From: Aureibacter tunicatorum
GTDB taxonomy: Bacteria; Bacteroidota; Bacteroidia; Cytophagales; Cyclobacteriaceae
DNA length: 64,000 nucleotides
Reading direction: 5' to 3'
NCBI RefSeq assembly: GCF_036492635.1
Contig: NZ_AP025305.1
Coordinates: 3,798,000-3,861,999, forward strand
Shown in pieces: positions 1 to 64,000 of the stretch. Under the pieces are notes generated by a model. That model made no database searches. It saw nothing but the letters and a program-made list of their open reading frames with translations, and was not told where the DNA came from. How positions within the stretch are numbered: position 1 is the first letter of the stretch; the number at the start of each line of letters is the position of its first letter. A program made the translations under genes and the position numbers.

Positions 1-1
1 G

Positions 2-862
2 CCTGCTGTTATCATCACTGGCATTTTCGCCTATTTGTATGTCAAATTCAGCCAAGTGCCTCAAGTGGAACCCTTCATTTACGGAATACAACCAGCTGTA
101 ATCGCCATTATTTTCTCTGCGGTAATGAAACTGGCGCCAAAAGCATTCAAAAATCGTGAACTTTGGATTCTTGGAGCAGCGGCAATGACGGCCAGTTTGC
201 TTGGCGTCAATGAGATTGTATGTCTTCTATCTTCAGGAATCATAGGAGCAATTTATTTCTGGATCAAGGAAAATAAGATAACAGCATTGAATTCTATCGC
301 GCCTTTAGTGCTCATGCCATTGGCAAGCGAGGAAAACAGGCTATCGATGATGTCAATATTCGGAATGTTTATCAAAATAGCCATGGTGCTTTACGGCAGT
401 GGTTATTTGCTATTCGCTTATCTTGATGCAGAATTTGTTGCAAGCGGCTGGATGACCAAACAAGAATTAATGGACGCAATCGCTGTTGGGCAGTTCACGC
501 CAGGGCCAGTGCTTTCGTCAGCGACATTTGTTGGCTATCAATTAGGAAGTGTACAAGGCGCTATATTCGCGACACTAGGTATGTTTTTGCCGTCTTTTTT
601 ATTGATTCTGGTCCTGAATCCTATCATTCCCAAAATGAGAAAGTCCAAACCGTTCGCGCTCTTTCTAAACAGCGTTAACGCTGCCGCTGTGGCCTTGATC
701 GCCGCCGTATTGATCGACATGGGCTTGGAAACACTCACTGATTGGAAAACGATCGCATTGGCAGCTATGGGCATAGGACTTAGCCTAACATTAAAAAACA
801 TCAACTCCATGTGGCTGGTGCTGGCAGGCAGTCTGGGTGGCTATGTTTTAAGTTTTCTATAG
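2..862 (+). CDS. chrA: Chromate transporter ChrA-family membrane protein (5' partial, open frame continues to the window start)
   Basis: Hydrophobic multi-TM protein with the ChrA-type motif '...AIAVGQFTPGPVLSSATFVGYQLG'. No stop codon between position 2 and the annotated ATG. Confidence 0.6.
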   Translation, partial: PAVIITGIFAYLYVKFSQVPQVEPFIYGIQPAVIAIIFSAVMKLAPKAFKNRELWILGAAAMTASLLGVNEIVCLLSSGIIGAIYFWIKENKITALNSIAPLVLMPLASEENRLSMMSIFGMFIKIAMVLYGSGYLLFAYLDAEFVASGWMTKQELMDAIAVGQFTPGPVLSSATFVGYQLGSVQGAIFATLGMFLPSFLLILVLNPIIPKMRKSKPFALFLNSVNAAAVALIAAVLIDMGLETLTDWKTIALAAMGIGLSLTLKNINSMWLVLAGSLGGYVLSFL

Positions 863-1075
863 CCTGCCATCCCGCTTTTTGAGCCATAGCGTATTGCGAA
901 AGCTCAATTCATTCGCTTAAAAAACTTCCAAGCATTCATTATCAAAAGAATGAATATTGCGCCGGGAATGACCAATAAAAACAACAGCATATTGAACTCC
1001 ACATAAGTCAAACCCAATAGATTAGCCGCATTGAGGCAAAAATCCGTCAAATACCAATACAGCCAGTCAATAGTT

Positions 1076-1414
1076 TCATCCATAATTTTTTCTCAATAAA
1101 TTAATCAGCAATAACAAAGCAATCGCAGGAACGATGATCACATAGACCAAAAGGTTCATTTGCTCATAAGTCAGGCCTAAGGGATTCTCTCTTAACATCA
1201 AAATATTCTTCCGATATAAGCTAAACATCACTTTCCAAAAGAGATTGCCGTGCTCCGCATCGCCATGTTTGATTAATTGATGCTTGCAAACCACATTATG
1301 GCAATATCTTGTGCATTTTGATTCTTCAAAAGCTGAGATTTGAGGAGCAGCAATCTCATTAACCAAGATCAATACGCTAAAAACACATGCTAATAATATC
1401 AGAATCACCCTCAT
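1076..1414 (-). CDS. Hypothetical small membrane protein with two terminal TM segments and Cys/His-rich middle
   Basis: 112-aa ORF with hydrophobic N and C termini. No recognisable family. Confidence 0.3.
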   Translation of the reverse strand: MRVILILLACVFSVLILVNEIAAPQISAFEESKCTRYCHNVVCKHQLIKHGDAEHGNLFWKVMFSLYRKNILMLRENPLGLTYEQMNLLVYVIIVPAIALLLLINLLRKNYG

Positions 1415-1597
1415 TTGAATTTCCAGTTCAGTTATGGATTCGCAATATATGCAAAAGGCATCATAGGAGATAAATTTTCCGAAAGATCAAACGCGCAAAC
1501 AAGCAATCATATCATTAGCATATAATTTTCCACATTCAACATCGTTTTATCTATTAGTTTATTTTCAGAAGGCCTTTGGCTTATGTAAATTTGTGAC

Positions 1598-2650
1598 ATG
1601 ACAAGCATTACCACAAAAAAAGATATTCGTAAACTGACTGCTGCGCAGATCAAAAAATTCTTTACAGAGAATGGAGACAAAGCATTCCGCGCCAAGCAGG
1701 TGCATGAGTGGCTTTGGAAAAAAAGCGCCAAGTCGTTTGACGAAATGACCAATCTTTCGCTTAAAACCAGAGAATTACTTAAGGAGAATTTTGAAATACT
1801 GCCTGTTCAAGTGCATAACTATCAAGTAAGCAGCGATCGCACGATCAAGTCGGCCTTCAAACTGCATGACACGCACTTGGTGGAAGGCGTATTGATTCCT
1901 ACAGAAGATCGTATGACAGCTTGTGTGTCTTCTCAGGTAGGTTGTTCATTATCCTGCAAATTTTGCGCGACCGGATATATGGACAGGCTTCGTAATCTCG
2001 ACGCGGGAGAAATCTACGACCAAGTAGTGCGCATCAAAGAACAAGCGGAAGAAAATTATAACCACCCTTTGACAAACATAGTGTACATGGGAATGGGAGA
2101 GCCATTGCTTAACTATGCCAATGTGTTGAAGTCGGTGGAATATATTACTTCTGAAAAAGGCTTGAACATGTCGCCTAAGCGTATCACGGTGAGCACAGCC
2201 GGCATCGCTAAGATGATCAAAAAGCTGGCTGACGACGAGGTAAAATTCAACTTGGCGCTATCGCTTCATGCTGCTAACGACGAGAAGCGCGACAAGATCA
2301 TGCCTATCAACGAAACCAATACTTTGTCGGCGCTATCAGAAGCGCTTCAATATTTCTATAAAAAGACTAAGAATAAGATCACTTTAGAATATATTGTATT
2401 TTATGATGTAAATGACTCGTTGCAAGATGCCCAAGAGTTGTTCGACTTTGCTAAACGCATTCCTTGCAAGATCAATATCATTGAGTACAACCCTATAGCA
2501 GAAGCAGATTTTGTAAATACTGAACAGGACAGACTGGATAAATTTGCTGCATTTTTGGAAAAGAAAAACCTTACTGTCAATGTAAGACGAAGCCGTGGAA
2601 AAGATATCGATGCGGCATGCGGCCAGTTGGCAAACAAGGAATCAAAATAG
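1598..2650 (+). CDS. rlmN: 23S rRNA (adenine2503-C2)-methyltransferase RlmN (radical SAM)
   Basis: CxxxCxxC radical-SAM motif 'CSLSCKFCATG', conserved 'MGMGEPLLN', and a terminal Cys-containing region typical of RlmN/Cfr. Confidence 0.9.
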   Translation: MTSITTKKDIRKLTAAQIKKFFTENGDKAFRAKQVHEWLWKKSAKSFDEMTNLSLKTRELLKENFEILPVQVHNYQVSSDRTIKSAFKLHDTHLVEGVLIPTEDRMTACVSSQVGCSLSCKFCATGYMDRLRNLDAGEIYDQVVRIKEQAEENYNHPLTNIVYMGMGEPLLNYANVLKSVEYITSEKGLNMSPKRITVSTAGIAKMIKKLADDEVKFNLALSLHAANDEKRDKIMPINETNTLSALSEALQYFYKKTKNKITLEYIVFYDVNDSLQDAQELFDFAKRIPCKINIIEYNPIAEADFVNTEQDRLDKFAAFLEKKNLTVNVRRSRGKDIDAACGQLANKESK

Positions 2651-2659
2651 ACTAAGACT

Positions 2660-3619
2660 GTGGAGACAATAACATCAAATATAGTTCAATACGCCGAAAA
2701 GGTATTTGAAATAGAAGCAAAAGCAATCGCTGACTTGAAGAAGAATCTCACGGAGGATTTTGAAAAGGCAGTGAAGGAGATATTGGCCGGAGACGGCAAG
2801 CTGGTGATCTCAGGAATGGGAAAATCAGGAATCATCGGTAAGAAAATCGCCGCTACGCTGGCAAGCACAGGCACGCCGTCGTTTTTTATGCATCCCGGAG
2901 AAGCATTTCATGGAGACTTGGGCATGGTGACTCCTGAAGATGTTGTGATCGTGATTTCCAACTCAGGGGAAACGAATGAGATGTTGAACATCATTCCTTT
3001 CTTCAAGGACAATGGCAATACGCTTATCGCCATGACCGGCAATCCTGAGTCTACTTTAGCAAAAAATTCGAATTATCACCTGAATATAGCGGTGGAAGAA
3101 GAAGCTTGTCCGCTTTCATTGGCGCCAACGTCGTCTACTACGGCGACTTTGGTGATGGGAGATGCTTTGGCTGTTGCTTTGATGTATGAAAGAGGCTTCA
3201 AAGCGGAGAATTTTGCTAGATTCCACCCTGGAGGAAGTCTTGGAAAAAGATTGCTTACCAATGCTTCTACCTTGATGAAAAGTGAAAACTTGCCGATCAT
3301 CAGTAAAGAAGACAACACGAAGACGATTATCGCCAAGATTACAGAAGGCAGACTTGGTCTGGCTATTGTGATGCAGGAAGAATCTATCGCAGGAATTATC
3401 ACTGACGGAGACATTCGTCGCGCGATGGAATCCAAGGAAGAAAACTTCTTTCAGTTAACGGCTGAAGAGCTGATGACTCCAAATCCTAAAACGATTGCTT
3501 CTCAGGCTAAGATCGCTGAGGCTGAAGAACTGATGAATCATTATAAGATAAACTCTCTGTTAGTCGCTGAGGACAACAAGCTTCTAGGCGTATTGCAGAT
3601 TTATGATATTAACGTTTAA
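2660..3619 (+). CDS. kdsD: Arabinose-5-phosphate isomerase (KpsF/GutQ family; SIS plus tandem CBS domains)
   Basis: SIS motif 'VISGMGKSGIIGKKIAATLASTGTPSFF' and C-terminal CBS pair. Immediately precedes kdsB and kdsA. Confidence 0.85.
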   Translation: METITSNIVQYAEKVFEIEAKAIADLKKNLTEDFEKAVKEILAGDGKLVISGMGKSGIIGKKIAATLASTGTPSFFMHPGEAFHGDLGMVTPEDVVIVISNSGETNEMLNIIPFFKDNGNTLIAMTGNPESTLAKNSNYHLNIAVEEEACPLSLAPTSSTTATLVMGDALAVALMYERGFKAENFARFHPGGSLGKRLLTNASTLMKSENLPIISKEDNTKTIIAKITEGRLGLAIVMQEESIAGIITDGDIRRAMESKEENFFQLTAEELMTPNPKTIASQAKIAEAEELMNHYKINSLLVAEDNKLLGVLQIYDINV

Positions 3620-3624
3620 ATCCA

Positions 3625-4398
3625 TTGACTGAAATGAAAAAAATCGTAGTCATACCAGCTCGCTTGGGATCATCGCGTTTGCCGGAAAAAGTCATCCTTG
3701 ACCTTGCCGGCAAGCCTGTAGTGCAGTGGGTTTACGAAAGAGCCTTGTCAGCGAATTATATTGACGAAGTATACATCGCTACAGACAGCGAAAGAGTCAA
3801 AGAAATCTGCCTTGAGTTTACTGAAAATGTTATCATGACTTCAGAAGCCCATCAATCCGGCACAGATCGCATTGCTGAAGCAGTGCAAAGCATTGAAGCT
3901 GATGTGATCATCAATGTGCAGGGAGATGAGCCTTTGATCAGTCCGGAGGTGATTGATCAGTTGGCAGGGCAGTTTGACGAAAACCCTGACTTGCAAATGG
4001 GAAGCGTCAAGACTCCGATCAGCAAAGTCCATGATGCTTTGGATCCGAATGTGGTCAAAGTTGTCACTAATGCCGAAGGCTACGCTATTTATTTCTCCAG
4101 AAGCCCGATACCTTATCCAAGAGATCTATTTGACAGCCTGCAAGGTGTAGAGCTTCTTCCTGAAGACCTTAAATACTTCAAGCATCTGGGAATATATGGC
4201 TACACCAAAGATTTTATTCAGAAATACAGTCAACTGACACCAACGTATCTGGAAACGACGGAAAAACTGGAACAGTTGAGAGTCTTGGAAAATGGATACG
4301 CTATCAAAATGGTTGAAACCGATTACAGTCCTGTGGGAATTGATACGGCTGAAGACCTTGAGAAAGCTCGAAAAATCATGGAAACGTTGGAAGTCTAG
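3625..4398 (+). CDS. kdsB: 3-deoxy-manno-octulosonate cytidylyltransferase (CMP-Kdo synthetase)
   Basis: N-terminal 'VVIPARLGSSRLPEKV' nucleotidyltransferase signature. Sits in the Kdo operon context. Confidence 0.9.
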   Translation: MTEMKKIVVIPARLGSSRLPEKVILDLAGKPVVQWVYERALSANYIDEVYIATDSERVKEICLEFTENVIMTSEAHQSGTDRIAEAVQSIEADVIINVQGDEPLISPEVIDQLAGQFDENPDLQMGSVKTPISKVHDALDPNVVKVVTNAEGYAIYFSRSPIPYPRDLFDSLQGVELLPEDLKYFKHLGIYGYTKDFIQKYSQLTPTYLETTEKLEQLRVLENGYAIKMVETDYSPVGIDTAEDLEKARKIMETLEV

Positions 4399-4404
4399 TC
4401 AATT

Positions 4405-4442
4405 TCCTGTTTTCAAGTATTAAATTACCACTTGAAAACAGC
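4405..4442. repeat. Perfect inverted repeat (ctgttttcaagt...cttgaaaacag) just after the kdsB stop. Hairpin without a T-tract.
   Basis: 11-12 bp arms around a 12-nt loop, read directly from the sequence. Confidence 0.5.
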
Positions 4443-4446
4443 GAAG

Positions 4447-4620
4447 TCCCCCTTAGAAGGGGGTAGGGGGATGTTCTGTCAAATATCTCTGAGATTAAAT
4501 ATATATAAAAATCTGTAAAAGGTTTATAAAGTATTAATTAGGTTATTCTCCCTTTAAAGGGAGTTAGAGGGATGTTCATCATTACGCACTACATCCCCCT
4601 TCGCCCCCTTCAAAGGGGGA
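4447..4620. repeat. Three short G/C-rich palindromic hairpin units in the kdsB-kdsA intergenic region
   Basis: Copies: cccccttagaagggggtagggggatgttc, ctccctttaaagggagttagagggatgttc, cccccttcgcccccttcaaaggggga. Units 1 and 2 share roughly 30 bp including the 'gatgttc' tail. Confidence 0.5.
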
Positions 4621-4666
4621 TTATACTTCATCGTCACTTTTATAAAAGCAAAAAACATAAGCATCA

Positions 4667-5473
4667 ATGGATAGCAATACACTTTACAATAAACTTAAAG
4701 AAGGCAATTTCCTTATCTCAGGACCATGTGTCATCGAAGGAGAAGACATGATCTTGCGTTTGGCTGAAAAGATCAAGAAGATTTCTGAGGATTTTGATCT
4801 GACTTATATCTTCAAAGCATCATTTGACAAGGCTAATCGTACTTCCATCACTTCATTCAGAGGTCCGGGCATGGAAGAAGGATTGAAGATATTGCAAAAA
4901 GTCAAGGATCAGTTTGACCTGCCGATTTGCACGGATATTCATGAGTCATACCAAGCTTCGCCGGTAAGTGAAGTAGCTGATATCCTTCAGATCCCTGCAT
5001 TTCTTTGCCGCCAGACAGACCTTTTGGTAGCTTCAGCAGAGACAGGTCGCATCATTAATATCAAAAAAGGCCAGTTCTTGTCTGGAAATGATATGAAATA
5101 CCCTGCTCAGAAAGTTGTGGATGCAGGCAACGACAAAGTAGTATTGACTGAACGTGGCAATATGATGGGCTATGGAAACCTAGTCGTTGACTATCGCAAT
5201 ATCGTTGACATGAAGCAATTCGGATTTCCTGTCGTGATGGATGTGACTCATTCGACACAAAAGCCGGGTGGTCTGGATGGAAAAAGTGGAGGAAACAGAG
5301 CATACGCCCCATACCTTACAGCCGCAGCCGCTGCCGTAGGTGCCAATGGCTTCTTCTTTGAAGTGCATGAAAACCCAGACGAAGCTCTATGCGACGGACC
5401 AAACATGGTGAAGCTGGAAGACTTCAAAAACATCCTTGAGATCGCATTTGAAGGAAAAAGAATCAACGGATAA
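4667..5473 (+). CDS. kdsA: 3-deoxy-8-phosphooctulonate synthase (Kdo-8-P synthase)
   Basis: Typical KdsA length and motifs ('DVTHSTQ', 'GGNRAY'). Sits in the Kdo operon context. Confidence 0.9.
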   Translation: MDSNTLYNKLKEGNFLISGPCVIEGEDMILRLAEKIKKISEDFDLTYIFKASFDKANRTSITSFRGPGMEEGLKILQKVKDQFDLPICTDIHESYQASPVSEVADILQIPAFLCRQTDLLVASAETGRIINIKKGQFLSGNDMKYPAQKVVDAGNDKVVLTERGNMMGYGNLVVDYRNIVDMKQFGFPVVMDVTHSTQKPGGLDGKSGGNRAYAPYLTAAAAAVGANGFFFEVHENPDEALCDGPNMVKLEDFKNILEIAFEGKRING

Positions 5474-5495
5474 GATATTCTGAATATAAATGTGA

Positions 5496-5527
5496 AAAGC
5501 CGGCTTAGAGATGAGCCGGCTTTTTTG
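5496..5527 (+). terminator. Rho-independent terminator after kdsA
   Basis: aagccggct-tagagatg-agccggctt followed by TTTTTT. Confidence 0.8.
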
Positions 5528-5602
5528 ATTATAGTATCTTGTCTTGAAAAAATCAGCTGGTTCGTCATCTTTGAAGCTTACTCATGAAAGTTTAGAGTGG
5601 CT

Positions 5603-6133
5603 TTATAATCCTTCTTGAATTATTTTCAATGTTTCAATCGGATATTTTTCTTTGCGTCTGATAAGTTTTCGAACACTTGTTTTTTCATGCTCCTCTAACA
5701 GTACTATCACTTTTAGGTTTTGGCCATATTCATCATGCTCAAGGGCAACTTCCAAAAATATTTCTATTAGTGTATTAAAGTCCTTAAAGTTGTTAAAATA
5801 CATGTATTGGGCATCATGGAGTATAAAGAACTTATGTTGGGGTAAACCTTCGCCTCGAATAACATCTTTAACAGCATTCCAATTTATACCCATTTCGAAC
5901 CCCCAAGGAGTGGAATGACAAAGTTGATAGCAAAAGTCCTCAAAATTTACTGCCAATTTTCCATAAATGGGGCTGGTTTGTGAATTAGGCTGATGATTTA
6001 ACGCTTGAATTAATGTGGTTCCGAACCATTGTAAGTCAGATCGTTTCCCTGAACAAATTAAGTGATTTGACAATGCCAACTCAACACACTCTTTTACCCA
6101 ATCATTAGTATATACATTAATTGTTTTGCTCAT
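5603..6133 (-). CDS. Barstar-like (barnase-inhibitor family) immunity-type protein with an extra N-terminal domain
   Basis: C-terminal half 'TPWGFEMGINWNAVKDVIRGEGLPQHKFFILHDAQ' resembles the barstar 'PEYYGENLDALWDCLTG...PLVLEW' core. Assignment from memory, not searched. Confidence 0.4.
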   Translation of the reverse strand: MSKTINVYTNDWVKECVELALSNHLICSGKRSDLQWFGTTLIQALNHQPNSQTSPIYGKLAVNFEDFCYQLCHSTPWGFEMGINWNAVKDVIRGEGLPQHKFFILHDAQYMYFNNFKDFNTLIEIFLEVALEHDEYGQNLKVIVLLEEHEKTSVRKLIRRKEKYPIETLKIIQEGL

Positions 6134-6172
6134 TTTTAATTTACTCCTATGATCATTTCACTTAAAAAGGTA

Positions 6173-6475
6173 TTATTTCTTATTATAATTACCATTACGA
6201 AACTCTAATTCCATTTTATCAGTACTCCATCCTTGAGTTAATGCATATGCGATTGATTTACTTACAAACTTTGGAGTAATGCTTTTAGGTTCAAAGCCAT
6301 GGGGCTTGCTTTCTTGATCATTCGCATAAAGCCAAATGTCATAGCATCCCAAATCTATTATCAACAAACTATTTTACGATTCTTGAGCTATCACGAATAC
6401 TTTTTCGTTGAATCTCCAGTAAAACTCACGATTGTCAACAATTATTTGTCTTAGTCCTTTTTTAGAAATAGCCAT
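6173..6475 (-). pseudogene. Roughly 100-aa ORF interrupted by a single in-frame TAA (minus-strand codon at 6374-6376). Unknown family.
   Basis: Reading frame from ATG 6475 runs 33 codons, then TAA, then continues in the same frame into the 64-aa ORF 6173..6367 (MAISKK...VIAQES*NSLLIIDLG...). Confidence 0.45.
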
Positions 6476-6684
6476 TTAATCTTCTCCATATTACCACAGG
6501 CTCATCATATCCAATGTGAACCTGTTTTTATTGGCATCTCTGATGCTTATTTTAATCTTGCATCGGAGATACGAATTAGCAGGAGAACTTCATCAATAAT
6601 TGCGATTTCTTTCTAATCAAAATCAAGCCTTCATATTGGACTCTGCTAGCCAAGCGAAGACTTAGCTCTTGATTCAAATTTTCT

Positions 6685-7053
6685 TTAGATCCATTCGGTT
6701 TTTTCTTGAGTGAGATCGGACTTTTCGTTTTGTCCGGTATTAATTGTATTAGCAGGTTCAAATAACATTACCTGAACCTCGTTTTCCACTACCGGTCTAT
6801 GTTCTACCCCACGCGGAATAATAATGAACTCGCCCTTTTTGATAGTAATCGTTTTGTCCCTCAACTCCATGTCAAACTCTCCTTCGATAACCAAAAACAT
6901 TTCATCCTCATTGTCATGCTTGTGCCATTCAAATTCCCCTTGCGCTTTAACAAGCTTAACATGCTGTCCATTAAGCTCCCCAACAATGCGAGGATTCCAA
7001 TGATCATCAAAAAGGGACATTTTATCAGCTATAGATATTTTTTTAATTTCCAT
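6685..7053 (-). CDS. Cupin-domain protein
   Basis: Cupin motifs 'GEFEWHKHDNEDEMFLVIEG' and 'GEFIIIPRGVEHRP'. Confidence 0.7.
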   Translation of the reverse strand: MEIKKISIADKMSLFDDHWNPRIVGELNGQHVKLVKAQGEFEWHKHDNEDEMFLVIEGEFDMELRDKTITIKKGEFIIIPRGVEHRPVVENEVQVMLFEPANTINTGQNEKSDLTQEKTEWI

Positions 7054-7370
7054 TTGAATAAAGTTTAATGTGATTATAGCTTTTTAGCTTAAATAATAGT
7101 GTAGGAATATTGTCTTTTGCCATGCAAACCCATCATGTTTTCATCATAAATCAAAAATATGCTTAGGGCATTAAGCACACAATAACTGTCAACATTGACA
7201 GTATTAAATATTTAATAAAAATCATTGATAAAAACCAAAAATAAACTATAAATATATTTGAAAATTCCTACTTTCAACATTCAGCTTCACTCCCGTTTGA
7301 AATGAAGTACAACGGTGTAGAAAATCAAAGGGCATATATTTTAGCTCTAGTTATAGCCAGTCTTATCGTT

Positions 7371-8111
7371 TCAATATTCATCAAGAGCTATTCCTAATTG
7401 GTAGCCATCAATAAGTATGGGTAAAGTATCATTTGCCAATTCAAAAAAAGGCAACTCTCCTGTCTTAATTTTTATACCCAATTCTTCCTTAGGTAATAAA
7501 TGATTAGCATGATCTAAATATGTTCCTTTCATCAAGTGCCTGAACTCATGTTGAAATATTACTGCCGCAAACCCTTCCAACTTTCCACGTTGTATTTCAC
7601 CTTTTTGATTTTGACATTCATACTCAATCCATTCAAAACTTGCCACATTCCCTCTTTTTTCTCCATGAGCGCTTAGACATCCATGCCAAAAATTTTTACG
7701 CGCCTTAGAGACATTGATGATTTTGGGATTAATAAAAACCTGTTTTTCAACAGATCCTAATACTTTGTATCTTGGATTATCAGCTTTAGCTTCAATGATA
7801 AATATTTGCAAACTTTTCCCTATTTGGTTGGCAGCAATCCCCACACCAGCCTTTCTAAGCATTACAGTGTACATGCTATCTATAAGTGTATTAAGTTCAG
7901 AAGAATTGAACTCATCGGATTTAATTCTCCTTGGATTTAAGTAAAGCGTATTTTGACTTCTTCCTTCTGCATTCACAGGAATATGTTGAACCACTTCAAA
8001 CCCTTCCTTAGGTACTTTCAATGTAAGTGCATCATCTACCGAGCAAGCTGTTTGCAATAATACTGTCATTATTATCACTGCACAAGTTAAATAACTACGA
8101 ATCATAGCCAA
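7371..8111 (-). CDS. Peptide deformylase-like metallohydrolase with lipoprotein signal peptide
   Basis: All three PDF motifs present: 'GVGIAANQIG', 'HGCLS', 'QHEFRHL'. N-terminus 'MAMIRSYLTCAVIIMTVLLQTAC' is a lipobox signal. Confidence 0.6.
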   Translation of the reverse strand: MAMIRSYLTCAVIIMTVLLQTACSVDDALTLKVPKEGFEVVQHIPVNAEGRSQNTLYLNPRRIKSDEFNSSELNTLIDSMYTVMLRKAGVGIAANQIGKSLQIFIIEAKADNPRYKVLGSVEKQVFINPKIINVSKARKNFWHGCLSAHGEKRGNVASFEWIEYECQNQKGEIQRGKLEGFAAVIFQHEFRHLMKGTYLDHANHLLPKEELGIKIKTGELPFFELANDTLPILIDGYQLGIALDEY

Positions 8112-8449
8112 TTACATGCGTTTTAAATTTTGATTGATTTTCACCTCCAAAATAGATGATGAAATATTCATTTTCATCACCTTTTCAAGATAAAATATAT
8201 TTTATTAATTAAAATAGAGCTAAAGGAAATTCATAAAATATTATCGATACCAATAATCAATATAAGCCAAAATTTTAGACCAAGCTATTGAATACCTCCA
8301 CCTTATCTCCCCACAATTTTTCGGTAGAAGACAACTGTTAGTAATATTACTAAGCTGATTATTATATTCGTCGTTATGGCCTCTTATCTTTTCAATTTAA
8401 TGCATACTCTAATTATGCCTATGTGTATTATATAAAGCTACAAACTCGC

Positions 8450-9076
8450 TTAAAATTTATATCCTATTCTCAACTGAAAGTTTATTTCAGTAAATTTGGA
8501 TTCATCTTGACTATATGCAACATTACTTAGTTCAGGCAATATAATTTCACAATAAAATTTACTTTGATCAGGATTATATTTTATCCCAGCCATGATATTA
8601 TACATGACAAATATGTTACTTTCTCCAAATTCATCAATTCGATAAAAACTATTATGGTATTCTGAATTTAAACTTAAATCATAAGACTTGTAACAAGCTC
8701 CGACACCAAGACCTAATAGGAATTTGAAATTATTCACCTTAAATAATTCATATTGAAAATTAGATTTCAAATGAAAGACAAGGCTTTTATATTCATAGTC
8801 ATTAGTATTTTCTTTAGATAAATTGACACTTGCATTTTTATATATACCAACACTAGCATTTGGAACAAAATAGAGCTTATCTATAAATATTTGTTTTTTA
8901 TATCCAGTTTCGATTTCTATTCCATCTGCTTCGACTTCACTATTTATATTAGAATTATAATTAATATTGTTCATTAATTTTCCATAACCAACTCCGAGAA
9001 AAATTGATTGATCTTGTGAAAATGCTTTGGTAAGGCTCAATAAAATCAACAAAGTGAATAAAAATGTATTTTTCAT
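8450..9076 (-). CDS. Outer-membrane beta-barrel (porin-family) protein
   Basis: Signal peptide 'MKNTFLFTLLILLSLTKAFSQ', alternating beta-strand pattern, aromatic C-terminus '...IGYKF'. Confidence 0.55.
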   Translation of the reverse strand: MKNTFLFTLLILLSLTKAFSQDQSIFLGVGYGKLMNNINYNSNINSEVEADGIEIETGYKKQIFIDKLYFVPNASVGIYKNASVNLSKENTNDYEYKSLVFHLKSNFQYELFKVNNFKFLLGLGVGACYKSYDLSLNSEYHNSFYRIDEFGESNIFVMYNIMAGIKYNPDQSKFYCEIILPELSNVAYSQDESKFTEINFQLRIGYKF

Positions 9077-9303
9077 ATTAAATTTTAGTTTTTATATGTT
9101 TTGAATACAAATCTAATATTTTTCACCTTACTCAATATTATTATTTATTTAAATCATTAAAATAAAATGGCTTTTGATATCATCGACGTATATTTTTCTT
9201 TCCAAATGACCTTATTTTTTTAAAAAATTTATTGCTGGTTCACAACACTGTTATAAATCACAATTTAAACAGCACTTCCAGTGCAAACATAGAACTTTGC
9301 ACC

Positions 9304-9357
9304 AAAGATGACAGATCATATTAGGTTCGCATTTATCTAAATTGCAGAACCAGCAAA
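9304..9357 (+). repeat. Roughly 52-bp conserved motif, copy 1 (gatgacagatca...ttcgcat...gcagaaccagcaaa)
   Basis: About 75% identical to 10213..10265 in the same orientation. Lies in the 5' region of a minus-strand gene. Confidence 0.5.
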
Positions 9358-9429
9358 AGACATAGCATACCTTTCGTCCCCACAGTGAAAAGGCATACTA
9401 GACTTGAGCCATTATTAACGGTTTGCGCT

Positions 9430-10068
9430 TTATTCTTTTTCTTTATCGACCCAAAACCTCAAAACAGTTTTTAGTTTCTCTGGAGCTACTTTTCTCGCAT
9501 CATTGAGATAAATCTCTCTATGAGTTTTACTCTTTCGGTTAAACCCTTTTGTTTTTGCAAATAATTCCATTTTTGCAAATGATTCAGGTTCATTGTCATA
9601 ACTACCATAATGCATCATTTGAATACAAACTCCATCTGTAATTTGCTCATATTTAACTTTTTCCAAGAGCAGGTGTGGCTTTTTCCTCTTAGTTTCTTCA
9701 ATAATAAATTTGGCATATTCCTCATCTACGAAATTCGGCTGACGAATCATTAGTTTAAAGACTAATTCATCTTTATTCAACTTCGTAATATTTTGCTCTT
9801 TTGCTTTTTCGCTAATATCCCAAATTCCTTCAAGCGGATATACAGTATAATCGAAAAAACCCTGAGGCTCAATTTCTTTCTTTACACTCATCTTAACTGC
9901 ATAAGATATTGAATATAACACTCCAATATATTCCGCAAAACTTTCACTATTCGGATTCCCGCAACCTTCTATTGTGAAAAACTTAAATTTTGGAATATTT
10001 ATTAACTCTGGCTTCTGATTTGGCAGGTATAGCTCTTTTTCTGCTTTTCTCCATTCGTGTTTCATCAC
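9430..10068 (-). CDS. GyrI-like (AraC effector-binding / small-molecule-binding) domain protein
   Basis: 212 aa. N-terminal 'YLPNQKPELINIPKFKFFTIEGCGNPNSESFAEYIGVLYSISYAV' matches GyrI-like family pattern (from memory). Confidence 0.5.
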   Translation of the reverse strand: MMKHEWRKAEKELYLPNQKPELINIPKFKFFTIEGCGNPNSESFAEYIGVLYSISYAVKMSVKKEIEPQGFFDYTVYPLEGIWDISEKAKEQNITKLNKDELVFKLMIRQPNFVDEEYAKFIIEETKRKKPHLLLEKVKYEQITDGVCIQMMHYGSYDNEPESFAKMELFAKTKGFNRKSKTHREIYLNDARKVAPEKLKTVLRFWVDKEKE

Positions 10069-10212
10069 TCGTCTAGTTTTAATTAATAACTATTGTAAAA
10101 GTAAATTGACTTTGTGACAACCCTATGTCAGCATATTTGAATAATTACTTCAACTGTTGAATGTATTTATTAACAATATTGTATCCTTCTTTTATAACTC
10201 AAGTCCTCGTTT

Positions 10213-10265
10213 CAAGATGCCAGATCAAATAATGTTCGCATGTAAGAAGCAGAACCAGCAAAGGT
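10213..10265 (+). repeat. Roughly 52-bp conserved motif, copy 2
   Basis: gatgccagatcaaataatgttcgcatgtaagaagcagaaccagcaaagg. See copy 1. Confidence 0.5.
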
Positions 10266-10505
10266 TCAATTCTATTTCGTTATTCCTGTAACCCAATAGA
10301 TAGAAATGTGATAGCTACTACACCAATTAATTTTCGATACTATTAATCATGCCCTAGACATGATTTTTCAAAATTAACTACTCTTCATCTGTTGTGAATT
10401 GCAATTTACATTTCCAATACAAATTTCAACTATGCATCAACAAGCTTAATTAATCATTTTTTATTCATATTCTCATTTTGTATATTATAATAGAGCTCAA
10501 TTGCA

Positions 10506-11312
10506 ATGCATTATATTTTTAATATGAAAAAAGTCCTTACACTTATTCTCGTAACCTTTTACTGTTTGAGTGCTTATTCACAAACCAAAACCATCCATGT
10601 ATTTGTCGCATTGTGTGATAATATTCATCAAGGAATAGTGCCGGTGCCTGAGAAAATAGGCAATGGCAAAGACCCTAGGCTCAATCTGTATTGGGGAGCA
10701 GGCTATGGCGTCAAATCATTTTTTAAGTTAAAGACCAAAGAATGGAATTTGGTAAAGCAAATTGAATCTGATAATCCTATTATTCTTGATCGATTGCTAT
10801 TCAAGCATGCAACAGAAGACATATATATGTTGGCAGACGCGTATGATGGTGAACAAATACAAACTTGCATTGAGCAGTTTCTTTTAGCTTCCAATGCTCA
10901 AAACCCAGTTGAAATTGAGAATAAAAATAAAAATTTAAGCTTTGGTGGAGATTCAGACTTAGTCGCTTATATAGGTCATGATGGATTGATGGAGTTTGAT
11001 GTGTATTTGACATACCAAGAAGTGAAGGCTAAGAAAAAAGACGCAATCATGCTCGCTTGTTTTAGCAGATACTATTTTTCTCCCGAGATAGAAAAAGCAC
11101 AAGCAAACCCTATATTATGGACCACTCACTTGATGGCTCCAGAGGCTTACACGCTCAAAGCCGCAATTGACGGGTGGATTAAAAACGAAACGGGGAGCCA
11201 AATAGAAGAAAGAGCTGCTCAAGCTTACCATAAATATCAAAAATGCGGAATTCGAGGCGCCAGAAACTTATTTGCCACGGGATTCAAAAAGAAAACGGCT
11301 GATGACTGGTAA
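10506..11312 (+). CDS. Hypothetical secreted protein
   Basis: Signal peptide 'MKKVLTLILVTFYCLSAYSQ'. No recognised domain. Confidence 0.5.
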   Translation: MHYIFNMKKVLTLILVTFYCLSAYSQTKTIHVFVALCDNIHQGIVPVPEKIGNGKDPRLNLYWGAGYGVKSFFKLKTKEWNLVKQIESDNPIILDRLLFKHATEDIYMLADAYDGEQIQTCIEQFLLASNAQNPVEIENKNKNLSFGGDSDLVAYIGHDGLMEFDVYLTYQEVKAKKKDAIMLACFSRYYFSPEIEKAQANPILWTTHLMAPEAYTLKAAIDGWIKNETGSQIEERAAQAYHKYQKCGIRGARNLFATGFKKKTADDW

Positions 11313-11464
11313 GCTAAAGTTCAGCAATAAAAAACCGACTTTTGCGTCGATTTTTTATTGCATTACATATTTATATTTTTCACGATACATTTTAAACATC
11401 ATATCTGATTGGCACTCCAACTTTGTATTGCCAACTAAGAAAAGTAAATAAGCTTAGAGGGAGT

Positions 11465-12265
11465 TTACTGTCTATTCAATTTTTCTCTCATAAGCTCCAA
11501 TTCAGTCTTTGGCCTGCTTGCTCGAGGATTAACACTTGCTTCTTTTGGTTCCACAGGCAAAGGTTCAACTGACTTAGGTCGCGAAGTTGGCTCAGGCTCG
11601 CTATTATTATTGCTGTTATTAGTAGCTAGCGCTTGATCAATCTCATTGTCAATACTGTCCTTTTCATTGATTAACGACTCATATGACTCTGCCAAAAGCT
11701 CCTGCTCCTCCACACTCTCGCGCATTCGGTTGATACGCTTGGAAGTGGAATCCACATCGATACTGCTTAATTGCTTATTAATATCCGTAGACAACTTGCT
11801 TACCCTAGAGCGCGTTTTAAGCGTTTTCAAGTCTTTCTCCCAAGTGGTTATTTCTGATTTTATATTGGAGATGTTCGCATTTAGCTTATCAGCCATCTGA
11901 GCATATTTATCCACATTGGATTCGAGCGATTGGACATTTTTGTCTACTTCCATTTTTTCAGTCATCGCCTCCAAGCCTACTCTTTCGGCATCTCTAGCCC
12001 TCATCTGTCCACTTTCAGCTCTCTTTATCGCACTGGCAGCCCTGTCTTCAAGGCTTCTGGACTTTTTGCGAGCCTGGTTAAGCTCTTTTCTCTCCTCGAT
12101 CAAAAACGAATTAACCTCCTGAAGAGCAAGCATACTTTCATTAAGGTCTTTTTTCAACTCCGCTATTCCCTCTTCTATTCGTTTTTCGGGATCTTCATGT
12201 TTTTGAATCGCTGAATCTCCTTCAGCTTTTAGAACATTAAAAAGTCTTTTCAAGCTATTAAACAT
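11465..12265 (-). CDS. PspA/IM30 (phage-shock protein A / Vipp1) family coiled-coil protein with low-complexity C-terminal tail
   Basis: N-terminus 'MFNSLKRLFNVLKAEGDSAIQKHEDPEKRIEEGIAELKKDL' matches the PspA 'MGIFSRF...DKAEDPQK...' pattern. Long coiled-coil, Asn/Pro/Ser-rich tail. Confidence 0.55.
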   Translation of the reverse strand: MFNSLKRLFNVLKAEGDSAIQKHEDPEKRIEEGIAELKKDLNESMLALQEVNSFLIEERKELNQARKKSRSLEDRAASAIKRAESGQMRARDAERVGLEAMTEKMEVDKNVQSLESNVDKYAQMADKLNANISNIKSEITTWEKDLKTLKTRSRVSKLSTDINKQLSSIDVDSTSKRINRMRESVEEQELLAESYESLINEKDSIDNEIDQALATNNSNNNSEPEPTSRPKSVEPLPVEPKEASVNPRASRPKTELELMREKLNRQ

Positions 12266-12331
12266 ACCTTATATAAATTAAAAAAATCGAATCGATAGAA
12301 ATGCCTATGATTCGATTTTCATTATTCAAAT

Positions 12332-12365
12332 ACTATTATTTCTACGTATAATTAATATACGTAGA
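12332..12365. promoter_or_regulatory. Perfect 13-bp-arm palindrome (atttctacgtata-attaa-tatacgtagaaat) between the CaCA gene stop and pspA-like start
   Basis: Read directly. Position suits an operator or an intra-operon attenuator/terminator. Confidence 0.45.
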
Positions 12366-12368
12366 AAT

Positions 12369-13697
12369 TTAATTTAGGATATTAAACTGAGAGAAAAAGT
12401 CGTTGGAAGAAGCTAAAAACGAACGTATTCCGCTCACAGAATCCGGCGCGTAAACATAAGCCAAAGTATACAGCAAGAATGCTCCATAAAGGCCAAATAG
12501 CATAAACGCTTTGCTTTTACCCATTTTATTACCAAAGTAATAGATAAAAAATGCAAGTACGGTAAATATCAACAATAAGACACGAAACTCCCCTACAAAG
12601 CTCGAAGCTTCGCCTGTTCCCATTGGGATATTTCCATTGAAAAAGCAATAAATCGCCAATGGAAAGCCAAGCGCGAAACAAATGTCAAAAATATTGCTAC
12701 CTAAAGCATTAGCTACAGCATCATTGTAATTACCCTTTTTAGCATCTTTAATCGAAATAAACGTATCAGGCACGCTTGTAGCGGCAGCGGCGAAAATAAT
12801 AGCGATAATAAACGGAGCTACATTAAGTGCTTCTCCAAGCATCACACAAGCTTCAGCCAGTAAGTGACAAGCTAATCCAATAATCACAGTCGCAACAGCC
12901 AATAGAGACCAAGCCAATCCCTTTGACATCGCTTTGCCGCCAAGCACCGCGTTTTCAATATTTAAAACCATGAAAGACTTCAATCTTCCAACAATACTTC
13001 CGTCAACATACTCGTCCTCTTCCTCCTCTTCTTCTTCGGAATCACCGTCAGCATTGGATATTTTGAAAAACTTAAGTATGGCAATATAACCACCATAGAT
13101 TAACATCAAGATCACACCGTGCAACCATGTCATCTCCGTGGAATTCAGTAAAACAACCAGAAGAAGCTCAGCAAAAATCAAGAATAAACCATCTCTCAAA
13201 ATAACTCTCTTATCAACAGTAACCCCTCTCTTAAGCGAGTAAGAAACAGAAAGAATCACCGCCGCAGGAATAATCATGGCATTAAACACAGCACTGCCGG
13301 CAGTAGTTCCAATACCTCCAGCAAAGCCCGTCGCATCCTTTTGCACAACTAGAAAAAAGAAAGTAGTGAACAACTCAGGCAAAGAACTACCAATTGCATT
13401 GATTGTCGCCCCTTTAACTCCAGCTTCCATGCCCAATTGATCTCCAATATAATCTGAAGCTGTTTCGAACCCATCCGAAGCTTTCCAGATTATCAAGCAA
13501 CAAGCAACGATCACAATGATACTTTGAGCCAAATGAGGAACTCCATGCGTCCAAAAATCAACCATGCCCGGAGCATAAAAATTTATGACTGTAGGTAAAG
13601 CCAACAGCACTATTAAAAAACCTAGAATAAGCCCAACGCTTATTCCTTTTTTCTCACCCGGCTTGGGGGAGACCTCTTTTTCTGTTGTTTGTAACAT
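12369..13697 (-). CDS. Ca2+/cation antiporter (CaCA / Na+-Ca2+ exchanger YrbG-like) with central acidic loop
   Basis: Both alpha-repeat signatures present ('GSSLPELFTT' and 'ALGSNIFDI'). Cytoplasmic loop 'DSEEEEEEEDEY'. Confidence 0.8.
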   Translation of the reverse strand: MLQTTEKEVSPKPGEKKGISVGLILGFLIVLLALPTVINFYAPGMVDFWTHGVPHLAQSIIVIVACCLIIWKASDGFETASDYIGDQLGMEAGVKGATINAIGSSLPELFTTFFFLVVQKDATGFAGGIGTTAGSAVFNAMIIPAAVILSVSYSLKRGVTVDKRVILRDGLFLIFAELLLVVLLNSTEMTWLHGVILMLIYGGYIAILKFFKISNADGDSEEEEEEEDEYVDGSIVGRLKSFMVLNIENAVLGGKAMSKGLAWSLLAVATVIIGLACHLLAEACVMLGEALNVAPFIIAIIFAAAATSVPDTFISIKDAKKGNYNDAVANALGSNIFDICFALGFPLAIYCFFNGNIPMGTGEASSFVGEFRVLLLIFTVLAFFIYYFGNKMGKSKAFMLFGLYGAFLLYTLAYVYAPDSVSGIRSFLASSNDFFSQFNILN

Positions 13698-13716
13698 TTC
13701 TCAATATTTAGTAAAG

Positions 13717-15213
13717 TTATTTTTTATTTGCTATCTGCACATATGCAAGCCTTCCTCCTGTTTCTTCCGAAAGCAAAAGCCTCTGGCCATCCTTCAAATA
13801 TACGCCTTCTCCTTTTTTTATTACCTTTTTTTCATCAATATCTTTTAAAAATCCTATGGATTGATTAACCATCATCCATTTTCCATTATGCAATGAGAAA
13901 TACGCCAAAGGGGCTTTATCATCATCTGACAACTTTTCATTGGGACTTACCAACCGATTCACATGCCATTTATACAAATATTGATTATGATAAATCATGA
14001 GTCGATGCTTATCGTCGGTAAAACTCTCTCCATCCCTTGATGAATAAAATGTAAACACGGGCAATTCTCCCTCATAATGAGTGCCGCAATAATGGCAAAC
14101 AGGCTTGAACTTGTTGTCAAATACAAACCAATGATGCGAGCAATTTTGATTGGAACAAGGTTGAATAAAATCCACTGTTTTGACAAGCGCTTGTTCCCAT
14201 TCATCAGCGGTAGGCCTTTTTTCAGGATCATGAAGTCCTGTTATGAATGCTTTATCAAAGAGTTCTTTTAGATAAGGCCCCGCTATAGTATAAGGAAGCG
14301 CGCCAACATCCGCATAAGGCAACTCTGATTTTTTTATTTGATCAAGCTTTGGCCTGTTCGTCTTATCCATTGGATGCTCTATGAATAAAGCTTTGTTTCC
14401 CATTGTCATCTCCTCATCCAAAGCTGCATCCATATCGTGAACCTTTCCGCCTCTCAAAGGATGCCTGAAAAACAAATACATATATATTAAAACGGCCAAT
14501 GCATGACGATCCGTATAGATAGATGGCAACACTCTCTGCTCCATAGGAAGGTGCTTGCTTATGATAACTTCAGGAGCTATAAAATCAGGAGTTCCGATAA
14601 CATCCGGAGGATATTTCCCCGGAACAACAAGTCCATCGATATCTATTATGCAAGCATTTCGTCCTTTAGGGTCAATCAACACATTCTTATATGAAAGGTC
14701 AGAATGCGCCAAACCAGCCGCGTGAAGTCTTCTAACAGCTCTGCTTATCAATAGGCAAATTCGCAAATAACTAAGTAGATCCCCTTTTTCTCTAGGGTCC
14801 AAAAACCGGTTTTGATGACTGCCTGACGCAAACCATTTTCCTTCTTTTTCTTTGCCTCGTATACCCAGCATATCCTCATTGACAGATCCATGGTCAAAAA
14901 AGAAATGCGATTGAAATACCGGCGTCACAACCCCCCACAATCCATCACTTTCAACGATATCATACGGCCAACAAAATACAGACTTCCAATATTCCCCTCC
15001 GGGTTGATTAAAAATTCGATCCCGATAAGGTCCAACGATATCCAAAAGTCTATTTTGAGAGGCCTCATCCAGCTTTGTCCGAAAGAAACCCACGACATAA
15101 GATTTGTCTTTTGAAAAGTACACATCTTTCATCGCTCCCTGTCCAATGATTTCGTCTATATAAGTAACGGCTTCACCGCTGATTATGGACTTAACACTGC
15201 ATTCTCTAGCCAT
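13717..15213 (-). CDS. Ser/Thr protein kinase-like protein (TerY-P triad kinase) with Cys-rich C-terminal region
   Basis: Gly-loop 'IIGQGAMKDVY'. Catalytic-loop-like 'HSDLSYKNVLID', 'IIDIDG', 'GTPDFIAPE'. C-terminal 'CSNQNCSHH...CHYCG' zinc-ribbon-like. ATG overlaps the upstream gene's TGA (ATGA). Confidence 0.7.
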   Translation of the reverse strand: MARECSVKSIISGEAVTYIDEIIGQGAMKDVYFSKDKSYVVGFFRTKLDEASQNRLLDIVGPYRDRIFNQPGGEYWKSVFCWPYDIVESDGLWGVVTPVFQSHFFFDHGSVNEDMLGIRGKEKEGKWFASGSHQNRFLDPREKGDLLSYLRICLLISRAVRRLHAAGLAHSDLSYKNVLIDPKGRNACIIDIDGLVVPGKYPPDVIGTPDFIAPEVIISKHLPMEQRVLPSIYTDRHALAVLIYMYLFFRHPLRGGKVHDMDAALDEEMTMGNKALFIEHPMDKTNRPKLDQIKKSELPYADVGALPYTIAGPYLKELFDKAFITGLHDPEKRPTADEWEQALVKTVDFIQPCSNQNCSHHWFVFDNKFKPVCHYCGTHYEGELPVFTFYSSRDGESFTDDKHRLMIYHNQYLYKWHVNRLVSPNEKLSDDDKAPLAYFSLHNGKWMMVNQSIGFLKDIDEKKVIKKGEGVYLKDGQRLLLSEETGGRLAYVQIANKK

Positions 15214-16697
15214 CAGTCTTTCCTTTTTAATACCACCATGGTTCTGTCATCATGCTCTCCTGTTGACCAGAAATTCATCCATTCCAATATTTTAGCTTCT
15301 CTCTCCTCTGTTGGTATATCTTCAGCAATGCAATTTCCCTCAAGCTCTTTCATAAACTCACCCCATTGCGTAAAATCATTTAGATTGTCATCAGAGCCAA
15401 ACTTAGGATCTGTAACACCGTCAGTGGCTAAAAATATATATTTCGGTATTTTTTCATAAAACTTAAATCGAACACGCTTGCTAAATTCAGAAACTTGAAA
15501 AATAGAAGGCATATTGATAAACTTAGTCTGTCCGGCAAACTCCCCTCCATCAGGCTCGCCCAACATCTCAAAAGAATCGTCCTCAATCACCGCAATCACA
15601 CCATCGCCTACCCAAAAAGACATGACAACCATGCCGTATTCATACACTTTGGAAATCGTGAATAACAAAGTCGTGGAATAATCTTTAATTGACTCATTTC
15701 TTTCTTCGCTAATGCCTAAGACCGATTTATAAGCTTCCACAGCAGCATTATAAATAAGATTGCTTATCAATCCATTCAAGTCTGCTTTTTTGCTTTCATC
15801 TTGTTGATGGTATACTTTGCCAAAGTGATCGTCCAGATCGGACAATTGCCCCTCGCTCGCAGCATTAGCAATATATTCAACGACAGCATTGCAAGCTATT
15901 TTGGATCCTTTGCGAGAATATTTCGCAGACCCCGCACCATCGGCAACTGTCGAAACCATCCAACCGGACTCTTTGATCTGTCTTATGGAAAAATCGTCAT
16001 CTCTGAATGTGCCCTTATGCGCATGAGATCTTCCTCTTACTGACGCGCCGAATATCTTATAAGCATCAGTTTCTTGGTAATCGTAGTCGGTGTGCGCTTT
16101 TCTAAAAATCTCATTTTCTCCAGGCTCAACTTCAGTCCACAAGCTTTTAGGATCGGGATTAACCGTAAGTCTTATCATTGCATCCTTAGTAACTACGTTC
16201 CCTTCGTGAGAAAGATCAAATTGCAAAAGAGCCACAAAATCTCCGGCTCCATTTAATACTCCAGAAAATGTGATCGAGTGACGATCTACAGAAAGCGCAA
16301 GAACATGCTCAACATTTTCCGAATTTGCTCCAGTCCAGAATAACTTAGGATTGTCAATTTTAGACCCTTCCGCAAAATTTTCAAATGACAATGTGCATTG
16401 ATAATCTGATTGATCCATGCCATTTTTCATTCTCAAAAAATTATTTTCAACCCAATCGAAACTCACCTCGTCGCTTTCAGGTTGAATATCCACTTTTTCC
16501 AAATCGCTTTTATCAATACTCATTTTGACTTCAATATCTCGTTTATCAGTATCATGCAGGCATGCTTGGCTCATTATCAAGCTATGCTTATGTTCATCCA
16601 ATGCCTTGTAAAGATCTTTTTTCTTCAGATCAATCTGTTCAAACAAGCTTTCGAGCTCAAACCTTAATTTTTCTATTCTCTCAACCACTAACTTCAA
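15213..16697 (-). CDS. PP2C-family Ser/Thr phosphatase with roughly 230-aa N-terminal domain of unknown function
   Basis: C-terminal 'STVADGAGSAKYSRKGSKIA', 'GDGVIAV', 'FLATDGVTD' PP2C metal-binding motifs. 4-nt overlap with the kinase gene. Confidence 0.7.
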   Translation of the reverse strand: MKLVVERIEKLRFELESLFEQIDLKKKDLYKALDEHKHSLIMSQACLHDTDKRDIEVKMSIDKSDLEKVDIQPESDEVSFDWVENNFLRMKNGMDQSDYQCTLSFENFAEGSKIDNPKLFWTGANSENVEHVLALSVDRHSITFSGVLNGAGDFVALLQFDLSHEGNVVTKDAMIRLTVNPDPKSLWTEVEPGENEIFRKAHTDYDYQETDAYKIFGASVRGRSHAHKGTFRDDDFSIRQIKESGWMVSTVADGAGSAKYSRKGSKIACNAVVEYIANAASEGQLSDLDDHFGKVYHQQDESKKADLNGLISNLIYNAAVEAYKSVLGISEERNESIKDYSTTLLFTISKVYEYGMVVMSFWVGDGVIAVIEDDSFEMLGEPDGGEFAGQTKFINMPSIFQVSEFSKRVRFKFYEKIPKYIFLATDGVTDPKFGSDDNLNDFTQWGEFMKELEGNCIAEDIPTEEREAKILEWMNFWSTGEHDDRTMVVLKRKD

Positions 16698-16737
16698 ATA
16701 AAAAGTGTACAGGATTTCGTCAATTGACTACGAATCC

Positions 16738-17379
16738 CTACAAAACAATATTCACTTCCTTTGGAGGAGGAGGAAGTTCCAATGACTCAGCTGTTACTCC
16801 CGCGCTTCTGCTACCTTCTTGTATTGTATCCGATACCCATTTAAAATAAGTCTGAAATGTCGAGCTATCACAATTATCCAGCATGGCTACGTTTTCAGTA
16901 AGCTCTCTTAAGTACTCCGATCTTGCTTTAGGTCCAGCGCCACAAGCAATAATGTTACCGAATCGTTGATTTTTCAATACAGGAATCATCTCTCTGTATT
17001 TCATCAAATCGGAAGGCTTCCCATCCGTCATTATGAATAATAAAGGAGCCCAGTCGCCTTTTTGCGAAGCAGTTGTCTTGATGATATCTCTTTTAAGAAT
17101 ATCATTCAGTTTTTCCAAAGCCATTCCAAGATGAGTTGGACCGGAATCAGGTGTGCCAATTGTAGGCAAATGCAACATGGGGAGCTCCGTCAGAGGCATC
17201 ACTTCATTGACTTCCCTATCGAAAGTTACGATGGCTATATGCACTGAATCCAGCGCATAAGGATCTTGCCTTAGTGAAGAAACCAAAGATTGCAAGCCCA
17301 CATTCACAGCTTGAATGGGCTCTCCCTTCATTGACCCTGAAGTGTCCAAGAGTAAGTAAACAGGAAGTCGTCTATTCAT
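16738..17379 (-). CDS. TerY-like von Willebrand factor A (vWA) domain protein
   Basis: MIDAS 'DTSGSM', 'IMTDG', roughly 210 aa, adjacent to TerD genes. Confidence 0.75.
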   Translation of the reverse strand: MNRRLPVYLLLDTSGSMKGEPIQAVNVGLQSLVSSLRQDPYALDSVHIAIVTFDREVNEVMPLTELPMLHLPTIGTPDSGPTHLGMALEKLNDILKRDIIKTTASQKGDWAPLLFIMTDGKPSDLMKYREMIPVLKNQRFGNIIACGAGPKARSEYLRELTENVAMLDNCDSSTFQTYFKWVSDTIQEGSRSAGVTAESLELPPPPKEVNIVL

Positions 17380-17484
17380 GATCTTTTTCTGAAAAATTTA
17401 TGGGAATTCAATCGCTCTATAAAATACGATAAAGCAAAAACGCTAGTTGAATTTCCCAATTACTATAAACAAAATAAAACAGAG

Positions 17485-18123
17485 TTACTTTACAAGATTA
17501 ATGCCTTTGGGAGGGGCAGGAAGCTCACCCAAATCACTTACTTCTTGACCTGTCGACTCTACTTTGGTGCTTGAAACTCCGATAGAAGATGATACCCATT
17601 TAAAAAAGTCTCCGATTGTATCTTCATCAGCAGTCTCAAGACTGACAACATTTGGCGTAATTTGCGAAAGCACGCTTAGATCGGCATTAGGTCCAGCTCC
17701 ACAAGCGACCACAACTCCCCAGCTCTGTGCCTGAAACTCGGCAAGTCCCTTTTTCCAATCATCGGTTGGAACGCCATCAGTCATGATAAACACCAAAGGT
17801 TTCCAATCACCTTTGGCGTCATAACTGGACTTCTTAACTTCCAACTGTGATTTTACCGCCACTAATTCCAATGCCTCACCCAATGAGGTAGCACCTGTAG
17901 TCTTAAGCACCGGCAACTGAATATCCATTAGCTCAGTCAATGGTATCAAGGTTTCGGCATTGGAGCTAAAGCTTATTAAACTCAAATAAGCTGTCTCCAA
18001 CGCATAAGGATTTCTTCTAAGCTCTGCGACTAAATTCTCCAACCCATTTTGAACTGCACTTAAAGCTTGGCCTTCCATCGAATAGGAAGTATCTACCAAC
18101 AAATATACAGGAAGTCTTCTCAT
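17485..18123 (-). CDS. TerY-like vWA domain protein (second paralogue)
   Basis: MIDAS 'DTSYSM', 'IMTDG'. Paralogous to 16738..17379. Confidence 0.75.
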   Translation of the reverse strand: MRRLPVYLLVDTSYSMEGQALSAVQNGLENLVAELRRNPYALETAYLSLISFSSNAETLIPLTELMDIQLPVLKTTGATSLGEALELVAVKSQLEVKKSSYDAKGDWKPLVFIMTDGVPTDDWKKGLAEFQAQSWGVVVACGAGPNADLSVLSQITPNVVSLETADEDTIGDFFKWVSSSIGVSSTKVESTGQEVSDLGELPAPPKGINLVK

Positions 18124-18125
18124 AT

Positions 18126-18740
18126 TTAAATATAGCTTTCTTTAATTCTCAAAATAGTAGAGTCAAGATCGCGATCTTTGATTGCCTCGCCTATTGCATG
18201 AAATTTCCACTCACCATTTCTTTTATACAACTTGCCCATAATCATAGATACATGGCCTGCGTATTGAGGTTCAGAAGAAACATCAAACTTAGCGAAAACT
18301 TTCTCAACACTTTTGGCTGTGCCTTCATACATGCGAATACGCGCATAAGGAATGCTTGCAAAATCTTGCTTCTTATAGCTGTTCAACACAAAATATATTT
18401 GCGTTACATTCGGGTTCACTATGGACAAATCTACAGAGATCACTTCATTATCAAGTCCATCGTCTCCTCCTATATCTCCAGTCAAATCATCTCCACTATG
18501 CGCTATTGACCTGTCATTGGACTTAAGGTGGCCATAATACACGCAATCAAAATCATTTCCTTCGTCATCGAACTGTATGCAACTACCGTCCAAATCCACG
18601 CTTGACGTCGTCGACATCAAGCCAAAAAAAGCTTTACCTTCTATCGCTCCCCAATTAAGACCAACGCAAAAAGAGTCCAAAGACTTTCCCGAGTCTTTCT
18701 TTAGATTGATCTTTTGTCCTTTACTTAAATTTATTGCCAT
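18126..18740 (-). CDS. TerD-domain protein (type A: 'GDDLTGDIGGDDGLDNE')
   Basis: N-terminal 'MAINLSKGQKINL' and the Ca-binding TerD signature. Roughly 200 aa. Confidence 0.85.
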   Translation of the reverse strand: MAINLSKGQKINLKKDSGKSLDSFCVGLNWGAIEGKAFFGLMSTTSSVDLDGSCIQFDDEGNDFDCVYYGHLKSNDRSIAHSGDDLTGDIGGDDGLDNEVISVDLSIVNPNVTQIYFVLNSYKKQDFASIPYARIRMYEGTAKSVEKVFAKFDVSSEPQYAGHVSMIMGKLYKRNGEWKFHAIGEAIKDRDLDSTILRIKESYI

Positions 18741-18766
18741 TGTTGTTAACTAAAAAGGTTAAATTA

Positions 18767-19321
18767 CTATCGTTGATAACGATCTACAAAGTGCTGAAGG
18801 TCCTTCATATAGCCGGTTCCCATAGCTTCAAACTTCCACTGACCTGATCGCTTATACAATCTGCCGAACTCTATCGAAGTTTCTACAGAATAATCCTCAT
18901 CAAGCTCATAAATCATCATTTCTTCCTTGGATGACGAGTCAACTATTCGAATATATGAATTTCTAACCTGTCCAAAATTTTGATTTTTTTCCTCTCCTTC
19001 ATGGATAGTCACAGTGAATATAATTTGCTGAACACGCGAATCAATATTGCCCAAATCAATCATGATCGTCTCATCGTCTCCATCTCCGTCTCCCGTCAGG
19101 TTATCACCTGAATGCGTCACAGCTCCATCAGGCGATTTTAATTGATTATAAAAAATCATGAAGTCATCAGAAATAAGCTTTTCTTCCTCATCGATCATGA
19201 AAGCCACAACATCTAAGTCAGCGCTTGCAGCCGCACCGCGACTTACATCCCAACCTAGACCGACATTAAACTTCTGAGCTTCAATATTAGCCCTTTGTCC
19301 TTTTTTAAGATTGATAGCCAT
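18767..19321 (-). CDS. TerD-domain protein (type B: 'GDNLTGDGDGDDE')
   Basis: Internal ATG at 19321 gives 'MAINLKKGQRANIE...'. The ORF-track 5' extension (to 19459) is non-homologous and overlaps the upstream gene's end. Confidence 0.85.
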   Translation of the reverse strand: MAINLKKGQRANIEAQKFNVGLGWDVSRGAAASADLDVVAFMIDEEEKLISDDFMIFYNQLKSPDGAVTHSGDNLTGDGDGDDETIMIDLGNIDSRVQQIIFTVTIHEGEEKNQNFGQVRNSYIRIVDSSSKEEMMIYELDEDYSVETSIEFGRLYKRSGQWKFEAMGTGYMKDLQHFVDRYQR

Positions 19322-19458
19322 TGTTAATTGTTTAGTTATTGAATGTCTAAAATTATTTACTATCCGATTAATGTTTCTATACGATATTGAGCCAGTCGCT
19401 CTAAATGAAATATGACCGCCTGAAACTGAAAAATCAACAAGCGGCCATATCTCATGCA

Positions 19459-20124
19459 TTATACATAGTCTTTAAGAATCTTATTAATCGTCTGTTTATA
19501 ATCACGCTCTTTGATAGGATCTCCAATTGCATGGAATTTCCATTCTCCATTGCGTCGATAGAGTTTGCCCATGATCATCGATACATACCCCGCATATGAA
19601 CTATCCCCAGCCACATCGAATGTCGCAAAAACCTTATTAACCTTGGAAGGTGTGCCTTCGTACATGCGAATCTTTGCAAAAGGGATTTCAGCAAAATCCT
19701 GCTTTTTATAACTATTTAAGAAAAAGAAAACCTGCTCGGTGGCGGGATTGATCTTAGGCAAATTAACAGTGATAACTTCATTGTCCAAGCCATCATCTCC
19801 ATCCATATCACCTGTCAAGTCATCTCCACTGTGTATTATGGCTCTGTCTTTACTTTTCAAGTCTCCATAAAATACAAAGTCTACGACTTTGCCATTTTTA
19901 TCAACCATCAGACAACTGGCATCCAAGTCAACTTCAACCTTTTTGCCTGTCATTCCAACTGCTTTTTTCACTATTCCAAAAAATGAGCTCTCGTCCGCAG
20001 GGATTTCTATAGCTCCCCAGTTAAGTCCCACGCAAAAAGATTTCAGAGCCGTGCTAGTATTCGCTCCGCTTGTTCCGGGCTTGACCAAATTGATCTTTTG
20101 CCCTTTTACTAATGTAACTGCCAT
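19459..20124 (-). CDS. TerD-domain protein (type A paralogue)
   Basis: 'MAVTLVKGQKINL', 'HSGDDLTGDMDGDDGLDNE'. Confidence 0.85.
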   Translation of the reverse strand: MAVTLVKGQKINLVKPGTSGANTSTALKSFCVGLNWGAIEIPADESSFFGIVKKAVGMTGKKVEVDLDASCLMVDKNGKVVDFVFYGDLKSKDRAIIHSGDDLTGDMDGDDGLDNEVITVNLPKINPATEQVFFFLNSYKKQDFAEIPFAKIRMYEGTPSKVNKVFATFDVAGDSSYAGYVSMIMGKLYRRNGEWKFHAIGDPIKERDYKQTINKILKDYV

Positions 20125-20139
20125 ATTTGTTAGTCAAAA

Positions 20140-20781
20140 TTACGCCAACCAGCTTGGGTCGCAATATTTATAAAAAAAGTGATCTATCTCCTCGTTGTAA
20201 CTCATGCCCATAGCATCAAACTTCCACTCAGAACCTCTACGATACAGTCGAGCAACCTCTATCGAAGTCTCAGTGGAGTAATCTTCATCAAGGTCGTATT
20301 GCAATTCCTCTCTGCCTGTGTTCTCATCATATATGCGAATGTATGAATTTCGAACTTGCCCGAAATTTTGTCCTCTAGATTCCGCATCATATATCGTAAC
20401 CACAATTATGATTTCTTGAGTATCCGAGCTAACCTTTTGAAGATCAATATTGATCGTCTCGTCGTCGCCTCCATCGCTTTCGTTTCCTGAAGTATCATCA
20501 AATGACCCCAAGACAGCTCCGTCTGAAGACATCGGCCTTGTCTTCGCTTTCCAATCATCATCGCTGGCGAATTTACTGCTGAATGGCTCCGTTCTTAATT
20601 CACTTTGATAAAAAACAAAATCGGATTGCTTGCCGCACTTCCCATTGGACCCAATCAAAAAAGCCGAAACATCCAAATCAAAGTCTTCACCAGAAGAAGT
20701 GTTTGGGTCCCAACCCAGACCTACGCCCAGCTTGTTAAGACCCATCGTTACGCGTTGTCCTTTTTTTAACTTTATTCCCAT
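20140..20781 (-). CDS. TerD-domain protein (divergent type C, with inserted acidic/Ser-rich loop)
   Basis: 'MGIKLKKGQRVTM', '...SGNESDGGDDETINIDL', C-terminal 'WKFDAMG'. Confidence 0.8.
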   Translation of the reverse strand: MGIKLKKGQRVTMGLNKLGVGLGWDPNTSSGEDFDLDVSAFLIGSNGKCGKQSDFVFYQSELRTEPFSSKFASDDDWKAKTRPMSSDGAVLGSFDDTSGNESDGGDDETINIDLQKVSSDTQEIIIVVTIYDAESRGQNFGQVRNSYIRIYDENTGREELQYDLDEDYSTETSIEVARLYRRGSEWKFDAMGMSYNEEIDHFFYKYCDPSWLA

Positions 20782-20799
20782 TATACTTAAAAATACTCC

Positions 20800-21354
20800 T
20801 TAAACCTCTAATCCATATTTTTGAACAAAGAAACCTAAATCTTCCATGTATCCAATTCCCATAGCTTCAAACTTCCATTGGCCTGAACGCTTATACAGCC
20901 TTCCGAACTCTATCGATTTTTCAACGGAATAATCTTCATCCAATTCATAAATCATAATTTCTTCATTGGACTTTTTATCTGTGATACGAATGTAAGAGTT
21001 TCTTACCTGACCAAAATTTTGACCTCGTTCTTCGGCTTCATGTATCGTCACCACAAACACTATCTGATCGACTCTAGAATCAAGTTTCGAGATATCAACG
21101 CTGATCACTTCATCATCGCCATCGCCATCGCCGGTTCTGTTATCTCCGGTATGAACGACTGCCTTGTCAGCCGATTCAAGTTGATTATAAAAAACAATAA
21201 ATGATTCAGAAATCGTATTGCCAGACTCATCCAACATAAATGCTGTCACATCAAGGTCTGACTCTCCTCTTGAATTAATATCCCAACCCAAGCCTACGTT
21301 GAAGCTATTCGTCTCGATATTAGATCTTTGCCCTTTTACTAAATTTACTGCCAT
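20800..21354 (-). CDS. TerD-domain protein (type B paralogue)
   Basis: Internal ATG at 21354 gives 'MAVNLVKGQRSNIE...GDNRTGDGDGDDE'. Upstream ORF-track extension is AT-rich junk. Confidence 0.85.
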   Translation of the reverse strand: MAVNLVKGQRSNIETNSFNVGLGWDINSRGESDLDVTAFMLDESGNTISESFIVFYNQLESADKAVVHTGDNRTGDGDGDDEVISVDISKLDSRVDQIVFVVTIHEAEERGQNFGQVRNSYIRITDKKSNEEIMIYELDEDYSVEKSIEFGRLYKRSGQWKFEAMGIGYMEDLGFFVQKYGLEV

Positions 21355-22160
21355 GAATTCCTTCCAAAAAAATGAATCTGATTTATAAAATAATACAAAT
21401 AATCGATGTTCATATCGTAAGCATCTAATATTTAGTTCTAATGAAATTGATAATTCATTCTCATCACAAGTAACTAAAAATATCAATTTATATACTTTTT
21501 TGTTAAAAACAATAAAGCTAACCATGATTTTAAAAAAGTTAAAAAAAATATTCTTATATAACTATAACTAAAAACTATTTCACACTCTTATTATCAATGC
21601 TTTAATCATTGCTAGAATGAATTAAAGAGTTAAATATCAAATTAAATTGAAATAAAAGTCATAATTCATCAATAAAAATCATATCATAAAAAACAATTAA
21701 AACATCTAAAATCACAATAAATTTATCTGAAAAAATAAATATTAAACCCATTAAACACTCAATAATTTAACTGAAAATCAATATAAGTACAAATTAAAAA
21801 AGACTGAAGCAGGTAAAAACACTGCGACAGCCTCCGTTAATAGACACAATCAATCAACAAGCTATTGCCTATAATAATAACTTGTCATTCATAAACATCT
21901 ATTATCTTTAATTATTATATTAAATATTAAAAAATGAATTTATTCAACTACAGTTAATCAAAAGTATTGCTCTGTTCCAAAAATTCTAACCCTTTTACAT
22001 TTGAAGCTGATTTTATTCTACCAGCAATTCGAAAAAAAACAAGCTTACAGCTTTTTCAAAAAATGCCTTTTTTACCAAAATGAATAAATAATTACCCAAA
22101 AATGTCGGATAACAACTGTAAAATTTGCTCTGAATCAGATTGACAACAAAATTCAAAAAA

Positions 22161-22529
22161 ATGGGAGCAACAAACAGCATTATCAGAATTCTTTATGGAG
22201 CTTTTTTAACATTCTTCGGCGCCAACGGTATTAACCAGTCCAAGCTTATACTCAACTAGGTTTCAGACCTTGGACTCTTCACCGAAACAACAGGCTATCT
22301 TTTCATGGGAATCGCCATCTTTGAGATTATTATTGGAACCTTGCTAATCTCTAATATCGCAGTGCCTTTAGCTACACTTGCCATTTTTCCAGTAGCCATA
22401 TTCGCATTCTTCTATCATCTATCAATTGATATCCACGGAATTAGCGGAGCCGCATTCGCTTTAGTATTCAACATCATTCTGTTTATCCAGCATTTCGATT
22501 CTTATAAGATGCTTTTAGTTTCCAAATAA
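22161..22529 (+). pseudogene. DoxX-like small membrane protein interrupted by an in-frame TAG (22257-22259)
   Basis: ATG 22161 gives 'MGATNSIIRILYGAFLTFFGANGINQSKLILN', then TAG, then 'VSDLGLFTETTGYLFMGIAIFEII...' in the same frame. DoxX-like hydrophobic pattern. Confidence 0.45.
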
Positions 22530-22587
22530 CTATACTTCAAAGGCATAAGTCATATTGATCAGACAACTTATACCATCATCCTTTAAG

Positions 22588-23214
22588 CTAATTGGGAAAA
22601 TACTTCATATAGTATACGCTTAAACTTCCTTGGTCTATTCTTTCTGTCAATACAAAGCCTTTTTTCTTGTATATCTCCACATTCATGGCGTTGCCCGTCT
22701 CTAGGAAAACCGGCAAGTTTCTAACTGCGCATTCTTCAAGCATAGGGTTCATCAAACGACTAGCCAAGCCTCTCCCCTGTGCTTCTGGAGAAACTGCGAT
22801 CGAATACAAATAATAAAACGCTTGATTTTTGGGGAACTGCTTTGCGGTATTGGTTTTGTTATTCAAATTCCGAATCACGCAATCCAAGCCCATATTCCAT
22901 AAAAACGAAAAATCTCTCTTCAAGCCTCCAATCGTTAATGCCGATTTTTTTTCCGTTTTCCATAAAGCGACCGCCATGTTATCATTTGTAAGATAAATCT
23001 CTCCTTCTTCGAAAGCATCTTCTATAAGATAATCCATTATAAGCTCAAGCTTATTTTGCTTAGGAGATTGCTCAATCAACCACATTATATGGGGATCATG
23101 CCTGAATGAGTCTATTAAGATATTTTTGATGATCGGCTTATCATTTCTATTTGCTAACTTCAAGCCAGGGCTTTGAATCATAGATTTCATACTTCTGATG
23201 TTATTGAAGCACAA
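22588..23214 (-). CDS. GNAT-family N-acetyltransferase
   Basis: 'YSIAVSPEAQGRGLASRLM' acetyl-CoA-binding motif. Confidence 0.75.
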   Translation of the reverse strand: MCFNNIRSMKSMIQSPGLKLANRNDKPIIKNILIDSFRHDPHIMWLIEQSPKQNKLELIMDYLIEDAFEEGEIYLTNDNMAVALWKTEKKSALTIGGLKRDFSFLWNMGLDCVIRNLNNKTNTAKQFPKNQAFYYLYSIAVSPEAQGRGLASRLMNPMLEECAVRNLPVFLETGNAMNVEIYKKKGFVLTERIDQGSLSVYYMKYFPN

Positions 23215-23264
23215 AGCTAACGCTCATAAAAGTGAATTCATTTGACAATTATCAAATAATCAGA

Positions 23265-23834
23265 TCAACGAGCATTTGCTCTTATTCGGCTCAATGTCTC
23301 CAGCGTAACCCCCAAATAAGAAGCGATATAAGTCAGTGGAATTTGCTTTAAAATGTATGAATTATTCTCCAGCAAAAAACGATACCGCTCAGCCGCGGTG
23401 CAAAACTGTATGGAGTGCAATCGCTCTTCAAGCAATAAAACGTAGGCGGAAGTCAACGTCTCTCGAATCTCCCTCAATTCAGGATACTTGTCTTTAATCA
23501 TCTCAAAATCTTGAATGCTCATCCTATACACCTTGCTATCCACAACCGCTTGAATTGTCTCATCACTTTCCTTTTTGAGCAAAGAACTTCGAAAATTCGT
23601 CGCTACGTCATTGGGAAACGTAAAGCCTGTAGTTACCTCTATTCCTTTTTTAGTATAAAAATTCCTCAAGATGCCTTCCTCAACAAAGTAGTAATAATTG
23701 CAAACACTGCCTTCCTTAAGCAAGCAATCGCTTTTACTTATCGAAAGGAGCTCCAGGTACTTCTCCGCCTCCGTCATCATCAGCTTTTTTAGCTTGGGTA
23801 TCGCATGACTATTTATGTAAGTCAAGTAATCCAT
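23265..23834 (-). CDS. Crp/Fnr-family transcriptional regulator
   Basis: cNMP-binding-like N-terminus and C-terminal HTH 'IASYLGVTLETLSRIR'. Confidence 0.75.
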   Translation of the reverse strand: MDYLTYINSHAIPKLKKLMMTEAEKYLELLSISKSDCLLKEGSVCNYYYFVEEGILRNFYTKKGIEVTTGFTFPNDVATNFRSSLLKKESDETIQAVVDSKVYRMSIQDFEMIKDKYPELREIRETLTSAYVLLLEERLHSIQFCTAAERYRFLLENNSYILKQIPLTYIASYLGVTLETLSRIRANAR

Positions 23835-23948
23835 GAAAATATATTAATTGATTTGCTCTCAAAATAAATGCTTGCTCAAAGGTAAGTTGAACAATAGGTT
23901 TACATTTCCTTTGTCTCATTTGTTTGATATCTTATCAAAATAGTTCAT

Positions 23949-24851
23949 TTACTTAATCGGTATGCACAAATCCACTATCGCTTTCTTCTCTGGATGGCTA
24001 TTGAAGTCGTTGTAATAAATTCCAAAAGGCTCTCGATCCGCTTTTTGATATTCATTTTCATTCATCCATAAAAATAATCCAGTCCACGCCTGCTCAAACT
24101 CCTGCATGCCTAATTCAAAACTTCCGACGATAAATTTTCCTTCAGGGATAAATTTTAGTCTGACCTCCTCTTTTGCTTGCTTTAGCTCTTTTTGAAGAAG
24201 CAAACAAGCATCCATTCTCACTTTATGAGGTTCAGTAACCTTGAAGCTGTCATGATAGATTGTGATCATTTGGCTTTGATCATTCATTAAGCCTTCTGAC
24301 ATTCCCCATTGCACAAGTTTTTGATAATTACGTCCCAACTCTTCCAACCCCATACTGTGGATATAAGCGACTTGCATCGCTGGCAAATTCTTAATGCCTA
24401 CCTTTTTCGCATTTTTCATAATCCATTGTTTTAGTTCATTGATAAAACAAATGTATTGTTCCGAATCAGGATAGACTTGGCCATTCTTGCTATTTATCAT
24501 TTTAATCCTTAAGAACTTATTGGGATGCTCAAGTCTGAAAGCTGTAGGACTCATGCCGTAATACTTTTTGAAAGATCGGGTAAATGAAGAATTATCCTGA
24601 AAACCAAACATCAAAGCAATCTCAGTAATACTCGTCAAATGATGAACAAGCTCAGATGCCGACTTCTCAATTTTTCGTCTAACAATATACCCATTGGGAG
24701 TTTCACTTGTAATCATCTTAAAAATACGATGAAAGTGATAAGGCGACATGCTAGCTTGGTTTGCCAATACTTCCAATGACAAATCCTCATTCAAATTACG
24801 ATCTATGTACTCAAAAACATCATGGATTTTGATACGATGATAGCTTTTCAC
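23949..24851 (-). CDS. AraC-family transcriptional regulator with C-terminal GyrI-like effector-binding domain
   Basis: N-terminal AraC HTH ('SPYHFHRIFKMITSETPNGYIVRRKIEKSASEL'). C-terminal roughly 150-aa GyrI-like fold pattern. Confidence 0.7.
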   Translation of the reverse strand: MKSYHRIKIHDVFEYIDRNLNEDLSLEVLANQASMSPYHFHRIFKMITSETPNGYIVRRKIEKSASELVHHLTSITEIALMFGFQDNSSFTRSFKKYYGMSPTAFRLEHPNKFLRIKMINSKNGQVYPDSEQYICFINELKQWIMKNAKKVGIKNLPAMQVAYIHSMGLEELGRNYQKLVQWGMSEGLMNDQSQMITIYHDSFKVTEPHKVRMDACLLLQKELKQAKEEVRLKFIPEGKFIVGSFELGMQEFEQAWTGLFLWMNENEYQKADREPFGIYYNDFNSHPEKKAIVDLCIPIK

Positions 24852-24860
24852 TGCTTTTTC

Positions 24861-25631
24861 CTAATTAACCTTCAACTTCTGCCCGATGCTGATGGTATTA
24901 GACTTCAAGCCATTCAGGCGTTTTATCTGATCCACGGACATGCCGTATTTTCTCGACAACGAATAAAGCGTATCTCCTTTGGCTACTGTATGCGTTTTAG
25001 CACTGCTGTTCGACTTTGTCTTCTTAGGAGTTTCTTGTTTAGGCGCCTTGCTTTTTCCTTTCAATACCAGTTGATCATATTTATGAAGATCATAACGCTC
25101 GATAAGATCGATTAGCTTTTGCGGATATCTACTATCAGTCGCATAACCTGCCTTTTTCAATCCATGCGCCCAAGATTTGTAATCATGAGGCTTGTATTTA
25201 TACAGAAACTGGTATCGACTTTTCTTCAAGAACAAGGAATGATCATTGAAGGACTCTCTTGGATGATTGTACTTTCTGAAACATTCACCCTTGCGATTAT
25301 CGTCATGATATACTTTCTTACCCTTCCAGTCCGAATGGCATTTGATTCCAAAGTGGTTATTGGAACGCTTGGCTAGATCACTCTCTCCACTGCCTGACTC
25401 TAATATCCCTTGAGCCAGAGTGATACTCGCCGGAATCTTGTGGGTTTTCATCTGGCTCATCGCAATATCAGAATATGTATCGATATACCTGTGTACTTTA
25501 TTATTATAACTGCCTGAGCTTGCTTTTCTTTGTACTGTAGGCTTTGATGTTACTTGAACTTTTTTGCTCGTGCTGCACCCAATCATAGCGCATGCAGAAA
25601 ATAACATGAGTAATGATAAAAATCTATTCAT
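24861..25631 (-). CDS. Peptidoglycan hydrolase lipoprotein: glucosaminidase (FlgJ-like) domain plus C-terminal LysM
   Basis: Lipobox 'SACAMIGCS'. 'SITLAQGILESGSGESDLAKRSNNHFGIK' glucosaminidase motif. LysM 'HTVAKGDTLYSLSRKYGMSVDQIKRLNGL'. Confidence 0.75.
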   Translation of the reverse strand: MNRFLSLLMLFSACAMIGCSTSKKVQVTSKPTVQRKASSGSYNNKVHRYIDTYSDIAMSQMKTHKIPASITLAQGILESGSGESDLAKRSNNHFGIKCHSDWKGKKVYHDDNRKGECFRKYNHPRESFNDHSLFLKKSRYQFLYKYKPHDYKSWAHGLKKAGYATDSRYPQKLIDLIERYDLHKYDQLVLKGKSKAPKQETPKKTKSNSSAKTHTVAKGDTLYSLSRKYGMSVDQIKRLNGLKSNTISIGQKLKVN

Positions 25632-25893
25632 ATTTAAAAATAGGAGTAATTAACAATCTATTCTAGGATAAAGCCTTGTATCAATATGCTATAACTATCC
25701 CTTGGAACTATTTCCTTAAATGAAAAATACGAATATTTTCTAACTGATTACTTATTCAATGACTGGAATAAACACAATATCCACAAAATAATTAGTCATC
25801 AGGACTGTACCATGAACTATTTGGAGTTTAATAAAACTAATTGAAGCCATATCATAAATATAAATTGCTAACAAACCTTTTACCGTTAACTTA

Positions 25894-26676
25894 TCACTCT
25901 TTGTTAAACAATCTACTAAGTTGAAATTTACACCAATCAGTCTCTTGTATAATAATTTCATTTAATTTTCTTTCCCAATCTATTTCAGGTAATAGAATAT
26001 GACAATAATAACTATCTTCAAAAAATAATTGCATCGATTTTAATAACGCTCCATGTACCTGTTTTGATAATACTTGTATATCGTAATAAACTTCTCCTCT
26101 TTCTAAACCATTAATTAAATTTTTGAACTTATAAAATACATGTGTATAATCTTCAAGTGAAACAAAATCAACACCTTCAATTTCTAAATTCCCACTCCTA
26201 CTCACTTCTTGCATACTTTTTCTCTGTAGTTTTTTAGAGGAAATTCTTAATATTTCCTGAAAGCACCCAGTCCAACCCAATCCAGATTCTGGATCATACC
26301 ATAACAATGATCTATCTAGCACCAGTTGAATAAAAATAAGTAAACTCTTGTTATTGGCTTTATCAATTAGAGAATCAATATCATCTTGAATATTAATTTT
26401 TGGACAGCAATAATGATCCAACAAAGAAAGATGAATAGCATCTAAGTTATAAATGGATTTAGTTTTCATCCAAATCACAGCATCCTCTTTAGACAGAAAT
26501 GTTCTACTTATAATAAATAATCTAATAATATTATGTTCATGAGCCCATGAATGCTCATTATCTACGATTGGAAGTGATACATTAACCCATTTATACCTAC
26601 TATTAATAAGTTCATCAGTTATCCTTAAGTAATTCCAGTTTGTATTATTAAACGATTCAGATATTGTACTATACAT
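25894..26676 (-). CDS. Hypothetical protein in AT-rich segment
   Basis: 260-aa ORF, no recognised motif. Markedly lower GC than neighbours. Confidence 0.4.
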   Translation of the reverse strand: MYSTISESFNNTNWNYLRITDELINSRYKWVNVSLPIVDNEHSWAHEHNIIRLFIISRTFLSKEDAVIWMKTKSIYNLDAIHLSLLDHYCCPKINIQDDIDSLIDKANNKSLLIFIQLVLDRSLLWYDPESGLGWTGCFQEILRISSKKLQRKSMQEVSRSGNLEIEGVDFVSLEDYTHVFYKFKNLINGLERGEVYYDIQVLSKQVHGALLKSMQLFFEDSYYCHILLPEIDWERKLNEIIIQETDWCKFQLSRLFNKE

Positions 26677-26688
26677 TACACTCTTCTC

Positions 26689-27147
26689 TTAATTATTAAA
26701 AAATATGTACCCATTTAAGGAGGAAGCAATAAGAAGCCAAATGAAATAAGGAAGAATCAGCGCGAATTTCACTTTTGTCTCTGGCCAATACAAAAAGAGA
26801 ATGCAACCAATTAAAACTGTAAGCGCAACAATTAAAATCAGAGCTAATAATACATTATGATAATAAAAGAAAGTAGGATTCCATGCGACATTCAGCAACC
26901 ATTGCAAACTAAAAAGAGCAATCAAAACATTTTTACTTTTCACACTTGGCCACAGATAAGCTAGATAAATGCTGAAACAAACCATGATTATAGTCCAAGC
27001 AAGCCCAAACATCCAACCGGGAGGCGTCCAAGGAGCCTTAAGCAAATCCGAATACCAATCGGAAGAGACTCCTTTGCCAGTAAAATAACTGCCTAATGCC
27101 AAAGCTCCGAAATTAAAGGACAGAAATACGATTAATCTAAGTATCAT
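26689..27147 (-). CDS. tspO: TspO/MBR (tryptophan-rich sensory protein) family membrane protein
   Basis: Trp-rich five-TM protein with 'WYSDLLKAPWTPPGWMFGLAWTIIM'. Confidence 0.75.
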   Translation of the reverse strand: MILRLIVFLSFNFGALALGSYFTGKGVSSDWYSDLLKAPWTPPGWMFGLAWTIIMVCFSIYLAYLWPSVKSKNVLIALFSLQWLLNVAWNPTFFYYHNVLLALILIVALTVLIGCILFLYWPETKVKFALILPYFIWLLIASSLNGYIFFNN

Positions 27148-27322
27148 ATGTTGATTTAATTTAGTTCAGATACATCATTCTTTTTCAAATAAGAACATAG
27201 TTTATATTGAATTTCAAATTTATTTTAATAAAAAACAAACTTAAAAAATGAGAAAAAATCATAGCTAAAAGACGAGTTGTCATAATAATTTTACAATCTC
27301 AAATACGTTCTTTCGACAACAA

Positions 27323-28144
27323 ATGAATAAATTAAACTTCCATATCGACAAAGACTTGGATGGTGTTGAGATAATGTCCGCTAATATATTATCGCAAAAC
27401 ACTCACGCCCATACACACCAAGAATACGCTATTGGTGTAATGGAAAGAGGCGTTCAATCCTATGATCCCAAACGTAAAAAAGACAAATACATGGTGTCAG
27501 GCGATATACCTGTTGTCAATCCATTTACAGTGCACAATAGTCAAAATCTTGATGAAGATGGATTTAGCTACCGCATGTTTTACATTGACAGCAAGGTTAT
27601 AGAGCATATATCTTCGCAAGTATTTGAAATTCCTGATGCTGCCCGTATTTTTGATCGGTTTTTTATACGTGATCATTATGTTGAAAGAAACTTAATCCAT
27701 TTGCATCACATTCTGGAGAACAATGCTTTTGATATTATACAGAAGCAAAACTATTTTTATGAAGTCATAGCTTATTTGCTCAAAACACATTCAATACTCA
27801 AAGCTCATAGCCCTAGCATCATCAATGCGCATTCTGCAATTCAAAGAGTTGAGGAATATATTCATGCGCGCTATTCTCAAAAAATCGAATTGAAAGACCT
27901 GTCAAAAGTCGCATGCATGAGCCCCTATCACCTAAACAGGCTATTTGCGAAAAAAAAAGGCTTAAGTCCTCATCAATACTTAATCAACTTGCGGTTGAAT
28001 AAAGCCCGAGAGCTCTTAAAGAGCAATTATAGCGCTACTGAAATAAGCCATCAAGTAGGCTTTTATGATCAAGCTCACTTTACACGAAACTTCAAGCTAT
28101 ACATCGGAATTACCCCAAAGCAATACCAAAAACAGATTATATAG
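27323..28144 (+). CDS. AraC-family transcriptional regulator (cupin-type sensor plus HTH)
   Basis: C-terminal 'SPYHLNRLFAKKKGLSPHQYLINLRLNKARELL'. Confidence 0.75.
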   Translation: MNKLNFHIDKDLDGVEIMSANILSQNTHAHTHQEYAIGVMERGVQSYDPKRKKDKYMVSGDIPVVNPFTVHNSQNLDEDGFSYRMFYIDSKVIEHISSQVFEIPDAARIFDRFFIRDHYVERNLIHLHHILENNAFDIIQKQNYFYEVIAYLLKTHSILKAHSPSIINAHSAIQRVEEYIHARYSQKIELKDLSKVACMSPYHLNRLFAKKKGLSPHQYLINLRLNKARELLKSNYSATEISHQVGFYDQAHFTRNFKLYIGITPKQYQKQII

Positions 28145-28246
28145 CAAGAATATACAAGTTTTAAAATATCCTCTTATCTAGTTTTGCTTATATGAACAAT
28201 TCCGATAATATCAGTTATAAAACTGAGATACTTAGACAAGAACAAT

Positions 28247-28579
28247 ATGATAAATGAAAATCCATTACTTTCGAAATTCCCCTCTGCTGACATCGCTGTG
28301 GCAGGAGTCTTTTCAAAGCTTATTCAAGCTGGAGAACAACAATTTATCTTCATGGAGTTTGAATCAGACGCAGTGATTCCTCCTCACTCCCATAATGCTC
28401 AATGGGGCATTGTACTGGATGGAGAAATGGAGTTAACGATCAATAGCAGAGTACTTAGACTTAAAAAAGGCGACTCATATTTTATCAAAAAAGGGGAAAT
28501 TCATTCGGCTAAAATCAAAGCTGGCTACAAAGATCTCACATTGTTTGATCAAAAAGATCGCTACACTCCTATGAAATAA
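28247..28579 (+). CDS. Cupin-domain protein
   Basis: 'PPHSHNAQWGIVLDGEMEL...GDSYFIKKGEIHSA'. Confidence 0.6.
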   Translation: MINENPLLSKFPSADIAVAGVFSKLIQAGEQQFIFMEFESDAVIPPHSHNAQWGIVLDGEMELTINSRVLRLKKGDSYFIKKGEIHSAKIKAGYKDLTLFDQKDRYTPMK

Positions 28580-28700
28580 AACTAAACCTTTCAAAAACGA
28601 ATCAGTCGGACTGCATGTTCTGATTCGTTCTTTTCAAATTTTAAGCACACTACAAAAACTTTCGAAAATGCACATAAAATAAGGCCATCACTCACTTCGT

Positions 28701-29216
28701 CTAAAAAAACACTAATTGGCAATCAGGAAGAAGCTTAATCTGATCACAGCCGCCAATATATTTTGTGATTTTTTCAAATACTTTCCTTAATCTCTTCGCA
28801 TTAACTTCATTCGACTCTGAGTGAACTCTCCAATCAATAATAGACGTGTCATTTTTAAACCTATATTCAAGGTAATAATCAGTATGCGGAGTTATATATA
28901 ATGTAGTAGTCGGAGCATAACTATGTGGATACTTACAAATATCAATATCAACAAGATCTTGATAAATTTCTTTTTTAAAATCCAGACCAATGACGAAACT
29001 TATCGTGGTATCTTGATCCCAATCAAATTTATATGTTAAAGAATCGGTAAACGTATCAATCTTGTAAATTCCGAAATTAACTTCAGCCTTGAAGTCAAAT
29101 GTTACAGGCATTTCTTTGTCATAACGACAAGAAGAAACTTTTCGAATACATCCATGTAAAATAAATACAACAAATAACACACTTATAAATTTCATAAGAT
29201 TGCAACTCATCATCAT
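28701..29216 (-). CDS. Hypothetical lipoprotein
   Basis: Signal plus lipobox 'FILHGCIRK'. Start overlaps the upstream gene's stop by 4 nt. Confidence 0.5.
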   Translation of the reverse strand: MMMSCNLMKFISVLFVVFILHGCIRKVSSCRYDKEMPVTFDFKAEVNFGIYKIDTFTDSLTYKFDWDQDTTISFVIGLDFKKEIYQDLVDIDICKYPHSYAPTTTLYITPHTDYYLEYRFKNDTSIIDWRVHSESNEVNAKRLRKVFEKITKYIGGCDQIKLLPDCQLVFF

Positions 29217-30820
29217 ATCAAATACAACCTAACAGCTCTAAATTCCCTCTCTTCGTCTTCCAGATGATATTTAAACGTCGTCTTGGCATGCTGTATATGC
29301 ACTCCGCCGGGACGCATCGCGCAAACCACTGTCTTGTCATCTAACTCTTCCTCCTCTTGATCCCAATGGCTTCTAGGCTTCACATGTATGGCTCCCGTGC
29401 TTTCATCCACATGATCAAAGAAAATCGTCAATACATGAAGCTTTCTGTATTCTTCATCGGTAACATCTCTCCAGATAATCTCTTCCTCTTCCATACGGTC
29501 CGGTATCTGATGATGCTTTTGCCACTGGTGATGATCGTCTCTAAGAGCATTCTGATAGAACAAGGCTGCAATAATCTCTGTCGAATTCCCTAAACCAACA
29601 TCTATAAATCGTTGCAGATTATCATTGAACAAAATCGCCAGCGACTCTGGCCGGTCAATATGCAAAAGCACTGGCTTCTCCCATTCTACCCGACAGTTGA
29701 CAAATGTGCGAATTTGCTGGATTTCCTGTATGGTATAAAACTCGTCAATACTGGCATAACCTTTTCGCTGAACACGCTTGAAAGCTTCATTGATAACTTC
29801 TCCATTAATATTAAACTGGTAGTGCCTGTTGGCAAGCATCAATCGCTTCTGGATGCTCTTCTGCAATCTCGCCGGCCTTAAGACTTTTATCGCCTCTCCA
29901 AAACCCAATATCTCTTTTTCTAATTCATAGTTAAGTTGTAAATACATTGAAACTACAATTCCTCCAGGAAGATCTCGAACCTTCTTTTGCGAATGATGAA
30001 TTGGTTTGGTCAATACATAAGGAGCGTGTTTCTTTTCCACAAACAGTTCTATACGCTCAATCTTCGGCTCATATTCGACACTCACTCCGATCGCGTGTTT
30101 GAAGTAATCAACCAAATCCCAACGCGTATTGCCTATATAATCACATTCACTATTATCCAAATTGATAATCCTGTCAAATGCCAACAGCATGGGGTTTTGC
30201 TTTGCATTCTTGAACCCAAGCACAAACCAACGATTCCTGAACTCTTTCAATAACTGCGGATGAAAGTCAAAAGTGCTTTCCTCTCTGGCTTTGAATGATT
30301 TATAAGTCAGCTTTATGGATCTTTTATGCAATACAGATTCATACAAGGGTTCTAGATACTCCAAGCCCTTCAATTCATTATTGGTCTCAAACTGAATAAT
30401 CGGCATTTGATTATCTCGCTTGGACTGAACAGAATCTTCCAGCTTCTGTATCATGCCCGACAATTCTTGCACTTGCGTAAACCCTTTGAACTGCTTCAAT
30501 ATATCCACCGCATCGGATAGCTTGCGCAAATCCTGATCTGTCAGCGGAATATTTGTAATCGAATAATTCGGATCCTCATAAGTATAGTACTTTCTGTCTT
30601 TGACAATGATCGGAGCATTGTACCCCAGCTTGTCACTTCGCATCATCTGAATGTCAAGCTGTACTGTTCGTTTGCTCACTCCTTTGTCTATTCCTTCATA
30701 TTCGTACAATGCTTCCGAACAAGCTTCCACCAAGTCATCCAAGGTCCATTGCCTGAAGCGATTTTTCAAACATTGATCAATAGTCTTATAGCGCACTAGT
30801 GCGTTTCTATTTGCCGGCAT
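29213..30820 (-). CDS. HTH plus WYL domain regulator fused to a C-terminal PhyH-like Fe(II)/2-oxoglutarate dioxygenase domain
   Basis: N-terminal 'GVSKRTVQLDIQMMRSDKLGYNAPII' (HTH_11-like). WYL core 'IKLTYKSF...NRWFVLGF...MLLAFDRIINLD'. C-terminal 'FFDHVDESTGAIHVKPRSH...GGVHIQHAKTTF' resembles the PhyH 'NGxLxVIPGSH' region. Confidence 0.6.
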   Translation of the reverse strand: MPANRNALVRYKTIDQCLKNRFRQWTLDDLVEACSEALYEYEGIDKGVSKRTVQLDIQMMRSDKLGYNAPIIVKDRKYYTYEDPNYSITNIPLTDQDLRKLSDAVDILKQFKGFTQVQELSGMIQKLEDSVQSKRDNQMPIIQFETNNELKGLEYLEPLYESVLHKRSIKLTYKSFKAREESTFDFHPQLLKEFRNRWFVLGFKNAKQNPMLLAFDRIINLDNSECDYIGNTRWDLVDYFKHAIGVSVEYEPKIERIELFVEKKHAPYVLTKPIHHSQKKVRDLPGGIVVSMYLQLNYELEKEILGFGEAIKVLRPARLQKSIQKRLMLANRHYQFNINGEVINEAFKRVQRKGYASIDEFYTIQEIQQIRTFVNCRVEWEKPVLLHIDRPESLAILFNDNLQRFIDVGLGNSTEIIAALFYQNALRDDHHQWQKHHQIPDRMEEEEIIWRDVTDEEYRKLHVLTIFFDHVDESTGAIHVKPRSHWDQEEEELDDKTVVCAMRPGGVHIQHAKTTFKYHLEDEEREFRAVRLYLI

Positions 30821-30905
30821 AAATATTTTTTTTACAAAAAATCAGCTCTGAGACATGAATGAAAGCTGTTTAAAATGAAAATTTAAAGAAATTACATATT
30901 TTTTT

Positions 30906-30950
30906 TTACTGCGCAAAAAGATTGCGCATTGGCTTTTCAACTTTGTAATG
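30906..30950 (+). promoter_or_regulatory. Palindrome-containing promoter/operator motif, copy A (upstream of the tRNA-like RNA locus)
   Basis: ttactGCGCAAaaagaTTGCGCAtt...ctttgtaa. About 85% identical to 35210..35250. Confidence 0.55.
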
Positions 30951-31034
30951 AATCAAGGAAACAATCGGATGTTTCTGTACAGCATCAAGGAATCCGCCGG
31001 TAGGTTAGGATTTTCCTGATTGTGGAAGTTGGTT

Positions 31035-31215
31035 CTCTGGCTTAGCAGGTCGGAGGTTCGAATCCTCCCTTTGACTTATGGTCAAGGTAGTTCAGCAGGT
31101 TAGAACAGCTAAATTTATAGTCGTGTGGGTTCAAATCCCACCTCCTCTCGAAGGAGTGGTGGAATTGGTAGACACCTCAAATTGCAAATTTGATGACTCG
31201 GAAGTCTATGACTTC
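31035..31215 (+). ncRNA. Structured RNA built from tRNA-like modules in permuted order (tRNA-mimic / Y-RNA-like, or permuted tRNA halves)
   Basis: T-arm-acceptor hairpin-D-arm order repeated twice, followed by a type-II-like anticodon arm. Elements detailed in the first finding. Confidence 0.45.
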
Positions 31216-31450
31216 AATTTATTGACCTAAAGAACAAGGCTTTGCATTATCGGCTTTAAGCAAACGGCTCAAAGCAATTTTTAATTCGTCAGAAAATAGC
31301 GGATACCGTCTAAAGAAATTTTATTCTCTTTTGATTCGATTCATACAGACAATAAAATGAGCTTTTTTCTTAAGCCTTTTTCCATGAATTGAAAATGATA
31401 ATGCACCGTTTTGTTCTTTTTAATGTGTAACAACATAATACTTATATAAA

Positions 31451-32551
31451 ATGAAACCAATAAAAATCAATGAAGGAAACATAGGAATGATCTTCAAAAG
31501 TGGAGATTTCAATAAACTTTTGAAAGCAGGAAAGCACTGGATTAGCTTTAATGATTCAGTGGAAATCCATAATATGGCGAAGCCTTTCCAAAGCGACATT
31601 CCTCTAAATGTATTGCTAAAGCATGACGATTTCAAAAACGCTATAGAAGTAATTGAAGTCAATGACGACCAACTTGTTCTTCGATATGAAGACGGTGCCT
31701 TCAGCGAAGTATTGAGAGCTGGAAAATACGCATATTGGAAAGGTATTGCCAACCATTCATTTCAATATTGTGATTTGAAAGAAGCTAGAGTTCCAGCCGA
31801 GATCAGCTTGAACGTATTAAAAACCATGGCATTAAAGCTTTTGACTAAAGAAATTGAAATTCAACCCTTTGAAAAGGCATTGCTTTACATTGATGGAAAA
31901 TTGGATTCAGAATTAAAACAAGGAGCTCATTATTTTTGGTCTAACAGCAAAAATATTCAAATCCAACGCATAGATACCAGAACTCAAACATTGGAGATTT
32001 CAGGACAAGAGATTTTGACACAAGACAAGGTAAATCTGAGGATTAACTTTTCGGCGCAATATCAAGTATATGATATTTATCTTGCGAGAGAAAAGACCAA
32101 GGAATTTGAAACTCAATTATATCAAATGTTTCAGCTTGCTCTGAGAGAATATGTCGGTACCTTGCCTTTGGACGAACTATTGGCAAAAAAAGAATCGGTC
32201 TCTGAATTTATCATCAACCATCTTTCTGCGAAGACCAAAGAAATCGGCGTAAGAATTCTTGATTGCGGAGTAAGAGATCTGATATTGCCGGGAGAAGTAA
32301 AGGAAATAATGAATCAGGTGTTGATCGCTCAGAAAAAAGCTCAAGCGAATATCATCACCCGAAGAGAAGAAACAGCATCCACTAGAAGCTTGCTCAACAC
32401 CGCCAAGCTAATGGAAGACAACCCGATGCTATTCAAGCTCAAAGAAATGGAATACGTGGAAAAAATCTCTGAGAAAATCAGCGAAATTACACTATCCAAC
32501 GGAGGCCAGATCATCGACCAGCTTAGAGGAATGTTTGGCACTGCAAAGTAA
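31451..32551 (+). CDS. SPFH/band-7 (stomatin/prohibitin/flotillin/HflKC) domain protein
   Basis: 'ILTQDKVNLRINFSAQYQVYD...LREYVGTLPLDELLAKKES...IGVRILDCGVRDLILPGEV' band-7 core. Confidence 0.65.
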   Translation: MKPIKINEGNIGMIFKSGDFNKLLKAGKHWISFNDSVEIHNMAKPFQSDIPLNVLLKHDDFKNAIEVIEVNDDQLVLRYEDGAFSEVLRAGKYAYWKGIANHSFQYCDLKEARVPAEISLNVLKTMALKLLTKEIEIQPFEKALLYIDGKLDSELKQGAHYFWSNSKNIQIQRIDTRTQTLEISGQEILTQDKVNLRINFSAQYQVYDIYLAREKTKEFETQLYQMFQLALREYVGTLPLDELLAKKESVSEFIINHLSAKTKEIGVRILDCGVRDLILPGEVKEIMNQVLIAQKKAQANIITRREETASTRSLLNTAKLMEDNPMLFKLKEMEYVEKISEKISEITLSNGGQIIDQLRGMFGTAK

Positions 32552-32593
32552 AAAACCAGAAACCTAAAATTATAAAAAACTACAAACCCAATA

Positions 32594-33217
32594 TTGCCTT
32601 TGAATATAGAAACAACACTCAACATAGACCATAACCTTAAGGAAATGATCTTCAGCACTGCTGTTGGAGATCTTTCCTTCACCTACTTTGAGCATTGGCT
32701 GCTTAACCAAAGCCAATACCACAACCTTATTGCTGAGGATTTATTTTTCTTGAATCTTTACAGCATGGATTACCAAGACAAAGGAATTCAAGAAGAATTT
32801 GAAAAGACTATTCTAGAACACCTTGACCAAAATGAATTTGAATTATTCAAAATCAAACACATACTCAATAAAATCACTGAAGATGAAAGTCAGATAGAAC
32901 GTTTGCTTCAAGTTTGCTTGGATTGGAAAAATAACGATATGGAATGGATCAAACGATTTGGGTATCATTTATATGATTTTAGCGAATATGAATTCTATGG
33001 GTATTCGAAAAAAGAATTAATCAATAAGATTCAACGAGAAGCAAAAGATTTGCTCTCCGCATTGCAAGACGATAACCACATTCATAAAAACATAGAATTT
33101 CGGCCGAATCGATTCACTACAATTCGTCCAAAAAGTATAAAAATCAAAATCCTCAACCGGAGAAGAAAAAGAAGAAAATCAGTATTAGAGAGACTAAGAA
33201 ACATGTTAAATAGATGA
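32594..33217 (+). CDS. Hypothetical protein with strongly basic C-terminal tail (KILNRRRKRRKSVLERLRNMLNR)
   Basis: 207-aa ORF following the SPFH gene. No recognised domain. Confidence 0.45.
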   Translation: MPLNIETTLNIDHNLKEMIFSTAVGDLSFTYFEHWLLNQSQYHNLIAEDLFFLNLYSMDYQDKGIQEEFEKTILEHLDQNEFELFKIKHILNKITEDESQIERLLQVCLDWKNNDMEWIKRFGYHLYDFSEYEFYGYSKKELINKIQREAKDLLSALQDDNHIHKNIEFRPNRFTTIRPKSIKIKILNRRRKRRKSVLERLRNMLNR

Positions 33218-33223
33218 TATTTA

Positions 33224-34297
33224 TTAATTATTTTGATAAAAATATGGGTAAATTATTTTTTCCCATGTTTTTCCTCCGTCTTTTGTCATCATTAAAACAT
33301 TTCCTGAATTCACAATTCCTATTTCTTTGTTAATAAAAGATACGTTTAAAATATTTTGCAAATAAAAAAAATGCTCCCATGTTGCCCCGGAATCATTAGA
33401 AATGTAAATATCATTCGCAGCATAAGCCATTAAATAGTTAGAATCTAATTGAATTACTTTGCTTATATTCTTTCCATCAATGATTTTAATATTTATTTCT
33501 TCAAATTCATTTCCAACCTTTCTATATATTGCAGCCCCATCTGTTAAAAACAATTGTTCTCCATCGCTATTCACAAAAATAATCTCTCTTTTTTCAGGAT
33601 TAGCAAATAAACTCTGTTCCCATGTTCTTCCAAAATCTAGAGAATAATAAATAGTATTATCCTCTTCAAAACTACTATGACTTTTATTAATCAAGCTTAT
33701 ATAAATAGCGCCTGATGAGTTTGCATGAACATCAATTCCCAAATGATTCTCAAAATAATTTATTAATCTCTTTTCTTTTTTAACAAAATCATATTCATAA
33801 ATTCTACTGTCCTCTTTATTCTCACTAACAAGCAAATAAACTCTATCTTTTACAAGTTTGTAAGACTTGAGACTTTCTCCTACATTTAAACGAAACTCTA
33901 TATCCTCCCAACTATCACCTCCATCTACAGTGTAAATAAAGCTAAGGTATTTAGTTTTATAGTTTTGATTAATTAGAAAAAAAGCATATTCCTCATCCAT
34001 ATAAATTAATGGATAATCATTAAGTATAATTTCATCGTCCAAAGTTTGTGTGTCAAAACTTTCAAACCAATTATTAGTGGTAAAGAAATATCCATTTGCA
34101 TACCCATAAATTATTGAATCATTAGTTAATCGAGCGTAAAGATCTTGACCTTCTGTTAACAATTCAATTTCTGGATTAATAGTAACTGTTTCATACAAAG
34201 AATTTACTTTATCAAAAACTAAATCTTCTGAATCTCCACATGAGCAACATAACAAACATAAAAAAACAACAATATTTAAATTAATACCTCTATGCAT
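33224..34297 (-). CDS. Secreted BNR/Asp-box repeat protein
   Basis: Signal peptide. Four S-x-D-x-G-x-T-W boxes ('TVDGGDSWE', 'SLDFGRTWE', 'SNDSGATWE', 'TKDGGKTWE'). Confidence 0.65.
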   Translation of the reverse strand: MHRGINLNIVVFLCLLCCSCGDSEDLVFDKVNSLYETVTINPEIELLTEGQDLYARLTNDSIIYGYANGYFFTTNNWFESFDTQTLDDEIILNDYPLIYMDEEYAFFLINQNYKTKYLSFIYTVDGGDSWEDIEFRLNVGESLKSYKLVKDRVYLLVSENKEDSRIYEYDFVKKEKRLINYFENHLGIDVHANSSGAIYISLINKSHSSFEEDNTIYYSLDFGRTWEQSLFANPEKREIIFVNSDGEQLFLTDGAAIYRKVGNEFEEINIKIIDGKNISKVIQLDSNYLMAYAANDIYISNDSGATWEHFFYLQNILNVSFINKEIGIVNSGNVLMMTKDGGKTWEKIIYPYFYQNN

Positions 34298-34316
34298 TTA
34301 TCCTCTTTTAAGTGCT

Positions 34317-35051
34317 TCAATTATTGTATCTCGCATCATTTTTTATAATTGGCGGTCTTTTTTTAATAGGCGAAGAATATCCTAAAGTCAAAGAAATATT
34401 ATCTATATTATACCTTACTTTACTCTTCTCTTCATATACTTGCCTATGTTCCAAATTATAAATAGCATCATAATCTATTTCTAAATATGGTCGAAAAATC
34501 TCATAATTAACTTTCAAAAATAAACGACCATATCTCACTTTCACACCTGATACCATTGAAAGTCCCATACCATCCAAAAGGTGTTTCGACTTCGCTGTTT
34601 TTTTACCAGTTATTCCAATAGTTTTCAATTCATCAGAATAATAGGTATAGGTAAAATAATTTTTCACATAATTATGCTTTAATGATAATGTTGGTCGTAT
34701 TTCAAATGAGTTTCTTTTAAAAATATTATAGCTCATTTCTGCTCCTAAATTCCAATGAGTCAATACCTCATAAAGAGTCCCTGAGCTTCTTGTATAAATT
34801 GAATTAACTTTCTTTGAAGATCTTTTTATTCCGAACTCTGGTTTAATGAACAACTTCCTTTTCAATACATTTATATCCAATCCAACTGTGCCATTAAATG
34901 CCAAATTCATAGACTGATTTATATCCTTATGTTGTGGAAGAGAAATACCAAAATCAGCTTCAAAACTCTGATTCACCTCTTGAGCATATACATTTTCACA
35001 AAAACTAAACAATAATACAATACAAAGTATTGTCATTTTTATTAATCTCAT
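34317..35051 (-). CDS. Outer-membrane beta-barrel (porin-family) protein
   Basis: Signal 'MRLIKMTILCIVLLFSFCENVYAQ' with beta-strand periodicity. Similar class to 8450..9076. Confidence 0.5.
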   Translation of the reverse strand: MRLIKMTILCIVLLFSFCENVYAQEVNQSFEADFGISLPQHKDINQSMNLAFNGTVGLDINVLKRKLFIKPEFGIKRSSKKVNSIYTRSSGTLYEVLTHWNLGAEMSYNIFKRNSFEIRPTLSLKHNYVKNYFTYTYYSDELKTIGITGKKTAKSKHLLDGMGLSMVSGVKVRYGRLFLKVNYEIFRPYLEIDYDAIYNLEHRQVYEEKSKVRYNIDNISLTLGYSSPIKKRPPIIKNDARYNN

Positions 35052-35209
35052 ATCACCATCTTACATTCAAGACGTAATAATAAAACAATAAAATATAATT
35101 TTACTTCATTTATCAAACATATCATTAATCTTGTAAAAATAAGTCAAAAACCAACATGATTATATTCAATTTTCAATTCTATTTTTAAAAGGAGTTCATT
35201 TTTTTCTTA

Positions 35210-35250
35210 CTACGCAAAAAGATTGCGCAATAATGCTTCTATTTTGTAAA
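35210..35250 (+). promoter_or_regulatory. Palindrome-containing promoter/operator motif, copy B (immediately upstream of rtcB)
   Basis: ttactaCGCAAaaagaTTGCGCAat...ttttgtaa. ATG of rtcB lies 25 bp downstream. Confidence 0.55.
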
Positions 35251-35274
35251 AGACATTTTATTTAAACAAAGTAC

Positions 35275-36435
35275 ATGAAAAAAGTAATCAGCACGGAAAA
35301 ACGGCCAATCAAACTTTGGCTGGATGATATAGAAAACGGCGCCTTAGAGCAAGCCAAAAACCTTGCGAACCTTCCCTTTGCATTCAAACATATTCCATTG
35401 ATGCCGGACAGTCATCAAGGCTATGGCATGCCTATAGGCTCGGTATTAGCGACCAAGGAAGTAGTAGTGCCCAATGCTGTCGGCGTTGATATCGGTTGCG
35501 GGATGTGCGCATTGCCAACGAGCCTTAAAAATATAGAAAAAGACAATCTTAAAGCGATCTTGGGTGAAGCTCGTAAACGAATTCCTGTTGGAATGAATTG
35601 GCATAAAGAATCTCAAGGAGAAGAGCGAATGCCAGAAGGAGCTGACAGCTTGGAAATCGTCTCGCAAGGCTACAACAAAGCTTTGAAGCAAATCGGAACT
35701 TTGGGAGGAGGCAACCATTTTGTGGAAATCCAGCAAGGCTCTGACGGACATATTTGGCTGATGATTCACTCTGGAAGCCGTAACCTTGGCGCTAAAGTAG
35801 CAGACCATTATAACAAGCTGGCAAAGCGTCTGAATGAAAGGTACTTTTCAGTAGTGGACAAGAAAACGGATTTGGCATTTTTACCCATTGAAACTCCCGA
35901 AGCCAAAAACTATCTTAAAGAAATGAACTATTGCATCGAGTTTGCGCTTGCCAATAGAAAATTAATGATGGAGCGTCTAGTAGAAGCTATGCAAGCTGTC
36001 TTGGGAGAATTTGAAACAGGAGAAATGATCAATAAATCGCACAATCTGGCGACTTGGGAAAACCATTTTGGCGAAAATGTGCTCGTGCATCGTAAAGGAG
36101 CAACTCCTGCCTTTGAGGGCGAACTAGGCATGATACCAGGATCCCAGGGGACGAGTTCATATATCGTCAAAGGATTGGGAAATCCTGAAAGTTTCAAATC
36201 TTGTTCTCACGGTGCAGGAAGAAAGCTGGGCAGAAAGCAAGCTCAGCGTACTTTGGATCTGAAAGAAGAAATTCAATACCTGAATGACAAAGGCATCGTA
36301 CATGCCGTAAGAAACAAAAGCGATCTTGACGAGGCGGTAAGCGCCTACAAAAACATCGACGAAGTCATGGAAAATCAAAAGGACCTTGCCGAAATTGTTG
36401 TACAACTTTCGCCATTAGCTGTATTGAAGGGATAA
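35275..36435 (+). CDS. rtcB: RNA-splicing ligase RtcB (3'-phosphate/5'-OH RNA ligase)
   Basis: 'MPDSHQGYGMPIGSVL', 'VGVDIGCGMC', 'GGGNHFVEIQ', 'SHGAGR' RtcB metal- and GMP-binding motifs. Confidence 0.85.
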   Translation: MKKVISTEKRPIKLWLDDIENGALEQAKNLANLPFAFKHIPLMPDSHQGYGMPIGSVLATKEVVVPNAVGVDIGCGMCALPTSLKNIEKDNLKAILGEARKRIPVGMNWHKESQGEERMPEGADSLEIVSQGYNKALKQIGTLGGGNHFVEIQQGSDGHIWLMIHSGSRNLGAKVADHYNKLAKRLNERYFSVVDKKTDLAFLPIETPEAKNYLKEMNYCIEFALANRKLMMERLVEAMQAVLGEFETGEMINKSHNLATWENHFGENVLVHRKGATPAFEGELGMIPGSQGTSSYIVKGLGNPESFKSCSHGAGRKLGRKQAQRTLDLKEEIQYLNDKGIVHAVRNKSDLDEAVSAYKNIDEVMENQKDLAEIVVQLSPLAVLKG

Positions 36436-36476
36436 TAATCGGCTGTCAATAAGATCATTTATTGATGGCTGATTTT

Positions 36477-36761
36477 TTAATTTAATCCTAACTCAAACCT
36501 CAAAAATAAATACATGCCCAATAAAATCAACCCAATGAATGCAACATCAATTCTTTTCTTAGAGTAAGCTAAATATCCAAGAATACAAATCTGACTTATG
36601 GATGTCAAATCAATATTAAACTCCGGAGCATTAGCACTCGCTCCCCAGCCAAGAACCAAAAATTCGAAAAATATAGAAGCATATGCCAACCCTATAAATA
36701 TCAAGATATTTAGCGTTGCTAGCAAAATTATTCTTATGTATATATTTTTAGACAAGTTCAT
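36477..36761 (-). CDS. Hypothetical small membrane protein
   Basis: 94 aa with three hydrophobic segments, in an AT-rich region. Confidence 0.3.
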   Translation of the reverse strand: MNLSKNIYIRIILLATLNILIFIGLAYASIFFEFLVLGWGASANAPEFNIDLTSISQICILGYLAYSKKRIDVAFIGLILLGMYLFLRFELGLN

Positions 36762-37629
36762 AGTGATTAATCAAATTATAAAAGTAGTTTAAAAAGCTAT
36801 GCATTTGCATTAATTCCCAAATGCACCTTAAAAATATCATGCAACTGATCTATTTCAATATTCTCAAATTCAGCGATTGTGTTATAATTGTCAGTATTTA
36901 TATTTCCACCTTCTACAGAAACAAAAAAGTTTTATCACTTTTTAATGTGGACACATATATCATTTTTGAATCATCCAAATTCAAGAAACCAATCGTTTCC
37001 AAATCTGCTTCCCAAAAATCTTTGACTTTAAAATGACTTGCAAACTTGAAATCCAAATAGTTAATCAAGTTTAATATTTTCCAGCTTTTATTCATATTCA
37101 CAATACTAGCTAATAAAGTTAAAGCATTTATAATAAGTCCCTCCTTCTATAAATTCGCTTTTCAAAAGAGTTGCATAAATATTAAACCCTAACTAATCCA
37201 TCAAATGAACACATTAAATATAGTTTCAGGCTCATCATAGCAAACCACCCTCAAAAAAATCTTGCTCCTAAAAAATCTTATATGGGGAAACCAGCTTTAA
37301 AACTTTATTATCAAAACTTTTACTCCAAATCAACCATTATCGCCAAACAAAATTTCACAAAATGTCATGATTTTTCTTTAATAAAACAATTAATATTACA
37401 TACTTGAAATAAAAAAATAGAGGTAACATAGTGCAATTCCAATGAATAAAAGCCTCTATATAATAGACTATCAATCAATACAATAGAATTTCTTCAATAT
37501 TCTTACATCTTGGCTAATTAAAGTTTTTTTTTCAAAACAAAAAATCAATAATATTTGCATCAGCATGCAAACAAGGAAAATATTATCGATAATTTTTTTA
37601 ATTACTTTACAACTTTTCAAACAAAACCA

Positions 37630-38856
37630 ATGAAAACGCTTAAATTTCTAAGTTATCTGACAGTATTGTTGTTTTTCACAAACTGCCAGAATCAGATAGA
37701 GGAACAAGCCGCTACTACTAAAAATCAAAACACCCTTTTCGAAATCGTAGTCAATCAACCTGATATTGCTAAGATAAGCGGAAGATCAGCCAATGAATCT
37801 CCATTTATCAAGCCCGTATACAATGAGGTTACTTATATCGGCTACAATATTTTTCATGACGGCGTGCAAGTAGTTGCTCAAACTCTAATCGCGAAAGTAG
37901 ATAATGACGGTATTTGTAGAATCACAGATCCTAATTTCAGTTTGAAATTGGATGCGCCTAAGGATTATGAGCTTATCAGACTAGAGCTTCTCAATGAAAA
38001 TCTTGAGCCGCTTTATTACTTGAAAGACGCTAAACCTGTTTCGTTCAGCACAGAAGTTGACCAACCAACAGTGATACAAGCTGAAGTAGTGAAGTATCAA
38101 GGCGATATGCCAAGAGAGGACGTGGACACGGTAAGCGCAGAGGTTGAAGCGAAAATCACTGGAGATATCCCTGTATATGTTGACTTCTTCGTTGATGATG
38201 TAATTCACTACGGTGAAGTGACTGTTGAAATCTTCGACTTGAACGACCAATTGATCAGCGAGCAAACGATTGTAACTAAGGCCGACGAGAAGGTTTACAT
38301 TACATTCCCTTCTATCGAAAACCATGAGGGCTACAATGTAAGATTCACTTCAAAGAGAAGCAAAGAAAGATCTGGAGAACTATCAAGAAAGCTAATCGTC
38401 AATGTAGATGGAATCGAAGTATACGCGGAAGGTCTGTTCGAGCATAAAATCTTGGAGCATGATTCTTTAACAGCGCATAACATCTATAATGGCTACAATC
38501 AAATGATCGACGAAGTGCCTTACAAAGCGATCAAGTTCGAAAGACATCCAACTGAGGATTCTACAGTCGTGCTTAACGACTACTCGGGACGTTTCACTCA
38601 AATCTTGACACCATGGTGGAAACCAAACGAGCCTTTGGAAATCAAGAAAATCAAGATTCTTGGCGAGCCTTATCCAAATGGTGGCGGAGTAATGAGAACC
38701 AACATTCTTATCACTATAGGCCGAGTTGGCATGGAAGACAAGAATTTCGCATTGGATGGATTCTATGAAAATGTGCCGGGAACGGAATTGATGGACATCA
38801 ACTTCGCTCAAAAGAACCCGAATATAAATTACACAAAAAGCTTAAGACTTTTGTAA
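37630..38856 (+). CDS. Hypothetical lipoprotein
   Basis: Internal ATG gives signal and lipobox 'MKTLKFLSYLTVLLFFTNCQ'. The ORF-track start 37555 lies upstream of the signal peptide. Confidence 0.5.
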   Translation: MKTLKFLSYLTVLLFFTNCQNQIEEQAATTKNQNTLFEIVVNQPDIAKISGRSANESPFIKPVYNEVTYIGYNIFHDGVQVVAQTLIAKVDNDGICRITDPNFSLKLDAPKDYELIRLELLNENLEPLYYLKDAKPVSFSTEVDQPTVIQAEVVKYQGDMPREDVDTVSAEVEAKITGDIPVYVDFFVDDVIHYGEVTVEIFDLNDQLISEQTIVTKADEKVYITFPSIENHEGYNVRFTSKRSKERSGELSRKLIVNVDGIEVYAEGLFEHKILEHDSLTAHNIYNGYNQMIDEVPYKAIKFERHPTEDSTVVLNDYSGRFTQILTPWWKPNEPLEIKKIKILGEPYPNGGGVMRTNILITIGRVGMEDKNFALDGFYENVPGTELMDINFAQKNPNINYTKSLRLL

Positions 38857-38861
38857 AACAA

Positions 38862-38889
38862 AAAGGCTTGCCAAATGGCAAGCCTTTTA
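38862..38889 (+). terminator. Rho-independent terminator
   Basis: aaggcttgcca-aat-ggcaagcctt followed by TTT. Confidence 0.75.
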
Positions 38890-38906
38890 CGATCTTATAT
38901 TACTTT

Positions 38907-40406
38907 TTAATTAATATCCCACCAAACTTTTCCATCTAAACGATCACCAGTCCACCCATTTGAAGAACTTTGGTCTTGAATAGCGTTTGTCCAATTTATT
39001 CTATTAAGGGTCTGTTCATTTGTTGGGTAAGTAACCCTAACAGGGATCATATCATCAGATAGCGCTCCTTCATGAATGCCTCCTACTGGCAAAATCAATA
39101 TACCAAAATCCAATCGCCTCCATTCTATCCATCCTTGCTGGCCTTGACCATATAATGCAACCCACTTTTCATAACCTAAATCATTCTTCCAAGTTGATTG
39201 ATTTAAAGAAACAGCATCAACATAAACATCTGCTTCACTTACATCAACACCCCAAAACTCCATAGAAGACCTAACACCACTTTTCATATAAGTCAATGCA
39301 TCTCCTGCAATGAAGCCTCTAAGAACTGCTTCTGCCAAAATAAATTGTTGTTCCGAATATGAAATATAAACTCCTGGCAATGCTCCAACCCAACCTGGTC
39401 CAGGTTGAGAAACAGAAGTTTTAGCCATCTGAGCAGCTTCATCATCGGTTTGACCATAAGGTCTTCCTACAAATTGATCTGAATCTACAGCAGGGTTTGC
39501 ATATATTGGCAACCTTGGATCCATTTTTGGCAACATTTCATTTACCATAGTTTCTGAAAGTGAAAAATCAGAACGCCCCCCTAAATACTGACTTAATGGG
39601 TTATTATTTGGCTGGCTATCCATATAAGGAAATGAAGCTTCATCTGAAACACCAGAAAATAAAACACCCGACTGTAACACATCTTGAATTTCAGCTCTTG
39701 CAGTAGCTTCATCAACATCAGCCATCCTAATTGCAACTCTTAACCTTAGTGCATTAGCAAATTTTTGCCAACTACTTGGATCCCCAGAATATACTACATC
39801 TCCATCAATTAATTTTCCAGCAGGGTCTAATTGAGCAAAAGACTCTTTTAATTCCTTCAAAAGATCTGCATAAATTAATTCTTGAGAATCATAAACAGGA
39901 TTGCTTATTCCACTTTCAGCTTGAAAAGCTTCAGAATATGGTACATTTCCCCAAATATCAGTAATGTTTTGCATCATCCAAACCTTAAGGATACGAGCAG
40001 CTGCTATCATATTCTCATTTCTACCTTCTTCTGGTTTTGCATTTTCTTGCTCCATTATTTTCACAAGATCCATCACACCTCCAAGTTTTACAGTAGAGCC
40101 ATCAAGACCTGCATAATATTCAGACCACATATTATTAATAGATCCATCCCTTAGCTTAAACCTTGATTCTGCAGTATACTCTTGTTGTGCCCAATATTGT
40201 GACCAAAGCATACCAAATCTACCATTATTCCATTCATCTAATGTTCCATCCATCAATCCTTTTTGAGCTGATGTAAGCAAATATGCTGATGGTACTTCTT
40301 CTGGTCTATCAGGGTCTGTATTCAAGGCATCAAAATCATCATTGCAGGCAGTTAATGTTAAAGCCGAAAACAATACCAAAGACCACTTTTTATATATTCT
40401 TTTCAT
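38907..40406 (-). CDS. susD: SusD/RagB-family outer-membrane nutrient-binding lipoprotein
   Basis: Lipoprotein signal 'LTLTACNDDFD'. Roughly 500 aa with SusD-like composition (aromatic/Trp-rich). Immediately downstream of the SusC-like gene. Confidence 0.75.
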   Translation of the reverse strand: MKRIYKKWSLVLFSALTLTACNDDFDALNTDPDRPEEVPSAYLLTSAQKGLMDGTLDEWNNGRFGMLWSQYWAQQEYTAESRFKLRDGSINNMWSEYYAGLDGSTVKLGGVMDLVKIMEQENAKPEEGRNENMIAAARILKVWMMQNITDIWGNVPYSEAFQAESGISNPVYDSQELIYADLLKELKESFAQLDPAGKLIDGDVVYSGDPSSWQKFANALRLRVAIRMADVDEATARAEIQDVLQSGVLFSGVSDEASFPYMDSQPNNNPLSQYLGGRSDFSLSETMVNEMLPKMDPRLPIYANPAVDSDQFVGRPYGQTDDEAAQMAKTSVSQPGPGWVGALPGVYISYSEQQFILAEAVLRGFIAGDALTYMKSGVRSSMEFWGVDVSEADVYVDAVSLNQSTWKNDLGYEKWVALYGQGQQGWIEWRRLDFGILILPVGGIHEGALSDDMIPVRVTYPTNEQTLNRINWTNAIQDQSSSNGWTGDRLDGKVWWDIN

Positions 40407-40484
40407 AATTATTTCTAATATTAATGAGACAACTTTAAGTCAATCAAGCGTTTTCAATCCACAAAACGCTTGATCTTTGCAATC

Positions 40485-43400
40485 TTAAAATTTAAAATTC
40501 AAGTTAAATCCCCAAGAAGCTGTCATCGGTGTAGCAGCACCCTCCAAACCTTGAACATTACCTGAAGAAACTGCGTACTCAGGATCAATATGAGGCACTT
40601 CACTATAAAGCAATGCTAAATTCCTACCTACAACAGAGAATACCATATCCTGAATTCCAACCTTAGAAATCAACTTATTTGGTATTTTATATGCCAAACT
40701 AACTTCTCTCAATTTGATATAGCTTGCATCATAAACATCAGCTTCTGCAATATTATATCCATTATCATGTTGAAAGTATCTTTTTGCATCAACATTAATA
40801 TCATTAACAGAACCATCTCGCTTTACACCAGCAGCCACAATCCCTGTTTCTCTAATGTTATTCGCAGTCGTTTCTTCAAACATACCAGAATACCTACCCC
40901 ACATATTAGTTGTTGAGAAGATCTTTCCTCCAAATGAACCGTCAATTACAGCAGTTAATGTAAACCCTTTATATGATACGCTATTAGTTATACCACCTGT
41001 CCAGTCAGCCATAGCAGACCCTAAAGCAACTTTTTCTTCAGTAGCTAAATACAAACCATCATCGCCAACTATCTTATTACCATTTTCATCTCTTTGATAA
41101 GCTGTTCCATAAATAGTCGCATATGATTCTCCTTCTACAGCTTCAATTGTAACAGCAAATGGTGCTGTTCCCAACCTAAGAGTTTCTAAATTATCTTCAA
41201 GCTCAACTACTTTATTTCTATTCATTGCCCAGTTTACAACAACATCCCATTGGAAGCCTCCAGATGATTTTATCGGAGTCCCTGACAACATTAATTCAAC
41301 ACCTTTATTTGTCATCAAACCAGCATTGATATACTTATAGACGAATCCTGAAGCAGCAGATGTTTGAACTGGTATAATTTGATCATAAGATCTTGAGCTA
41401 TAAACTGTCGCATCCAATCCAATTCGATCTTGTAGAAATCTTAAGTCTAAACCTAATTCGAAAGATTCAGTAGTTTCAGGTTTCAGCTCAGAATTATTCA
41501 TTGTATTAGGTGTCGTGTAAATTGGGTTTCCACCAAAACCACCTTGAGGATTTGCAGGATAAGTTTGAGCTAATCTATAAGGGTCTGTGTCATTACCAAC
41601 ACTTGCCCAACCAAATCTCAATTTACCAAATGACAGCAAATTTGAATTTGCCAAAGAGCCTAACTCACTAAATACAAATGAAGTAGTTACAGATGGATAA
41701 AAGAATGAATTTTGTCCCCCTTCAGTTGGCAATGTTGAAGACCAATCGTTTCTAAAAGTTGCATCAACGAAAACCATATTTCTCCAACCAACGGAAGCAC
41801 TTCCAAATACACTATTCACAATCTTATCATATCCATCATCTATCGGAATTACAGAACCAACCGAATTTGTTAAAGTATATAAACCAGGAACACTTAAACC
41901 ATCTTGTGTTTCAGCATAGTTTCTTCTGTAAGACTTTGTTCTTCTATTCACACCCACAAATGCATTCAATGAAATCTCATTATCAAATGTTTTATTGTAA
42001 TTAGTTAAGAACTCATAATTATCTTCTTTAACTCTAATGACATCTTCAGAGTAATATCCTCTACCTTGTGCTTGATCTGTTCGAATCGATCCAACAGCTA
42101 ACCTCTCTCTTCTAGAATCTGTATAAAAATCTGTCATTGCTTTAGCTGAAACAGAAATTTCTTCAGTAATCTTATAATTCATTCCAACATTACCGAAAAA
42201 GCGCTCTCTATCATCATCTTGAAAATTTTCATAACGAACCCAATATGGGTTATTTGAATAAACTAGGTCTGGGTTATCAATACTACTTCTATTCCAACTT
42301 CTTTGACTACCGTCTGGGTTTTTATAGTTCTTATGCAAATCATTGCTCCACTGTCTTTGTCCCCACTGATTAAACTGCTGCATTACGTTACCATCATCAT
42401 AACCAGTACCTGGTCTTCCTTTCGCTCTGCTTGACACATAACTACCATTGGCATTTACTGTCAATTTATCATTTAGCTTCGTTGAACCTGCAAAATTAAA
42501 AGTATTTCTACTCATATGGCTATTTGGAAATATTCCAGTAATATCCTTATTAGTATAAGACAATCTAAAGTTAGCTTCATCATTACCTCCCTGAACAGCT
42601 ACATTATTTGTTAATGTTACACCTGTTTGAAAAAAATCTTTAACATTATCTGGATTAGCAACCCAAGGACTAGTAGTAAGTTGGCTTGTCAAACCTTGTT
42701 CATAATCATATATATTATGCCATTGAACTACTTGTTGACCTTGTAATTTAGGTCCCCAAGATTGATCCGCGTAAAAATTCACAACAGGTAAACCTGATTC
42801 AGGATCAATTGCAAACTCTTCAGAAGTACCACCTCCATACTCATTTTGATAACTTGGCAATAAGTTTACTTTTTCAAATGTCACACCTGAATTCACTGAA
42901 ACTCCAATTCCTTTCTTTCCTTTACCTGACTTTGTAGTAATAACAATTACACCATTTGAAGCTCTAGATCCATATAAGGCAGCCGCTGCCGCACCTTTAA
43001 GTACAGTCATTGAGGCAATATCATCAGGGTTTATATCTTGAGCAGCATTACCATAATCATACCCTCCAGCTCCTCTAGCCTGATTGGAAGTTCCAAAATT
43101 AGAGTTATCCAATGGCACTCCATCAACCACAAATAACGGTTGGTTATTACCTGTAATAGAACTCGCCCCTCTTATCAAGATTCTTGAGGACCCTCCCATA
43201 TTACTATTGCTGTTAATCTGAACACCTGCAACTTTACCAGACAAAGAATTGACAATATTTGTTTCTCTAACCTGTGTCAGATCTTCACTTTTAAGCTGTT
43301 GAGCGGAATATCCAAGAGACCTTTCATCTCTCTCAACTCCAAGGGCTGTTACTACAACTTCATCCAACTGTTTCACATCTGACGTCATTTCAACATCGAA

Positions 43401-43691
43401 CTTCGTCTGATTTCCAACTGTCACTTCTTGCGTTGTCAAACCGATGAATGAAAAAACCAATACTGCGGTTTCCGGTTCATCAATACTAATTGAAAACGCC
43501 CCCTCAAGGTCTGTGATAGTACCATTGGTTGTTCCTTTTACAACCACACTAACTCCTGGCAACGGCTCTCCGGAAGTCTCCTTCACCGTTCCCGTAACTG
43601 TTCTTCCCTGAGCCCATGTAGACCCAACTGTTAGAAGAACAAAAATCCAACTTAATAGTAGATTTTTACTCATTTTACGTGCTTTACTCAT
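40485..43691 (-). CDS. susC: SusC/RagA-family TonB-dependent outer-membrane transporter
   Basis: N-terminal carboxypeptidase-regulatory-like domain 'GTVKETSGEPLPGVSVVVKGTTNGTITDLEGAFSI'. TonB-plug region. 1068 aa. Terminal '...NFKF'. Confidence 0.85.
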   Translation of the reverse strand: MSKARKMSKNLLLSWIFVLLTVGSTWAQGRTVTGTVKETSGEPLPGVSVVVKGTTNGTITDLEGAFSISIDEPETAVLVFSFIGLTTQEVTVGNQTKFDVEMTSDVKQLDEVVVTALGVERDERSLGYSAQQLKSEDLTQVRETNIVNSLSGKVAGVQINSNSNMGGSSRILIRGASSITGNNQPLFVVDGVPLDNSNFGTSNQARGAGGYDYGNAAQDINPDDIASMTVLKGAAAAALYGSRASNGVIVITTKSGKGKKGIGVSVNSGVTFEKVNLLPSYQNEYGGGTSEEFAIDPESGLPVVNFYADQSWGPKLQGQQVVQWHNIYDYEQGLTSQLTTSPWVANPDNVKDFFQTGVTLTNNVAVQGGNDEANFRLSYTNKDITGIFPNSHMSRNTFNFAGSTKLNDKLTVNANGSYVSSRAKGRPGTGYDDGNVMQQFNQWGQRQWSNDLHKNYKNPDGSQRSWNRSSIDNPDLVYSNNPYWVRYENFQDDDRERFFGNVGMNYKITEEISVSAKAMTDFYTDSRRERLAVGSIRTDQAQGRGYYSEDVIRVKEDNYEFLTNYNKTFDNEISLNAFVGVNRRTKSYRRNYAETQDGLSVPGLYTLTNSVGSVIPIDDGYDKIVNSVFGSASVGWRNMVFVDATFRNDWSSTLPTEGGQNSFFYPSVTTSFVFSELGSLANSNLLSFGKLRFGWASVGNDTDPYRLAQTYPANPQGGFGGNPIYTTPNTMNNSELKPETTESFELGLDLRFLQDRIGLDATVYSSRSYDQIIPVQTSAASGFVYKYINAGLMTNKGVELMLSGTPIKSSGGFQWDVVVNWAMNRNKVVELEDNLETLRLGTAPFAVTIEAVEGESYATIYGTAYQRDENGNKIVGDDGLYLATEEKVALGSAMADWTGGITNSVSYKGFTLTAVIDGSFGGKIFSTTNMWGRYSGMFEETTANNIRETGIVAAGVKRDGSVNDINVDAKRYFQHDNGYNIAEADVYDASYIKLREVSLAYKIPNKLISKVGIQDMVFSVVGRNLALLYSEVPHIDPEYAVSSGNVQGLEGAATPMTASWGFNLNFKF

Positions 43692-44142
43692 AAATAATGG
43701 ACTAAAAATTGTTTGTTAAGTATCTCAAACTTAAGATAAAATATTATCAATCACAACTTTTACAATATTTTATTATCACTCAAATGAATAATTTTATCAC
43801 TTTTCAGGCTTTAATGACCTGCGTCATTTTATCTATATTCTAATAAAATCGCCTTTTTCAAGGCTTTTTTTAAAATATATTTAAGAATTGGTTAATTTTG
43901 TAAAAATTTAACAACTAAACTATCTGTCGAATGAAACAAAAAAATAAATACATAATTGACATTAATAAAAAATAAAATTATCAATAGTTGCTAAAAAAAT
44001 ACTTCAAATTGGTTTCAAAAATAAAAAAACCACCTTTTATGGTGGCTTAAAATTCTGATTAAAGAAGATGAACGAAACAAAATTCTTTACTTAAAGTAAA
44101 AAAGCAAAATAATATCACCATAAAAAAGCTTCAAGCGCAATA

Positions 44143-45183
44143 TTATTCTTCCTTCACAGCCTCGATTTTTTGCTTAGGCTTGGAACCGAACACTGGAACG
44201 AAAACTTTAAGTTGTGTATAGAATCCCAACTGAGAAACTCCCGGCCTATAACCAATTTCACCTCCATATCCCCAAGAAAATTTTCTATTAAACTTTCCAG
44301 CCACTCCAACTCTGAAACCAATCTTATTTCTTTCTATTGGTTCCAAATCCATTTCAACTCCTTTGTAAAATATAGGATCAATTTGAATTGAAGGCATCAC
44401 AATCAAATCGATAAACAAATCAAAAATCAAATCATCCACCAGCATATCGTAATTTCGAGAAGGCTTCATGATCACATTTTTGATCCATGACAATTGGACC
44501 CCTGCGTAAAATCCTGACGCAGCCATATTGGCAAACGCAGACGAGTTTCCATCCAACACTATCTCAGGAGCGCCTTCTTGCTGCACAGGCCCCAAAACCA
44601 AATTTTGTTTCGTCAAGACTTGATCCAACCTTATCCCTGTGTTATAATACATACCTCCCAAATGCAAGCCTATTACCTGCCTTACATCAGCAGGGACCTC
44701 CACATAATCGGGAACTCTTGATTTCCATTTAACTGATTTCAAATAATTGCGGCGATGAAGCACCATCTTAGCTTTCCCCTTTTCCAACCCATCAATCAAA
44801 TGAATATTAAAGCCAGCTTCCGCATATAAAAAAGGCTTTACATTAGAATCTACTTTATTGTTTTTAGCCGCCAAGTCCTTTACCATATCCGTTTGCTGAG
44901 CGTAAGCGGTCCTAACTGAAGCCATGAAATCCACTTTGTTTTTCCAAAAATACTCAATCTCCCCGCCATATCCCGCAGTGAAATTGGTCAGAAAGACTTC
45001 AGCGTATAAAGGCTGCAGCTTTAAATAGAAATTGTTGATATCATATGGATTATCATATATATCCTTGTAAGTTAGTTTTCTAGAACCTTGGCCATGGAGC
45101 TGATTAACAGCGAAAATGCTCGCAAACAAAGCCCAAAGAAAAACGACTTTGACAGGACCTTTAAAAGTAAAAATATGTTTCAT
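44143..45183 (-). CDS. Hypothetical outer-membrane protein
   Basis: Signal peptide from the internal ATG at 45183 ('MKHIFTFKGPVKVVFLWALFASIFAVNQLHGQ'). Beta-rich composition. Confidence 0.45.
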   Translation of the reverse strand: MKHIFTFKGPVKVVFLWALFASIFAVNQLHGQGSRKLTYKDIYDNPYDINNFYLKLQPLYAEVFLTNFTAGYGGEIEYFWKNKVDFMASVRTAYAQQTDMVKDLAAKNNKVDSNVKPFLYAEAGFNIHLIDGLEKGKAKMVLHRRNYLKSVKWKSRVPDYVEVPADVRQVIGLHLGGMYYNTGIRLDQVLTKQNLVLGPVQQEGAPEIVLDGNSSAFANMAASGFYAGVQLSWIKNVIMKPSRNYDMLVDDLIFDLFIDLIVMPSIQIDPIFYKGVEMDLEPIERNKIGFRVGVAGKFNRKFSWGYGGEIGYRPGVSQLGFYTQLKVFVPVFGSKPKQKIEAVKEE

Positions 45184-45321
45184 AAATTTCTCTTTTTCAT
45201 GACATTGCATTGTTATAAACAAATATAAAAATAAAATACACTTTTTATCGCTTATATTAATCCAATAGGTCAAATTCAATCATAAGGAATAAAAGACAAT
45301 ATATAAAAAGCAACATCTACA

Positions 45322-46614
45322 ATGAATGACAAAACAACTATCAACGCATGGTGCGCATACGATTGGGCAAATTCCGCATACATGCTTACAATCACATCAG
45401 CAATTTTTCCCATTTACTACAATGCCTCGACAAGATCGGCTTTCAATGGAGATACCATTCCATTCATGGGGCTTGAAATCAGCAACACAGTGCTATACTC
45501 CTATGCCTTGTCATTTTCATTTTTAGTTATCGTGCTGATTTCACCTATTCTGTCAGGAATTGCCGATTATGGCAATCTGAGAAAACCTCTTATGAAGACT
45601 TTTACTTATTTGGGTGCTTTTTCATGCATGGGCTTGTTTTTCTTTGAAGGCCATAATATCAACTATGGAATCACTCTAAGCATATTAGCCAGCATCGGCT
45701 ATGCTGGTTCATTAGTGTTTTATAATGCATATCTCCCGGAGATTTGCTCAAGAGATATGATTGACAAAGTTAGCGCAAAGGGCTATAGTTGGGGCTACAT
45801 CGGGGGAGTCATTCAATTAACTCTTAGCTTGATTGTTGTTCTCAGTCCGAAAACTTTCGGTATCACCAACGACTCTCTGCCCGCCCAAATCTCTTTCTTG
45901 TCTGTTGGTCTATGGTGGATTATTTTTTCGCAATATTCTTTCCGAAAACTTCCCGAAAACAATCATTCCGTGGAACCACAAAAAGCAAGCACTTTACTGA
46001 AAGGATATCAAAATATACATCGTGTATGGCAAGAAATTAAAGCGAAACCTTATATCAAAAAATACTTAACTGCTTTCTTCTGTTATAACATGGGAGTGCA
46101 GACTATTATGCTGCTTGCCGCTACCTTCGGCGAAAAGACACTTTCATTAAGCACTGGTGAACTTATTGGAACAATTCTAGCGATCCAATTCATCGCTGTT
46201 CCCGGGTCATACCTCTTCGCTAATATCTCTCGACGAAAATCCAACACTTACTCTATTATTATCATGCTCTTTCTGTGGATTATCGTATGCATAAACGCTT
46301 ATTTTGTCAATTCAGCGATACAATTCTTTATGCTCGCTTCACTTGTTGGTCTGATCATGGGAGGAATTCAATCATTGTCAAGAGCCACTTACTCCAAGTT
46401 AATCCCAAATGAAAACTCCAACAACACCTCTTATTTCAGCTTTTATGAAATTACCGAAAAGCTCTCCATTGTCGGCGGAACATTCAGCTTTGGCTTCATA
46501 GAAAGCTTAACAGGCAACATGAGGCATAGCACATTGCTATTAATGTTCTACTTTATCGTAGGCATCATATTGATGTTTAGGTTTAAGAGAAACGCGAGAG
46601 CTCACCAAGTTTAA
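45322..46614 (+). CDS. MFS transporter, UMF1 (Atg22-like) family
   Basis: 'INAWCAYDWANSAYMLTITSAIFPIYY' N-terminal signature and 12-TM organisation. Confidence 0.6.
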   Translation: MNDKTTINAWCAYDWANSAYMLTITSAIFPIYYNASTRSAFNGDTIPFMGLEISNTVLYSYALSFSFLVIVLISPILSGIADYGNLRKPLMKTFTYLGAFSCMGLFFFEGHNINYGITLSILASIGYAGSLVFYNAYLPEICSRDMIDKVSAKGYSWGYIGGVIQLTLSLIVVLSPKTFGITNDSLPAQISFLSVGLWWIIFSQYSFRKLPENNHSVEPQKASTLLKGYQNIHRVWQEIKAKPYIKKYLTAFFCYNMGVQTIMLLAATFGEKTLSLSTGELIGTILAIQFIAVPGSYLFANISRRKSNTYSIIIMLFLWIIVCINAYFVNSAIQFFMLASLVGLIMGGIQSLSRATYSKLIPNENSNNTSYFSFYEITEKLSIVGGTFSFGFIESLTGNMRHSTLLLMFYFIVGIILMFRFKRNARAHQV

Positions 46615-46616
46615 AT

Positions 46617-46645
46617 AAAAAGGAGGCCAAATGGCCTCCTTTTTA
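46617..46645. terminator. Bidirectional rho-independent terminator
   Basis: aaaaggaggcc-aaat-ggcctccttttt. Confidence 0.8.
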
Positions 46646-46670
46646 TTTTACAACTCTTCCCTAACACCTT

Positions 46671-47015
46671 TTAAGGCTGTTCAAAAAACAAATACTCTGT
46701 GGAATAATCACTGACTTCAAAGTATACCTTTTTCTTCTCATCCGCATCAATCTGCCCATTAAGATTCTGATCTAAATATCCATACCCATACCTATAAGGT
46801 CTATAAGTACCATCTTGAGTACCCGAGGCAGTGGACATTTTATCTATCTTCATAAATCTTTTCATTAGCTTGCCCCCACTGTACACTTCCAACACGCCAT
46901 TTGTACCTGTCCAATTCTGTATGGACCTTCCTATTCTGTTTTGAGTCTCTTGGGTACAGGCGCTAGCGACTAGCAAGCCTGCAAACAACAGCATTGACTT
47001 AAATTTTGCTTTCAT
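46671..47015 (-). CDS. Small secreted lipoprotein
   Basis: 'MKAKFKSMLLFAGLLVASACTQ' lipobox. 114 aa. Confidence 0.45.
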   Translation of the reverse strand: MKAKFKSMLLFAGLLVASACTQETQNRIGRSIQNWTGTNGVLEVYSGGKLMKRFMKIDKMSTASGTQDGTYRPYRYGYGYLDQNLNGQIDADEKKKVYFEVSDYSTEYLFFEQP

Positions 47016-47112
47016 TTTTTATAAAGAAAAATTAAAAATATTCTTATTTAAAAATCTATTATATCATAAAGAGACTCAATTACATAAAAATAAAACCAAT
47101 TTCAAAAACTTA

Positions 47113-47793
47113 TCAATAGTCTTGACTCATCGGGTGAATCATCAACTCATCCACGACCACGTGTTTTGGAGAGGAAAGAATATAATTTACAGCGTCAGCT
47201 ACATCATAGGGAGACAACCAGCCTTGCTTATGTTCCTCTCCAGGAGTTGATGCGGCAAAATGCGTATCAGTAAGACCTGGGTATATTGATGAAACTTTAA
47301 CATTGAATTCACGAACCTCGGCTCTTAAACTGGAAGTCATTGCATCTTGAGCATATTTACTGGCGCAATAGACGCTCCCCTCCGCAAACGTTCTTTTTGA
47401 AACATCAGAAGCTATCTGCACTATATGCCCCACCCTAGCAGCCTTCATGTGAGGCACCACATACTTGTTCATAAGAAAAGTTCCCTGAACGTTCACATCC
47501 ATCATTTGCTTGAAAACATCGCTTTCAATTTGCTCCAAAACACCAAAAGCGCCAATGCCCGCATTATTCACCAAAACATCCACTTGCCCAAAATCTTCAA
47601 TAATTTCGGCTATACGCTTTTTCACTTGTTGTTCATCAGAGATGTCGCAAGCGATCATTTTGAAATAATCCAAGCCAAGATCAACAACAGTTCTGGACAA
47701 ACCAACCACAAAATACTTTTCAGTCAACTTTTCAACAATCGCTCTCCCAATACCTTTGCCACAACCTGTAACCAATGCCACTTTCCTTCTCAT
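47113..47793 (-). CDS. Short-chain dehydrogenase/reductase (SDR) family oxidoreductase
   Basis: 'VALVTGCGKGIGRAI' Rossmann motif, 'NNAG', 'YCASK' catalytic motif. Confidence 0.8.
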   Translation of the reverse strand: MRRKVALVTGCGKGIGRAIVEKLTEKYFVVGLSRTVVDLGLDYFKMIACDISDEQQVKKRIAEIIEDFGQVDVLVNNAGIGAFGVLEQIESDVFKQMMDVNVQGTFLMNKYVVPHMKAARVGHIVQIASDVSKRTFAEGSVYCASKYAQDAMTSSLRAEVREFNVKVSSIYPGLTDTHFAASTPGEEHKQGWLSPYDVADAVNYILSSPKHVVVDELMIHPMSQDY

Positions 47794-47816
47794 CCTTTTA
47801 AAAATTTATGTTAACT

Positions 47817-47842
47817 AAAAAAGCCGGCTACCCGGCTTTTAT
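47817..47842 (-). terminator. Rho-independent terminator downstream of the M13 peptidase gene
   Basis: aagccggcta-cccggctttt, reverse strand gives the stem plus a T-run. Confidence 0.7.
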
Positions 47843-47875
47843 ATATTTCAATATCAATTCAGCATGTCAATTATA

Positions 47876-49936
47876 TTACCAAATCTTAGCTCTTTCCGAT
47901 GCAGGTCTAACCATCGGGTCCCCATCTTTCAAATGGAAAGCCTCCTTAAAGGACTCCAAGTTGGACAATGGAGCAAAAGCTCTAATCATACCCGGAGAAT
48001 GAACATCAGTAAGCAAGGTCTGCTCCAGTGCTTTTGGTCTATATTTTGTCCTCCAGATTGTCGCCCAAGAAATAAAAAGCCTTTCCTCAGGAGTAAACCC
48101 TTGAATCTTTTCTTTCAATTGCTCATCAGACATTTTATTAATCAAAGCTTGATGAGCCAGTGTCACTCCGCCCAAATCGGCAATATTCTCACCCAAAGTC
48201 AACTTGCCATTCACATGCAAAGAATCCAACACAACATAAGCGTCAAACTGCTTTACAAGCACTTCCGCCTTCTTGTTGAATTTCTCCAAATCTTCTTCAG
48301 TCCACCAATTTTTCAGATTTCCTTGGGCATCGTACCTTCTCCCTTGGTCATCAAAGCCGTGTGTCATTTCATGACCGATCACTGCTCCAATACCTCCGTA
48401 ATTCACAGCGTCGTCCGCTTGGTAATCATAAAAAGGAGGTTGCAAAATAGCCGCAGGAAACACGATCTCATTGTTAATCGGACTATAATAAGCATTAACC
48501 GTCTGCGGAGTCATATGCCACTTTGTCTTATCAACCGGCTTATACAACTCTGCCACATTCTTTTCATGCGCTAATTTTGCGCTTTTAAGCACCATATCCA
48601 AATAGGAGTCCGCAGAATCAAGCTTCAACTTATGATAGTTTTCCCATTTATCTGGATAGCCTATCTTCACTCTAAATGAAGCGAGCTTATGCAAAGCCTT
48701 TTGTTTGGTGCTGTCCCCCATCCAATCCAACTGCTTAATCCTTTCCTTGAAAGCTTCTTCGATGTTCTCAACCATTTCCAAAGCTTTCTGCTTCGCTTCA
48801 GGAGGAAAAACCTCTTCCACATACACTTTGCCTATAGCGAAGCCAACGCTGCCATTAACAGTACCCAAAACTCTTTTCCATCGAGGCCTCATCTCTTTCG
48901 CACCTCTCATAGTCTTGCTGTAAAACTCCCAATTCTGATAAACCAACTCTTCAGTTAGAAATGGCGCAGCGGCGCTGATCGCATTCCACAACAAATAATC
49001 CTGCACATGATTCAAGTCGGTTTCTCTCAATATCTGATCGAAGGCAGCCATATATTTCGGTTGCTCTACTATATAATAAGGTATATCATCAAATCCACTG
49101 GTTTTAAAATACTCATTAAAGTTAAATGATTCCGCCAATGCCTGAAGCTCTTTTTCAGACATCTTATGGTATGTCTTTGTTGGATCTCTTCTTTCAACCC
49201 TGCTTAGCATAGACTCAGCCAAGCTAGTCTCCAATTTCACAATCCCATTTGCCGCTAACTGAGCTTTCTGAGTATTGTATCCACTCAACTCAAACATCTT
49301 CACAATATGCTCCTTATACTGATCCAATACGTCTGCATACTTCGGCAACAAATAGTAATCTCGATCAGGAAGTCCTAAACCACCTCCAGCAACATAGACT
49401 GTCATCTCACTACTGTTCTTTTTGTCTTGATAGACATAGTCTCCAAAAAAGCCAGACACCCCCTCGCTATGCAATTCCGCCAAAACTTTAGGCAAATCTT
49501 CCTTGCCTTTGATAGTTTCAATCTGCTTCAATAACTTTTGCAAAGGCATCAAACCTTCTTTTTGAATTCGCGTTGTATCCAAACCTGTTTGGTACATCAA
49601 CAAAGCTTTGCCTTGATCAGTATCCAAAGCATATGACTTAGAATCTATGGCAGTCTCTATCACATGTTTGAGTTTGTCATTATTGGACTCTATCAATTCA
49701 TTGAAACTTCCCCATCTCGACATATCCGCGGGAATCTGAGTTTCTTCATCCCACTTGCCATTAACAAACTTATAAAAGTTTTCTCCTGGATATACCTTTT
49801 TATCCATGTATTGGGTTTCGATCCCATGCTCAGACTGTTGCTCCATTTGATTCTTATTTTCACCGCCTTGACAGCCCGCTAGCATTGAAACACTCACAGA
49901 ACAACCTAAAGCGACAAGTAAGTACTTTGATTTCAT
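47876..49936 (-). CDS. pepO: M13-family zinc metalloendopeptidase (neprilysin/PepO-like), secreted
   Basis: 'VIGHEMTHGFD' HExxH, 'GENIADLGG', lipoprotein-type signal 'LAGCQG'. Confidence 0.85.
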   Translation of the reverse strand: MKSKYLLVALGCSVSVSMLAGCQGGENKNQMEQQSEHGIETQYMDKKVYPGENFYKFVNGKWDEETQIPADMSRWGSFNELIESNNDKLKHVIETAIDSKSYALDTDQGKALLMYQTGLDTTRIQKEGLMPLQKLLKQIETIKGKEDLPKVLAELHSEGVSGFFGDYVYQDKKNSSEMTVYVAGGGLGLPDRDYYLLPKYADVLDQYKEHIVKMFELSGYNTQKAQLAANGIVKLETSLAESMLSRVERRDPTKTYHKMSEKELQALAESFNFNEYFKTSGFDDIPYYIVEQPKYMAAFDQILRETDLNHVQDYLLWNAISAAAPFLTEELVYQNWEFYSKTMRGAKEMRPRWKRVLGTVNGSVGFAIGKVYVEEVFPPEAKQKALEMVENIEEAFKERIKQLDWMGDSTKQKALHKLASFRVKIGYPDKWENYHKLKLDSADSYLDMVLKSAKLAHEKNVAELYKPVDKTKWHMTPQTVNAYYSPINNEIVFPAAILQPPFYDYQADDAVNYGGIGAVIGHEMTHGFDDQGRRYDAQGNLKNWWTEEDLEKFNKKAEVLVKQFDAYVVLDSLHVNGKLTLGENIADLGGVTLAHQALINKMSDEQLKEKIQGFTPEERLFISWATIWRTKYRPKALEQTLLTDVHSPGMIRAFAPLSNLESFKEAFHLKDGDPMVRPASERAKIW

Positions 49937-50049
49937 AATAAAAATTCTGATTCTTGATTCTATTTAAATCTTCTAAAAACGCTCCAAAAATTTTATCCCG
50001 TCAATAATCCCTCTAAACCAATAATTCCTCTTGTAAAAAAAATAAAAAA

Positions 50050-50241
50050 TTGGCAATAAAATTGATACAGTTCCTTTGCAAACAAATCTACAACAAAATA
50101 GTCATGGAATCCAACAACGAATCCCTTTCACTAACAATTCTCGACGATTCAGAAGATTTTGTCGGAGAATACCAAATAGAAGATGATTTCAATGAATTTG
50201 ATCAGTTCTTAGACGTTTTCTTTTTTGAATATGACAATTAA
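50050..50241 (+). CDS. Hypothetical small acidic protein
   Basis: 63-aa ORF rich in D/E/F. No support beyond ORF and context. Confidence 0.25.
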   Translation: MAIKLIQFLCKQIYNKIVMESNNESLSLTILDDSEDFVGEYQIEDDFNEFDQFLDVFFFEYDN

Positions 50242-50278
50242 TACTGTTATTTGCCTCCACATTTGAATTAACAGATCT

Positions 50279-50515
50279 ATGGATGCAAAAAACATCATAC
50301 ACAAATACTTTAAAAAAGATTTTTCAGGTTACACTGTTCTAGTGCAAGTCAACCCTGTAGACTATACAGGACTGGAACTTATCGTTCATCCTGACGGAAA
50401 AGTAGAAAAAACCAAGATGGAGTTTGACGAAGACATCTACGAAGACCTAGAAGTAGATGAATTCGAAGAAACAACTAGTCTGGTATTCAATCTGTATCTC
50501 AAAGGATTAGCATAG
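50279..50515 (+). CDS. Hypothetical small acidic protein
   Basis: 78-aa ORF. Acidic C-terminal half. Confidence 0.3.
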   Translation: MDAKNIIHKYFKKDFSGYTVLVQVNPVDYTGLELIVHPDGKVEKTKMEFDEDIYEDLEVDEFEETTSLVFNLYLKGLA

Positions 50516-50582
50516 ACAGAGTATATTATACCTAAAATATATTATGCAAATATTTGCCTAATGTAAAAAAAGCGTTACATTT

Positions 50583-50680
50583 GCGTAGCGATTCGGGACT
50601 ACCAGCTCCTTATGAACTCCCCCAGGGCCGGAAGGCAGCAAGGGTAGTAAGTTGTAGCGGTGAGATCTTGAATCGCTACT
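50583..50680 (+). ncRNA. ffs: Signal recognition particle RNA (small/4.5S type), copy 1
   Basis: Domain-IV signature 'cccccagggccggaaggcagcaagggtag'. Closing helix gtagcgattc/gaatcgctac. Preceded by TAcaTTTG (-7-like box), followed by a T-run. Confidence 0.7.
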
Positions 50681-50791
50681 TTTATTTATAGCCATTTAGA
50701 ATTAACACGCCTCTCTTCTCTAAATCGGTTTTTCGACTTATATTTACTCCACAACCGAAACCGACACCACACAGCAACCGAATTCCACTGA

Positions 50792-51445
50792 ATGAAAATA
50801 TTCAAGCTCTTTATCTATGCATTGATCACAAGCCTGATATCAGCATTGCTTATTTGCATACTATCGTATGAATACATTGCAAGCTATTCAAAGCCCTATA
50901 TCTTTCACAATCAAAACAACATCCCCAAAGGCAAAGTAGGCCTGCTTCTTGGCACATCCAAATACCTTCGCAGAGGCACGTTGAACTACTACTACAAATA
51001 CCGCATAGACCAAACAGCCAGTCTCTATAAAAACGGAATCATCAAATGCATCGTTGTCAGCGGAGACAACAGCGATCATAGATACAACGAACCCATTCAA
51101 ATGAGGAACGATCTGATAAAAAAAGGGATTCCAGAAGACGCAATCACAATGGACTATGCGGGATTCAGAACACTAGACTCTGTGGTAAGAATGAAGAAAG
51201 TATTTGGCGCAGGAGACAATGTCCTTATCATCTCCCAGAACTTCCATGATGAGAGAGCTATTTTTTTAGCGAGAAAAAATGATTTGAATGCCACAGCCAT
51301 AGCCTGCAAAGACGTTCCGGAAAGATACGGCATCAAAACCCAAATTAGAGAGTACTTCGCTCGTGTTAAAGCAATTCTTGACATATACATACTAAAAACC
51401 AAGCCCAAATTTTTAGGAAAAAGAGAAAAAATAAACGGTTGCTGA
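50792..51445 (+). CDS. sanA: SanA/YdcF (DUF218) family membrane-anchored protein
   Basis: N-terminal TM. 'VGLLLGTSKY...IIKCIVVSGDNSDHRYNEPIQMRNDLIKKGIPEDAI' DUF218 pattern. Confidence 0.6.
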   Translation: MKIFKLFIYALITSLISALLICILSYEYIASYSKPYIFHNQNNIPKGKVGLLLGTSKYLRRGTLNYYYKYRIDQTASLYKNGIIKCIVVSGDNSDHRYNEPIQMRNDLIKKGIPEDAITMDYAGFRTLDSVVRMKKVFGAGDNVLIISQNFHDERAIFLARKNDLNATAIACKDVPERYGIKTQIREYFARVKAILDIYILKTKPKFLGKREKINGC

Positions 51446-51483
51446 TAAAAGTGTTTGCAATTACAATTAATTCAACTATATTT

Positions 51484-51577
51484 GCATCGCAATTCGGGAC
51501 TACTAGCTCCTTATGAACTCCCCCAGGGCCGGAAGGCAGCAAGGGTAGTAAGTCGTAGCAGTGAGATCTTGGATTGC
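51484..51577 (+). ncRNA. ffs: Signal recognition particle RNA (small/4.5S type), copy 2 (diverged paralogue)
   Basis: Same domain-IV core. Closing helix gcaattc/ggattgc with compensatory changes relative to copy 1. Preceded by TAtaTTTG, followed by TTTTTTT. Confidence 0.65.
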
Positions 51578-51686
51578 TTTTTTTATGCTCAAATTTTATT
51601 ACCCCCCAGTCCCTTTCAACACTCAATATCAAACAATAGATAGATCTAGAGGTTTAAGTTTAAGATTCTTTCTTTTCCCTCAAACC

Positions 51687-52772
51687 ATGTACGACACCCC
51701 TTATTTTTCACCTCTTAGTAGAAAAACAAAGAACACTCCAACAACAAATCCGCATAAAATCCCACAACCACGCATTATTCAAAGAGCATTAATTGATTGG
51801 GCCCAAATATCAACCATCATCAAACCATCACAAGGTCTCAGCTCACATGTATTTTTCGTTAAATTAAATGACAAACAAGAATATGTCCTTAAGTTTCCTT
51901 TTGAAAACTCTGTAGGAGAAAACGAAAGAATGGCCTCTAGCTTTATTGCGAAAAACACCAACTCCCTACTTAGTCCAAGAACACGGTTAATATCCATGCA
52001 AAGCACCGAAGTAGAACAACTGGAAGCAGGAATCAAAAGACATTCAACACCAGCAGCCAGAGAACTTTTAGATGTCTTGCTATCCCACCCTACCGGAGAG
52101 TTCATCTGCATGGAAAAAATGAGCGGACGATCTCTAGATTTCATGGAATCCACTTCTGACAGAAAACTTCTTGCAGACCCATCCTTTCAGTCTAGATTAG
52201 GGGAAGTATTAGCATTCGACTTATTAATGGGAAATATCGACAGGCTACTCTTACTAAACCCAGACAATCTTATTTACGACTTAAAAAAAAGAAGCCTCAG
52301 CCTTATAGACCAAAAAGTATCTATATACGACCTATCAGGAGTAATACCTCATGGAGCGATGGATACAGAAGTCTTGAACACTCCCCACGCCAGTGAAGAC
52401 GAAAAAATGGAAGCAATGCTTCAAGTAAACGCTCATCTAAAAGAATATCTCGAAATACAACTAGCCCCGCTAAAAAATGGCGAATTCGGCAAAAGCAGCA
52501 TATCCGAGAAACTAGCTTTCATGTTTGAAACTCAATATCAAGCCAGAATCGACAGAAGATTGATTGATATCGGCTTATACGAAGGTCTACTAAAAATCGC
52601 GCAAAACTTTCATTGGGCTGGAGCTGAAGCCATGACAGAATGGAGTAAAACAGGAGTTGAAGGCATGGGACTTTTTCACAATTGGCTCACCGTATCCGAT
52701 CTACTGCCTGACGCTCAACAAAGCCTGGCCTCCTTGGAAAAAAACCGAAAAAGACTACTTAAAAAAAGGTAA
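51687..52772 (+). CDS. Hypothetical protein with possible atypical-kinase-like motif
   Basis: Start moved to the first ATG outside the SRP RNA ('MYDTPYFSPL...'). 'FDLLMGNIDRLLLLNPDN' resembles a D-x-x-x-x-N-x-D-R catalytic loop. Weak. Confidence 0.4.
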   Translation: MYDTPYFSPLSRKTKNTPTTNPHKIPQPRIIQRALIDWAQISTIIKPSQGLSSHVFFVKLNDKQEYVLKFPFENSVGENERMASSFIAKNTNSLLSPRTRLISMQSTEVEQLEAGIKRHSTPAARELLDVLLSHPTGEFICMEKMSGRSLDFMESTSDRKLLADPSFQSRLGEVLAFDLLMGNIDRLLLLNPDNLIYDLKKRSLSLIDQKVSIYDLSGVIPHGAMDTEVLNTPHASEDEKMEAMLQVNAHLKEYLEIQLAPLKNGEFGKSSISEKLAFMFETQYQARIDRRLIDIGLYEGLLKIAQNFHWAGAEAMTEWSKTGVEGMGLFHNWLTVSDLLPDAQQSLASLEKNRKRLLKKR

Positions 52773-52842
52773 TCCATATTAATCAAAAACAAAAAAGCGA
52801 AACGCAATAATACGTTTCGCTTAAAATCAAAAGAAAATCTCG

Positions 52843-52915
52843 AGCGGGTGATCAGGTTCGAACTGACGACTTACAGCTTGGAAGGCTGTCGCTCTACCAA
52901 CTGAGCTACACCCGC
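52843..52915 (-). tRNA. tRNA-Gly (anticodon UCC)
   Basis: Reverse complement folds as GCGGGTG-TA-GCTCAGTTGGTAGAGC-G-ACAGC-CTTCCAA-GCTGT-AAGTC-GTCAGTTCGAACCTGAT-CACCCGC-T. Confidence 0.9.
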
Positions 52916-52952
52916 AATAAAAGAGTAACAACCGACAAATATCGGAAAATAG

Positions 52953-53025
52953 AGCGGGTGATCAGGTTCGAACTGACGACTTACAGCTTGGAAGGCTGTC
53001 GCTCTACCAACTGAGCTACACCCGC
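52953..53025 (-). tRNA. tRNA-Gly (anticodon UCC)
   Basis: Identical copy of 52843..52915. Confidence 0.9.
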
Positions 53026-53041
53026 GATTTTCAATTCTATG

Positions 53042-53124
53042 TGGGGAGAGCAGGATTCGAACCTGCGAAGTCGAAAGACAACGGATTTACAGTCCGTCCC
53101 AGTTGGCCGCTTTGGTATCTCCCC
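53042..53124 (-). tRNA. tRNA-Tyr (anticodon GUA), type II with long variable arm
   Basis: Reverse complement GGGGAGA-TA-CCAAAGCGGCCAACTGGG-...-CTGTAAA-...-GCAGGTTCGAATCCTGC-TCTCCCC-A. Confidence 0.85.
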
Positions 53125-53169
53125 AACTAAATATTTTAAATTTATTCAAACCTATTATTTGAATACTGG

Positions 53170-53242
53170 AGCGGGTGATCAGGTTCGAACTGACGACTTA
53201 CAGCTTGGAAGGCTGTCGCTCTACCAACTGAGCTACACCCGC
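53170..53242 (-). tRNA. tRNA-Gly (anticodon UCC)
   Basis: Identical repeat copy. Confidence 0.9.
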
Positions 53243-53258
53243 GATTTTCAATTCTATG

Positions 53259-53341
53259 TGGGGAGAGCAGGATTCGAACCTGCGAAGTCGAAAGACAACG
53301 GATTTACAGTCCGTCCCAGTTGGCCGCTTTGGTATCTCCCC
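53259..53341 (-). tRNA. tRNA-Tyr (anticodon GUA)
   Basis: Identical repeat copy. Confidence 0.85.
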
Positions 53342-53387
53342 AACTAAATATTTTAAAATTTATTCAAACCTATTATTTGAATGCTGG

Positions 53388-53460
53388 AGCGGGTGATCAG
53401 GTTCGAACTGACGACTTACAGCTTGGAAGGCTGTCGCTCTACCAACTGAGCTACACCCGC
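53388..53460 (-). tRNA. tRNA-Gly (anticodon UCC)
   Basis: Identical repeat copy. Confidence 0.9.
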
Positions 53461-53476
53461 GATTTTCAATTCTATG

Positions 53477-53559
53477 TGGGGAGAGCAGGATTCGAACCTG
53501 CGAAGTCGAAAGACAACGGATTTACAGTCCGTCCCAGTTGGCCGCTTTGGTATCTCCCC
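53477..53559 (-). tRNA. tRNA-Tyr (anticodon GUA)
   Basis: Identical repeat copy. Confidence 0.85.
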
Positions 53560-53605
53560 AACTAAATATTTTAAAATTTATTCAAACCTATTATTTGAAT
53601 GCTGG

Positions 53606-53678
53606 AGCGGGTGATCAGGTTCGAACTGACGACTTACAGCTTGGAAGGCTGTCGCTCTACCAACTGAGCTACACCCGC
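53606..53678 (-). tRNA. tRNA-Gly (anticodon UCC)
   Basis: Identical repeat copy. Confidence 0.9.
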
Positions 53679-53694
53679 GATTTTCAATTCTATG

Positions 53695-53777
53695 TGGGGA
53701 GAGCAGGATTCGAACCTGCGAAGTCGAAAGACAACGGATTTACAGTCCGTCCCAGTTGGCCGCTTTGGTATCTCCCC
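53695..53777 (-). tRNA. tRNA-Tyr (anticodon GUA)
   Basis: Identical repeat copy. Confidence 0.85.
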
Positions 53778-53823
53778 AACTAAATATTTTAAAATTTATT
53801 CAAATCTATTATTTGAATGCTGG

Positions 53824-53896
53824 AGCGGGTGATCAGGTTCGAACTGACGACTTACAGCTTGGAAGGCTGTCGCTCTACCAACTGAGCTACACCCGC
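53824..53896 (-). tRNA. tRNA-Gly (anticodon UCC)
   Basis: Identical repeat copy. Confidence 0.9.
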
Positions 53897-53912
53897 GATT
53901 TTCAATTCTGTG

Positions 53913-53995
53913 TGGGGAGAGCAGGATTCGAACCTGCGAAGTCGAAAGACAACGGATTTACAGTCCGTCCCAGTTGGCCGCTTTGGTATCTCCCC
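53913..53995 (-). tRNA. tRNA-Tyr (anticodon GUA)
   Basis: Repeat copy with a single substitution in the flank. Confidence 0.85.
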
Positions 53996-54254
53996 ATTCC
54001 TTAAAATCTCTTTCGCTTAAGGGACTGCAAATGTGCACGTTTTTTTTTAATTCTCAAACTATGAAATGGAAAAAAAATCCATTCCAACTCATTTTATGAG
54101 GAGTCAAACGGTTTGCTTGAACCTAAGCATCTCATTTAGAGATATTAATATTTATGATCCTCTAGTATTTTTTTTATCAAAAAATTCTCTTTACTCTTCA
54201 CCAAAAAATAATTTTTAGTATTATTGGCCTCTCAACCAAGTATCAGGGTAAAGC

Positions 54255-56615
54255 ATGAAAGTTTGCATCGCGGAAAAGCCATCGGTGGCAAAAGAAATTG
54301 CGCAAATCATAGGCGCCAAACAACGTAATGATGGATATTTTGAAGGAAATGGATATCAAGTCACATGGACTTTTGGACACCTATGCACATTAAAAGAACC
54401 ACACGACTACTTGCCCATACTCAAAAGCTGGAGTTTGCAGATGCTCCCCATCCTTCCCGAAAGGTTCGGAATCAAACTTATCGACGATGGAGGAATCAAA
54501 AAACAATTTAAAACCATAGAAAAACTTCTCTCCACAGCCAAACTTGTCATCAACTGCGGTGATGCTGGACAAGAAGGGGAACTGATACAACAATGGGTCA
54601 TAAAAAAAGCCAAATACAAAGGAGAAATCAAAAGGCTTTGGATCTCATCGCTAACGAAAGAAGCAATACAAAACGGTTTCAACAAGTTGTACAGCAACTC
54701 TGATTTTGCCAACCTTTATGCAGCTGGCAGCACCAGGGCTATTGGAGACTGGTTGCTAGGCATCAACGCTACTCGAGCGTATACGCTCAAATACGGCGAT
54801 GGCAAAGGAGTCCTTTCCATTGGAAGAGTGCAAACCCCTACACTAGCTCTAATTGTCAAAAGACAAAAAGAAATCGAGAATTTCACACCCGAGCCGTACT
54901 GGGAATTAAAGACAAAATACAGAGATGTCGCTTTTTCAAGCGAAACCAAACGATACTCCTCAAAAGAAAGTGTTGAATCAATTGTAAACGAGATTAAAAA
55001 TAGCGAATTAACCATTGTTAGCTTTAAGAAGCAAAATGGCAAAGAATTGCCCCCAAGCCTTTTTGATCTCACCTCCCTGCAAGTCGAATGCAATAAGAAA
55101 CTTTCTTTCTCTGCGGATCAAACATTGAAAATCGTTCAATCTCTATATGAAAAAAAGTTTGTAACATACCCTAGAGTGGATACAACCTTTCTTCCTGATG
55201 ATATTTATCCTCAGGTAAGCTATATCTTGAAATCAATGGAAAGGTTTCAACATTTAACCCAACCTCTGCTTGGAAAAAAAATTAGAAAATCAAAAAAGGT
55301 CTTCAACAACCAAAAAGTAACAGACCACCATGCCATCATACCGACGCAAGTAACTGCTCGAGGACTAAACAATCAAGAACAGAGCGTTTACGATATCATT
55401 GCCAAAAGATTCATCGCTGTATTTTATGATGATTGCCTCGTTTCAAAAACAGAAGTCAAAAGCGAAGTTGAAAAGCATAAATTCAAAGCTACGGGAAAAC
55501 AGATATTATCCATGGGCTGGAGAGAAGTATATGCGGATGAAAAAAATTGGAAAAGCGCATCAAAAGAAGACGAACAAGTAATGCCTGTGTTCAAAGAAGG
55601 TGAATCTGGCCCTCATCTGCCTTATTTCGAAGAAAAGATGACCAAGCCTCCCAAGTATTATACTGAAGCTTCCCTTCTAAGAGCTATGGAAACTGCAGAC
55701 AAGGAAGTTGATGACGAAGAATTAAGAAATGTGCTAAAGCAAAACGGCATTGGCAGACCTTCAACCAGGGCCAGCATTATTGAAACTCTGCACAAGAGAA
55801 GATATATAACTAAACAGAAAAAAAGGCTTGAAGCAACAAGTGTCGGCACTCAACTAATTGACACAATAAATTCCGACCTGCTGAAGTCAGTGGAATTAAC
55901 CGGGCAGTGGGAACACAAGCTCAGACAAATTGAAGATGGCAAATTATCACCAAATTCTTTTTTGAAAGAAATGAAAGAAATGGTTTCAAACATCATTGGT
56001 GATGTGAAAAATGCCAGTTCTCAAAAAATACTCCAAAGTCAACACAACAACTCTCCTAAAAAACCGTCAAAAGCTCCGGAAAAAAAAGCTAATCTTTGCC
56101 CAAAATGCGGAAAAGGAAAAGTTCTTACTGGAAAGTCGGCTTATGGTTGCTCAGAATGGAAACAAGGTTGCGACTTCAGATTACCTCTTTCATGGAATGA
56201 AATAAAAATAAGTCAATCCATGATGGAAGCGTTAGTCAAAAAAGGAAAATCTAGACTAATCAAGAATGCATCGATTAACGGCAAAAAGCAAAACGGCCAT
56301 CTAATCATAGACAAGAACACAAACTTAAGCTTTGAAACCGTTGAAGAAAAAAAGATGACCTGTCCGAAATGCAGCTCCGAACTATTAAAAGGCAAAAATG
56401 CTTTTGGTTGCTCATCTTGGAAGCAAGGCTGTCATTTCAAAATCCCTTTTGAATGGAATGGAAAGAAGTTCACCCAAGCCCAAATCTACCGACTTATCGA
56501 AAAGAGAGAAACTACTCTTATAAAAGGGTTCACAGATCCTGTCTCATCGGAAAAATACAATGCTGTTATCCAGCTAAATGCCACTAACCAAATCGGCGAA
56601 GTTAGAAAAAAATAG
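54255..56615 (+). CDS. topB: DNA topoisomerase III with C-terminal tandem zinc-ribbon modules
   Basis: TOPRIM N-terminus 'MKVCIAEKPSVAKEIAQII', type IA core. Two C-terminal 'CPKC...GC' zinc ribbons. Confidence 0.85.
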   Translation: MKVCIAEKPSVAKEIAQIIGAKQRNDGYFEGNGYQVTWTFGHLCTLKEPHDYLPILKSWSLQMLPILPERFGIKLIDDGGIKKQFKTIEKLLSTAKLVINCGDAGQEGELIQQWVIKKAKYKGEIKRLWISSLTKEAIQNGFNKLYSNSDFANLYAAGSTRAIGDWLLGINATRAYTLKYGDGKGVLSIGRVQTPTLALIVKRQKEIENFTPEPYWELKTKYRDVAFSSETKRYSSKESVESIVNEIKNSELTIVSFKKQNGKELPPSLFDLTSLQVECNKKLSFSADQTLKIVQSLYEKKFVTYPRVDTTFLPDDIYPQVSYILKSMERFQHLTQPLLGKKIRKSKKVFNNQKVTDHHAIIPTQVTARGLNNQEQSVYDIIAKRFIAVFYDDCLVSKTEVKSEVEKHKFKATGKQILSMGWREVYADEKNWKSASKEDEQVMPVFKEGESGPHLPYFEEKMTKPPKYYTEASLLRAMETADKEVDDEELRNVLKQNGIGRPSTRASIIETLHKRRYITKQKKRLEATSVGTQLIDTINSDLLKSVELTGQWEHKLRQIEDGKLSPNSFLKEMKEMVSNIIGDVKNASSQKILQSQHNNSPKKPSKAPEKKANLCPKCGKGKVLTGKSAYGCSEWKQGCDFRLPLSWNEIKISQSMMEALVKKGKSRLIKNASINGKKQNGHLIIDKNTNLSFETVEEKKMTCPKCSSELLKGKNAFGCSSWKQGCHFKIPFEWNGKKFTQAQIYRLIEKRETTLIKGFTDPVSSEKYNAVIQLNATNQIGEVRKK

Positions 56616-56627
56616 ACAAAAAGGGCT

Positions 56628-57491
56628 TCATAATAATGAAGCCCTTTTCATAGCCAAACTTTCTTTATAAGTCAACCATCTATATCCAAATAATTTTCTT
56701 GCAAAGTTATCAGCTTGACGTAGCACAAAAAGATTATACAAGCCCTCCAAACGGGTAAGCCAAGAACTGGACATTGACCTCTGACTCAAAGCGAAGCCCC
56801 CCTCTTGATACTTCATCATGTGCCACCAACCAGAAGGAATAAACAGTGTATCGCCTGGCTCTAAATCGTAAGTCAATCCTCTCACTCCTTTCAGCGCAGG
56901 ATAATTTTCAAAATCGGGATTTTCCAGATCGATTTCTTCCAAATTATGGACGCCAAAAGGAACATGATACAAATTTCTTGAATACTCCGGATCAAACAAC
57001 AAGACTTTTTTTCTCCCTTGAAACTGCGTGTGAAAAACATGCGACATGTCAATGTCAAAATGAAGAAATACATTGGAGCCTCCTCCGCCAAAAAACATCA
57101 TCGGGTAATTTTCCAAAAAACCATCCGAAATATCCGGCACGCTAAAGTCTTGACACAACTCAGGCACGTGACTCAAAATATTGAATAAAAAAATTCTTAA
57201 ATCTGTAGGTTGATTTTGAATAAGATCCAAATAATCATTGAATGGCATTTTCGCCACTGGATCATTCACTTTCTTTGTCGGACTTACTTTGGAATTATCA
57301 TATAGTGGAACAATTCTATTGCCTACTTTTGACTTTATATAGTCAAAAGTCCACTTCTCCCGAGCAGGCCACTTTTCACTTAAGCCTTTTACAACCAAAG
57401 GCTTGCTTGCTCTTAAATATTCTGACTGAAAATCCTCACGACTAATATTGTCAACCGCATCAATAGACTTGTAATGTATAGACATAAGCAA
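56628..57491 (-). CDS. JmjC/cupin-like domain protein (putative 2-oxoglutarate-dependent hydroxylase)
   Basis: 'FGGGGSNVFLHFDIDMSHVFHTQFQGRKKVLLFDP' H-x-D...H cupin core. Confidence 0.55.
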   Translation of the reverse strand: MLMSIHYKSIDAVDNISREDFQSEYLRASKPLVVKGLSEKWPAREKWTFDYIKSKVGNRIVPLYDNSKVSPTKKVNDPVAKMPFNDYLDLIQNQPTDLRIFLFNILSHVPELCQDFSVPDISDGFLENYPMMFFGGGGSNVFLHFDIDMSHVFHTQFQGRKKVLLFDPEYSRNLYHVPFGVHNLEEIDLENPDFENYPALKGVRGLTYDLEPGDTLFIPSGWWHMMKYQEGGFALSQRSMSSSWLTRLEGLYNLFVLRQADNFARKLFGYRWLTYKESLAMKRASLL

Positions 57492-57578
57492 TCAAATTAG
57501 AATTCAACTTTAGCCATTATTATAAATAGCTAAAATCTAGAACTAATTTGATTGCAAATTGTGTTATATTTCTATAAT

Positions 57579-58943
57579 TTAAATTGACTTGCTAAATAAA
57601 TTTCCTCGTTCTCTTTGGCTATCCTTCAATCTTTGATCGAAAACCATGCATACATTTCGAATAAATGTCATTCCCATTTCAGTCATGCTGACTTTATCAT
57701 CATGAATAGCTAAAACTTCCTCCGCCTGAAAATCTTTCAACTTATTCCAATCATCATCCGTGAGCGTTGATTTGATTTCATTCGTCAACACAAGCTCTTC
57801 CTTGCATATCAAATCCAAAATAGCCTGCTTCAACAATAAGTCAGAATCATTTAACAAGTGTCCCTTTGTCAATGCATGACTGTCTGCCTCTATTGCTTTT
57901 TGATAATCCTCCACTTTCTTGATATTCTGAGCGTAAGCGATTTTAGCATCGCTAATGGATGAACATCCCAAACCTACCAACAACTCAGTGTTATTTGTTG
58001 TGTAGCCCATGAAGTTACGGTGAATCGTTCTATCTTTATGAGCTTGCAACAACTTATCTCCATCCAAAGCAAAATGATCCATGCCGATTTCTTCATACCC
58101 TAGTTCCAACAGCATGCTTTTGCCTCTTTCATAAAGCGCTCTCTTATAATCATCACTAGGCAAATCAGCTTCAGTGTAAGCTCTCTGTCCAGGGCTCACC
58201 CAAGGCACATGCGCATAGCTATAGAAAGCGATCCTGTCCGGCATCAATTCCGACACTTTGCGTATCGTATTTTCAATCACTTCAATGCTTTGGAAAGGCA
58301 ATCCATAAACCAAATCAAAATTAACAGATGTAAACCCTAAGCTTCTCGCATCCTCTGTCGCTCTTTTGACATTTTCATAAGGCTGAATCCTGTTAATAGT
58401 CTGCTGAACTTTGAGATCAAAATCCTGAACGCCATAACTTACTCTCGTGAACCCAAGCTCTTTAAAAGCTTTCAAATGCTCATACGTCGTATTGTTCGGG
58501 TGGCCTTCGAAACTAAAATCAAAGCCTTCCATATAATTGGATGTTGACTGGATATATCCAAACAACTTCATATAATTCTCAGGCGAAAAGAACGTAGGCG
58601 TTCCCCCTCCGATATGCACTTCTTTAATATTCGGCTTGGAGCCAAACACTTTCAAATACGTATCCCACTCCTTCATCAAAGCCTCAATATACGGCTCTTC
58701 CACTCGATGGTTAACCGTAATTCTTTTGTTGCAACCGCAATATGTACACAGTTTCTCGCAAAATGGCATATGCAGATACAAACTTACCCCTTCAGTATCA
58801 TTTGAAATATCAAATGTCTTCTTAACGGCCTCAAACCAATCATTTGAAGCAATTTGCTCTTGCTGCCAAAAAGGCACTGTAGGATAACTTGTATATCTGG
58901 GAGCTGGAATGTTATATTTTTTGATAAGCTTATTCGTATCCAT
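57579..58943 (-). CDS. hemN: Oxygen-independent coproporphyrinogen-III oxidase (radical SAM, HemN)
   Basis: 'YLHMPFCEKLCTYCGCNK' CxxxCxxC and N-terminal 'YNIPAPRYTSYPTVPFW'. Confidence 0.85.
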   Translation of the reverse strand: MDTNKLIKKYNIPAPRYTSYPTVPFWQQEQIASNDWFEAVKKTFDISNDTEGVSLYLHMPFCEKLCTYCGCNKRITVNHRVEEPYIEALMKEWDTYLKVFGSKPNIKEVHIGGGTPTFFSPENYMKLFGYIQSTSNYMEGFDFSFEGHPNNTTYEHLKAFKELGFTRVSYGVQDFDLKVQQTINRIQPYENVKRATEDARSLGFTSVNFDLVYGLPFQSIEVIENTIRKVSELMPDRIAFYSYAHVPWVSPGQRAYTEADLPSDDYKRALYERGKSMLLELGYEEIGMDHFALDGDKLLQAHKDRTIHRNFMGYTTNNTELLVGLGCSSISDAKIAYAQNIKKVEDYQKAIEADSHALTKGHLLNDSDLLLKQAILDLICKEELVLTNEIKSTLTDDDWNKLKDFQAEEVLAIHDDKVSMTEMGMTFIRNVCMVFDQRLKDSQRERGNLFSKSI

Positions 58944-59093
58944 CTATTTTTTCTGTTTAACTAGAAACGCATAAATTTGCGTCTTGATATTTCATTTGGC
59001 AGAGTACTTCGCAAATTTCTCGAAAAGAAATCAAAATTGCTACTTAGCCGTACATTAAGTGAATCCACTTGGACACATAGCAACTCTTGAACC

Positions 59094-60086
59094 ATGGAAA
59101 CAAAAAAAATCATAAATGAATTCAAATATCTTGTATCTAATATCAAAAACCACGATTTTGATAAAGTAGCGCTTGAGCTATTTCGATTTCAAGCAAAACA
59201 CAATCCTGTCTACAGCGAATATCTTCAATTCCTAAAGACCAATCCTGAAGATGTTAAAAGCATTTATGAAATACCATTTCTTCCTATTTCATTTTTCAAA
59301 ACGCATCAAGTCAAAACAGGTGAATGGCCAACTCAAAAAATCTTCGAAAGCAGTGGCACAACCGGAACCACAACAAGCAAGCATTACGTAGAAGACATTG
59401 AATTTTACCATAAAATTGCCACGCAAATATTCACCGACTTTTACAGCGCTCCAAACGACTATATCATATTAGCCTTGTTGCCTTCCTATTTAGAAAGAGA
59501 CAACTCGTCTTTAGTATCCATGGCTAAGCATTTCATTGATTTAACCCAAGATCATCGCTCCGGGTTTTATTTAAATGAATTCGAATCTTTGAAAGAAGCC
59601 TGCGTAAGCGCCGAGTCAACCAATAAAAATGTTCTGCTCATGGGAGTTACATTCGGGCTACTGGATTTTGCCGAGCTTCATACTTTTTCCAGCTCCAACA
59701 TAACCATTATGGAAACGGGAGGCATGAAGGGGCGTAGAAAAGAAATGATCAGAGCCGAAGTCCATGAGGAGCTTGGCAATTCATTTGGCCAGACAAAAAT
59801 CCATTCAGAATACGGCATGACGGAATTGCTCTCACAAGCTTATTCTCATGGAGATGGTATATTTGAAATGCCTAGCACTATGCGTATATTATTAAGGGAT
59901 GTGAACGACCCCTTCTCTGTAAGCAAAAGAACAAGCGGAGGCATCAATGTTATCGATCTGGCAAACATTCATTCTTGCAGCTTTATAGAAACTCAGGATC
60001 TTGGCAAATTGCATGATAATAAATTCGAGGTTTTGGGACGCTTCGACAACAGCGATATTCGAGGATGCAACTTAATGACAATTTGA
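59094..60086 (+). CDS. LuxE-family acyl-protein synthetase / adenylate-forming enzyme homologue
   Basis: 330 aa. 'FESSGTTGTTTSKHY' AMP-binding-like Ser/Thr/Gly-rich motif and 'HSEYGMTELLSQAY'. Family call from memory. Confidence 0.45.
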   Translation: METKKIINEFKYLVSNIKNHDFDKVALELFRFQAKHNPVYSEYLQFLKTNPEDVKSIYEIPFLPISFFKTHQVKTGEWPTQKIFESSGTTGTTTSKHYVEDIEFYHKIATQIFTDFYSAPNDYIILALLPSYLERDNSSLVSMAKHFIDLTQDHRSGFYLNEFESLKEACVSAESTNKNVLLMGVTFGLLDFAELHTFSSSNITIMETGGMKGRRKEMIRAEVHEELGNSFGQTKIHSEYGMTELLSQAYSHGDGIFEMPSTMRILLRDVNDPFSVSKRTSGGINVIDLANIHSCSFIETQDLGKLHDNKFEVLGRFDNSDIRGCNLMTI

Positions 60087-60313
60087 TTTTTTCAATAAAT
60101 TTTCTTTTTTCATGATTTTTATTTATTTTAAAGAAATAATTTGGCACAAGATGGTTGCATAATATTCCAACTTGAATTTTCATTTTCTTTCATTAAGTTT
60201 ATTTCAAGTTTAAAAGGTGTTGTGTAAATGGCTCGCAGAGCTACGAACAAATTGAGGTTAATTTAATTATAGGAAATAGTGTATGTATAAATGTAAAACT
60301 AAATAAATTGAAA

Positions 60314-60460
60314 ATGAAAAAGGTATTGATACTAGCGGTGTTTTTCGGGTTTGGTATGGCGTCATGCGCACAGTACACTTGCCCAACTTATACTAAAAAA
60401 GACGTGAAGCAAGAAAAAGAACTTAAAGTAAAAAATAACGATAAAGAGGCTCTAGTATAG
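60314..60460 (+). CDS. Small (48-aa) putative lipoprotein, not in the ORF track (<60 aa)
   Basis: 'MKKVLILAVFFGFGMASCAQ' signal plus lipobox. Stop codon embedded in the terminator hairpin. Confidence 0.35.
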   Translation: MKKVLILAVFFGFGMASCAQYTCPTYTKKDVKQEKELKVKNNDKEALV

Positions 60461-60472
60461 AGCCTTTTTTTA
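60445..60472. terminator. Bidirectional rho-independent terminator (aggctct-agtat-agagcct plus TTTTTTT)
   Basis: Lies between the small ORF (+) and the histidine kinase stop (-). Confidence 0.7.
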
Positions 60473-60476
60473 TTCC

Positions 60477-62636
60477 CTATTTTTCTGCACTTTCCAAAGA
60501 ACTTGTCAAACGGCTTGGCGAATTACTTTCTTCCCTACTATATGGCAAACATATGGCAAACGCACTGCCTTTGGAGACTTTGCTTTCCACCTTGATTTCA
60601 CCTTCCAGTCTTTCCACAGCTTTTTTCACTATAAACAAACCGATACCGCTACCTGTGGAGCTTTGATTACCTCTGTAGTACATATTAAAAATTTTCTTTT
60701 GACAATTATCGATAATCCCTACGCCATTGTCGGCAACACGTATGCATAGCTTATCATCATTCTGATCGATTGAAATAACAATCTTGCCATTAGACGGCTT
60801 GGAGAATTTGATAGCATTATCCAAAAGATTGTGAAGAATCGTAAAAAACATCTCTCGATAACACACAAAAGGCTCTTCAACATCGACATTGTAATCAACT
60901 ACAATACCCTTGCTTTCCAAGCTTTCGCTGAACGTAAGTATCAATGCCTGAATTCCTCCCTCAAAATCTATTTCTTCCAAGTCTTGATTTTTCATATCAA
61001 GTTGACTGATCATCTGAAGCTTATGCAGCATTTCATCCATATGCTCCACAGTCACATTCACTTTTTCAAACAACTGAAGCAAGGAATCGCTGTCTTTATC
61101 CAATTGGGCTACTTGCGACAATCCCATCAAAGTCGTCAAAGGTCGTCTAAAATCATGAGAGGTTCTATATAAAAAAGTGTCCATCTCATCATTGCTTTTC
61201 TGCAACTGAGCTGTCCTATGATCCACCAAGGCTTCCAAGTTTTGATTCACCATTTCTACATGTTGATACGCAACCTTCAACTCTTCCGCCTGCAATCTCA
61301 TCTCCTCTTTTTGCGAAGTGATTTCTTGATTCAAAACACTCAGCTTCTTATTCGTTACATCCTTGGCTTTATTGTACTTGAATAAAAGGTAAATCAAGCC
61401 CAACATTAAAAACAAAAATGAGCTTATCCCAAGTATTATAATAAACTGGGTTTGAAGCACATCATCTTTTCTCGCAATTACCTGAGCATTTTGAACATCT
61501 TCATAATTGCTCTCTATCAACTTCAACTCTTGAAGCAAATAATTATTATTCATGGAGATCCGCTTCTCCTTCGCAAGTTTATAATAACTTAAAGCCTTGT
61601 AATAGTCTCCCTTTTCCTCATAAAGTTGAGAAAGTTGCAAAATCGTTTCATTCATTTGCGACAAACTCGGGATTGCTCTGGCAAGCTTCAACGCATTCTG
61701 ATATGTCTTTTCAGCCGTTTCATACTTTTTCAATGCTTTATATATATTGGCTTGTTGCGTTGTAATATCGGCAATCATCTTTTTGTTATCTGCCCGCTTC
61801 CCCGCTTTCAATGCCATATTATAATAGCCCAAGGATTTTTTCCAATCGCCTCTTGCAATGCTCACATCCTTCACAATACTCATCTTCGCCAACCCTTCGT
61901 AGCTATCCACCATTCCCAATTTGTTATTGCTGGTTTGATTTCTTTCGATAGCCTGTTCGTAATAGTCCTTGGCAAGTTTCTGATTTTTGTAAGGATTGGA
62001 TGGGTTGGAGTACATTTTTGCCAATAAATTATAAGCGGTAGCTTGAAAAAAGAAATTCTTCGACCTATAACCGTAATCCAACAATTTTTGAAAACTTTCT
62101 TTTGCTTTAATGAACCTATTTTGCTCTAGCTGAATCTCTCCTATTCCAGCCAATGTATAATGATCTCCTTCCTTGTCTCCAATTTCTCTATACAACGACT
62201 GGCTTTTGAGAAAATAATTCATCGCATCGGAATAATGCTCGAATTCCAAGTGAATCGCCCCAAGCGTCTGATAGTTTCTAGCCTTCAAGCTAGTATTGTT
62301 TTTATCCAAAGCATTGATAAAGGATTTCCTGAGATATACTAAAGCATTGTCATGCTTTCCCAACACTCTATTAACCTCGCCTATTCTCCAGTAAGTCTCA
62401 TGCATAAGACTATCCATATCATTTATTTTGCATATTCTTAATGCTTTAAATAAATAATCCTCTGAATGCTCTGAATTTCGATAAAGATATTGATGAGAAG
62501 AGTAAAACAAATCCTCAACCTCCCTTTCCAATCTTACCATAGAGGAAGGCTTCTCTGTCTCCGCATACGCACAATATGGTATGCATATAAAGCAAAATAG
62601 TAGAGATAGAAGGAGCGACTTGTAATTCATACTCAA
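60477..62636 (-). CDS. Sensor histidine kinase with periplasmic/extracytoplasmic TPR repeats
   Basis: Signal peptide and multiple TPR-like 34-aa repeats. TM. HisKA 'LYRTSHDFRRPLTTL'. HATPase 'DNGVGI...GSGIGLFI'. Confidence 0.75.
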   Translation of the reverse strand: MSMNYKSLLLSLLFCFICIPYCAYAETEKPSSMVRLEREVEDLFYSSHQYLYRNSEHSEDYLFKALRICKINDMDSLMHETYWRIGEVNRVLGKHDNALVYLRKSFINALDKNNTSLKARNYQTLGAIHLEFEHYSDAMNYFLKSQSLYREIGDKEGDHYTLAGIGEIQLEQNRFIKAKESFQKLLDYGYRSKNFFFQATAYNLLAKMYSNPSNPYKNQKLAKDYYEQAIERNQTSNNKLGMVDSYEGLAKMSIVKDVSIARGDWKKSLGYYNMALKAGKRADNKKMIADITTQQANIYKALKKYETAEKTYQNALKLARAIPSLSQMNETILQLSQLYEEKGDYYKALSYYKLAKEKRISMNNNYLLQELKLIESNYEDVQNAQVIARKDDVLQTQFIIILGISSFLFLMLGLIYLLFKYNKAKDVTNKKLSVLNQEITSQKEEMRLQAEELKVAYQHVEMVNQNLEALVDHRTAQLQKSNDEMDTFLYRTSHDFRRPLTTLMGLSQVAQLDKDSDSLLQLFEKVNVTVEHMDEMLHKLQMISQLDMKNQDLEEIDFEGGIQALILTFSESLESKGIVVDYNVDVEEPFVCYREMFFTILHNLLDNAIKFSKPSNGKIVISIDQNDDKLCIRVADNGVGIIDNCQKKIFNMYYRGNQSSTGSGIGLFIVKKAVERLEGEIKVESKVSKGSAFAICLPYSREESNSPSRLTSSLESAEK

Positions 62637-62925
62637 ATATATAAAAAATAATTGTTTTAATTATAAACACATATTAATTTTTGACTTTAAAGTATAACAA
62701 AACATAGCCCAATTTGTTTGAATGCAAAATCAAACAATTCTTTCATTATTGAGGCATAATTAATTAATTTTGCGAATTGATTTAAAAGGCAAGAATCACA
62801 ACGCAACATTCGTTTAACTCTCTGGAAATTAACCTATAAGCGACAAGCGTTACAAACTTCCTTTAGTCGAGTTAAGACTTACTCAAAGAAAAAACGGTAC
62901 AATTCCATAAAACAAGATTGATTAC

Positions 62926-64000
62926 ATGTCATTCGAGCAAGAAATAAACAAAAGAAGAACTTTCGGCATCATTAGCCACCCCGATGCGGGAAAAACAACG
63001 CTAACAGAAAAGCTCCTGCTATTTGGAGGCGCAATCAAAACCGCTGGCGCTGTCAAGTCAAATAAAATCAAGGATCACGCCAAGTCCGATTTCATGGAAA
63101 TCGAAAAGCAAAGAGGTATATCCGTAGCGACTTCCGTCATGGGATTTGAATACAAGGATGTCAAAATCAACTTGCTCGACACGCCAGGACACAAAGATTT
63201 TGCGGAAGACACATACCGTACTTTAACCGCTGTTGACAGTGTGGTAATGGTTATTGACTGTGTAAAAGGTGTTGAGGAACAAACTCAAAAACTTATGGAA
63301 GTGTGCCGTATGCGTAACACTCCTGTAATTTGCTTTATCAACAAGCTTGACCGCGAAGGACAAGACCCTTACGACCTGCTGGATGAAGTAGAAAGCAAAC
63401 TAAACATCAAAGTTCGCCCTTTAAGCTGGCCTATAAATATGGGAAAAAGCTTCAAAGGAGTTTACAGCTTGTATGACAAGGATTTGATTCTGTTTCAAGC
63501 TAGTCGACGAGAACTGAACAACGATACCCTAAAAGTTGAAGATATCAATGATCCTGAATTGGAAAACATTATTGGAGAAAATGACGCGGACCAACTAAGA
63601 GAAGATGTTGATTTGATCGAATCCGTTTACTCCGACTTTAATGTTCAAGATTATCTTGACGGTAAGGTCGCTCCTGTTTTCTTTGGCAGTGCTGTGAACA
63701 ATTTCGGAGTTAGAGAGCTGTTGGATACTTTCATCAGAATTGCGCCGAATCCAAAGCCAAGAGAAACCGATTTAAGAGAAGTTTCTCCTTTTGAAAGCAA
63801 ATTCACAGGTTTCGTTTTCAAAATTCACGCAAACATGGACCCCAAGCATAGAAACCGTATCGCCTTCTTGAGAATTTGCTCTGGGAAGTTTGAGCGTACA
63901 AAAGCTTACACCCATGTTAGACAAGACAAGAAATTCAAATTCTCCAACGCGACAGCTTTCATGGCTCAACAAAAAGAAACCATTGACGAAGCTTTCCCTG
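62926..64000 (+). CDS. prfC: Peptide chain release factor 3 (3' partial)
   Basis: '[28 protein letters not shown]', 'DTPGHKDF', 'NKLDREG' GTPase motifs. Runs off the window end. Confidence 0.9.

Follow-up and report, generated by a model that had tools for sequence, protein, structure and literature searches.

Genes and non-coding elements at the locus

The window considered in this study, that is, the whole stretch of 64,000 nucleotides (64 kb) analysed, harbors a non-coding region on the plus strand between two divergently oriented genes, and it is in this region that two tRNA-like modules were observed. Upstream of them, on the minus strand (29213..30820), lies the divergent gene of a 535-aa protein with WYL and WCX domains (Pfam WYL 1.6e-10 and WCX 7.2e-07; PADLOC WYL 1.3e-19), which, judging by its domains, may regulate transcription in this system by sensing a ligand; among 80 related loci, 40 have a WYL homologue that precedes the RNA in divergent orientation, and so does Fulvitalea. 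The first gene downstream of the RNA (31451..32551, plus strand) encodes a soluble SPFH/Band-7 ('slipin') protein of 366 aa (Pfam Band_7 1.4e-31), with 100% identity to an Aureibacter tunicatorum protein and with no N-terminal hydrophobic segment seen in its translation. Next on the plus strand is the gene of a 207-aa protein (32594..33217) of unassigned family, without a match in Pfam, NCBIfam or PADLOC, which has a counterpart of 212 aa at the same position in Fulvitalea; a neighbouring protein of 171 aa also returned nothing from these three collections. The presence of rtcB nearby, expected by the original prediction from the example of YrlA, was borne out by an RtcB-family RNA ligase of 386 aa (35275..36435; NCBIfam RtcB family models, 3e-86 and 3.4e-59), whose gene shares the strand of the RNA and lies 4 kb downstream of it; in this genome, two unrelated genes on the minus strand intervene between the Band-7 and 207-aa genes, on one side, and RtcB, on the other. 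An RtcB homologue lies at most 7 kb from the Band-7 gene in 58 of the 80 loci, and RlaP genes are found at the locus in the relatives Fulvitalea and Pedobacter. At the locus itself, PADLOC recognised the WYL protein only. A search for an Ro60/Rsr (TROVE) gene had also been proposed; no TROVE domain was detected in the neighbours or in the scanned window ORFs of at least 380 aa, and the partner protein found in the window is Band-7/SPFH.

The conserved non-coding region extends well beyond the twin modules: its conserved blocks begin some 100 nt ahead of module 1 and continue almost to the Band-7 start. An inverted repeat, TGCGCAA-AAAGA-TTGCGCA (30910-30928), is followed by CAACTTTG (30938-30945), and this plus-strand block (30910..30945), the hairpin of which was picked up by a pattern scan, is conserved in Fulvitalea axinellae. 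We regard it as a candidate operator and Bacteroidota-type -33/-7 promoter for the RNA, the promoter assignment being based on the published Bacteroidota TTG / TAnnTTTG consensus. The 5' domain of the RNA (30967..31016, plus strand) comprises two hairpins predicted by RNAalifold, H1 at about 30967-30986 with the conserved loop UCUGUAC/U and H2 at about 30989-31016; it is conserved in 52 related sequences, with compensatory changes at 12 of the 14 pairs of H1 and H2. On the 3' side, the plus-strand hairpin GAAGTC-TAT-GACTTC (31201..31215), followed by AATTTATT, was reported by the pattern scan as a terminator-like site. It replaces the H-type pseudoknot GAAG..CTTC-UAAAAA of the relatives, is terminator-like only in this genome and is absent from Fulvitalea. 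Further downstream, a conserved block, GGATACCG (31301..31308, plus strand), lies inside an additional conserved 3' region at a distance of 107 nt from module 2; the motif or a near variant occurs in about half of 58 related sequences, about 100-160 nt past module 2 (98-140 in most). Around this block, MAFFT with RNAalifold gave no consensus structure.

Fold and conservation of the two modules

Module 1 (31042..31112, plus strand) was delimited by the covariance model R1 built in this study, by a partial match to the Rfam YrlA model and by covariation. Its closing stem is formed by TTAGC (31042-31046) and GCTAA (31108-31112), a helix of 5 bp situated between the 5' domain and the linker to module 2. 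Inside this stem are a variable loop of 5 nt (31047-31051), the T arm GGAGG-TTCGAAT-CCTCC (31052-31068), an acceptor hairpin in which CTTTGAC (31069-31075) and GTCAAGG (31081-31087) pair with one G-U around the loop TTATG, the U8 and A9 equivalents T31088 and A31089, the D arm GTTC-AGCAGGTTA-GAAC (31090-31106) and A26 (31107). All four helices covary; of the 58 sequences, 55 preserve the Levitt pair 15-48, and U8 and A14 do not vary. [quoted passage not shown] It had been proposed that the loop CUCUGGC gives this module an anticodon CUG; these seven nucleotides turned out to be the upstream linker, which varies freely, and the module has at this end the closing stem and linkers only.

A linker of 12 nt (31113..31124) leads to module 2 (31125..31193, plus strand; R1 and covariation), and its last base, T31124, stands in for tRNA position 48 of that module. 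This assignment comes from covariation, as the base 5' of the second T arm covaries with position 15 in the D loop of module 2, a G-C or A-U combination being present in 45 of the 58 sequences against a permutation mean of 24.3, and 0 of 10000 permutations reaching 45. The module consists of the T arm GTGGG-TTCAAAT-CCCAC (31125-31141), an acceptor hairpin with the strands CTCCT and AGGAG and the loop CTCGA (31142-31156), T31157 and G31158 before the D arm, a Leu-like D arm GTG-GAATTGGTAGA-CAC (31159-31175), C31176 after it, and the anticodon-like arm TCAAA-TTGCAAA-TTTGA (31177-31193). Its four helices (T, acceptor, D and anticodon-like) are 96-100% paired among the relatives, with compensatory changes. 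Here the tRNA outline is broken after the variable region and before the T arm, and the anticodon-like stem-loop stays complete. Its loop measures 7 nt in 50 of the 58 sequences; Y32, U33 and R37 are conserved in it, and the triplet varies. Since 26 different triplets were counted in 50 module 2 loops, the RNA is not regarded as a decoder.

The elements of the original prediction were all recovered in their places, including both perfect T arms, the two D arms, the two acceptor pairs closed by 5-nt loops and the pairing of TTAGC with GCTAA, as well as the anticodon arm of module 2 with its GCA triplet. A single point needs correcting: the 'variable arm' ascribed to module 2, the hairpin at 31201-31215, is no tRNA variable arm, as the relatives carry the pseudoknot there. 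The permuted look of both modules arises from an acceptor stem that is closed by a loop. As for the T-loop motif GGTTCRANTCC, 7 copies were counted in the 64 kb window, 5 in tRNA-Tyr genes and 2 at the locus, with 0.14 expected from shuffles of the window.

For the comparison, 80 Bacteroidota Band-7 loci from several orders were used. Model R1 matches the present locus at 31042-31193 with 83.1 bits (E=2e-19), and full-length matches of at least 45 bits, on the same strand and upstream of the Band-7 gene, were obtained in 68 of the 80 loci; genuine tRNA arrays score merely 25-43 bits with this model. In 58 sequences aligned by the covariance model, an alignment that is consequently fitted to that model, 98.1% of the base-pair cells are paired, compared with 69.3% in shuffles and 41-56% when the partners are slid, compensatory changes on both sides are present at 32 of 36 pairs, and a covariation score of 0.835, against 0.254, was obtained, which 0 of 500 shuffles attained. 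A plain MAFFT alignment analysed with RNAalifold, which is independent of the covariance model, recovered 6 of the 8 helices, with compensatory changes at 24 of 28 pairs. The tertiary pair 15-48 swaps between G-C and A-U in both modules, which show little or no variation at U8 and A14. This covariation at the secondary and tertiary levels establishes the fold of both modules, which would be expected to take the L shape of a tRNA mimic. The comparative alignment that had been recommended revealed heavy covariation of a unit beside Band-7/RtcB genes across Bacteroidota, the number of modules being two or three among close relatives. As a single sequence, 30985-31245 gave a minimum free energy fold with z = -1.2, in which the tRNA-like helices were recovered in part only.

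Relation to tRNA genes and to known tRNA mimics

Of the 11 tRNAs that ARAGORN detected in the window, none falls at the locus, and it called none there in the relatives either; Rfam at gathering thresholds likewise matched nothing here or at the corresponding loci of 10 relatives. The Rfam tRNA model returned only chimeric matches from the D arm of module 1 to the T arm of module 2 (27-39 bits). The claim that no ordinary cloverleaf forms here is confirmed by these scans, with no ordinary tRNA at the locus and no intact tandem tRNA genes in the relatives. Separately, the Pedo-repair RNA motif (RF01715) was considered as a candidate and discarded, as it matched neither the window nor a Pedobacter locus.

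Circularly permuted tRNA genes that yield mature decoding tRNAs of conserved identity are known from Cyanidioschyzon merolae, some other algae and archaea, where maturation passes through a circular intermediate and a bulge-helix-bulge endonuclease, and the locus shares with them a 3' half upstream of the 5' half and adjacent acceptor strands. If the modules were genuine genes of this kind, the transcript would be cut, its ends would be joined, for example by RtcB, and RNase P and RNase Z would open the acceptor loop to release functional tRNAs. The un-permuted constructs do pass ARAGORN, the 74-nt head-to-tail construct of module 1 being called tRNA-Gln(CTG), in line with the tRNA-Gln-like cloverleaf that had been described, and that of module 2 being called tRNA-Cys(GCA); in the relatives, 50 of 52 module 1 constructs and 36 of 39 module 2 constructs were accepted. 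A tRNA-splicing-type ligase, RtcB, is also encoded close by, and the acceptor loop of Mycobacterium smegmatis YrlA is cut by RNase P (PMC4201824). Against such a product, however, anticodon and identity are not conserved, as the 26 triplets in 50 loops indicate, module 1 has a freely varying linker in place of an anticodon loop, module 2 of the window has a D arm of tRNA-Leu type together with the triplet GCA but lacks a long variable arm, and close relatives differ between two and three modules. To our knowledge, bacteria also have no bulge-helix-bulge splicing system. Of the permuted or split tRNA genes that had been envisaged, the permuted order was upheld, while a real tRNA product, disfavoured by the unconserved anticodon, is in our judgement very improbable. 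Still less credence is given to a decayed remnant, be it of tRNA genes in tandem or of integrase att sites left by mobile elements as tRNA 3' halves. Such 3' halves are typical leftovers of att sites, and tRNA arrays are present in the window, while some relatives have them directly ahead of the RNA; yet 68 of the 80 loci, from several Bacteroidota orders, share the two-module arrangement, every helix and one tertiary pair show compensatory changes, the placement relative to the same genes is constant, and no integrase was found among the adjacent ORFs. By the evidence of conservation and covariation among the aligned loci, the remnant reading is already refuted. The twin-module RNA is neither a genuine tRNA gene nor tRNA debris.

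Among known RNAs, YrlA (RF02553) is the one that module 1 resembles, as it shows the features that define the YrlA tRNA-like domain, namely the T arm, the loop-closed acceptor, the D arm and a closing stem that replaces the anticodon arm, together with the 5-nt variable loop and U8/A9; both RNAs are, moreover, encoded in RtcB RNA-repair gene neighbourhoods. The Rfam YrlA model matches 31044-31112 with its positions 23-87 of 114 (34 bits, E=1.3e-5) and four relatives with 30-42 bits, whereas the gathering score is 69, and the stem that binds Ro60/Rsr (model positions 1-22 and 88-114) is unmatched. Unlike YrlA, which has one tRNA-like module, the present RNA has two or three, the second of which retains an anticodon arm; it is a longer conserved RNA with the 5' two-hairpin domain and, in the relatives, the 3' pseudoknot; and its partner is Band-7/SPFH, with no adjacent rsr gene. 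The idea of a single structured, YrlA-like RNA linked to rtcB is supported, though not an assignment to YrlA proper, and the likeness to Y RNAs is, by analogy, an architectural one.

A further known counterpart is b7a-tRNA. According to the account in 10.1101/312249 of Burroughs & Aravind 2016, RtcB occurs beside a Band-7 protein and this predicted tRNA-like RNA, which is said there to resemble authentic tRNA strongly, and YrlA itself occasionally adjoins a Band-7 gene (10.1101/312249). The twin-module RNA, as far as that description goes, likewise adjoins a Band-7/SPFH gene in an RtcB neighbourhood and differs from b7a-tRNA, known here by its description only, in that its cloverleaf is non-contiguous, with each module permuted. 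What Burroughs & Aravind 2016 had catalogued may overlap with the present family; in the literature, b7a-tRNA, or SPFH with RtcB, was met in secondary mentions only. In some relatives, an ordinary-looking tRNA-Tyr lies beside the twin-module RNA or in its place, and this tRNA-Tyr may be b7a-tRNA.

Possible roles of the twin-module RNA

We consider it probable that the core of the locus is a conserved structured RNA with two tRNA-shaped modules, upstream of a Band-7/SPFH-RtcB repair operon, and that it acts as a mimic and not as a decoder. The best reading is a YrlA-like tRNA mimic that serves as cofactor, decoy or leader for a Band-7/RtcB RNA-repair system. Transcribed with the operon or just ahead of it, the mimics would act as protein-binding handles or baits. 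They might hold the tRNA-recognising repair enzymes RtcB and RlaP on an oligomeric Band-7 scaffold, in the way that Y RNA links Ro60 to an effector; alternatively, they might compete with or bait anticodon nucleases. The WYL protein would control expression upon RNA damage. Ro60-Y RNA and the vault (MVP/TEP1/vault RNA) combine an oligomeric ring or cage protein with a small structured RNA that serves as tether or gate, and SPFH-like and TROVE modules appear as alternative partners of RNA-repair ligases; the parallel with a putative Band-7/RNA complex, which comparative-genomics studies have also drawn, is one of analogy only. In YrlA, RNase P and the CCA-adding enzyme process the tRNA-like domain (PMC4201824), for which competitive inhibition of an anticodon nuclease has been suggested (PMC7790460). 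RlaP repairs trimmed tRNA halves (PMC12776372).

It is also possible, though we hold it rather unlikely, that the mimics form part of a long, structured 5' leader on the Band-7/RtcB mRNA, through which the operon is regulated in cis, a reading compatible with the main explanation. The leader could be an operator bound by a protein of the operon, or a bait that, once cut by an anticodon nuclease, alters expression or yields a ligand for WYL. The RNA is always upstream of the operon on the same strand, its conserved blocks reach from about 100 nt 5' of module 1 to near the Band-7 start, a simple terminator-like site between module 2 and Band-7 is present in just 14 of 58 loci without a conserved position, and module 2 carries the canonical anticodon-loop signature Y32, U33 and R37. 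The Escherichia coli thrS operator, which mimics a tRNA arm, provides a precedent, and RtcR senses tRNA fragments (PMC7790460). On the other hand, a terminator-like hairpin lies directly 3' of module 2 in this window, no expression platform (anti-terminator or sequestering helix) was found and the 3' domain is without a consensus fold, and Salmonella yrlA is also inside an operon, yet its RNA is a stable RNP component (10.1101/312249, PMC7790460). A more elaborate version, which we put forward as a long shot, is that of a self-resetting RNA damage sensor, in which a tRNA decoy in the leader of the repair operon is both bait and sensor. An invading anticodon nuclease would cut the module 2 loop as tRNAs are cut, sparing the real tRNAs; the resulting fragments with 2',3'-cyclic phosphate would switch on Band-7/RtcB/RlaP directly or via WYL; and RtcB would then reseal the bait. 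The decoy would be situated within a multi-domain RNA of about 0.4-0.6 kb that has no Rfam family.

The twin-module RNA extends a class of tRNA mimics (YrlA, b7a-tRNA) that was predicted earlier and has been little studied, such RNAs beside RNA-repair ligases (YrlA with Ro60, b7a-tRNA with Band-7) having been predicted or found a decade ago. The family is widespread in Bacteroidota, including the culturable and genetically tractable Flavobacterium, Pedobacter and Chitinophaga, and it offers a defined object for asking about SPFH tethering of repair enzymes, ribotoxin decoys and operon regulation. Viral members were sought by a scan of IMG/VR for two closely spaced T loops, which returned mostly tight phage tRNA arrays; the covariance-model scores there, at most 53 bits, overlap those of tRNA arrays, so that a viral member of exactly this family is not claimed. 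The alignment is a seed for an RNA family absent from Rfam, and the twin-module RNA accounts for the spurious weak 'tRNA' calls at such loci.

Anatomy and gene context of the locus

The locus lies in an intergenic region of 630 nt (30821-31450), between a divergent minus-strand gene for a 535-aa WYL+WCX protein (29213-30820) and a plus-strand gene for a soluble SPFH/Band-7 protein of 366 aa (31451-32551), which is 100% identical to the Aureibacter tunicatorum (Bacteroidota) 'slipin family protein' and in whose translation an N-terminal hydrophobic segment was not seen. Downstream on the plus strand are genes for p207, a 207-aa protein of unknown family (32594-33217), and an RtcB-family ligase of 386 aa (35275-36435). 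The Band-7/p207-RtcB operon is interrupted here by two unrelated minus-strand genes (33224-35051), one for a protein with BNR/sortilin repeats and one for a putative outer-membrane beta-barrel protein of 244 aa, and is contiguous in Fulvitalea axinellae and other relatives. In Fulvitalea, the closest relative, the order is WYL (minus strand), RNA, Band-7, a 212-aa protein, RtcB and two genes for the RNA-repair protein RlaP, and in Pedobacter caeni it is RNA, Band-7, two RlaP genes and RtcB; no RlaP gene was found 3' of RtcB in the window.

The region 30700-31500 was inspected, and the module elements were all found on the plus strand. Module 1 is closed by the perfectly complementary strands TTAGC (31042-31046) and GCTAA (31108-31112), the former placed 5' of T arm 1 (GGAGG-TTCGAAT-CCTCC, 31052-31068), with a 5-nt 'variable loop', AGGTC, between the two. 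There follow the acceptor-like hairpin 1 (CTTTGAC, loop TTATG, GTCAAGG; 31069-31087), T88 and A89 (31088-31089), D arm 1 (GTTC-AGCAGGTTA-GAAC, 31090-31106) and A31107. Module 2 consists of T arm 2 (GTGGG-TTCAAAT-CCCAC, 31125-31141), acceptor hairpin 2 (CTCCT, loop CTCGA, AGGAG; 31142-31156) followed by TG, a tRNA-Leu-like D arm 2 (GTG-GAATTGGTAGA-CAC, 31159-31175) and a complete anticodon-like arm (TCAAA-TTGCAAA-TTTGA, 31177-31193). Across the window there are seven copies of the T-loop motif GGTTCRANTCC, against 0.14 in shuffled sequence; five are in tRNA-Tyr genes and two at this locus.

The arms, hairpins and closing pairing thus stand as originally predicted, and so does the lack of an ordinary cloverleaf, as ARAGORN called no tRNA at the locus, against 11 elsewhere in the window. 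It called the 74-nt head-to-tail construct of module 1 tRNA-Gln(CTG), in line with the original prediction, and un-permuted module 2 tRNA-Cys(GCA). The modules appear circularly permuted because a loop closes each acceptor stem. Both are tRNA mimics with this loop-closed acceptor; module 1 has the design of YrlA, the bacterial Y RNA-like RNA, and module 2 is a variant which keeps its anticodon arm and is opened 5' of the T arm.

Conservation, covariation and flanking elements

For comparison, 80 Bacteroidota loci were retrieved through alignment of Band-7 homologues. Two perfect T arms at a spacing of 57-92 nt, with varying stems, were present in 58 of these loci and in the window, about 350-700 nt 5' of the Band-7 start. 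Three T arms were seen in L011, L023, L057, L059 and L063, and in Fulvitalea (L081 5334-5555) there are three modules, a tandem duplicate of module 1 and then module 2.

A plain MAFFT alignment of 54 sequences, folded with RNAalifold, gave six predicted helices, four of module 1 (closing stem, T arm, acceptor hairpin and D arm) and two of module 2 (T arm and anticodon-like stem), with compensatory changes in 24 of 28 pairs. A covariance model of the twin-module RNA, R1, was built from a seed of 17 sequences and 134 columns with loops trimmed and helices parsed, and comprises 8 helices and 36 pairs. Full-length same-strand matches of at least 45 bits were found 5' of the Band-7 gene in 68 of the 80 loci, and the window scored 83.1 bits (E=2e-19, 31042-31193), while true tandem tRNA arrays reached only 25-43 bits. 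Among the 58 best R1 hits, whose alignment is fitted to R1 (the RNAalifold/MAFFT result being independent of it), standard pairs filled 98.1% of the pair cells (69.3% in the shuffled control, 41-56% when partners were slid); two-sided change was seen at 32 of 36 pairs, and the covariation score of 0.835 (0.254 shuffled) was reached in none of 500 shuffles.

Both modules also retain tertiary signatures of the tRNA fold. The Levitt pair 15-48 covaries between G-C and A-U, which holds for 55 of the 58 units of module 1 (permutation mean 31.1) and, taking the base immediately 5' of T arm 2 as position 48, for 45 of the 58 units of module 2 (mean 24.3); none of 10000 permutations was as high in either case. 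Module 1 has an invariant U8 and A14, and in module 2 both are near-invariant.

The conserved element extends past the box of the original prediction (30990-31240). On its 5' side is a domain of two covarying hairpins, H1 (~30967-30986 in the window), with a loop UCUGUAU near-invariant among relatives, and H2 (~30989-31016), with 12 of 14 pairs compensatory in 52 sequences. Further upstream, the inverted repeat TGCGCAA-AAAGA-TTGCGCA followed by CAACTTTG (30910-30945) is kept in Fulvitalea, and other palindromes, such as GTGCTTTCAGCAC and GTACGAAAGTAC, take the equivalent position in relatives. We infer a promoter/operator region here, the repeat being a candidate operator for the WYL regulator and/or a promoter.

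On the 3' side of module 2, most relatives carry GAAG-loop-CTTC-UAAAAA and then the loop complement, forming an H-type pseudoknot; a complement of at least 5 nt is present in 58%, compared with 19% with shuffled tails. The window has in the same place a terminator-like hairpin (31201-31215) followed by AATTTATT, and this hairpin was not found in Fulvitalea. About half of the 58 sequences have a GGATACCG block (31301-31308 in the window) some 100-160 nt, mostly 98-140 nt, 3' of module 2, and in relatives a TTCCG[TC] block precedes the Band-7 start by about 75-110 nt; no fold could be derived for the 3' region with these blocks. A 10-codon upstream ORF, ATGAGCTTTTTTCTTAAGCCTTTTTCCATGAATTGA (31357-31389), overlaps the equivalent of the TTCCG[TC] block. 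Simple terminator-like sites between module 2 and Band-7 are few (14 of 58 loci) and never conserved in position, and therefore most genomes probably produce the RNA as the operon's long leader or from it.

Relation to known RNAs and possible role

No Rfam family matched the locus at gathering thresholds. A permissive search of 30800-31450 gave YrlA (RF02553) as the top match, at 31044-31112 with 34 bits (E=1.3e-5; gathering score 69), the alignment being confined to model positions 23-87 of 114, which are the tRNA-like domain of closing stem, T arm, loop-closed acceptor and D arm. In four relatives the same model scored 30-42 bits on module 1 and, in one case, on module 2. The suggestion of a YrlA-like RNA accordingly holds for the tRNA-like domain, but the Rfam score, the Ro-binding stem and the linkage to Rsr place the locus RNA outside YrlA, and no Ro60/TROVE gene was found among the neighbours or the scanned window ORFs of at least 380 aa. 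The Rfam tRNA model gave a 27-bit chimeric match in the window, from D arm 1 to T arm 2. Ten relatives matched no family except tRNA at gathering scores, over this same chimeric span (29-39 bits; including L016 6449-6512, L064 6424-6486 and L065 2840-2900), which may lead annotation pipelines to spurious or pseudo-tRNA calls.

In some bacteria the RtcB gene adjoins those of a Band-7 protein and of b7a-tRNA, a predicted RNA resembling tRNA, and YrlA is occasionally predicted beside Band-7 (Burroughs & Aravind 2016, as summarized by Wang et al., 10.1101/312249). The general idea of a tRNA mimic beside Band-7/RtcB is thus already published, and part of the twin-module family may already be catalogued in Burroughs & Aravind 2016. 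Going by that summary description, b7a-tRNA shares the gene context, whereas the locus RNA is not a contiguous tRNA; its distinguishing features are two to three modules, an anticodon-bearing module 2 and a place within a longer conserved RNA of several domains that is not in Rfam. This is a real element, widespread and with strong support, and it offers a good experimental handle.

The structure of the RNA, its conservation, its gene linkage and its lack of a decoding identity are shown by this analysis. In our reading, the locus is probably the tRNA-mimic core belonging to an RNA component of a WYL-regulated Band-7/RtcB(/RlaP) tRNA-repair system. The RNA could tether tRNA-recognising enzymes to a Band-7 scaffold or could serve anticodon nucleases as a decoy or bait, and the WYL protein may sense damage. 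It would work like YrlA. In M. smegmatis, RNase P cleaves YrlA within its acceptor loop and CCA is added (PMC4201824), and YrlA has been suggested to inhibit an anticodon nuclease competitively (PMC7790460). Fragments of tRNA are sensed by RtcR (PMC7790460), RlaP restores nucleotides to trimmed tRNA halves (PMC12776372), and the P. aeruginosa rtc locus also has an SPFH protein (PMC13086221).

A cis-regulatory leader of the operon is a serious alternative, compatible with the tRNA-repair reading, though we consider it rather unlikely. Genes for functional permuted tRNAs, the other proposal of the original prediction, would agree with the un-permuted constructs that ARAGORN accepts (module 1, 50 of 52 units; module 2, 36 of 39). 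The 'anticodons' of these constructs are scattered, however. The loop of module 2 has a length of 7 nt in 50 of 58 sequences, where Y32, U33 and R37 are conserved, and displays 26 different triplets; there is therefore no decoding identity across orthologues, and such genes are very improbable. Even less credible is debris of tRNA genes or of an att site. At the twin-T-arm sites of relatives, where intact tandem genes had been envisaged for a decayed remnant, ARAGORN calls no tRNA.

Other tRNA-like and RNA elements

A tandem array of 11 tRNAs (52842-53995, minus strand) alternates six tRNA-Gly(TCC) with five tRNA-Tyr(GTA) in repeats of about 218 nt. In several other genomes tRNA-Tyr(GTA) is also the immediate neighbour of the twin-module RNA, at several loci as an ordinary-looking gene directly 5' of the conserved 5' domain, and entire tRNA arrays lie just 5' of the RNA in some Flavobacteriia (neighbouring tRNA-Tyr or arrays at L009, L035, L027, L039, L040, L044 and L054; L019 and L024; L047 5075-6005; and L058 3382-5148). 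In L019 and L024 a lone tRNA-Tyr about 30 nt 5' of the Band-7 gene is possibly the 'b7a-tRNA'.

Bacteroidales small SRP RNA matched twice on the plus strand, at 50579-50682 (72.9 bits) and 51480-51583 (62.7 bits), an unusual closeness of about 900 nt, and the second match overlaps the start of a 403-aa ORF (51561-52772). ARAGORN-negative units of the module 2 type (T arm, loop-closed acceptor, D arm, anticodon arm) were noticed on the viral-collection (IMG/VR) contigs L149 (10032-11222), L102 (~5724-5800) and L158 (~3260-3340), at least four T arms of L149 lying directly beside an RtcB homologue. In Flavobacterium sp. PS2 (L058 12490-12609), an element of 117-120 nt 3' of the Band-7 locus scores 48.5 bits as tRNA and, at relaxed threshold, weakly as tmRNA (33.6 bits; gathering 47); it is perhaps a tRNA-like RNA with an intron or of some other atypical kind.
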